A stretch of DNA of 63,794 nucleotides, the filler included, from Octopus bimaculoides (lineage: Eukaryota): assembly GCF_001194135.2 (NCBI RefSeq). It is 8 parts of 7 records of this genome, joined end to end, with 100 filler letters (N's around TTAATTAATTAA, not from the genome) between each part and the next. Parts side by side here need not be neighbours in the genome. Positions count along the whole stretch, not along the records: positions 1 to 21,873 come from NC_068986.1; 7 more parts are not named here. One strand, 5' to 3'. A model generated the notes under the pieces. The model searched no databases. It saw nothing but the letters and a program-made list of their open reading frames with translations, and was not told the origin of the DNA. The stretch's first letter is position 1. Every line of letters starts with the position of its first letter. Both the position numbers and the translations under genes were made by a program. This document shows, in pieces, positions 1 through 63,794 of this stretch.

Positions 1-57
1 GTGGTGGTGGTGGTGACGGCGATTTTGTTGGTGTTGTTGGTGATTGTAGATATCTTG

Positions 58-111
<54 letters not shown>

Positions 112-278
112 TGGTGGTGGTGGTAGTAGTCATATTGGTAGAGTTAGTGGTGGTGGCACTAGAGGCGTTAATAGGAGTGATAAAAAATGGTGGCGGTATT
201 AGTATTAATGTAGATGGTGGTTGCGCTAGCTTTTGCATAAAAGAAAATGATAGTCACGTGTACTTGTGTATTTGTTAA

Positions 279-332
<54 letters not shown>

Positions 333-500
333 TGTGTCTGTGTCTGTGTCTGCGTGTGTAACAGAGAGAGAGAGAGAGAGAGAAAGAGTATATGTGTATC
401 CTTATATTTGTTCCTATATAAATGTGATTCATGTAGGTGTATGTACTTGTCTATGTGTGTGTGCGTGTGTGTGTGCGTGTGTGTGTGCGTGTGTGTGTGT
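1..500. repeat. Microsatellite cluster (GGT)n/(TAG)n/(TG)n/(AG)n
   Basis: Pure (TAG)n about 59-110, (TG)n 281-330, (AG)n 362-382. Confidence 0.95.
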
Positions 501-589
501 AGCTAAATATTATTAGAGGCATAAAAGAGATACATAAAATTAATAAACGGGAAGTAAGAGGGAGTATAGAGATGTGTATACGCAAGTAT

Positions 590-740
590 ATACACCCATC
601 TATATGTATACATAATATACATACATATATAAATGTATACATATATGCATATATTAAGTGCTTAAATATATCATGCATATATATATATATATATAAATGT
701 ATACATATATGCATATATTAAGTGCTTAAATATATCATGC

Positions 741-775
<35 letters not shown>

Positions 776-1131
776 CACACATATATGCATGTATATATAT
801 ACAAAGACACGAAAAAAACACAAACACATATATATACATACACATGCATACATATGCAAATATCTTAGTAGATCTATGTTTTATATGAGTGTGTGTGCGT
901 GAATGTATGTGTATGAAGGAGGTTTTATGTGTCTATGCGTTTATCTATATAAATATGTATGAGTGTATATATGTATGCATGCATGTAAGTTTGTGTGATA
1001 TATATGCACATACCTAAAAACATATGCACACTCATACACATACACACACACATATATTTGCATATGTGTGTGTAGATGAATAATTTGTATATATATGTAT
1101 GTATATATATATATATGTATATGTATATATA

Positions 1132-1168
<37 letters not shown>

Positions 1169-2014
1169 NNNNNNNNNNNNNNNNNNNNNNNNNNNNNNNN
1201 NNNNNNNNNNNNNNNNNNNNNNNNNNNNNNNNNNNNNNNNNNNNNNNNNNNNNNNNNNNNNNNNNNNNNNNNNNNNNNNNNNNNNNNNNNNNNNNNNNNN
1301 NNNNNNNNNNNNNNNNNNNNNNNNNNNNNNNNNNNNNNNNNNNNNNNNNNNNNNNNNNNNNNNNNNNNNNNNNNNNNNNNNNNNNNNNNNNNNNNNNNNN
1401 NNNNNNNNNNNNNNNNNNNNNNNNNNNNNNNNNNNNNNNNNNNNNNNNNNNNNNNNNNNNNNNNNNNNNNNNNNNNNNNNNNNNNNNNNNNNNNNNNNNN
1501 NNNNNNNNNNNNNNNNNNNNNNNNNNNNNNNNNNNNNNNNNNNNNNNNNNNNNNNNNNNNNNNNNNNNNNNNNNNNNNNNNNNNNNNNNNNNNNNNNNNN
1601 NNNNNNNNNNNNNNNNNNNNNNNNNNNNNNNNNNNNNNNNNNNNNNNNNNNNNNNNNNNNNNNNNNNNNNNNNNNNNNNNNNNNNNNNNNNNNNNNNNNN
1701 NNNNNNNNNNNNNNNNNNNNNNNNNNNNNNNNNNNNNNNNNNNNNNNNNNNNNNNNNNNNNNNNNNNNNNNNNNNNNNNNNNNNNNNNNNNNNNNNNNNN
1801 NNNNNNNNNNNNNNNNNNNNNNNNNNNNNNNNNNNNNNNNNNNNNNNNNNNNNNNNNNNNNNNNNTACATACATACATACATACATACATACATACATAC
1901 ACACATACATACATACATACATACATATATACATACATACATACATACATACATGTATACATACACACATGCATGCATGCATGCATACATACATACATAC
2001 ATACATACATACAT

Positions 2015-2045
<31 letters not shown>

Positions 2046-2046
2046 T
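590..2046. repeat. (TA)n/(CA)n low-complexity DNA and (TACA)n around N gap 1169-1866; includes a ~50-bp tandem duplication at about 628-741
   Basis: Direct reading; unit tataaatgtatacatatatgcatatattaagtgcttaaatatatcatgca occurs twice. Confidence 0.9.
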
Positions 2047-2484
2047 ATGAATAATACTAACTACAGATTTTTCTGTTGTGTCTATTTTATTTTGTTGTCC
2101 GTAAAAGACTCATCAAACATCGTTTATTAGTCCCAATTTTTGAAGAGAAGCATGATTCTGAGACGGTGGAAATGAGTTTTTCTCATTTAAACATTCAGTG
2201 AAATATGAAGAATTATTGTGAAAAGTATGATACGTTGAGACTAGAAAATGTGACAAAATTATCCTGTTATGTCCAACATTTAAAATACTGAGTTTCCAGC
2301 CATAACTTTATTCAGAGCCTTGTAAGAATGGAAGAGAACGTAACTTTTTATCCGCGAAGAAATCTCTAATCACTCAAAATCTACACAACAGTGGACACAT
2401 TTGAAATCCAGATCAGATATTTTCGGAAAGTAGTAACATTTTGTGAAGCATCTCTTACGTAAGTAACCCATACATTCTTCCACA

Positions 2485-2625
2485 TAGTTTCCATCTACCA
2501 AATTCGCTCACAAGGCATTGATCAGCTCATGGCTTAAGTAGAAGGTACTTTCCCAAGGTGTCACACAGTAGGACTGAATCCGAAACCACATAGGTGTAAA
2601 ACGACTTTCTGATTCACACAGCCAT
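2485..2625 (-). mobile_element. Decayed tRNA-derived SINE, family A fragment
   Basis: Reverse-complement similarity to family A copies at 17935 and 22125. Confidence 0.7.
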
Positions 2626-2799
2626 GTTTGTGTCTAAAGAGCCTTGTCTGCTCCTTCTGGCCATACCTTGCATATAAATATTTTCCACATTTTGTTGCTT
2701 CTGATTCTTCCGAATCAATACCATTGAAAGCTACACAGACAAACGTGCAACGACCCGGAATGAACTCCAGAAATTTGAAGGAATCGAACTGATGCCAGA

Positions 2800-2950
2800 C
2801 CCAGCATATAGTCCGGAAGTACTTGATTGGAAATTATTTTATTGACTCCGTAAGGACGAAAGGCAAAGCTTTTCGCGGCGGGATTTGAACTCAGACCATA
2901 GAAGAAATGCTGATAAGCATTTTTACCGATGCGTAAACGATTCTGCCCGA
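2800..2950 (-). mobile_element. Decayed SINE family B
   Basis: gaaaggcaaag...gatttgaactcag, the reverse of the family B body and B-box. Confidence 0.7.
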
Positions 2951-3367
2951 AGAACTTTTATAAAACGTGAAATTACCAGGAATCTTCTCGTATATGTAAC
3001 TATTGTTGAAGCTTCATTCATTTCAAGGAATGTTTCTAAGCTGAATATTAGATGATTATTCACCAACGATGTTTCTTCATTCGGACAAATAAGAAGCAAC
3101 AATGGTCAAGACGGAATTGTTTGCACTCACGATGATCGTGAGTACAAACCACTCTTTAAATATATTCCTGTCTTAAGTGGGTATTCTACTTCATTTTCAA
3201 TGTCTGATAATATTCAGAAAATGTTTATTAAGTTATACACTATGCTAAAAAGCAAGTCTTATTGGTTATTTTCAGATCACTTTAATTAATTTCGTAAAAA
3301 AAATATAACAGTTTAATTTTCGATATTTTACTGAGTGTAGAATATTGATAATATGTATATTGTCCTG

Positions 3368-3552
3368 AAGGTAGTGAACTGGCAGAATTGTTAGCATGCT
3401 GGATTAAATGCTTAGTGACATTTCGTTCGTGTTTACGTTCTGAGTTCAAATGTCACCGGGTTCGACTTTGCCTTTCATCCTTTTAGGGGTCGATAAAATA
3501 AGTTCCAGCTGAGTACTAGAGTCGATGTAATCGATTTAGTTCCTTCCTCGAA
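3368..3552 (+). mobile_element. SINE family B, 3' tail truncated at the junction with the GC-rich rDNA-linked block
   Basis: A-box-like ctggcagaattgttag, B-box gagttcaaat, family body ctttgcctttcatcc. Confidence 0.85.
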
Positions 3553-4160
3553 ACTGCATACGAATCGGGCCCGATAGGATCCACTGGGTCATCAGACCCT
3601 CCCGCATAGCCAAGGAGGACCCCGCCCCGTATAGCAAATGCGAATTACACAAAGTCGATGCGACCACCCGTACAGTTGACGCGAACCCCTGCATAGCTGA
3701 CGCGACTGCATGGACGCCCCAAAACCTACGTCTCAGGTACACGCAAACCAACTTGGTGCGATGGAATCCGCCAGGCTGCCCCTGAGCAACAAGGGAAGGC
3801 AGACAAGCTCTGCACCCTACAGACTGGGAGCATAGTTCGGAACCTTAACACACAAGCAGGATCATCCAGAACACAAAGAGGATCACCCAAAGATGATAAT
3901 ATACCTCCGATCGGCCTCAAACACGGAAAAAGTACCACCAATGAACGGACGCAACAACCGATGACCGACGATCCCAATACATCTCGGTCGTCTCGTCCCG
4001 GATCTAGCAGGCTCTCCCACGGTAAACGGTACCGCTATGAGAGATTGGGACGTTTTTAATTTTTCCAAATTGGAGGGACCAATTCGGTATGGTTGGATTT
4101 CCCGGCATAGCTCCGACCATGGAGTTAAGCTCTTTTATCGCGATAAGGTTGCGTCCCAGA
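3553..4160 (-). mobile_element. Putative 5' end (5'UTR and start) of a 28S-specific R2-type retrotransposon
   Basis: GC-rich non-rRNA sequence begins where 28S homology ends, at the canonical R2 target; no R2 protein motif seen. Confidence 0.55.
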
Positions 4161-4167
4161 AAGAGTC
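4075..4167 (-). ncRNA. Candidate HDV-like self-cleaving ribozyme spanning the 28S/R2 junction
   Basis: Manual fold gives P1, P2, P3, L3, P1.1, P4 and J4/2 in HDV order, with a few mismatches. Confidence 0.5.
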
Positions 4168-4555
4168 ATAGTTACTCCCGCAGTTTACCAGCAATTGGCT
4201 GAATTTCATCACTTTGACATCCAGAGCACTAGGCAGAAATCACATCACGTCTGTGCGGCTCAGCCGGCTACGCGAAGCTCTGTTTTAATGAGAAAGTCGA
4301 TTCTCCTGGTTCGTACCAGTTCCAAGTCGACCGTTCGGGGCCAGTCAAACACCTGCCTCACATCGTAGTGTGACGACCGATCCTACGCGAGGAGGAGCTG
4401 GATCGCGCGCACCGATGTGACGGTGAGCTCGAAGCCGTGTCGCCCACAATGTCCAAGGTGTGGGGCCCTGTTGATCGCACCCACTACGCCCCGGACTATG
4501 AAACCGCACGCCGCCAGACGACGGTATCCGAACGTGCTCAGAGGCGCTGCACGGG
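4161..4555 (-). pseudogene. 28S rRNA fragment: conserved core 4161-4345 plus probable GC-rich expansion segment
   Basis: + strand agagtcatagttactcccgcagtttacc...tttcatcactttgacatccagagcactaggcagaaatcacatc...gtaccagttccaagtcg matches the reverse complement of the conserved LSU core upstream of the R2 site; extent beyond 4345 is inferred from GC content. Confidence 0.85.
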
Positions 4556-5244
4556 TTCTTTAAGGATGCTGAACGAAATACCCTTGCTCTACTAGTAAGG
4601 GTGATGTGGTCTTGTGGGGTTTCTACTAGAAGCCTTCGGAAGTTTCTGTTCTTTTGGGGAATAATTGCTTGGATTATTGCTGAATTTTTTCGCAATCATT
4701 CTTTTTACACGCCTCTCATCATATCGTATTGTATCGTCCTGTGTTGTCCTCCATCACTTTTGTAAACCATTAATCGTCAAGAGTAGTAGTAGGAGGAGGA
4801 GGAGGGGGGAATACCAGTAACAGCAGCAGTTGTGCTGTTGTTGTTTGCTTAATAAAAGGTGAGATATCCATTTGTTATTTACCCGGAACCATGATTAAGA
4901 TTGAGATGTGACAGTTTGCAACGACGCCCTTAAAAATAACAATGGTTAATAGAGAGTTCGGGATAGATAAAGTAGCTAATATTGAAACATTATATACTGG
5001 GTTTTATATACAAAATTACATTGAGCACACTTACACACTTTCTCCTTACCCTTCTTTCTCTGTCCCTCCCCCTTCTCTCTCTCGGTATATGTATGTGTGT
5101 GTTTGTATGAGAATGTGTGTGTCTGTGTGCATGCGTGTTTGTATAGGTGTGCTTGCAGATATATATGTGGGTGTATTTGTATGTGTATGCACTTATAAGG
5201 ATATAAATATATGGATGCATTTCCATACCTTTGTGTACATATAC

Positions 5245-5280
<36 letters not shown>

Positions 5281-5561
5281 NNNNNNNNNNAGCATAAACA
5301 GAGAGTGAAAAAAGCTTGTAGATTTCAGCGGTCCACCTTATATATATAGGTTATGAGAGGTAATGGTATTAAGCAGACCCAAAAGTGTCAGGTAACGTTG
5401 AGTAAGTGCTATGGACAGACTAAAGTTAAGCTCCAGGTTTGGTGATTATGTGAATGAGGAGTCCAACGTAGGTCATATATCAGCATGTCTATATATAAAA
5501 AAAATTAACAGAATGAGATAAAAATCCAGGGCTGTGAAAGATTTCAGAACATTTATAAATA

Positions 5562-5611
5562 GGCCTTACAGCTGTTTCTGGGATATTTTATATATCCCTT
5601 CATCGGAGACG
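5562..5611 (-). ncRNA. Minimal type I hammerhead-like motif, Penelope-type, with core variant
   Basis: CGTCT-CCGATGA-A-GGGATAT(ATAAA)ATATCCC-A-GAA-ACAGCTGT-A-AGGCC; palindromic stem III. Confidence 0.55.
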
Positions 5612-5741
5612 GTGTGAGAAAATGGTTAAGTAATAGTTATTCTAGATAAAATATGAAATAGAGAGTGAAGTGGAGGAATGAAAATAGACGTGAGATATGC
5701 AGGAATATTTTATCTTCAGTGCCATTATTTAGGCAGAATGG

Positions 5742-6597
5742 GGATCTTTTTGGTTTGACGGGCAAAATTTTTCATTTATGTTTTATGTAGTGTTTTTGGT
5801 ACCGAAACACTTTCAAACTTCGTATACTTGTATATTTTGTGTTATAGAACAGATAAAAAATTTTGTATTCGAAATTATTTCATGTAAAAAATTGTCGTAT
5901 TTCGGTAATTTCAACCAATCACGGACGTCTATTGAGGTGAAAACAATTACTGCCGTAGAATGTAAACAACATATTCTAACGGTGTTATGGGATCTTTTCC
6001 CTTGAATAAAATTAGTGCCCTGTTTGTCAACAACAACTATCGGTGGTACTGTTATTTATGACATCGTTCGTGCGTTTGTACTGGTTTTAGCTTTAGGATT
6101 ACGGTTAGGGTTATGATTATTTTTGCCATAACCTCACTCATAACCTTAACCCTAACCCTAAAATCCTATAACTCATAACCCTAACCCTAACCCTAACCCT
6201 AACCCTAACACTAACCCTAACCCTAACCCTAACCCTAACCCCAACTCTAACCCTAAAACCCTAACCCTAACTCTAAAACCCGAACCCTAACCCAAACGCA
6301 CGAACGATGTTATAAATAACTACCGCCGATAGTTGTTGTTGACAAACAACGGCACTAATTTTATTCAAGGGAAAAGATCCCATGACACCGTTAGAATATG
6401 TTGTTTACATTCTACAGCAGTAATTGTTTTCACCTCAATAGACGTCAGTGATTGGTTGAAATTACACAAATACGACAACTTTAACATGAAATAACCTATT
6501 AGAAAAAAATGTTTTATATGACACATTCTACCAGTATCCCAGGTTTGAAAGTGTTTCGTTAAGAAAACAAGTGTTGCCCGTCAAACCAAAAAGATCC
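5742..6597. mobile_element. Foldback MITE with ~305-337 bp TIRs, 8-bp TSD CAGAATGG and a telomeric-repeat core
   Basis: Arms 5742-6078 and 6293-6597 are reverse complements; CAGAATGG at 5734-5741 and 6598-6605. Confidence 0.9.
6085..6293. repeat. Interstitial telomeric repeats: degenerate TTAGGG then (CCCTAA)n
   Basis: Many CCCTAA units at about 6145-6293; TTAGGG-like units at 6085-6117. Confidence 0.9.
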
Positions 6598-7084
6598 CAG
6601 AATGGTATACATATAAGATTCCTCTACCCTGTGAGTAAGTTCCAATAGTATTTAAAATTGGTCATTCCAAGCATAGAGTTTGTAAACGGTGTTATTGAAT
6701 CGAGGGTTTTTTTTGTTTTGTTTTTTTGAAGTGACTTAAAAGTTGGGAATGTGTTTGTAAGGTCAAATCAAAAACAAGAAAAGAGGGGAAAAGAAAGGAA
6801 AAAAGAAAAAGAAAGGCGGGGAGAGAGATAATAGAGAAATGAAGAGAGAGAAGGTGTACTGGTCAGTGGTCAGTCAGGATAAATTGATAGAAGGAATGGG
6901 GAGGTGAGGGTGATAGAGAGAGAAATATATGAGAGTGACACTCTTTTACTACTTACCCTCTCGTCTTTTTAGACTCTCATATCTTTCTCTCGCTATCACC
7001 CTCACCCCACCCCCATTCCTTCTCCCTGACACTCCTTTACTCTTTACACTCTCATCTCTTTATACACATATAAGCAAACATTAC

Positions 7085-7284
7085 TTTCAACGGGTCGAGG
7101 TACACTCAAAAATTTGACTGCGATTTCAAACGGTCCAGTATGTAGGAGTATGTCGAAAGCGTTGACCGGGTAAAATCCCTGCCGAACACCAGATATAACA
7201 TCTTAATGGGTAATAGTTGGTACGGGGAACGTAGAAGATATCAATACAAGGTCAGAGGTGGGCTTAACTTCAATACGGAAAACA
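7085..7284 (-). pseudogene. Possible LINE reverse-transcriptase remnant
   Basis: Translation contains DVISGVRQG (7177-7193), resembling the LINE RT SGVRQG motif; in-frame stops; single motif only. Confidence 0.3.
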
Positions 7285-7534
7285 NNNNNNNNNNNNNNNN
7301 NNNNNNNNNNNNNNNNNNNNNNNNNNNNNNNNNNNNNNNNNNNNNNNNNNNNNNNNNNNNNNNNNNNNNNNNNNNNNNNNNNNNNNNNNNNNNNNNNNNN
7401 NNNNNNNNNNNNNNNNNNNNNNNNNNNNNNNNNNNNNNNNNNNNNNNNNNNNNNNNNNNNNNNNNNNNNNNNNNNNNNNNNNNNNNNNNNNNNNNNNNNN
7501 NNNNNNNNNNNNNNNNNNNNNNNNNNNNNNNNNN

Positions 7535-7760
7535 TATATATATATATATATACACAATATATGAGTATATGCATATATATGTACATGTATGTACATACCT
7601 TCATCTACATGTACATATAGATACATAACTGGGTACATGACGTGGCAAAAGAATATGGACAAAATGATAAACAAGGTACAACAAACAAGCAGGCCACATA
7701 GAAACATCTCCTTCATCAGTTGCCACCATTAAAACACCGGCGTTTCGAAGAATTAAGGCA
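7535..7760. mobile_element. Non-autonomous repeat associated with (TA)n; related copies at about 37970-38195 and 57597-57860
   Basis: Shared gagtatatgcatata...acatctacatgta...ttcatcagttgcc...gcgtttcgaag architecture in three copies. Confidence 0.7.
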
Positions 7761-7904
7761 GTATATATATATATATGTGTGTGTGTGTCTGTGTGTGTGT
7801 GTGTGTATGTGTGTGTGTGTGTGTGTGCGTGTGTGTGTGTGTGTTTGTGTGTGTGTCTGTGTGTGTCTCTAAATATATGCATATATAACCAACATTTATA
7901 CGCG

Positions 7905-7939
<35 letters not shown>

Positions 7940-8419
7940 ACACACATATATGCATAAACATATATATTTATATACATATATATATAACGTGTGTGATTAT
8001 GCATGTAAATATGTGCTTGTATGTGTGTGCGCGTGCGCGTGCTTCTATGTGCATGCGCGCGTGCGCATAAGAGAAAACTTGCGTTGTATTGCGCATGTAC
8101 GTACGCTGATAAAAACTTACCGCAACTCACCAAGCTTCCGGTACACACATACAGTTATACTTTCATACAAGCATACCAACAAAACAAACATGGCCACACC
8201 AATTATGAAAAAAGGACATTGTTCATAGATGGTAAATACTCTGTTTACAAAGTGTCGATCTCTGTCTTCCATCCTTCACTTTTGCTAATGTTTGTGGAAC
8301 ACAGCGAAACAAGGAAATTGCTTTGCCCTCAACTGTGTTTGTTGGCAATGAAAAAATTAAAATCCAAAAGTCAGTTTCGATAACTACCTACTACTACTAC
8401 TGCTGCTGCTGCTACTACA

Positions 8420-8463
<44 letters not shown>

Positions 8464-8889
8464 CACTACGTACTCCTTGTTGAAGGAACGACTGCTTATA
8501 ATATTAACACACCGACCTTTTTCAAAATGAACAAAGAATAACATTATTTCTATCTAATCCTTACTGCCGTTATTAACGTTATTTCTGTTGTTGCTGCTGC
8601 TGCTGTTGTTGTTGTTGTTGCTTAGTCCCAGACCTGCTCTCATTGAGTAGAATTACGATCAAAGGCTATGGTCATACCTTATATGTTTGCATTTATAATT
8701 TATTTTCTCCTAAATATTTATATATTCATTAAGTTGGAAAGAAAATCCTGTCACATTTTTAACGTGATCACTTCGAGGGTATTATTTCAATACGATAGAA
8801 TAAGCATTAATTTTAATATTCTAATGCGTTCTTTTTTTTTTTTTTCTTTCTTCACTGATTACTGAATACCATAGTGGTCGATTTTGTAT

Positions 8890-9475
8890 CAATTTTACTC
8901 TTCTAAAATGTGCTTAGGTGAGACCGCGGCAAGAAATATTAGTTTCATCAATGGAAATGAAGCTCTAAGTGTCCGGAGAAGCCAAAGATGGTTTGGCCAG
9001 ATTCACTCGGGAAATTTTTCTCTCGCAAATTCTGTTTGATCTGGACAATCAAGTGCTGTCGATATTGAGCTTCTGAAAACTGTAGCTGAAGAAAATCTAG
9101 TGCAAACTGCGCAAGAATTAGCAAAATAATTCGAGTCACACCTGGATCATAAAACACCTTTATGAACTCGGTAAAGTGTCTGGACTTGATCAGTGGGTTC
9201 CTCGTCATCTGAATGCTTTCAGCTTAATCAAAGAATTCTGGGTAGAATAATCACAAGTGTTGAAATGAGAGTTCTCTATAACCATATCCAATGAATATGA
9301 CAGTGATTGGCAACCATTAGAAAAAGAGAATCCATTGGAAAAGGAGAAGCCAGGAGTACACTCGAAAAAATTTATGCCCTGTGTTAGACCAAAAGGAAAC
9401 AGCTAATGCAGAGAATTATTGTCGTTAATTGGAAGCGTTGCACAAAAGTTTGCGGGAAATCCTCCACTGGTCAAT
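8890..9475 (+). pseudogene. Mariner transposase remnant
   Basis: HTH region QRWF..SGNFSL, WVPRHL (9194-9211, cf. WVPHEL), RIITSVE, HSKKFMPC, ETANAENYC; stops and frameshifts. Confidence 0.85.
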
Positions 9476-9579
9476 TATAAAGAGTTGTCCACTTATTTAT
9501 TTATAGCAAGGCCACAGTATTTCGTTTTGAAGCCATAATATACTACTAAGTATATTAAAGGTATGCAAGTCATTATTGT

Positions 9580-10008
9580 GGCAAGCTGGCAGAAACGTTA
9601 GCACGCCGGGCAAAATGCTTTGCGGTATTTCGTCTGTCTTTACATTCTAAGTTCAATTTCCGCCGAGGTCGACTTTGCTTTTCATCCTTTCGGGGTTGAT
9701 TAAATAAGTACCAGTTACGCACTGGGGTCGATGTAACCGACTCAATCCGTTTGTCTGTCCTTGTTTGTCCTCTCTGTGTGTAGCCCCTTGTGGACAGTAA
9801 AGAAATAAGAAACGTTAGCACGCCGGACGAAATGCTTAGCGGGATTTCGTCTGTCTTTACGTTCTGAACTCAAATTCCGCCGAGGTCGACTTTGCTTTTC
9901 ATCCTTTCGGGGTCGATAATTTAAGTACCAGTTGCGTGCTGGGATCGATCTAATCGACTGGCTCTCTCCACAAAAATTTCGGGCCTTGTGCCTAGACTAG
10001 AAAAGAAT
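9580..10008 (+). mobile_element. Composite SINE: B body + Tx1-like tail (9743-9809) + second, 5'-clipped B copy
   Basis: Two B bodies separated by a 67-nt linker; same structure at 59166-59586. Confidence 0.9.
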
Positions 10009-22391: not shown

Positions 22392-23105
22392 ATGACTAAT
22401 ACAGTTCTATATGACATCAGGACAGTATTCAAAAGTAATACAACATTTTGCAAATATCTCCTTCGAGTAAAACCACCAATAGAAGAGAATATGACCAAGA
22501 ACTGCGTGTACTCCATCTCATGTGGTAGGTTATACAAAGGCGAAACATATCGCCCCCTCAAAATAAGGGTAAAGGAACATTGCAAAGCTGTAACACGCAA
22601 AGCTGTAACACGCAAAGCTGTAACACGCAAAGCTGTAACACGCAAAGCTGTAACACGCAAAGCTGTAACACGAGGAGATGTTGATAAATCTGTTATAGCT
22701 GATCATGTATGGAAAAATGGAGACCACCTCCCCCTGTGGGATGAAGTTAAAATAATAGACAGAGAACACCACTGGAAAATACGAAAACTAAAAGAAACAG
22801 CACATATGCTAGGACACAACAACCTCCTAAGCAGACCGAGTGCAGATATGAACAGCATATGTGAACCGGTATTAAGGAAGGATAGTAGAATATTAGATTT
22901 ATAAGTCCTAAAATTTACTCCATAATTAGCATATGGCGGGCATATGGCGTAGTGGTTAAGAGCGCAGGCCACTAACCCCAAGATTCCGAGTTGGATTTCA
23001 GGCAGTGACCTAAGACACTTGATGAAGGCTGGAGGGTATATGAGCCGAAACGTTGTGTTAACAACAAACAAGACGAGGACAAATAATGTAAATAATGCAA
23101 ATAAA
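22392..23105 (+). mobile_element. Penelope-like element 3' fragment: GIY-YIG endonuclease ORF (to 22904), tRNA-like cassette, hammerhead motif
   Basis: NCVYSISCGRLYKGETYRPLKIRVKEH...SVIADHVW...WDEVKIIDREHHWKIRKLKETAHM fits the Penelope GIY-YIG domain; hammerhead motif 23014-23059. Confidence 0.9.
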
Positions 23106-23553
23106 GTTACGAGCACCACCTTTTTGTATGTCTGTCTGTACGAGCACCACCTTATATGTATGTATGTCTGTATGTACGTATATACTTATGTATGCATGCA
23201 TGCGTGTATGTATGTCCGTATGTATAAATGAATGTATGAATGTGTGTATGTATGTGTATAATATATTGGCAGCAACAACAACAGAAACAACAAGGAACAT
23301 GTTTGTTACATTGCAGATCGCAATACACATTCAAATACAAAACAGAACGTAATACAATACACGCAAGGGCATTTGAACAATTACCCCCAAAAACACAAAC
23401 GGGTACACACCCAGACGAACGCACACATTTATAACAAAATTTTGACAGCAAGTAAATGATTAAGTGGAGTCAAAAGTTTCTGCGACTAAAAGAAATCCTC
23501 CACGTAATTGCTTTAAAATTCAGCACATCGAATGACTTGGCAAACACAACTCC

Positions 23554-23592
<39 letters not shown>

Positions 23593-24304
23593 NNNNNNNN
23601 NNNNNNNNNNNNNNNNNNNNNNNNNNNNNNNNNNNNNNNNNNNNNNNNNNNNNNNNNNNNNNNNNNNNNNNNNNNNNNNNNNNNNNNNNNNNNNNNNNNN
23701 NNNNNNNNNNNNNNNNNNNNNNNNNNNNNNNNNNNNNNNNNNNNNNNNNNNNNNNNNNNNNNNNNNNNNNNNNNNNNNNNNNNNNNNNNNNNNNNNNNNN
23801 NNNNNNNNNNNNNNNNNNNNNNNNNNNNNNNNNNNNNNNNNNNNNNNNNNNNNNNNNNNNNNNNNNNNNNNNNNNNNNNNNNNNNNNNNNNNNNNNNNNN
23901 NNNNNNNNNNNNNNNNNNNNNNNNNNNNNNNNNNNNNNNNNNNNNNNNNNNNNNNNNNNNNNNNNNNNNNNNNNNNNNNNNNNNNNNNNNNNNNNNNNNN
24001 NNNNNNNNNNNNNNNNNNNNNNNNNNNNNNNNNNNNNNNNNNNNNNNNNNNNNNNNNNNNNNNNNNNNNNNNNNNNNNNNNNNNNNNNNNNNNNNNNNNN
24101 NNNNNNNNNNNNNNNNNNNNNNNNNNNNNNNNNNNNNNNNNNNNNNNNNNNNNNNNNNNNNNNNNNNNNNNNNNNNNNNNNNNNNNNNNNNNNNNNNNCA
24201 CACACACACACACACACACACACGCAAGGTGGGGTTGAGTCACTTATGTTATTTTCTGCCGATTGCGTTAATAATAATGATAATAATAATAATAATCATG
24301 TCTA

Positions 24305-24490
24305 CTATAGTCACAAGGCCTGAAATTTGGAGGGAGGAGTAAGTCGATTAGATCGACCCCAGTGCGTAACTGGTACTTATTTAATCGACCCCGAAACGAT
24401 GAATGGCAAAGTCGACCTCGGCGGAATTTGTACTCAGAACGTAATGGCGCACGAAATTCCGCTAAGCATTTCGATTCTGTCAGCACGCCG
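24305..24490 (-). mobile_element. SINE family B
   Basis: Reverse family consensus. Confidence 0.9.
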
Positions 24491-24491
24491 C

Positions 24492-24556
<65 letters not shown>

Positions 24557-24577
24557 AAGAAGAAGAAGAAGAAGAAG

Positions 24578-25760
24578 AATGGTACAGGAATAGTATCTTG
24601 GAAGGAACATGAATTACAAGAGATAGACCGGAAAACACATAAATTATTGACAATGAACAAGGAACTACACCCTAAGAGTGATGTGTCAAGATTGTATGTA
24701 AAGAGGAAGGAAGGAGGACAGGGATTAGTGTGTTACAAAGATTGTGCGAGGGATTAGGAGATTAGCCTGCCTTGGTATGTCAAGGGGAGTAAAGAAGAAA
24801 TGATTGAATCAGTGAAAATGCAGGGAACCTTAAAAATGAACGAAGCCATGGATCTTAAACACAATTTAAGAAAGACCAAATAGAGCAGATGAAGAAAATT
24901 TGGCAGGACAAGAAAATGCACAGTCGGTTCTTGAAGAATAAGGATGAGATTGATTGGAATAGAACCTGGCAATGACTGCAGAAAGGAGACTTAAAAGGGC
25001 TCACTGTGGCATTAGTGTGCAGCGCTCAAGAACAAGCTCTCAGAACAAACTACTCCAAATATCACATTGATAGAAGCACTGACTCGACACTGTGTAGGAT
25101 GTGCTCTGAGAAGGGAGAAAGTATAAACCGTATTGCTAGTGAGTGCTGTAAGCTCGCACAACGCGAATATAAATGGAGGCAAGACAATGCGACCAGATAT
25201 GTCCACTAGCTGTTGTGCGGTAAAGCAAATGTCGAGAGAGCCAAACAGTGGTATGAACACAAGCCAGAGGGAGTAATGGAAAACGAACATTACAAAATAC
25301 TCTGGGATTTTAACACGCAGTACGACTAAGTCATAGAGGCGAGACGACCAGATATCGTGATCATCCATAAAGTTGAAAAAGAAGTAAAGGTAATAGATGT
25401 TGTAATACCAGGCGATTCGAGGGTGAAATGTAAGGAAACAGAAAAGATTGAGAAATACCAGCCACTGAGGGACGAGATAAGAAGTTATGAGGCATGAGAA
25501 CAGTAACGGTGATACTGGTAGTACCTGGAGCATTAGGAACAATTTCCAAGGGCTTTGGAAAACATATTAAGAATGCGGGAGCTGCTGTTAGGCTCGAGGT
25601 GATCCAGAAGACAGCATTGTTGGGTACAGCTCGCATTCTAAGGAGAGCATTGTCTCTTTGAGTCACAGGAGAAGGCAATACTTGAAATCTTTGTTGATTT
25701 GTTGTTGCCTGCTTTCAAATAAGGAATAAATGGTAATTAAGAACTATCCGAGAGTCCTTC
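24578..25760 (+). mobile_element. 5'-truncated R4/Dong-clade non-LTR retrotransposon (zinc knuckle + restriction-like endonuclease), decayed
   Basis: HPKSDVSRLYVKRKEGGQGL; CRMC...RIASEC from 25093; RRPDIV...IDVVIP from 25345; terminal QKTALLGTARILR; stops and frameshifts. Confidence 0.9.
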
Positions 25761-25769
25761 ATAATAATG

Positions 25770-25828
<59 letters not shown>

Positions 25829-25829
<1 letters not shown>

Positions 25830-25965
25830 GTCCTTTCTACTATAAGTACAAAGGCTGAAATTTTGGGGGAGAGAAATAGTCAATTACATCGACCCCAGTG
25901 TTTCACTGGTAATTTATCGACCTCGAAAGGATGAAAGGCAAAGTCGACCTCGGCGGAATTTGAAC
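25829..25965 (-). mobile_element. SINE family B, 5'-truncated, with (ATT)n tail at about 25761-25828
   Basis: Reverse family consensus. Confidence 0.85.
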
Positions 25966-26000
<35 letters not shown>

Positions 26001-26294
26001 AATAATAATAAATACACACACACAAACAAACACACGCATGCACGCACGCACACATACAGAGGCACACACCCACAGACACACACATGTATATATATGTATC
26101 GTCCTGTTTTAGCTTCTGTTATGTGGGCATTGCCTGAGGATTGCATGAAGGCACCAGATTGTTAAAATATGCTGTCTGAGATGTTTTCATCGTATGAAAC
26201 TATTATTAGTAGCTCATAAAATTGTGCTTATTAAATAATATTTATCTCTCACCAGATGGAGTACTTTTTTGTTAATCATGACGGAACAGTACAC

Positions 26295-26376
<82 letters not shown>

Positions 26377-26741
26377 NNNNNNNNNNNNNNNNNNNNNNNN
26401 NNNNNNNNNNNNNNNNNNNNNNNNNNNNNNNNNNNNNNNNNNNNNNNNNNNNNNNNNNNNNNNNNNNNNNNNNNNNNNNNNNNNNNNNNNNNNNNNNNNN
26501 NNNNNNNNNNNNNNNNNNNNNNNNNNNNNNNNNNNNNNNNNNNNNNNNNNNNNNNNNNNNNNNNNNNNNNNNNNNNNNNNNNNNNNNNNNNNNNNNNNNN
26601 NNNNNNNNNNNNNNNNNNNNNNNNNNNNNNNNNNNNNNNNNNNNNNNNNNNNNNNNNNNNNNNNNNNNNNNNNNNNNNNNNNNNNNNNNNNNNNNNNNNN
26701 NNNNNNNNNNNNNNNNNNNNNNNNNNNNNNNNNNNATATAG

Positions 26742-26787
<46 letters not shown>

Positions 26788-28924
26788 TCACATACAGTAA
26801 TTTTCTGCTGTGAATTAGCACGTATAATATGACACGTATACACGCATACATATACACACGCACACACACTCAGACGCGCACACACTCTCAGACGCATACA
26901 CATACACATTGTATGTATTACATATGCTAATTACATGTACGTATACGCATATCACGTTCAGTGATATATATATAATTGACGGTGTATGACATGTATGAAT
27001 ACAGATGAACACATTCGTAAACGCTCTCTGCTGTACTGTAAAAGAAGCACGTAAGCAGTTACATAGGAACTCATTCATGCATGCACGCACATGCACACGC
27101 GTACGCGCATACACGCATAGACACACACATTATGTATATATANNNNNNNNNNNNNNNNNNNNNNNNNNNNNNNNNNNNNNNNNNNNTTAATTAATTAANN
27201 NNNNNNNNNNNNNNNNNNNNNNNNNNNNNNNNNNNNNNNNNNGGACAGTTTCTTGATAGACAGCATTCAGAGTATTTTACGGGTGGAGCACATGTGCCTC
27301 TAAGTATAAAAGCAGACGATTTGTTTATTCTTCTTCAGGGGCAAAAAGGGGGAAGCGGAGGGAGAAAAAAGAAGAAGAAGAAGAAGAAGAAAGTTGACCT
27401 CGGCGGAATTTGAACACAGGGTTCGGTATTCTAACGATTCGGCCAACTCGGTTATATCCCCTTCTAATTCTTTTTGCTTAGGTATTATAATCAAGGAACG
27501 AAATATTTTAGGACGTGGTTCATTACAGAATACAGGGAAAAGTAAAGAGGAGAAAACCATGACCCTTAGTTTAGCTTGAGATTGGAAACTTGACCCAATT
27601 ACAGCAATCTGGTCTGGACATCGCGAAATGTCTCCATGATAATAGTTTAATGTAGCTAAGAAGGGACTCAGCCGACTCGAAGGACTTCTTCGCTGTTCCC
27701 TTCTCTCTAATGTTATTCACAAGGAACGGATCAAATAAGTCTCTTCCAATTGTGCTTGTGAAGCTGTATCGACCCCGTTAAGCCGTTTTTTTGTTCTTTT
27801 AGCTAACCACAAGAAAATCAAAATTAATTTTCTTCAAAATATACCTGTCTAGAAGATATACAGCGCGTTTGAGTTGCTATTCAGCGTATGTATGAAATGC
27901 AGAGAAATGTGTAATTACTGTAATGAGAAGGGGGAAACCAATTATAGCATTTTATATATAACACTGTAGAGCACCTATTGTAATCCTTTACATGAGTCGT
28001 CAGACTTACTGGCGTAAATGAAGTGAAAGGATGACAAGCAGCAATGAAAACAAGTCATGTTCTAGATTTCCGAGGTGATTGCATGAACAGATTCAACAGA
28101 AGTAATACATTCTGATTTTACGAAAGAGAAATAGGAGTGTAGTTGAGTGGCTGATTCTCCCCCAGTCCCGCTCCCCACCCTTCAAATTATAGATGTTACG
28201 TAAGAAACATTAAAATGCGGACTATATCTTGCTCTGTCGAGAGTTTTACTGCTTTTAATATGGTGTCTGCGAAAAAACAAACAACGATATTCAGAAAAAT
28301 AATTACAAAATTAGAAACATCAATTATAAGTTAAACATAACAGTAATAAAAACATATCGGGTGGTGGCCTGTTTATGGAGAGTTGACCTTCTACAAATAA
28401 CAAGTAAATCTCCGTTTAATCATGTCCTACTGTCTTAAATGAAGGAGACATTTGACATGAACTTGGGTAAACAGAGAGGTGGGGCATCGTGGATGTATAT
28501 GCGTAACTACTTGTATACACGCATAAGAATATGCGCGGAAACCCGTGCTTTTGCGTGTGATTGAATGGTTCAGGCTGACATTGACAACATGCAGTGGCTT
28601 CCTTTTGTAGATATTTACTCGACAGATGCTGGTTATCTCAAGCTTAAGGCAGAAATGAAGAGTTTTCACTTGTTTAATCGGTGCACCACATGCTAAGAGA
28701 GAGAGAGAGAGTGAGAGAGAGAGTGAGAAAGAGAGAAAGAGAAAGAGAGAGAGAGAGAGAAAGAGAGAGAAAGAGAGATCTGTCACTCCTCCCACAATAC
28801 TTAGTAACGAGAGCAACTACAACTGAAATAATGTAACACAACATTATCTATAATAAGACGAGAAAGAGGTTATGGAGAAGATTGCCTGGCTCTCATCTGT
28901 AGTCTAATTAAACATGCAGAAAAA

Positions 28925-28967
<43 letters not shown>

Positions 28968-31593
28968 AATATAGATGACTTAATTAACTTGCAACATCCA
29001 TCTTGGCTCAAAACATAAACAACTAAGCGATATTGAACAATAGGTCATTTTATTGATTAGAAAGTCCGGATTCACTTTTTTTAATCAATTTCAACCACAA
29101 AAGTAATAAGTTTCACAACCACCACAATTACTAAGTGTAAACTCCACAGTATCTCCTCCATTGTTTTTATTATTAATTCTATAACTTTCTCCTTTGACTA
29201 CTTCTTTATTTATCTCGGTTGTTTACAACTAAACTCCAAGTTGTTTATATCTAACAATTGTCTTCTCTACGACATATTCGTCTTCCCATTCCAGACTGAG
29301 AGACTCAATGCAGCAATGAAGTATTTCAAGAGGTTTCGACGATACTCTACTTGCTGAAGAAGAGAAATCTTACACTTGCCCTCAATGTTGACAAGTCATT
29401 GCTGATAACAACGGCAATGTCACTGATTTAATCGCTCTATAATAACTACTGTAATCTGTGAAAGACAACTGCAGAGTTTTTCACAGCAAGCTGGCTCACG
29501 CCTGCTGACTGAATGAAAATACATGTGTTTATGTATAACGCCTCTGTAGTTAGAGGGAAATGTGGTACTTATCTTCAGATAATTGAACAACAGTAATACA
29601 TGTTTGGGCAGTCTCCTTTATTTTTCTCTATATGAAGCGAGATGCTGAATGTTCAACAGCGAATTTCTTAAAATGTAGGATTCTTTCACTTATACACGTT
29701 TTATTGTAGTGCAAATATAATATTAATATACATGTGTATGTGTGTGATTGTGTGTGTGTATGTGTGTGTGTATGTGTGTGTGCATGTGTGTGTATGTATT
29801 TGTATGTGTGTGTGTGTGTGTGTGCGTGTATGCGCGTGTGTGTATGTAGGCGTGTATGCGTTTGTGCGTATATGTGTGTTTCTTTGTATTCAAGTATGTA
29901 TTCACATGAAGAATCTTATGTATTTCTTTGAGTTGTTTAATCGAAACTGCATTCTCTTCCAAGAACTGTTTATAAATTTGTAACAACAATTATATGGTCG
30001 TTATCACTTCCTCTTCTCTACTCTGTCTCACCCTCTCCCTCTCTCTCCATCTCTCTCTCTCTTTCACCTCTGTCAAATTCTCTTCCCTTTTTCTTCTATG
30101 TCCTATTCTCTTCCTCACTTGCAATTTCTCGCTGTTTCCATTTATCCAACTGAAACACGAAAGCAAGTAAAAAAAATAGTACAACTCTTTATCCAAGGAC
30201 TACGCCTGAATATTTAATCTTTATTGGTTTTCGCCTTGCAGCGTTCTAATCTGAGTCACTAATGTCTTACATTGTTTTGTTTTATTATCATCTGTTTTGC
30301 CTCCATTTCTTTGTATCTTAACCCTATATTTGTCTGTGTATTCATATGTTCTATATCACGACTTCCCTTACTTCACTGCATATATTTCTTGTCTTTTGAG
30401 TCCCTGTTGCCCTGTATCCGTTACTAACAATAATATTAGTTTATAAGCACGAAACTAATAAGACTCTTATTCACATATAATAATGAAAACTCAATAGGGG
30501 TCGAAAGAAACAGCAAATCTTTAAAACCAAAGGAAAGTAGTAAAAAGAAATAATTCAAAAAGTAGAAAAGGTAGTGAAGAGGAGGCTCACATCAATGAGG
30601 GTAACTCCATCCGCCAAGAAGTGTAACTCATTGCCCGCGAGAAGAAATAAACCCCAACTTCATCATTTTGAACATCAGTGTCCAACTGGTGCATATTATA
30701 TGAACGCTGAAAAGGGAAACTCGACCAGGGAGGACTTTGAGCACATAAAAAAGCACTAATAATAAAAATAACGACAATAATAATTCTCTCTAGCATAGAC
30801 CCAAGAAGTGAGATTTGGGTTAAGCTGCTTTTCAATACTATGATACCAGTACATCACTGATATTACATTTTATCGATCACTGAGGGACGAAAAGCAAAGT
30901 TCGTATATTATTTCGTATGAAAATCGGAACTTATTACGAACTGCGGCAACATTTCATTTTATATGAGAATAAATGGACATAAAGAGAGTACTTAATGTTA
31001 CTCTGGTCATGTACGACTGTTTGCAGAAATGTATAAGAGATGAAAGAGGTCATAATATAACTGTCAAAGTAGGAAAACCATTTCTAACACAAAATGTATA
31101 GAAATGCAAGAGAGTTCATAACAAAGACATGGCATCGAATTCAATAGAACAAAAAAAAAAAAGAAGAAGAAAAAAGAAAAATGGAATAAACTGAAAATAT
31201 CAGAAAAGAGATAGAAAATTGAATAGTCATGCAAATCTCTATGTAGCAACGCATGCATGTAAACATATATGGGGTGTTGTTGTCGTCATCATCCTCATCC
31301 TTATCATCATCATCATCATAATCATCGTGGTTGTGGTTGTTATGAGCGTTTACAGAAAGCAATATGTAGGAGTAGGAATGATAGAGTATTATGAAGGAAA
31401 ATTAATGTAAATGAAAATATATGAGGTGAAAAAGTTTCATGCAACATGAGAATGTATTGGAATACAAAAGCAGACGTTTATAAGTACAAGCATACATACA
31501 TACTTACTTACATACATACATACATACATACATACACATATTCATACACACACACAAATATATGTATATTATTTCGCTTTGGCATAACGAGAC

Positions 31594-31642
<49 letters not shown>

Positions 31643-31709
31643 NNNNNNNNNNNNNNNNNNNNNNNNNNNNNNNNNNNNNNNNNNNNNNNNNATATATATA
31701 TGTACACAC

Positions 31710-31751
<42 letters not shown>

Positions 31752-31756
31752 ATATT

Positions 31757-31818
<62 letters not shown>

Positions 31819-32495
31819 GCATACACACGAAACCGAGATCGGTAGTTCTGTAAATATCTATAGCAACATACAAATATCATACGCCTCCCCATTAACGCAT
31901 TAGCTCTATATGAATATAAATGTAAATGCGTATACACATATAGACACAAATATCAGAATACATATGCATAAGTAGCCATTTAAACATACACAAGCACAAA
32001 TGTATACACACATACATACATGCGTGCATATATACATATATACATACATATACATACACATACATATGCATACACACATATGCAATTTGTTGATGTAGCA
32101 ATATAAAAATGTCAACTTACGCAAACAAAATGTTATATAACCAGCTTGAGCATGCGCACACGTGTGTCTATGTATACTTAAGCGTTAATTCAAATATATA
32201 CTCACATAAATGCTGCACACAACATTCGCAAAACTTTCAGAAATTCTAGAGAAATATGAATTTCATTAGAGAGAGAGAAAGATGGAAGCAATGATGATAT
32301 GTTGAATAAAGGTAGTGGCGGCAGAGGGGGATAAAATCATGGTGGGGGAGGGGAAGACATTGAAAATTAACAGCGCGGAAGAAAAATAATAAAGCGTAAA
32401 AACCAGAAAGGCTAGACACTAATAGTACATTGCTACATATGTGTATAGATACACACATACGTACATACATACATACATACATACATACATACATA

Positions 32496-32704
32496 CGAGT
32501 GGTGCTGAAAAGTTCCTGGCTTTGGGTAAAAGAAAATACAGGAAGATCAGTTAATTGCGAATTCATTCAACGTAATCCCCTTTCAGATTCACACTCTTAT
32601 TGCAACGGTCTTACAGTTTTTTCTAAGCTCTGTAAAAGGGTTGGGCCTACAGCCAGGCCTTTCGCAGCAACCTTAAAGACAAGGACCTTTCAGCGCCCCA
32701 CTCG
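32496..32704. mobile_element. Mariner-type MITE with TA TSD
   Basis: TA-CGAGTGGTGCTGAAAAGTTCC ... GGACCTTTCAGCGCCCCACTCG-TA. Confidence 0.85.
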
Positions 32705-32889
32705 TATATGGGGATGTTTTGTGCAGCATTTATGCGTATATGTCTTTGAATTAATGCTTACGTACATGTAAATTTGTATAATTTTAGTATATCCTTACTA
32801 TACGTGGCAAAAGCTGATCTGCTAACTTTTGTTATCCAAATTTAAAGGAGACGGCTGCAACATCACTTTGAACACGCTATACTAAATAC

Positions 32890-33430
32890 TGCCTGTCATA
32901 ACTGACCAAAATGCAGTCGGGACGCGAAGACTGTTTGGAAGCTCGCTTTGCAGTAAGGTTTTATGCTAAAGTTTGGGCAAAACGTTACAGAAACGTATGA
33001 CACTCTCCTGGCTAGCTTGGAATTAATTTATATGAGCGGAGCATCTGTTTTCCATACGGAAAAGTGGATGTGAGTGGCAATGACAAGGGTGAGAGAGAGT
33101 GGGATATCAGAATGTCAGAGATGCTTGAGGAAATTCGCAGTTTTCTGGATAAAGAATGTTGTGTGTCTATAAAGACAATACACATACAGTTTGGTATTGG
33201 TTTAGCAACTATACACAGAACTATTCAGGACAATCTGGGCACGGGCTAAGTTTGTGCAAAGTTTGTTCTCAGAGCGCTAAGTGACAGGGAATCCTGGTAA
33301 CCAACTATTCGTTAGAGACTGGCACCAAAACTGCGTCAAACTCATGTCTGTCCAGATCTTGGTCCCTGCGATTATTAGTTGTCCTCCAAGCTGAAGAAGA
33401 TGAAAGAAATGGTGACCAGGATTTTGGACA
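32890..33430 (+). pseudogene. Mariner transposase remnant with internal deletions
   Basis: ARFAVRF...TETY, TIHRTIQDNLG*VCAKFV (33250-33270), PDLGPCDY (cf. YSPDLAPxD). Confidence 0.8.
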
Positions 33431-34243
33431 CTAGCACCGTATTGAAGTCACACATACACACTATCACACGCATACACACAATCACACACACACATAATCA
33501 CACATAATTATACACAATCATACACACTCACACACGCATATATACAGCACATCTTGTTTGTGGCATTATTATGCCTACCGACAAAATGGAGAGATAGACG
33601 ATACAATGGCGGACAGGAAAAGCAACAAAGGGACAGGAAAAAAAAGGACAGGTCATTTGTGGCCTTCTTTCTTCAGTCAAGTTACCACATGTCCTTACAG
33701 TTTCGGGCAGTTACACTTGAGACTGTTCGATCTGTCCCCCCCGCCACAAAAAAAGTCTAAGCTAAGAGCATTACATGTTTTGTAAGAAAGCGAATGTGTG
33801 CAACAACAAAGACGAAAACGGAGAACATGGTACACAATTATAAATACAAACAAGAATATGTGAGCCTCTGCACAGCTCCTTTTAACGAAATTCCACGCAG
33901 AGCTTTCGAACGATTGAGTAGAATCACGTACTGAAGTCGTTGTACAGTGTAGTCGAACCCGAGACCTGATGATAATAAAGGATATTCCTCACCACATCAC
34001 CATGACAACGCCCTCTATATTAAATTAATATGTAATATTTTCGTTAGCTTGTGAAATAACTTATTTTCTTCGTCAATTACTTTATAAAACGTAGCTGTTA
34101 GGTTTCTCACTGGAACGATCTTGATATCTTAATTCATGATGAGTTCTGTGACGCCAAAAGTTTTGCCATCTAATTGCTGTTATTAGTGTTATCCTTATTT
34201 TTTCCGTCGTCGTCGTCTCCGTCGTCATCATCGACATCATCAG

Positions 34244-34296
<53 letters not shown>

Positions 34297-34789
34297 ATAT
34301 TAGTATTATTATTATTATTATTGCCTATTGAGATTATAATTAATTTTTATAAGTGTTTTAATTCTAAGTAATTGAGTTATTTAAAATAGATCTCAATTAA
34401 AATAGCCTTATCTGTCAATACACATATTCCACTGTTTCGTATATTTTTCCTAGAAGCAATTGCTTACATTTGTTTTACACACACACACACACACACACAC
34501 ATCGATGGATAGATAGACATACATACATACAGACAGACAGACAGGAAGACAGACAGACAGATAGATAGATAGAATAGATAGACAGACAGATAGAATAGAT
34601 AGATAGAATAGAATAGATAGATAGATAGATAGATAGATATGAATATTCAGGCATGTATAATCATTCGTGTTAGTTAAGGCGGTAAAGAAACAATATATAT
34701 TGAGGAACCTGAAGCTAATTATCATTGCTGATAATTAGCTAATTAGTTATGTTCCAAGAGCAATTGTCATCAATATCAAATATTTATTT

Positions 34790-35003
34790 GAAATTTTGTC
34801 ACAAAGCCAGCAATTTCAGAGGATTGGGAATATGTTAATTACATCGACCCCAGTGTATCACTAACTGATAGTTATTTTATCGACCCCGAAATGACGAAAA
34901 GCAAAGTGGTCTTCGGCGGAATTTGAACTTAGAACGTCAAGACGAACGAAGTGTCGCTAAGCATTTCGCCTGATTTGATAACGATTCTACCAACACGCCA
35001 CCT
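34790..35003 (-). mobile_element. SINE family B
   Basis: Reverse family consensus. Confidence 0.85.
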
Positions 35004-35044
35004 TATCAGTATCAAATATTTATGTGAATTCTTCTTCACACTCT

Positions 35045-35290
35045 TCACTTTGCGCCCTTTTAAGGTCTAGCCAGGCTCATGGGCCCGGTTTCAATGACGT
35101 ATGTGTTCCCCAACTGAATGGGACGCCAGTCCATCGCAGCGTTACACATTTTTGCCAGCTGAGTGGACTGGAGCAACGTGAAATGAAGTGTTTTGCTCAA
35201 GAACACAACGCGTCGCCCGGTCCAGGAATCGAAACCACAATCTTACGATCATGATGCTGACACCCTAACCAATAGGCCACGCGCCTCCAC
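35045..35290 (-). mobile_element. tRNA-derived SINE family D; second copy at about 41965-42245
   Basis: Head gtggaggcgcgtggcctattggttaggg...ggtttcgattcc; body ttcttgagcaaaacacttcatttcacgttgctccagtcc shared with the 42 kb copy. Confidence 0.85.
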
Positions 35291-36496
35291 ATGTGAATTC
35301 TTCTAGTGTGTGTAAACCAATGTACCAGTAAAATACTGTGGCTACCAATTTCCGTGTTCGTTTCCATTAAATTTCTGTCCCTGTTTCTATATCCTACTTT
35401 GTGTTTGTAATGCACTTTCTCTAATAAATGCATCAGCTAAGGGAGCTAACTCAATACAGATTGGTGGCATGAAGGTTGATAAATACGTTAAAGACAGCGG
35501 CCTAAAGGTTTGGATTACTCTCATAATGCTGTGGGTCCAGTTCTGGGAGCAAGCTTTGTATTCTTGACCAAGGTTACTTCCTGCAGTTATTATTCCATAT
35601 TCATGTTCTCCAATTTTCAGGAAAAAAAAAAAAATTAAAGAGGTGGAAATTTCTGTTGACATTGTAAATAATTACATCGCATCTTGCCCTGGTTTTTTCT
35701 ACAAATCGGCATTTTTAAAATTCCCTATAATTGAAAAGGAATTAATTTTCAGTCTAGTGTTAAGGTTTGAAATACAGTGATCACCAAATACAAACGTACA
35801 TATATACATACATACATATATACATACCTACACACATACACACGCACAAATATGCTCACCGTTTAAAACCTGTTCACGGTATTCGGCTGCCTGATCTTAA
35901 CAACAGTATGGAAGTATATACAACTGGATTTACTTCACGATTTCGTTTCTGTCCGTATATTTATTTACAAAGATGACAAATAGAACATGGAACTCACGAG
36001 ACACATCATCATCCGTACCTTAAATTGAGATGCTGTACAACTACTTGCCGTACTATATAAGTGCTGATACCTCTCCCCAAGGTCTATTCTGATCTGAGGC
36101 ATATGTGATGCTTTAATACAACTGTGCCCTATTATCGGTGTACTCCATTTATTTTTATTTGATTTTACTTTTTGATTCCATATTATTTCATCCTTCTTTT
36201 CTTTATTATATATTTTTATGGTTTTATTGCTTACATAAAAAGGATTCTTTCATTCCATCTCAGTTCCCTACGCAGACGAATGATATGCTACACCAACTAA
36301 AATGTATTCATATAGATATAAGCGGAAAAGTCACGATAGAATACATACTCGGCTTAAAGATAAGTCCTGGGATCGATTCGTTCGACTAAATCCCTTTAAG
36401 GCGGTGCTGCAGCAACGCCACACTCAAGTGACGAAAAAAATAGAAGATAAGAAGTAAAAACCACACATACACACACATATACATATATATATATAC

Positions 36497-36527
<31 letters not shown>

Positions 36528-50648: not shown

Positions 50649-51746
50649 GTGTGTGTGTATGTGTATTCTCATTCATATCTAAATAAACTTCAACACACAT
50701 ATTTAGATTCTTGTTTGAAGTCAATTGTCGAAGTTTAATCGATTCCATCAACCTCAGTATATTACTGGTATCTACATTCAAATACCAGTATGACGTTGGA
50801 AAGTAGCAATAACAATAAACACTATGTATTCTATTTAGAAAATTCATTTGAGTGAAAGACATATTCTACCTTCGTAAGATTTGAACTCGAAACCATGCTG
50901 TATCATGTCGGGCTTCTTACTATCTGCATGCATTTTACCGATACTACCATTGCGGAAAAAGGATTTCTTTTAGCAAAATACACGACCGTTTTAACAATGA
51001 CATAGTTACTGTGCCTGCCGCCGGGATAGCAATTGAGTTTATTGCCTGCTGGCCTTCAACCTTATACAGGATTAAACAGTAGACCTAAAAGTGCAGCCTC
51101 TATAAAAGCGTTGTCCGAGATGGACCGTCCAGTTATTTGCTACGCTATTTGCGTTTCAAGTCAAGAGACGAGAGAGAAGAGACGAAATTATCTCAATATC
51201 ATTGGCATGTTTCATCAATCTATCTTGAAAAGATGAATGAAAAAGTGAAACTCAGTGAGATTTTGAACCCATTGTTGCTGCGTATTCAGCTACATAGTCA
51301 CCGGTTCTGTACCATTTTTATCTCAGGTCTTACTCCGAATAAATAATCTATAGAAAGAAAAGAAAAAAAGAAAAGAAGCAACACAAAACAAAAATCAAAA
51401 GCAAAACGATAAAAAAATTACATCACCAAAGAAGTTTTTAGGTAAATAAATGATATATTGTTGATGTTTAGAAGCTCCAAGTCAGTTCTGACTGAGCAAA
51501 CCCATAGTTTAAGACTTCCCAGGTGTGGCCATGTCTGACGCATGGTTTGTGAGGAAACAGCAGGAATGATGAAAAGTCGGGAAACCAATGAATGAAGAAG
51601 GACTGACTGAACATATCTTGTTGTGTAGGAGCCGTTGTAGAAACTGTAAGGGCGGGGAGAAACAGGAAGAAGGGAAATCTTCACACAGTGGTTCGATCAG
51701 TAAGTAATTGCAGTAGGTTAATGTAGGGCGATGTGTTAGTTTAAAG

Positions 51747-51900
51747 TAGTGGTTCTCAACCAGAGCCCATATAAAATTTTGGGGGTCCACGCAAACAAAA
51801 TAGTAACTTGGGGGTCAACAGTATTATTTTAAGGGTTCATGAAACGATTTTACTTTAGATGTATTTATTGCAAGAAGCAGTTATGTTTCTTTCTCTTATG
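51747..51900 (+). mobile_element. hAT-type MITE left end
   Basis: TAGTGGTTCTCAACC terminus followed by gggggtcc motifs; right TIR not found. Confidence 0.5.
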
Positions 51901-52122
51901 CTTAACATAGTTAAACATTAGAAAATTACTATTTGTAAATCTCACAACGAGAGATATTCAGCGACAGTACTTTAGAGTAAAGATTATTTGCCAACATAAC
52001 ATGGTAGTCCTGGTTTTGGACGAATGTTGCTGTAATTTAGCCCCAGGAGATATCGTCTCCAGCTGGTTATACGACATGATCTGAACCTTATATTTTCGAA
52101 CAGGGGAATCTAGCACCCCCAC

Positions 52123-52167
52123 TCTGTGCTGATGAAGGGAAATCACCCGGAAATCGCGATACACAGA
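52123..52167 (+). ncRNA. Minimal type I hammerhead ribozyme motif
   Basis: TCTGTG-CTGATGA-A-GGG(AAATCA)CCC-G-GAA-ATCGCGAT-A-CACAGA. Confidence 0.65.
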
Positions 52168-52749
52168 TATTGTTTTGAGCTATTATTTTTAGCATAACGA
52201 GTTTTCTGGTGAGGGCTTCATTTGCCTTCATTGCTTGTTTGTTGCATCAGTAGAAATCTACGGATGCACAAACGCACATAACAGAGAAAATGAAACAAAT
52301 GTGTGATGACTTGTTCAGAAACATCCGCGAGTGGGGAACAGTTCTCAAAAATATTTATTTCATGTAAGCAAAATACAGCATTACAGATTACGTCATATGT
52401 TATGTAATTCTGATGCTCATCAGGCATAATTTTAAACAGAGTTTATGATCAACTTGTTGAGTAATTAATTTATTACCAATCAAGTAGAACAATAGTCAAA
52501 GTCACCGATAAGGAATGAAGTGGGCGTGTTAAGAAGCTGACAATCAAGAATATTACTGGGAATCAATTGGAATTGCAAATTACCCGACAACAGTGACTGG
52601 TCTTCATTGTTACTTTAAAAAAGATAATGAATTATTTTACTGTCTGCTGTGCTTGATTCTGTCTAATCAACCGACGGCGTACTATAGGTTGATATGTCTT
52701 GATTTTATATAACCGAGAATATATAGATATGTGTGTGTGTATGTGTGTG

Positions 52750-52787
<38 letters not shown>

Positions 52788-52879
52788 AAGAGAGNNNNNN
52801 NNNNAAGAGAGAGAAAGAGATAGAGAGAGAGAGAGAGAGAGAGCCCACTGTGAAATATGATTTTAAGGTAACAAATAAT

Positions 52880-53325
52880 TATTTCTAATTTTGAAATAAG
52901 GCCAGCAACTTTAAAGGGAGGAGGCAAGTCGATCACATCAAACCCAGTACTTGACTGGTAATTTATCTTTATATATCCCGAAAGGATGGAAGGCAAAGTT
53001 GACCGCTGCGGTATTTGAACCCAAAGCGTAAAGATCCGGAACAAATGTCACAAAGAATTTTGTCTAACTTGCTAACGATCTTACCAGCTCGCCGCCTACA
53101 GATATAAAATAACTTTTTACAATAGGGACAAGGCCTGAAAATTGGGGGAGGGAGCTAGTCGATTACATCGACCCCAGTGCGAAACTGGTACTAATTTCGT
53201 CGCTCTCGAAAAGATGAAAGCAAAGTCAACCTCGGCGGAATTTGAACTTAGAACGTGAAGACGGACGAAATGCCGGTAAGCATTTCGTCCGGCGTGCTAA
53301 CGATTCTGCCAGCTCATCGCCTTCA
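52880..53325 (-). mobile_element. Two tandem SINE B copies
   Basis: Reverse family consensus twice. Confidence 0.88.
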
Positions 53326-53387
53326 GGCATCAAATAATAAATTAAAACAAACAAACAAACAAAAAAAAAACGGGATCACAAACCGAA

Positions 53388-53938
53388 TTTTTATTTAACC
53401 AGGTTGGCCTACACAAAGAGGGGACGTTACAGAGACAGACAAGGGGTTGGGGGAACGAATGATTAATAACATGAAGTTAGGTATAGAGTTAAAAATAAAT
53501 GAAAAATATGAAAATCGAATGGATTAAAACAGAATGGAGTGAGGGACGCGGCCAACCCCACAAACCACGTACCAACACTGAAACTTGGGTTTTCCCTTTT
53601 GTTCTCACTCAAGTAGGTTCCTCCACGCTCAGCATGCTCGCAACAATCTTCCATCTTTTCTCGAATGCACTTTGTGACAAGCATCTCCTCTCAAGCCTTA
53701 TTTTCCTTCTCAGGTAGAAAAGGAAAAAGTTAACCAACTCAAAGCTGGAGATGACGATGCCCGTCACAATCCCTTTCACTCGCGTCTTCCATACCACCTC
53801 CTGCTCGATAGCCACCACACAGAGGAAACCAGCTTGCTCTTCCCTGTTCAGAGAAGTCGGCGGAACGATCTTAATTATAGACTCGGGTGACAGTTGTACT
53901 CTTCTCAGACGTGACAGCAGTTGCTTGACATAAAGCCA
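53388..53938 (-). mobile_element. L1/Tx1-clade LINE 3' end (ORF2 C-terminus + 3'UTR)
   Basis: VAIEQEVVWKTRVKG...FYLRRKIRLERRCLSQSAFEKRWKIVASML, similar to the C-terminus of the 13.2 kb copy; T-rich 3'UTR ending taaataaaaa. Confidence 0.8.
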
Positions 53939-53979
53939 TAGCTCTGTTCATTTGTTCTCACTTATTGTTTGCTAACATT

Positions 53980-54335
53980 GGTTTCAAATTTTGTCACAAG
54001 GCCAGTAATTTCAGGGGAGGAGTAAGCCAATTAAATCGACTAGTGCTCAACTGGTACTTACCGTATTTTAACGTGTATAAGGAACCCTCGTGTATAAGGA
54101 GCCCCCTAATTTGGAGATTTGAGGTTCGAGGAATTAAGTAATTTATTAATATCTGTAATACGATCCATGTATAAGAAACTCGAATATTTTTGACAAAAAA
54201 TGGGTTCCTTATACACAATAAAATACGGTATTTTATCGACTCCGAAAAGATGAAAGGCAAAGTCGATCTTGCCGAAATTTGAACTCCGAGCGTAAAAGCG
54301 GACGAAATGCCGCTAAGCAATTTGCTTGGCGTGCA
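53980..54335 (-). mobile_element. SINE family B interrupted by a MITE
   Basis: SINE halves flank 54061-54228. Confidence 0.85.
54061..54228. mobile_element. pogo/Tigger-type MITE with TA TSD
   Basis: TA-CCGTATTTTAACGTGTATAAGGAACCC ... GGGTTCCTTATACACAATAAAATACGG-TA. Confidence 0.9.
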
Positions 54336-54675
54336 TTTTGCCAGCTTGCAGCATTTTTTGTTTATTGATTTGGCCATTGTTTATTTGTTGAGCATTGAGG
54401 CTGATGTAATCGATTTACCTCTTGTGCATATTGTTAAGAATAACCTAAAAGCAAAAAGTGTTAGAAACTTCAAAATCCTTTACCTGTTTCTAAACAGATT
54501 CAGAAGCACGTTAAATAAATAAATAAATAATATAGGCGTAGGAGTGGCTGTGTGGCAAGTAGCGTTGCTTACCGAAAGGACATGTTTATTGTCACTCCGG
54601 CTTCACTTCGCTGAATGCCAGCGTCGTGAATTTTTGACGTACAACTACAGGTAAGACTTTTGTGTTTTTGGGGAT

Positions 54676-54976
54676 TTATATCTCTTTATTACCCACTAGG
54701 GGTCAAACATAAAAAGGGACAAAACATCTGATTGGGGTCAGATAACACGTATGGGGGTTACAAAAATATGAAACAATTAAAAATATAATAAAATCGAAAA
54801 TCGAATGTTTACAACAAACAACACACAAAACAATATAGACAGATGAAGTGGGGGACTGGGTTACGCTGCGACCCCACAAGCCCCATCCCACCACTGACAC
54901 TTTCGAAGACACCTATGGCGTATTCAATTGGACTTTTTCACTCGCAACTCTCGAGCAACATATTTCCATCTTGATT
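54676..54976 (-). mobile_element. Second L1/Tx1-like 3' end (last codons + 3'UTR)
   Basis: SRWKYVARELRV resembles KRWKIVASMLSV of the 53.4 kb copy; similar 3'UTR layout. Confidence 0.65.
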
Positions 54977-55547
54977 NNNNNNNNNNNNNNNNNNNNNNNN
55001 NNNNNNNNNNNNNNNNNNNNTTAATTAATTAANNNNNNNNNNNNNNNNNNNNNNNNNNNNNNNNNNNNNNNNNNNNATATATACATGTATGAATACATAT
55101 ATGTATATATGTATATATGAATACATATATTATATACGTACGCAAATAGAATAAACGAGGATTTAATGTATATTTGTGTATTGTGATGTCCAGACAGTTT
55201 ACATAATTTTCTAAATGTTATTTCAAGTTATACACACACACACACACACACACACAACTATAACATAAAGCTGACAGAGAGCGCGCGGTGTAGGAGAGAG
55301 GCGCAGATAGAATGACAGGCAGAAATAGAAGAGGAGAGAAAGGGAGATGTTGGAAGGGAATATTTGTATATCAGTGGGCGAGTGTGAGAATGAATAAGTA
55401 AATATTATTCTGTCCTATGAGAATGTTTATTATGTAGTGTATATTATATTTAGCGAAGATTAATGTATAATAAAACTACCTTTTAAATATTACTACATAA
55501 CGTTTTGAAATGTTGTACATACATACATACATACATACATACATACA

Positions 55548-55871
55548 TTGTTGTCGTGAAATTAACGTGCAAGTGGCTGAGCACTCCACAGACACGTGTA
55601 CCCTTAACGTAGTTCTCGGGGATATTCAGTGTGACACAGTGTGACAAGGCTGACCCTTTGAATTATAGGCACAACAGAAACAGGAAGTAAGAGTGAGAGA
55701 ATGTTGTGGTGAAAGAGTACAGCAGGGCTCTCCACCATCCCCTGCTGGAGCCTCGTGGAGCTTTAGGTGTTTTCGCTCAATAAACACTCACAACGCCCGG
55801 TCTGGGAATCGAACACGCGATCCTGTGACCGCGAGTCCGCTGCCCTAACCACTAGGCCATTGCGCCTCCAC
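55548..55871 (-). mobile_element. SINE family E, 3'-shortened
   Basis: Matches 44145-44536. Confidence 0.9.
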
Positions 55872-55882
55872 ACATACATACA

Positions 55883-55916
<34 letters not shown>

Positions 55917-58406
55917 CATACATACGTATATGAGAACTTACATTCTTGCATAGTTATATATTAATGCGCATATTCATAACATACTAAGATGACGTCCTCA
56001 GTAACTAAAGAGCAGGCGTAGAGGATAATTCAAAATGTGTGTTAGAACGTTTTACTCTTCTATGACGCTGACTTAACCCAGTCTAGATCCCCACCTGATA
56101 TTTTCTGATATTTTGTTCATAAGTTTATAATTGCTCAAACCAGAATAACGAGAAATCTTTGAAACAATCTTCGATTACACGTCGGTTATCATGGTTTACA
56201 TCGGCATAACCAATAGTAGAACATCAAAACCACTTACAAATATGCAAACTATCTAAGAACGCGTAATGATTCAACTAAATTCAGTCGACTTTACATTTAA
56301 GATAAGAATAATTCGTTGCTGCCAAAAGTTCTCAGAACAACAGGTAATCGGGAAAATATAGGGTGTAATAGATTAGTCGGACGAAATCCACCGAAATGAG
56401 AACAGCTCTATAGCTATCGACATTAGCAAACGGCAAACTGAGCTGCACCAAATATAACTGTCAAAGTTAGCAGTCCCAGATCAGGTTCTGTAATAACGGC
56501 CCATCTTCTGAAAATTCCATAGACGCCTTTTAAAAGTGCACGATATTGATTTCATCACATGAAATTGTCATTCGTTCTTCATATACTTCTACTTAAAAGC
56601 AAACCAACAAAGATGAGAGATGAACATCCTCAACGAAATAATAGTTTGCAATTATAGTTTAAGGAGAATTTTTCAAAATTCTTAGAAGTGTCTGTACAAC
56701 AGAGATTTTTAAGAGTGTTGGGAATAAAAACCTACTCTGATGTTAAATGACATACATAATATCGCTAGAAAACATGAACTTTAGTGCTAACATGCTTTTG
56801 ACTACCTATGCCTCACTTATAAAGTTGGAAGATATACGCAGTACATAGATGCTGAAATAGAAACAGGCAGCTTAAGCAGATAAGTTGAATGTGTTGCGGT
56901 GAAGATTCGGACTTCAAAACACTATTATAAGGTTAACATTTAACCTCAGTTTCACCACAAATCATCATTTCTTGAAAATAGCCTGATAAAATATGTAGAG
57001 ATACCATTGTCTTAATCCCGTTAGGAAAAGAAATATTTATGTATTATATGGTATAATCTGAGTATTTTAGAAACGCGTTATTGAAAACAAAATCCCCAAA
57101 CAGCCGAAAATGTATCTCTAAACCATAACATGTATCATAGGGTTGAAAAAAGAACAGAACCATGTTTCAAGAGGTAGAAAAAAGAAAAGACAAAATCAAA
57201 GTCGTTTTCAGAAATAAGTTACCACGCTTTAGATCTGAACTAAGAAAAATAACATTAACCTTAGTATACCAAGTCTAGATTCAGCCGGTAAGAGACACTG
57301 AACTGGCACGAGGGAACTCTTCGGTTTTGAATACAGAGCATAGGTTTTTAGCTAAATAAAAATATGTAGCTGTAATAAGTATGCTTGAGTTTGAAATCTG
57401 TTGTTTGTCATGTTAGTAACAGCAAACTTGATGTGAATGTGTGTGTATATATATATANNNNNNNNNNNNNNNNNNNNNNNNNNNNNNNNNNNNNNNNNNN
57501 NNNNNNNNNNNNNNNNNNNNNNNNNNNNNNNNNNNNNNNNNNNNNNNNNNNNNNNNNNNNNNNNNNNNNNNNNNNNNNNNNNNNNNNNNNNNNNNNAAAA
57601 TAAATAATATATAAATATATGCATATAACCATACATATATGTACATACCTACATCTATATGTATACATACATGCATATATGGGTACAGGACATAAAAAAA
57701 AACTTTAACACAATGATAAACGAAAACATAAAAACGAAAACAGAAAACGAACTTTTTTCTAACAACGAAAAAAACTGAGAAACGAGACATGCACCATAAA
57801 GAGTATACCCCTTCGTCAGTTGTCTCTGTTCCATCTGATCCGCGTTTCGAAGGCAAGGACAATACGCGACTTCGTTGGAAAAGTCTTTTTTCCGCAAAGC
57901 AAATTAAATAAAATTTGGAAATTTTTGCGGAGGGTGAAAGTGTTAATACGAACAGGACAGTGAGAACAAAACAGTGAGAACAGGACAGTGAGAACAAGAC
58001 AGTGAAAACAAACGGTGAGAGCTGTTGAGCCAAGATAGGAAAATTATTATGAACGCTATGTAGACGTGCCATGAGAGAAGAGACAGAAAAAACACGTCTT
58101 TTCTACAGGAAGGCAGTGGGCAGAAAGAAAGATCCCCTTTCGTCACGTGGCAGCGACGAGAGAGTCAAGGAGGAAGAGTGAGAGAGAGATGGAACGGTAA
58201 TAGGGAGAGAAGAATAGGGAAAGGGTGGGAGAGAAAAACGGAAATGATGAAGAACAAGTGAGGGAGAGAGATAGACACGGAAGAGATAGTAGAAAAGTGC
58301 GCATTGTAATTATTAAGATAAAACTTACTTGGAAAAGGATGCGTGGCGATCGATCATATAATAATATAAATGATATATAAATATATGCATATATCCATAC
58401 ATATAT

Positions 58407-58447
<41 letters not shown>

Positions 58448-58849
58448 NNNNNNNNNNNNNNNNNNNNNNNNNNNNNNNNNNNNNNNNNNNNTTAATTAAT
58501 TAANNNNNNNNNNNNNNNNNNNNNNNNNNNNNNNNNNNNNNNNNNNNGGTCAGCCACACTTAAGTGGCAATATACTACACTTTATCGTGCAGTTACTGTT
58601 AATACTTCATTTAGAGAATTAACATTGCTTATATATATATATATATATATAAATGTAAACGACTTTTTCAGTTTTCCCATGCGTCAAACTAATACACTTG
58701 CTTGTTGTTCATACACGTGTCTTCGCATTTTTTTTTTACTATAAATCCCAACTACGCGCGTGCGCGCAACAAAATAGCAAAGTGAAACACCTTGACAATT
58801 CAGCGACACGTCTTCACATGTGTACCCACATTCAATATTTAATGCAATT

Positions 58850-59065
58850 GAATTGGCAAGCTGGCAGAAACGTAAGCACGTTGGGACAGAATGCTTAGCG
58901 ACATTTCTACGTCAATACATTCTGAGTTCAAGTTCCGCCGAGGGCGACTTTGCTTTCATCCTTTCGAAATCGATAAAACAAGTACCAGTTTAACACTGGA
59001 GTCCATTCAATCAACTTAACCGCCTCCCATGAAATCGCTAGCCTTGTACCAAAATTTGAAACCAA
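58850..59065 (+). mobile_element. SINE family B
   Basis: Family consensus. Confidence 0.85.
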
Positions 59066-59165
59066 AATTTAATTCAATTTAAATTTCGAAGTTATCCTTT
59101 AATATTCAGAATTTATAATTACGTCATTATTATTTATCTCACCATTACAATTTTAAACAATTAAA

Positions 59166-59586
59166 AGGCAGCAGGCTGGCAGAAACGTTAGCACGCCGGA
59201 CGAAATGCTTTCCGGTATTTCGTCCGCCGCTGCGTTCTAAGTTCAAATTCCGCCGAGGTCGACTTTGCCTTTCATCCTTTTGGGTTCGATAAATTAAGTA
59301 CCAGTTATGCACTGGGGTCGATATAATCGACTTAATCCGTTTGTCTGTCCTTGTTTGTCCCCTCTGTGTGTAGCCCCTTGTGGGCAATAAAGTAATAAGA
59401 AACGTTAGCATGCCGAGCAAAATGCTTAGCAATATTTCATCTGTTTTTATGTTCTGAGTTCAAATTCTGCCTTTCATCCTTTCGGGCTCGATAAATTAAG
59501 TACCAGTTGCGTACTGGGGTCGATCTAATTGACTGGCTCCCTCCCCCAAAATTTCAGGCCATGTGCCTAGAGTAGAAGAGAATATT
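59166..59586 (+). mobile_element. Composite SINE (B + Tx1-like tail 59332-59399 + clipped B)
   Basis: Same architecture and junction as 9580-10008. Confidence 0.9.
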
Positions 59587-60096
59587 GAGAATTCATAATT
59601 ACGTCATTGTTATTTATCTTATCATTACAGCAGTAGTTTTAAATAATTAAATCTGTTTCATTATATGACATATGATATTACCGACGTAAATTCTTTCAGA
59701 TTTTTTTTCATTTGAGACTGTGAATCAGTGCCAGAAAACTGTCTGGATTACTAATACTAATTAGGAAGCTGGTCTATTTCTTTATGTTATTCAGACAGAA
59801 GCGTATTGAAAGCTCTCTATGTCTTCGAAGAACCCGAAATTTCAAAGAAACTGTATAGTTTAGACAGAGGGAGACAAACGAAAATAATATATTTAGAAAA
59901 TCAAGATAATAAGCTTTGCTTCTTGAAGTACAAAGCCTGACTGGTACTTGGTTGGGACAATATTCTACCGACTTCGAAACGATGAAAGGCAATATCAACC
60001 TCAGCAGAATTTAATCTCAAATCGTAAAACGAGAAGACATGCCGTCAAGCATTTGGCCCGGCGTGGGAATGATCCCACCTGTTTGCAGCCTTAGTA

Positions 60097-60131
<35 letters not shown>

Positions 60132-60372
60132 TATAATAATAATAATAATAATAATAATAATTACAATAATAATAATAATAATAATAATAATAATTACAAT
60201 AATAATAATAAATGCCCGGATGCAATACCAGGCAGTGGCTCTCATGGCTTCTGATTTTAATTGATTGGAAGTGTTATCATGTACAATGTTTTGTCTTGGA
60301 ATAAAAGATGGGCGACAGCAAATATTCTNNNNNNNNNNNNNNNNNNNNNNNNNNNNNNNNNNNNNNNNNNNN

Positions 60373-60403
<31 letters not shown>

Positions 60404-60484
60404 TATAATAATAATAATAATAATAATAATAATTACAATAATAATAATAATAATAATAATAATAATTACAATAATAATAATAAA

Positions 60485-61082
60485 TGCCCGGATGCAATAC
60501 CAGGCAGTGGCTCTCATGGCTTCTGATTTTAATTGATTGGAAGTGTTATCATGTACAATGTTTTGTCTTGGAATAAAAGATGGGCGACAGCAAATATTCT
60601 ACTTAATACAACAGATTTGCTTGTCAGTTGTTTGACCGTAACTAGTTGAGCATGTCCCTTAGTGGCTGACGATATGTACATCTCTGATCAGGAGCAGAAG
60701 TAGTGGGGGAGCATCATAGCTATGTGTTGAGAGGAATTCTTTGGGGTTTGAATAATTCACCTTTGGAAACATGGGTGTTTTGTTCATCATCCTTAAACAA
60801 ACCTTATTCAGGGACCATTTGAGTGGAATGGGCCACTCAACCTGAAGAAAATTTTAACTGGGTCCCACCTGCATGGTTATGTGCTGTTTATCTTGATATG
60901 AGATCACCATGTCGCGCACATATGGTTGTGATGCATGTGCTTGGTGTACCCTTATCAGACGGGTAGTCATGATGGGTATAATGGGCATGCACTCTTATCG
61001 GACAGGTAGTCATGATGGGTATGATGGGGTTCGTATATTTTACCCCAGTTTCACTTTGATGGCAAGGACTGCTCTCTCACTC

Positions 61083-61083
<1 letters not shown>
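60485..61083. mobile_element. Unclassified ~600-bp element flanked by (AAT)n on both sides
   Basis: Non-coding, GC-richer than surroundings, embedded in TAA arrays; internal ~45-bp tandem duplication at about 60950-61030. Confidence 0.5.
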
Positions 61084-61132
<49 letters not shown>

Positions 61133-61174
61133 TAATAATAATAATAATGATAGTAATAATGATAATAATAACAT

Positions 61175-61625
61175 ACCCCTTTACCTATTAGGTCAACACG
61201 ATAAGATCTACCAAAAACTGAGCAAGTATAAGGATCTTGAAATAGAAATTGTTGTCATAGGTGCCCTAGGAATGATAGCAAAAGCGGTTGATTGTTACCT
61301 GTCTCAGATACCAGGAAATCCAAAAATGGAAGAATTTTGAAAAATAGTTCTCTTGGGAACTGCTCATACCCTACGAAAAATATTGTCTATGTAATCCCCA
61401 AAACATTTTAATCTGTAATCATTATCAAAAATACTTTTAAATGTAGAAAATAGTAAACACCTTTTATTGTCGTCTTAACATCAGACTTTCTCTAGAATAA
61501 TACTTCGTGCAAAACCAAAAATATGGCACCCTAGGCGTAACACCAACATGAACTTCTAAGTTGTTGTCTCTTGAGGTGTCTGGATGAGACTTGAAGTCAA
61601 CTTGTACAAAACAAAAGCCAAATAT
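61175..61625 (+). mobile_element. R4/Dong-clade 3' fragment
   Basis: KLSKYKDLEIEI-VVIGALGMI...KIVLLGTAHTLRKILSM*, homologous to the 25.5-25.66 kb C-terminus. Confidence 0.8.
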
Positions 61626-61680
61626 ATAACAACAACAACAACAACGACGACGACAACAATAATAATAATAATAATAATAA

Positions 61681-61711
<31 letters not shown>

Positions 61712-61865
61712 AAGAAGAAGAAGAGGAAGGAGGAGGAGGAGGAGGAGAAGAAGAAGAAGAAAAAGAAGGAGGAGGAGGAGGAGGAGGAGAAGAAGAAGAA
61801 GGAGAAGAAGAAGAAGAACAACAACAATAACAACAGCAACAACAACAACAGCAATAATAATAATG

Positions 61866-61942
<77 letters not shown>
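61625..61942. repeat. Compound triplet array (AAC)(AAT)(AAG)(AGG)
   Basis: Direct reading. Confidence 0.95.
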
Positions 61943-62089
61943 CTAGACACCTATCTGAAAAACTTTNNNNNNNNNNNNNNNNNNNNNNNNNNNNNNNNNN
62001 NNNNNNNNNNTTAATTAATTAANNNNNNNNNNNNNNNNNNNNNNNNNNNNNNNNNNNNNNNNNNNNATATATATATATATATATATATA

Positions 62090-62588
62090 AAACGAATGGT
62101 TTACACCTGGTAGCTTACTGGTAAAGCAGTCACAGTGATCGTTATGTATATGACAAATGGAAGATGGAATGTACGAGAATCTATTATTAACCATGACAAT
62201 TATTCCAACACATCTAGAATCGATTCCGCGTGGGTGGAACACTTAACAACTGGTTCAGGAACATCCGGCAGTGCAGATGTATCTCGTTAGATTGCGTGTT
62301 CATTTCTCTTCTTGCTAGCTGTGATTTTATTTTTGATCCTCTATATAAATGAAGATATTTCCTCCGTCTGGCTGTTTTTCTTTCTACAAAACGGAAAGTT
62401 ACATTGCGGAACAGTTATTTGAATGAGTTGTATTTATTTATCACCTGATGAGATACATCTACCCCACTGGATGCTCCTGAACCAGTTATTGAGTGTCCCA
62501 CCCATGAGGAATCGATGCTAGTTGTGTCAGAATAATTGTCGTGATTAATAATAAATTCTCATATATCCCATCTTCCGTGTTTCATTTG

Positions 62589-62626
<38 letters not shown>

Positions 62627-63055
62627 TAAATCATATGGTATTCACCTGGTAGCTTACCATTAAAGCAGATTCACTTTCACAGTGTTCGTTGGGTATTTGA
62701 TTAATGAGAGAAACAGAAGATGGAAGATATGAGAATGTTTATTGATTTCAACAGTGTGTTCCTTTTTGCGTCTGATATTTATTATCACTGATCTTCTATA
62801 ATAATGAAGTTGTATCCCTTAATTTAATGCTTTTATATACACATACCAAGAAGAAAACTAGCAGAACAGACGTTATTTTAACGAGATACATCTTATAATC
62901 ACCTGAAGAGACACATCTACACTAGTGGATACTCCCAAACCAGCTCTTCAGCATCCCACCTGTGAGGGATTGATACTTGATGGATTGAAACAATTGTAGC
63001 TATCAATAAACATTCTCGTATCTTCCATCTTCAATCCTTGTCATTAATAAAATAT
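62090..63055. mobile_element. Two tandem palindromic Penelope-like elements with long-stem-II hammerhead motifs
   Basis: Units about 62090-62590 and 62630-63055 share a start (acctggtagcttac), middle and end (ccatcttcc...ttgtcat); inverted arms in unit 1. Confidence 0.7.
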
Positions 63056-63069
63056 ATATATATATAATA

Positions 63070-63488
63070 TAAATAAAGTTAGACAAGGCCATTTTATGAG
63101 ATTACCCTGGGTTTCATGTCTATAAAGTGCTTAGCTTTACAGTGTATCATCAGATCTCAAAACTTGTTGGTTTAAGGCCTCTCTCTCTAGTGAGTAGCCT
63201 CTCTAAAATATGGAGGAGGAAAGGACCTCGCTACTCAGTGTCAACAACAGGGGAATTCTTGCTAATCTATTGGAACCCACAAACTAACAGAGTCACTTGC
63301 AATTGGTAGCCAAAGGGTGACAATCCCCTGTTGCTGACATTGAGTAGCGAGGTCCTTTGCTCCTTCATAGTCAAGTGAGGGCTTAAGCCAACAGGTTTTG
63401 AGATCTGATGATATGCCATAAAGCCAAGTGCTTTATGGATATGAAAACCAGGATAAACCCATAAACCGGCCTTATCTAACTTTATCTG
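63070..63488. mobile_element. Tc1/mariner-type MITE with ~180-bp TIRs and TA TSD
   Basis: Arms about 63070-63257 and 63323-63488 are reverse complements; right end CTG-TA. Confidence 0.85.
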
Positions 63489-63556
63489 TATTATACACTG
63501 CTCTATAACTTAGAGTGTGCTTCTTTTTCAGATTTATGTTTTACCGACACTTTATA

Positions 63557-63794
63557 TCATCATCATCATCATCATCATCATCGTTTAACGTCCGCTTTCC
63601 ATGCTAGCATGGGTTGGACGATTTGACTGAGGACTGGTGAAACCGGATGGCAACACCAGGCTCCAGTCTAATTTGGCAGAGTTTCTACAGCTGGATGCCC
63701 TTCCTAACGCCAACCACTCAGAGAGTGTAGTGGGTGCTTTTACGTGTCACCCGCACGAAAACGGCCACGCTCGAAATGGTGTCTTTTATGTGCC
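63557..63794 (-). mobile_element. RTE-type LINE or SINE 3' end with (GAT)n tail
   Basis: Reverse reads gttggcgttaggaagggcatccagctgtagaaac...ggacgttaaacgatgatgatg. Confidence 0.6.

What the first reader, a model, noticed from the sequence alone, without database searches (positions are those of the whole stretch)
3553..4555. Orphan 28S rDNA fragment ending at the R2 target site and continuing into a non-rRNA sequence
Seen: on the minus strand, conserved 28S sequence reads GGTAAACTGCGGGAGTAACTATGACTCT. Canonical 28S continues CTTAAGG^TAGCCAAATGCC, but here it switches to TTCTGGGACGCAACC and about 600 nt of GC-rich non-rRNA sequence. Established: TTAAGG^TAGC is the R2 insertion site, and the downstream rRNA helices are too conserved to have simply diverged. 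Inference: this is a 28S/R2 5' junction, i.e. evidence for an R2-type element in this lineage, relocated outside the rDNA array. About 400 nt of upstream 28S is retained, so it derives from DNA or an uncleaved co-transcript, not from ribozyme-processed R2 RNA. No R2 zinc-finger ORF is visible in the retained piece.
Basis: partly seen in the sequence, partly recalled or inferred. Interest (0 to 1): 0.78.

Follow-up and report, generated by a model that had tools for sequence, protein, structure and literature searches.

The report
Dead 28S fragment broken at R2 site
This is an old, silent, single-copy scrap of the large ribosomal RNA gene that breaks off within seven bases of the spot where R2 jumping genes insert and runs into about 575 bases of unrelated non-coding DNA. 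It is probably a fossil of such an insertion, but nothing in the retained piece proves it.

Summary
On the minus strand, a 28S pseudogene fragment (about 4555 to 4162) ends at ...GACTCT. It then switches to about 575 nt (4161 to 3587) that is neither rRNA nor coding, and this abuts a SINE. The join is not an assembly artefact. Independent contigs from at least 10 runs of the species span it at single-copy depth, and three related species carry the orthologous locus at about 92% identity. The 28S part has about 10% substitutions, including 11 of 95 universally conserved positions. There is no RNA coverage, so the locus is an ancient dead relic.

The R2 reading is only partly supported.

For it:
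- The break lies 7 nt 5' of the canonical R2 nick.
- A second, independent single-copy 28S fragment elsewhere in the genome breaks 1 nt away and continues with an unrelated sequence.
- The first dozen bases of the insert have two perfect downstream complements, which allows an HDV-ribozyme-like fold.

Against it:
- No ORF, zinc finger, RT or Pfam domain, and no Rfam ribozyme hit.
- No 3' junction.
- No multicopy relatives.
- The four low-copy paralogous pieces of the insert are not seen next to 28S.
- The genome holds many other orphan 28S scraps.

Rival explanations are a template-switch chimera and end joining. Interest is modest.

The parts
4162..4555 (-). 28S rRNA pseudogene fragment. The conserved core is 4162-4330 (the helices just 5' of the R2 target). 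An expansion-segment part runs from 4331 to about 4555. The 5' limit is approximate.
   Evidence: Rfam hit 4124-4298. True rRNA reads from DNA and RNA lie on 4232-4299 and 4450-4517, with homologous loose ends. 84/95 conserved columns are identical.
4155..4161 (-). Junction bases TTCTGGG (TTCGGGG in the orthologues). They are either heavily mutated CTTAAGG or added/foreign bases. The join lies somewhere in this stretch.
   Evidence: Read directly from the sequence. The orthologues carry A>C at + strand position 4158.
3587..4161 (-). Non-rRNA, non-coding insert of about 575 nt. It is G+T-rich on the 28S-sense strand, single copy, and not transcribed in the RNA run examined.
4148..4158 (-). The 5'-terminal dozen bases of the insert (UGGGACGCAAC). 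They have two perfect downstream complements and are the candidate P1 5' strand.
   Evidence: P 0.004-0.007 against shuffles, post hoc.
4046..4052 (-). CGUCCCA, the first perfect complement of 4158-4152.
3947..3967 (-). Candidate P3 (CGG/UUG), L3 (UCAUCGG) and P1 3' strand (GUUGCGUCC, complement of 4156-4148) of an HDV-like fold.
   Evidence: 12% of shuffles give a hit of this kind, so this is unproven.
3879..3886 (-). Candidate P2 3' strand (GUGAUCCU), pairing with 3975-3968. It lies in a short tandem duplication, so a second register exists at 3858-3865.
   Evidence: The pairing is not kept in paralogue A (differences listed).
3590..3650 (-). Short, roughly 24-nt tandem motif at the far end of the insert (TTGGCTATGCGGGAGGGTC-like). 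The repeat number varies between species and paralogues.
   Evidence: A 24-nt extra unit is present in the orthologues at 3605. Loose ends of paralogues A and D carry the same motif.
3368..3586 (+). Copy of the very abundant tRNA-like SINE of this genome. Its tail abuts the far end of the insert.
   Evidence: Repeat families D8/D10/D11/D15, alignment A1, and read depth in the thousands.

Best explanation
The locus is a fossil with no present function. A piece of an rDNA unit carried an insertion at the R2 target site of 28S. It left the rDNA array either as DNA or as a reverse-transcribed, uncleaved 28S/element co-transcript. It landed in unique DNA and has since decayed neutrally. What survives is about 390 nt of 28S, the 5' junction, and the first roughly 575 nt of the inserted element. 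That 575 nt would be its 5' UTR, or an internal or 3' non-coding part if the copy was 5'-truncated. The rest was lost where a SINE now abuts it.

Shown: the breakpoint, its position, single-copy status, age, neutrality and lack of coding capacity.

Inferred: that the inserted sequence was an R2-type (restriction-like-endonuclease non-LTR) element, and that its 5' end folded into a self-cleaving ribozyme.
For: - Position: 28S likeness ends at 4162, 7 nt 5' of TTAAGG^TAGC. A random end within +/-7 nt of one given site in a 28S of several kb has a chance of roughly 0.3-0.5%.
- It is a real break, not divergence.
- A second, independent single-copy 28S-like contig (E, seen in runs X1, X3, X4 and X5) breaks 1 nt further on. 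It reads GACTCTC|GTCTCTGATATTC..., only 6/30 identical to canonical 28S. Its next roughly 570 nt are unlike this insert. This pattern is expected for differently 5'-truncated or different copies at one target site.
- The insert's first dozen bases have two perfect complements downstream (P about 0.005).
- The only fold passing a strict HDV-like descriptor starts exactly at the junction. It has an 8-bp P1 that includes the GG that could be 28S -2/-1, and an L3 of UCAUCGG against UCCUCGC in HDV. R2 ribozymes commonly have P1 spanning 28S bases and long J1/2 loops (PMC3774820).
- The insert is non-coding and structured, like a UTR.
- R2 is known from one mollusc, an oyster, and there it is not strictly 28S-specific (PMC5035012).
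- The locus is genuine and old: 0-difference contigs in many runs, an orthologue in 3 other species at about 92%, and a 28S part about 10% diverged from the live rRNA.
Against: - The retained piece has no R2 hallmark: no ORF, zinc finger, Myb, RT or RLE and no protein relatives.
- No HDV-like family appears in Rfam even at E <= 10.
- A relaxed ribozyme descriptor finds as many hits in shuffles as in the real sequence. The strict one still hits 12% of shuffles. P1.1 and J4/2 are not canonical, and the proposed P2 is broken in paralogue A.
- No 28S resumes anywhere in the window.
- No multicopy relatives at >=80% exist in DNA of four species.
- Four single-copy paralogous pieces of the insert (A 3621-4051, B 4002-4094, C 3763-3883, D 3631-3713) are not seen next to 28S. 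B is flanked by (CA)n.
- The genome holds at least 8 other short orphan 28S-like pieces with other end points, so rRNA scraps arise here by other routes as well.
- The break is at -7, not at the nick.
Confidence: 0.45

Rival explanations
1. Template-switch chimera. A LINE reverse transcriptase copying the RNA of a dispersed, low-copy retroposon (the insert family) jumped at that RNA's 5' end onto 28S rRNA and copied about 390 nt of it, as in U6/L1-type chimeric retrocopies. The shared end at GACUCU(C) would then mark a preferred 3' end of a 28S RNA species. One candidate is the upstream product left when an R2 ribozyme or endonuclease cuts an interrupted 28S transcript.
For: - The insert belongs to a dispersed low-copy family whose other members start at different 5' points (4094, about 4051) and are not next to 28S.
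- Many short orphan 28S-like pieces with varied ends exist in this genome.
- The order 5'-rRNA piece / 3'-other sequence is that of known chimeric retrocopies (my own knowledge of Buzdin-type U6/L1 chimeras, not tested here).
- Contig E has the same 28S end with an unrelated partner.
Against: - No poly(A) or LINE/SINE-type tail at the insert's far end (sequence).
- No target-site duplication was found around 3587-4555 by inspection.
- A jump onto intact 28S gives no reason for the R2-site coincidence in two loci. The version that does explain it still needs an R2-type cut in the lineage.
Confidence: 0.25
2. End joining or a later unrelated insertion. Either an rDNA end broken near the R2 target (by an R2 endonuclease or another fragile-site break) was ligated to unrelated DNA, or an unrelated mobile element happened to land in an orphan 28S fragment and the downstream 28S was later lost.
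For: - The two loci (this one and E) share the break to within 1 nt, yet their partners are unrelated.
- The insert has non-28S-linked paralogues.
- Up to 7 bases at the join could be resection or filler.
Against: - A random insertion hitting this site has a chance below 1%, and it would have to happen twice.
- The significant self-complementarity of the insert's very first bases suggests a true element or RNA terminus rather than an arbitrary DNA end.
Confidence: 0.17
3. Rearranged rDNA. The 575 nt are an old version of the intergenic or transcribed spacer, joined to a broken 28S gene in a scrambled rDNA orphan.
For: The sequence is G+C-rich, non-coding and contains short tandem motifs. Spacers evolve too fast for a roughly 10%-decayed relic to match today's spacer at >=80%.
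Against: - No high-depth reads lie on any part of the insert in four species.
- No RNA reads lie on it.
- This gives no reason for the R2-site break.
Confidence: 0.06
4. Artefact, or simple divergence of an uninterrupted 28S pseudogene.
For: The cmscan alignment limps on to 4124 with low posterior probability.
Against: - Independent contigs with 0 differences span the join in many runs.
- The orthologous contig of another species spans 3488-4230.
- The insert is no more like canonical downstream 28S than shuffles are.
Confidence: 0.01

Closest known systems
R2 non-LTR retrotransposons: 28S/R2 5' junctions and R2-bearing rDNA fragments found outside the rDNA array (described for Drosophila genomes; my own knowledge)
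   Same: The break is at or next to TTAAGG^TAGC. 28S lies upstream in the same reading direction. A small target deletion or extra bases at the 5' junction occur in species whose R2 junctions are variable (PMC3774820). The start is non-coding and could fold.
   Different: There is no ORF, no proven ribozyme, no 3' junction and no copies in rDNA detectable here. Relatives of the insert lie away from 28S. The break is 7 nt upstream of the nick.
HDV-like self-cleaving ribozymes at R2 5' ends (Eickbush and Eickbush 2010; PMC3774820)
   Same: The nested P1/P2/P3 topology can be drawn with P1 starting at the junction. L3 has U at position 1 and G at position 6. J1/2 is long, as in arthropod R2.
   Different: P3 is weak (one G-C and two G-U pairs). 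P1.1 and the J4/2 C-N-R-A motif are not recognisable. There is no covariation and no Rfam hit, and the fold is statistically marginal.
Chimeric retrocopies made by LINE template switching (U6/L1, 5S/L1 and similar; my own knowledge)
   Same: A small-RNA or rRNA piece sits at the 5' side and is fused to a 5'-truncated piece of another repeated sequence. The locus is dispersed, single-copy and dead.
   Different: No tail and no target-site duplications were seen. The rRNA end coincides with the R2 site in two loci.
Oyster R2-1_CGi (formerly R2NS-1_CGi), the only mollusc R2 in the 2016 survey (PMC5035012)
   Same: It is a mollusc, and its copies lie both next to 28S and elsewhere.
   Different: The oyster element is defined by its RT/RLE ORF and a 3' junction. 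Neither is available here, and no sequence comparison was possible.

Membership tests
R2 (28S-specific RLE non-LTR retrotransposon) | Inserted at the 28S site TTAAGG^TAGC, in the 28S sense orientation | tested here: inconclusive
   28S likeness stops at -7 (4162). The next 7 bases differ from CTTAAGG only by transitions, so the join lies between -7 and -1. The orientation of the insert cannot be told without an ORF.
R2 (28S-specific RLE non-LTR retrotransposon) | Single ORF with N-terminal zinc finger/Myb, RT, and C-terminal CCHC plus restriction-like endonuclease | tested here: not met
   All three minus frames of 3587-4161 carry stops, and the longest open stretch is 102 codons. No Pfam family at E <= 1 in six frames. 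No protein relatives. No ORF of any known kind elsewhere in the window. Only about 575 nt are retained, so a UTR-only remnant would also fail this test.
R2 (28S-specific RLE non-LTR retrotransposon) | 3' junction with 28S resuming at TAGCCAAATGCC | tested here: not met
   No match with up to 3 mismatches in the window. There is a single LSU hit in the window. The insert ends against a SINE.
R2 (28S-specific RLE non-LTR retrotransposon) | Copies reside in units of the rDNA array | not testable with these tools
   No multicopy reads at >=80% lie on the insert in four species. However, a live element would have diverged beyond that threshold.
HDV-like ribozyme (as at R2 5' ends) | Double-nested P1/P1.1/P2/P3/P4 fold, with a catalytic C in J4/2 and a conserved U and G in L3 | tested here: inconclusive
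   One candidate starts at the junction: P1 4156-4149/3954-3947, P3 3967-3965/3957-3955, L3 UCAUCGG, P2 3975-3968/3886-3879. 12% of shuffles give a comparable hit. The relaxed descriptor performs no better than shuffles. There is no Rfam hit. P1.1 is not formed, and P2 is not kept in paralogue A.
Template-switch chimeric retrocopy | The 3' partner is a retroposon or mRNA 3' end with its tail, and the whole unit is flanked by target-site duplications | tested here: not met
   No tail likeness to the window's SINE/LINE tails. No poly(A) and no duplication were found by inspection. The far end is masked by the abutting SINE, so the test is weak.
Functional 28S rRNA gene | Intact conserved core, multicopy, transcribed | tested here: not met
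   11 of 95 universally conserved positions are changed. Depth is single-copy. No own-sequence RNA reads.

The most novel reading that the evidence does not exclude
Octopods carry, or long carried, an R2-type 28S-specific element that has never been described in cephalopods. Its 5' end forms an HDV-like ribozyme whose P1 spans the 28S/element junction. This ancient relic and the much less decayed, independently broken fragment E would then be two snapshots of tens of millions of years of activity. A variant reading: 28S RNAs cut at the R2 site served repeatedly as acceptors for LINE template switching, seeding the genome's orphan rRNA scraps.
Probability: 0.3. Interest if true: 0.5.

Novelty: new member of a known kind. 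Interest (0 to 1): 0.3.

Why it matters
If the R2 reading is right, this would be the first trace of an R2-type rDNA-specific retrotransposon in cephalopods. The 2016 survey read here (PMC5035012) lists only an oyster among molluscs, and searches of the held papers found no octopus or cephalopod R2. It would also give a dated fossil, older than the split of at least four related species, for following how long such elements persist.

It has no bearing on the organism's present biology. The locus is a silent pseudogene fragment. As it stands, the finding is a lead for a proper repeat-library and rDNA long-read survey, not a discovery.

Tried and rejected
- Diverged 28S instead of a breakpoint: rejected.
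- Assembly chimera: rejected.
- Coding remnant of R2: six-frame translation, Pfam at E <= 1 and a search of the large protein collection with the 102-codon open stretch all gave nothing.
- Known RNA family in the insert: only chance-level snoRNA/sRNA hits.
- Ribozyme with P1 in 28S at -28, -13 or -9, as in many arthropod R2s: no convincing partner. UCCCUCC at 4077-4071 pairs with -28..-22 with one mismatch, but it leaves no room for J4/2 (by inspection).
- Idea that the insert's far end carries the tail of the local SINE/LINE family: no likeness beyond shuffles.
- Idea that junction contigs E, F and H share a common insert 5' end (TCTG...ATCG): dropped. Pairwise agreement of their loose ends is at random level (agreement 0.65-0.68 for two sequences). 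H probably just continues as 28S.
- Likeness of the insert to the rest of the window: none.
- Reading the differences of E/F from the window to date them: the tool listed none because the contigs are too short.
- Papers on R2 in octopus or cephalopods: none found in the library.
- Checking present-day rDNA units for insertions: not possible.

Full report
**What is there.**
On the minus strand the window holds a fragment of eukaryotic large-subunit rRNA. Rfam's LSU model matches 4124-4298 (87.8 bits, E 1e-19, model positions 2136-2328). The match is good up to GACUCU (4167-4162): 84 of 95 universally conserved columns are identical. Over the next 13 columns it is 6 of 13. The canonical continuation CTTAAGG^TAGCCAAATGCC, which contains the R2 target, is absent here and anywhere else in the window. 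Instead come TTCTGGGACGCAACC... and about 575 nt down to about 3587. These bases are no more like canonical downstream 28S than dinucleotide shuffles are, so this is a breakpoint, not decay.

Upstream of the core, reads of the live rRNA (DNA and RNA runs) also lie on 4232-4299 and 4450-4517. Their unaligned ends continue homologously with a few transitions and a 3-nt indel. The 28S piece therefore runs to roughly 4555 and includes an expansion segment, about 390 nt in all.

At the other end, 3368-3586 is a + strand copy of the genome's hugely abundant SINE. The non-rRNA piece is thus 3587-4161 rather than 3553-4160.

**Is the join real, and how old is it?**
Logan contigs of 1676, 1495 and 1774 nt from different runs cover the whole region with no differences, at the same depth as the unique flanks. 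All of the species' DNA runs that were indexed hold the sequence.

Three other species labels share 7-12% of its 31-mers. Their contigs lay down as an orthologous locus. One 1014-nt single-copy contig spans 3488-4230, covering the SINE, the insert and the junction, with 56 substitutions in 743 nt. Separate contigs cover both unique flanks.

The substitution rate between species is similar in the insert (about 7.5%) and in the 28S part (4 in 69), so nothing is under selection. The 28S part differs from the live rRNA by about 9-13%, all of it on the relic's lineage. That is roughly 2.5 times the per-lineage divergence between the species, so the relic clearly predates their split. An RNA run gives zero coverage of the insert. 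The locus is an ancient, silent, single-copy relic.

**What is the 575 nt?**
- All frames carry stops.
- No Pfam family appears at E <= 1 in six frames.
- The longest open stretch finds nothing in the large protein collection.
- Rfam finds nothing credible.
- It matches nothing else in the window and not the SINE tail.

At 80% likeness, four single-copy paralogous pieces exist elsewhere in the genome:
- A: 3621-3713 plus 3808-4051
- B: 4002-4094
- C: 3763-3883
- D: 3631-3713

None is seen joined to 28S, and B is followed within 30 nt by (CA)n. The insert therefore belongs to an old, low-copy dispersed family. The 66 nt nearest the junction (4095-4160) have no paralogue at that threshold.

**Evidence bearing on R2.**
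The position is the strongest point. A chance end within 7 nt of one named site of a gene several kb long is a few per thousand.

A second line emerged from the reads. Another single-copy 28S-like contig (E) was found in four runs. It follows the window from 4207 to 4162, then reads GACTCTC|GTCTCTGATATTCAAAAAAATCGAGATAT. That is 6/30 identical to canonical 28S, and its next roughly 570 nt are unlike this insert. E carries the consensus letters where the window is mutated (4193, 4194, 4199). It therefore descends from live 28S independently of the window's copy. Two independent fragments broken 1 nt apart, with unrelated partners, are what differently truncated or different copies of a site-specific element would leave.

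Caution is needed. A third contig (H) probably runs straight through the site as 28S: 10 of the 16 letters that can be deconvolved are canonical. A fourth (F, 74 nt) is too short to judge. At least eight further orphan 28S-like scraps overlap this 180-nt stretch with other end points (4195, 4209, 4249; 4261 three times). This genome therefore makes rRNA scraps by other routes too.

**Ribozyme.**
R2 elements start with an HDV-like ribozyme. P1 often includes 28S bases and J1/2 is long (PMC3774820). The first dozen bases of the insert (4158-4148) have two perfect complements downstream: CGUCCCA at 4052-4046 and GUUGCGUCC at 3955-3947. This happens in 0.4-0.7% of shuffles (post hoc).

A strict descriptor (8-bp P1, 3-bp P3, 6-8-nt L3 starting with U and with G near its end, P2 of at least 6 bp, and a C before P2) finds exactly one P1/P3/L3 set, starting at the junction:
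- P1: 4156-4149 / 3954-3947
- P3: 3967-3965 / 3957-3955
- L3: UCAUCGG
- P2: 3975-3968 / 3886-3879

However, 12% of shuffles also give a hit, and a relaxed descriptor does no better than shuffles. P1.1 and the J4/2 motif are not recognisable. The P2 pairs are broken in paralogue A (differences). The ribozyme is therefore possible but unproven.

**Weighing.**
I put 0.45 on a relic of an R2-type 5' junction carried out of the rDNA.

I put 0.25 on a template-switch chimera between a dispersed retroposon RNA and 28S RNA. This explains the non-28S paralogues and the many rRNA scraps. It explains the position only if the 28S RNA ended there, which again points to an R2-type cut.

I put 0.17 on end joining or an unrelated later insertion, 0.06 on a rearranged rDNA spacer, and about 0.01 on artefact.

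The membership tests for R2 that could be run either fail (ORF, 3' junction) or are inconclusive (exact site, ribozyme). The test for copies in rDNA could not be run. I therefore do not file it as an R2 element, only as most likely made by one.

**Novelty and value.**
R2-bearing rDNA fragments outside the array are known from insects, and R2 from one mollusc (PMC5035012). My searches of the held library for R2 in octopus or cephalopods found no such report. If confirmed, this would be a new member of a known kind and a useful dated fossil. As it stands it is a modest lead. Interest 0.3.

Noticed in passing
window 5880-6490: A foldback-like structure. Arms of about 130-170 nt are inverted and about 95% complementary (5888-6019 and 6351-6482). 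They enclose an interstitial telomere-like array, (CCCTAA)n with variants, at 6126-6300.
   Followed up: no
window 9545-12175 and 21465-21873: A cluster of at least seven head-to-tail or nested copies of the same roughly 230-nt tRNA-like SINE that abuts the finding. Reads of this family reach depths of thousands in DNA and hundreds in RNA.
   Followed up: partly
elsewhere in the genome (contigs laid on window 4162-4345): At least eight single-copy orphan 28S-like scraps of 50-140 nt lie embedded in unrelated sequence. Their ends recur at 4261 (three contigs) and near 4162 (contigs E and F). This genome seems unusually rich in dispersed rRNA fragments.
   Followed up: partly
window 4230 (orthologue in organism C): In one related species the orthologous contig leaves the window at 4230 and continues for 233 nt with AT-rich unrelated sequence. 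The 28S part there is interrupted or partly deleted.
   Followed up: no
window 3600-3650 and 3760: Indel variation between species. There is an extra 24-nt unit (ATAGCCAACGCGACCCCACCCCCT) at 3605 and an 18-nt insertion at 3760 in the orthologues. The same roughly 24-nt motif continues in paralogues A and D.
   Followed up: no
window 4552-4640: Immediately beyond the 28S piece lie two + strand motifs resembling the 3' tails of the local SINE/LINE family (CCCTTGCTCTACTAGTAAGGG, GGTCTTGTGGGGTTTCTACTAGAAG), with a depth peak of thousands. The relic sits between retroposon debris on both sides.
   Followed up: no
The cause is unknown: possibly the tool leaving out reads that match human DNA, or alignment clipping. 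It blocks any view of present-day interrupted rDNA units.
   Followed up: no
window 1170-1860, 7285-7555, 15290-15820, 16980-17360, 18250-19230: Long runs of N (assembly gaps) are flanked by microsatellites. ORFs reported across them are meaningless.
   Followed up: no

What the first reader, a model, noticed from the sequence alone, without database searches (positions are those of the whole stretch)
4075..4167. HDV-like ribozyme fold at the 28S/R2 junction, with an apparently compensated U-A P1.1
Seen (minus strand, manual fold): P1 5' GACUCUU(U) at 4167-4160 pairs with (A)AAGAGCU, with a G1.U wobble and one A.C mismatch. P2 is GGGAC(G)CA/UGGUCCC. P3 is ACC/GAU with one mismatch, closing loop UUAUCGC (HDV: UCCUCGC). 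The loop UA can pair with the UA right after P1, replacing the usual CC/GG P1.1. P4 is closed by AUGGU/ACCAU, and J4/2 CCGAA supplies a candidate catalytic C. G1 lies 13 nt upstream of the canonical R2 site. Established: R2 5' ends encode HDV-like ribozymes that in many lineages cleave upstream, inside 28S sequence. Inference: a variant R2 ribozyme, possibly slightly decayed in this copy.
Basis: partly seen in the sequence, partly recalled or inferred. Interest (0 to 1): 0.75.

Follow-up and report, generated by a model that had tools for sequence, protein, structure and literature searches.

The report
Dead R2 ribozyme relic in octopus DNA
This is a decayed, stranded fragment of a ribosomal RNA gene joined to the front end of an R2 jumping gene in an octopus-type genome; it still shows most of the R2 self-cutting RNA fold, but the key catalytic base is lost, so it is an ordinary fossil.

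Summary
The 5' half of the fold (P1, P2 5' strand, P3, L3, P1') is real. It is homologous to the 5' ends of published octopod and scallop R2 elements and to seven O. vulgaris genomic copies. A covariance model built without the window finds it as the only hit (39.4 bits, E about 1e-8).

CCGAA at 4087-4083 as J4/2 and UUGGUCCC at 4082-4075 as P2' have no equivalent in any relative, where that stretch lies inside a long P4. In six lineages P2 is fully paired about 30 nt further downstream, using five different helix sequences. On that model the ribozyme spans 4167 to 4047.

This copy has U4059 where every relative has the catalytic C, and a broken middle P3 pair (C4148.A4138). The "compensated U-A P1.1" rests on a G-to-A change found only in this copy.

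The locus is not a live 28S/R2 junction. It holds about 390 nt of CpG-decayed 28S plus about 600 nt of R2 5' end, with no ORF and no 3' junction, among octopus SINEs.

Verdict: a dead new member of a known kind. Whether cleavage falls at -13 or -11 is unresolved.

The parts
4162..4553 (-). [quoted passage not shown]
   Evidence: Rfam LSU_rRNA_eukarya hit. Local alignment to O. vulgaris/O. sinensis 28S flanks gives 82% identity; 37 of 70 substitutions are C>T or G>A, enriched at CpG (25/132 vs 12/126).
4161..4167 (-). P1 5' strand GACUCUU. G4167 is 28S -13. Predicted cleavage is 5' of G4167 (-13 register) or 5' of C4165 (-11 register).
   Evidence: Pairs with 4134-4128 as G.U, A.C and five Watson-Crick pairs. 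The same G.U + A.C is seen in all relatives.
4152..4157 (-). P2 5' strand GGGACG
Evidence: Six Watson-Crick pairs with CGUCCC 4052-4047.
4137..4149 (-). P3 (ACC 4149-4147 / GAU 4139-4137, middle pair C4148.A4138 broken) enclosing L3 UUAUCGC 4146-4140
   Evidence: Relatives have an intact P3: GCC/GGC, CCC/GGG, GCC/GGU, ACC/GGU. Their L3 is UUGNCGN (UUGAUGU in the scallop).
4126..4134 (-). P1 3' strand AAGAGCU (4134-4128) and the following UA (4127-4126), the candidate P1.1 partner of U4145 and A4144
   Evidence...AGAGCU followed by U is invariant in all 13 compared sequences, 12 relatives plus the window.
4064..4123 (-). P4 domain. The remaining closure is UCC 4123-4121 with GGA 4066-4064.
   Evidence: CM alignment. 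P4 closes as GUCC/GGAC in O. sinensis/O. vulgaris and lineage B, and the domain folds end to end in relatives but not in the window. The block is 20/20 identical to the O. vulgaris and O. sinensis elements.
4053..4063 (-). J4/2 by homology, AAAAUUAAAAA. U4059 occupies the position of the catalytic C.
   Evidence: Relatives: AAAC*UAAAC, CAAC*UAAUA, UAAC*GAA, CAGAC*GAAA, GAAC*AAAAA. The CM aligns the model C to U4059, and the pairwise alignment to R2-1_ORu agrees.
4047..4052 (-). P2 3' strand CGUCCC (homology model)
   Evidence: P2 at this position is 6/6 paired in six lineages with five different sequences; swapped partners give 2.83/6.
4075..4087 (-).
   Evidence: No CNRA + P2-complement of this kind lies inside P4 of any relative.
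3550..4046 (-). Rest of the R2 5' untranslated region. It is GC-rich, collinear with R2-1_ORu for about 70 nt beyond the ribozyme and unalignable after that, and it ends at a SINE.
   Evidence: No R2 protein remnants by tblastn or protein search.
3379..3538 (+). Octopus-type SINE copy that abuts the truncated end of the R2 fragment
   Evidence: 78% identical to O. vulgaris L001 14407-14565. Other copies in the window reach 90%.

Best explanation
Window 4553 to about 3550 (minus strand) is an old, non-functional orphan copy of an R2-inserted rDNA piece in an octopod genome. It holds about 390 nt of 28S ending 7-8 nt short of the R2 site, fused to the first ~600 nt of an R2 element related to R2-1_ORu, R2-1_OSi/OVu and R2-1_ECi.

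The junction carries the relic of the R2 HDV-like self-cleaving ribozyme. It spans 4167 to 4047, about 121 nt:
- P1: 28S GACUCUU with AAGAGCU.
- P2: GGGACG with CGUCCC.
- P3: ACC with GAU, around L3 UUAUCGC.
- A long P4.
- J4/2: 4063-4053.

In live elements (established for other R2 lineages, inferred here) the 28S/R2 co-transcript folds into this double pseudoknot. A cytosine in J4/2 catalyses cleavage inside 28S, at -13 or -11. The released R2 RNA keeps a short 28S leader that helps make uniform 5' junctions.

This copy cannot do that. The catalytic position is U4059, the middle P3 pair is C.A, and the P4 closing pair is lost.
For: Shown:
- A 28S fragment lies directly upstream.
- The region is 70.7% identical and collinear with the R2-1_ORu 5' end over 181 nt, and about 70% identical to R2-1_OSi (sequences from PMC13188248 Table S2).
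- Model R1, built from 7 O. vulgaris copies plus R2-1_OVu without the window, hits only 4158-4045 in the window (39.4 bits, E about 1e-8). It aligns its catalytic C to U4059 and its P2' to 4053-4048.
- P2 is fully paired in six lineages with five different helices at the equivalent place. P3 shows G-C, C-G, G.U and A-U at its first pair.
- 89.6% of cells are paired, against 26-54% for slid partners.
- P4 closes end to end in relatives.
- The decay signature is 82-85% identity to functional 28S with CpG-biased transitions.
- No R2 ORF and no downstream 28S are present.

Established: R2 ribozymes and cleavage upstream in 28S, including at -13 (Eickbush et al. 2013, PMC3774820).
Against:
- Only four to six independent lineages were available, so formal covariation is thin outside P2. 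One search found one compensatory pair.
- Relative sequences come from a supplementary table, not from fetched loci.
I cannot exclude that it formed in the RNA of this element's immediate ancestors.
- The P4 of the window does not fold closed in the MFE.
Confidence: 0.85

Rival explanations
1. The reader's compact fold is the true ribozyme of this R2 subfamily. J4/2 would be CCGAA (4087-4083, catalytic C4086), P2' would be UUGGUCCC (4082-4075), and P4 would be short, so the copy would still have its catalytic C.
For: - All the pairs exist.
- CGAA directly before P2' matches HDV and CPEB3 (own knowledge).
- The descriptor scan finds exactly this arrangement.
- The 20-nt block holding it is 20/20 identical to O. 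vulgaris/O. sinensis although the surroundings are about 70% identical.
Against: - In O. sinensis/O. vulgaris, O. rubescens, Eledone, the scallop and lineages B/B', no P2 complement follows that block, so it sits inside P4.
- In O. sinensis the alternative P2 (CGGGUUGCU/AGCGGCCUG, 9 bp) is unambiguous.
- The block's conservation is explained by its position inside the conserved P4 domain (a short ACCA/UGGU stem can be drawn in several lineages).
- The CM chooses the distal 3' half.
- P3 is broken on either model.
Confidence: 0.1
2. A chance HDV-like match: a relaxed descriptor fits random sequence next to a 28S pseudogene, and no ribozyme ancestry is involved.
For: The relaxed descriptor is expected 0.83 times per shuffled window. 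The MFE is not better than shuffles. No Rfam HDV-type hit was found.
Against: - Only 11 of 5000 shuffles match when G1 must lie in the adjoining 28S.
- There is clear sequence homology to R2 5' ends of five mollusc species and seven O. vulgaris copies.
- The CM hit has E about 1e-8.
Confidence: 0.02
3. A sub-question, independent of the above, concerns the pairing register. P1 may be only CUCUCUU/AAGAGAG with a C-G first pair, and the next C may pair with the L3 G as a one-pair P1.1. Cleavage would then be at -11 (5' of C4165), not -13.
For: - Mussel R2-1_LFo has GGC-AAGAGAG followed directly by GG opposite an L3 CC. Its internal P1 copy reads UACUCUCUU, with no G at -13.
- In O. vulgaris L019 8232-8299, tandem R2 5' ends start at CTCTCTT. 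L001 copies read ...TATGA|GG|CTCTT.
- This register removes the A.C mismatch that is otherwise conserved in all lineages.
Against: - G.U at the cleavage site is the rule for HDV-like ribozymes, and -13 cleavage is experimentally shown in Nasonia vitripennis R2.
- The CU after GAG and the following U are invariant, which fits either register.
- In the window, the L3 G-to-A change keeps pairing only in the -13 register (A-U), although this is a dead copy.
Confidence: 0.4

Closest known systems
5' ends of cephalopod R2 elements R2-1_ORu (Octopus rubescens), R2-1_OSi/R2-1_OVu (O. sinensis / O. vulgaris) and R2-1_ECi (Eledone cirrhosa), from Table S2 of Genome Biol 2026, PMC13188248
   Same: - Same order of elements, with about 65-71% identity over the first ~180 nt.
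- Same P3-L3-P3'-P1' core followed by U.
- Same P4-internal block.
- Same J4/2 motif position and same P2 position.
- The 5' junction TTTCTG resembles Eledone's TTTCCG.
   Different: - Those are full-length elements in 28S with ORFs; this is a ~600-nt 5' fragment outside rDNA.
- U4059 replaces the catalytic C, the P3 middle pair is broken, and L3 position 3 is A instead of G.
- There is a 2-nt deletion in the 28S CUCUCUU, with a matching G-to-A change in P1'.
- That paper does not analyse the ribozyme.
R2 HDV-like ribozymes that cleave inside 28S, especially the -13 cleavers Nasonia vitripennis R2 and Tribolium castaneum R2-B (Eickbush, Burke & Eickbush 2013, PMC3774820)
   Same: - The P1 5' strand is supplied by 28S.
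- G at -13 is the candidate +1 nucleotide.
- The 28S deletion at the junction resembles the 7-bp deletion fixed in springtail R2.
- P1 mismatches and weak P3 are tolerated in some lineages.
   Different: - The mollusc group has an A.C mismatch at P1 position 2 in every lineage.
- P1.1 is non-GC (G.U + U-A, or a single G-C).
- P4 is long (about 60-130 nt) with a conserved internal block.
- Cleavage has not been tested.
HDV genomic/antigenomic ribozyme and the CPEB3 ribozyme
   Same: Double-pseudoknot order P1-P2-P3-L3-P3'-P1'-P1.1-P4-J4/2-P2'. L3 has U...CG. J4/2 has C-N-A-A (own knowledge of these families).
   Different: No Rfam model of these families matches. P1.1 is not CC/GG. The catalytic C is absent in this copy.
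R2 SIDEs, non-autonomous internally deleted R2 elements (Eickbush & Eickbush 2012, PMC3414825)
   Same: An R2 5' end with a ribozyme but without the ORF.
   Different: SIDEs keep the R2 3' end and sit in the 28S target. Here no 3' end and no downstream 28S are present, so this is a truncated relic, not a SIDE.

Membership tests
HDV-like self-cleaving ribozyme (R2 type) | Nested double-pseudoknot order P1, P2, P3-L3-P3', P1', P1.1, P4, J4/2, P2' | tested here: met
   All segments are present in order at 4167-4047. The same order is seen in six related lineages.
HDV-like self-cleaving ribozyme (R2 type) | Catalytic cytosine in J4/2 (C75 equivalent, C-N-R-A before P2') | tested here: not met
HDV-like self-cleaving ribozyme (R2 type) | L3 with the conserved U...C-G (U20, C24, G25 equivalents) | tested here: met
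   UUAUCGC at 4146-4140. Relatives have UUGNCGN, except the scallop with UUGAUGU.
HDV-like self-cleaving ribozyme (R2 type) | Three-pair P3 closing L3 | tested here: not met
   In ACC/GAU the middle pair C4148.A4138 is broken. It is intact in all relatives.
HDV-like self-cleaving ribozyme (R2 type) | P1 of 6-7 pairs beginning with a G.U wobble at the cleavage site | tested here: inconclusive
   G4167.U4128 is possible but is followed by an A.C mismatch in every lineage. The alternative register has a C-G first pair at -11.
HDV-like self-cleaving ribozyme (R2 type) | Two-pair P1.1 between L3 and the nucleotides after P1' | tested here: inconclusive
   The window has A-U + U-A. Relatives have G.U + U-A (U.C in O. 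rubescens), or a single G-C in the other register. No covariation is seen.
HDV-like self-cleaving ribozyme (R2 type) | P2 helix supported by covariation | tested here: met
   6/6 pairs in six lineages with five different sequences. Swapped partners give 2.83/6.
HDV-like self-cleaving ribozyme (R2 type) | Self-cleavage activity | not testable with these tools
   No read data were available, and no biochemistry.
HDV-like self-cleaving ribozyme (R2 type) | Match to curated Rfam HDV-type models | tested here: not met
   No such family at E<=10 over 3900-4400. I did not check whether Rfam covers R2-type ribozymes, so a miss may mean little.
R2 non-LTR retrotransposon (element) | 5' junction with 28S at or just upstream of the R2 site | tested here: met
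   28S identity ends at -8 (4162), followed by an R2-homologous sequence.
R2 non-LTR retrotransposon (element) | Single ORF with zinc-finger/Myb, reverse transcriptase and endonuclease | tested here: not met
   No ORF, no homologs of any frame, and no tblastn match to octopod R2 proteins.
R2 non-LTR retrotransposon (element) | 3' junction with 28S TAGCCAAATGCC... | tested here: not met
   Absent from the whole window at up to 3 mismatches.

The most novel reading that the evidence does not exclude
Mollusc R2 elements, from scallop to octopus, may carry a distinct sub-type of HDV-like ribozyme. Its features would be:
- an invariant P1' AAGAGAGCU that forces either a conserved A.C next to the G.U at the cleavage site or a C-start at -11;
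- a non-GC P1.1;
- a long P4 whose conserved internal block (UCCAACCAUACCGAAUUGGU in the window), carrying a second C-G-A-A, serves as a separate functional module. That module could bind R2 protein, support translation initiation, or offer an alternative J4/2 that gives a second, switchable ribozyme conformer.
Probability: 0.2. Interest if true: 0.45.

Novelty: new member of a known kind. Interest (0 to 1): 0.27.

Why it matters
For this locus, little: it is a fossil, and R2 elements are expected to carry such ribozymes.

The comparison it prompted is more useful.
- It shows that published cephalopod and scallop R2 5' ends share one ribozyme design that has not been described.
- The design has an unusual conserved mismatch at the cleavage site and a conserved block inside P4.
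- Octopus genomes hold R2 copies, with short 28S leaders, outside canonical rDNA.

It is also a caution for manual folding: a conserved C-G-A-A next to a fortuitous complement gave a convincing but wrong 3' half.

Tried and rejected
- Rfam, gathering and E<=10: only the 28S fragment, no HDV-type family.
- Plain MFE folding of 4167-4070: no better than shuffles, as expected for a pseudoknot.
- Exact look-ups of three window ORFs, and a concatenated multi-frame protein query of 3539-4168: nothing.
- An 18-nt pattern from the conserved block against metagenome and viral contigs: 13 and 2 hits, all unrelated chance matches.
- First descriptor version: too loose, with low-complexity false hits, and it missed the intended P2 register. 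It was tightened.
- RNAalifold on lineages B/B': recovered P2 but otherwise a non-pseudoknot alternative, so uninformative for P4.
- MAFFT on trimmed 'mini' constructs: did not put P2 in one register because linkers differ. P2 was therefore counted by script.
- R2-1_OVu P2: could not be drawn from its table cell, because the flank is cut at 400 characters. The O. sinensis row resolved it.
- Preprint supplement: not held.
- Argonauta locus L002: no ribozyme or 28S.
- SIDE and a live rDNA junction: considered and rejected, since there is no 3' end and no downstream 28S.

Full report
**What is in the window**

On the minus strand, Rfam finds a single feature in 21.9 kb. It is a fragment of eukaryotic 28S rRNA that stops at ...ACUAUGACUCU (4162). 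No 28S sequence from downstream of the R2 site occurs anywhere in the window. There is no long ORF.

The window is a gapped eukaryotic scaffold with microsatellites, TAACCC repeats and many copies of a ~170-nt SINE. That SINE also occurs in Octopus vulgaris, at up to 90% identity.

Aligned to O. vulgaris and O. sinensis 28S, the 28S-like stretch runs from 4553 to 4162 at 82% identity. That alignment uses the flanks printed in Table S2 of PMC13188248. Of 70 substitutions, 37 are C>T or G>A, and these are concentrated at CpG (25 of 132 CpG positions against 12 of 126 other C/G positions). The universally conserved last ~200 nt are only 85% identical. This is an old, methylation-decayed pseudogene fragment in an octopod genome, not a working rDNA unit.

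**Checking the observation**

G4167 is 28S position -13.

As a pattern alone it is weak evidence:
- The nested MFE is no better than shuffles.
- No Rfam HDV-type model matches at E<=10.
- A descriptor relaxed enough to accept this copy hits only this site in the window, but it also hits 0.83 times per shuffled window.
- Requiring G1 to lie in the adjoining 28S brings chance down to 11 in 5000.

**Homology**

Table S2 of a 2026 survey of R2 elements (PMC13188248) prints 28S flanks and 5' UTRs for several mollusc R2 elements. These include R2-1_OVu, R2-1_OSi, R2-1_ORu, R2-1_ECi (octopods), R2-1_MVa (scallop) and others.

The window downstream of 4161 is collinear with the R2-1_ORu 5' end (70.7% over 181 nt, 14 gap columns). 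It is about 70% identical to R2-1_OSi.

Using the R2-1_OVu N-terminus as a protein query, I reached two O. vulgaris chromosomal loci, L001 and L019. They carry seven further copies of a second and third R2 sub-lineage, here called B and B'.

All of these share one core: P3, L3 (UUGNCGN), P3', then AAGAGAGCU followed by U. Lineage B' has UUAAGAGCU as P1'; the window has AAAAGAGCU.

A covariance model was built from the seven genomic copies plus R2-1_OVu, without the window. It finds exactly one hit in the window, 4158-4045 on the minus strand, at 39.4 bits and E about 1e-8. The feature is therefore a genuine relic of an R2 5' ribozyme.

In every relative, a long P4 is followed by a J4/2 of the form N-A-A-C-N-A-A and then immediately by P2'. 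P4 closes as GUCC...GGAC in O. sinensis/O. vulgaris and lineage B, as GUCU...GGAC in B', and with variant base pairs in the others. The P2 helices are:
- O. sinensis: CGGGUUGCU/AGCGGCCUG
- O. rubescens: GGA(A)CGC/GCGUCC
- Eledone: GGCGCC/GGCGCC
- Scallop: AAUUACU/AGUAAUU
- Lineage B: GGACAC/GUGUCC
- Window: GGGACG (4157-4152) / CGUCCC (4052-4047)

The inner six pairs are 6/6 in all six lineages, with five different sequences. Swapping partners between lineages gives 2.83 of 6.

P3 is intact in all relatives and varies at its first pair (G-C, C-G, G.U, A-U). P4 folds closed end to end in O. sinensis, O. rubescens, the scallop and lineages B/B'.

It is recognisable in O. rubescens, Eledone and the scallop. 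There it lies within P4 (a short ACCA/UGGU stem can be drawn in several lineages). In the window, GUCCC at 4079-4075 happens to complement GGGAC as well, which made the short fold look convincing.

**State of this copy**

On the homology model, J4/2 is AAAAUUAAAAA (4063-4053). U4059 aligns with the catalytic C of all relatives. A C-to-U change at this position is the classic inactivating change in HDV-type ribozymes (own knowledge; see also the silkmoth C-to-U control).

Other defects:
- The middle P3 pair is C4148.A4138, where relatives have C-G.
- The outer P4 pair is lost.

L3 position 3 is A here but G in all 12 relatives. The "UA/UA compensated P1.1" is therefore a private G-to-A change in a dead copy. 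In relatives P1.1 would be G.U + U-A, or U.C in O. rubescens.

The 28S CUCUCUU has lost CU, and P1' has a matching G-to-A change. P1 therefore stays continuous (G.U, A.C, then six Watson-Crick pairs). This may be a junction variant that propagated while the subfamily was active, as Eickbush et al. describe for other species. It may also be coincidence.

No R2 coding sequence survives anywhere in the window. The R2-like GC-rich stretch ends at about 3550, against a SINE.

**Mechanism**

Established for R2 in insects and other animals (PMC3774820):
- R2 is co-transcribed with 28S.
- The 5' end folds into an HDV-like double pseudoknot, often using 28S bases as the P1 5' strand.
- It cleaves 0 to 36 nt upstream of the insertion site. 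Cleavage at -13 is shown experimentally for Nasonia vitripennis and predicted for a flour beetle element.
- The retained 28S leader lets the cDNA anneal to the target, which gives uniform 5' junctions.

I infer the same for live octopod elements. For the window copy the inference is that it does nothing.

**Unresolved: the cleavage register**

All lineages have G(-13).U followed by an A.C mismatch.

Evidence for a -11 register:
- P1 would be only CUCUCUU/AAGAGAG with a C-G first pair, and the next C would pair with the L3 G.
- Mussel R2-1_LFo has AAGAGAG followed directly by GG, and has no G at -13 in its internal P1 copy.
- Head-to-tail R2 5' ends in O. vulgaris start at CTCTCTT (L019 8232-8299). 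L001 junctions read ...TATGA|GG|CTCTT.

Evidence for the -13 register:
- The general G.U rule for HDV-like ribozymes, and the precedent of -13 cleavage.

No covariation can decide between them, because all the positions involved are invariant.

**Novelty and score**

R2 ribozymes are well known, and cephalopod R2 elements were published in 2026. That paper does not analyse their ribozymes. I found no paper linking HDV-like ribozymes with octopus.

The window feature is a dead new member of a known kind, of low interest in itself. The mollusc-wide design is a modest lead for ribozyme specialists. Its features are the conserved A.C mismatch or C-start, a weak P1.1, and the conserved P4 block.

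Noticed in passing
window 6141-6297, with arms 5888-6019 and 6351-6482: About 25 copies of the telomere-type repeat TAACCC lie between two 132-nt inverted repeats that are 95% complementary. This looks like an interstitial telomeric array inside a foldback-like structure.
   Followed up: no
window 3379-3538, 9580-9959, 10565-10733, 11070-11150, 11460-12105, 21497-21842: At least a dozen copies of a ~170-nt SINE, including a dense cluster at 9.6-12.1 kb. They are 81-90% identical to O. vulgaris L001 14407-14577 and are the main clue that the window is octopod.
   Followed up: partly
L001 5651-5846, 16870-17034, 22953-23095; L019 2882-2975: In O. vulgaris chromosomes, R2 copies outside canonical rDNA are each preceded by only ~100-200 nt of 28S. 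In two L001 copies that 28S piece is joined at the same point to a fragment encoding an RT motif (..FEKAFDSVDR). These look like duplicated composite units or R2 arrays.
   Followed up: partly
L019 8232-8299 (also L019 13500-13620): Three tandem 21-nt copies of the R2 lineage-B 5' end begin at CTCTCTT (28S -11 to -5). They directly follow a ~130-nt sequence that also precedes a B' copy, probably an R2 3' end. This suggests head-to-tail R2 arrays and hints that the R2 RNA starts at -11.
   Followed up: partly
L001 17100-17200 versus 23170-23420: The J1/2 loop of the lineage-B ribozyme contains a 15-nt tandem repeat (CCTRGTATGTTATGA). Its copy number differs greatly between neighbouring copies.
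   Followed up: no
L003 527-760 (ENA metagenome contig ERZ27241762 k141_156375): An R2 element with what looks by eye like a -28-type ribozyme (L3 UCCUUGU, P1' CCCGCU pairing 28S GCGGG). It is preceded by only ~170 nt of 28S and then AT-rich non-rDNA sequence. This is another R2 with a short 28S leader outside rDNA, from an unknown animal.
   Followed up: no
window 4097-4078 and the equivalent in R2-1_OSi, ORu, ECi, MVa: A block inside P4 is conserved from scallop to octopus. It reads UCCAACCAUACCGAAUUGGU in the window and in O. vulgaris/O. sinensis, and a short ACCA/UGGU stem can be drawn in several lineages. It is absent from O. vulgaris lineages B/B'. Its function is unknown.
   Followed up: partly
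window 4135-4146: A perfect 12-nt palindrome TTATCGCGATAA spans L3 and P3'. It is created by the two copy-specific G-to-A changes (relatives read TTGTCGCGGCAA), so it is a by-product of decay rather than a site.
   Followed up: yes
window 1170-1865 and 5281-5290: Runs of N (assembly gaps) flank the contig that carries the finding. The reading frames listed across 925-2130 are artefacts of the gap and of TACA/TATA repeats.
   Followed up: yes
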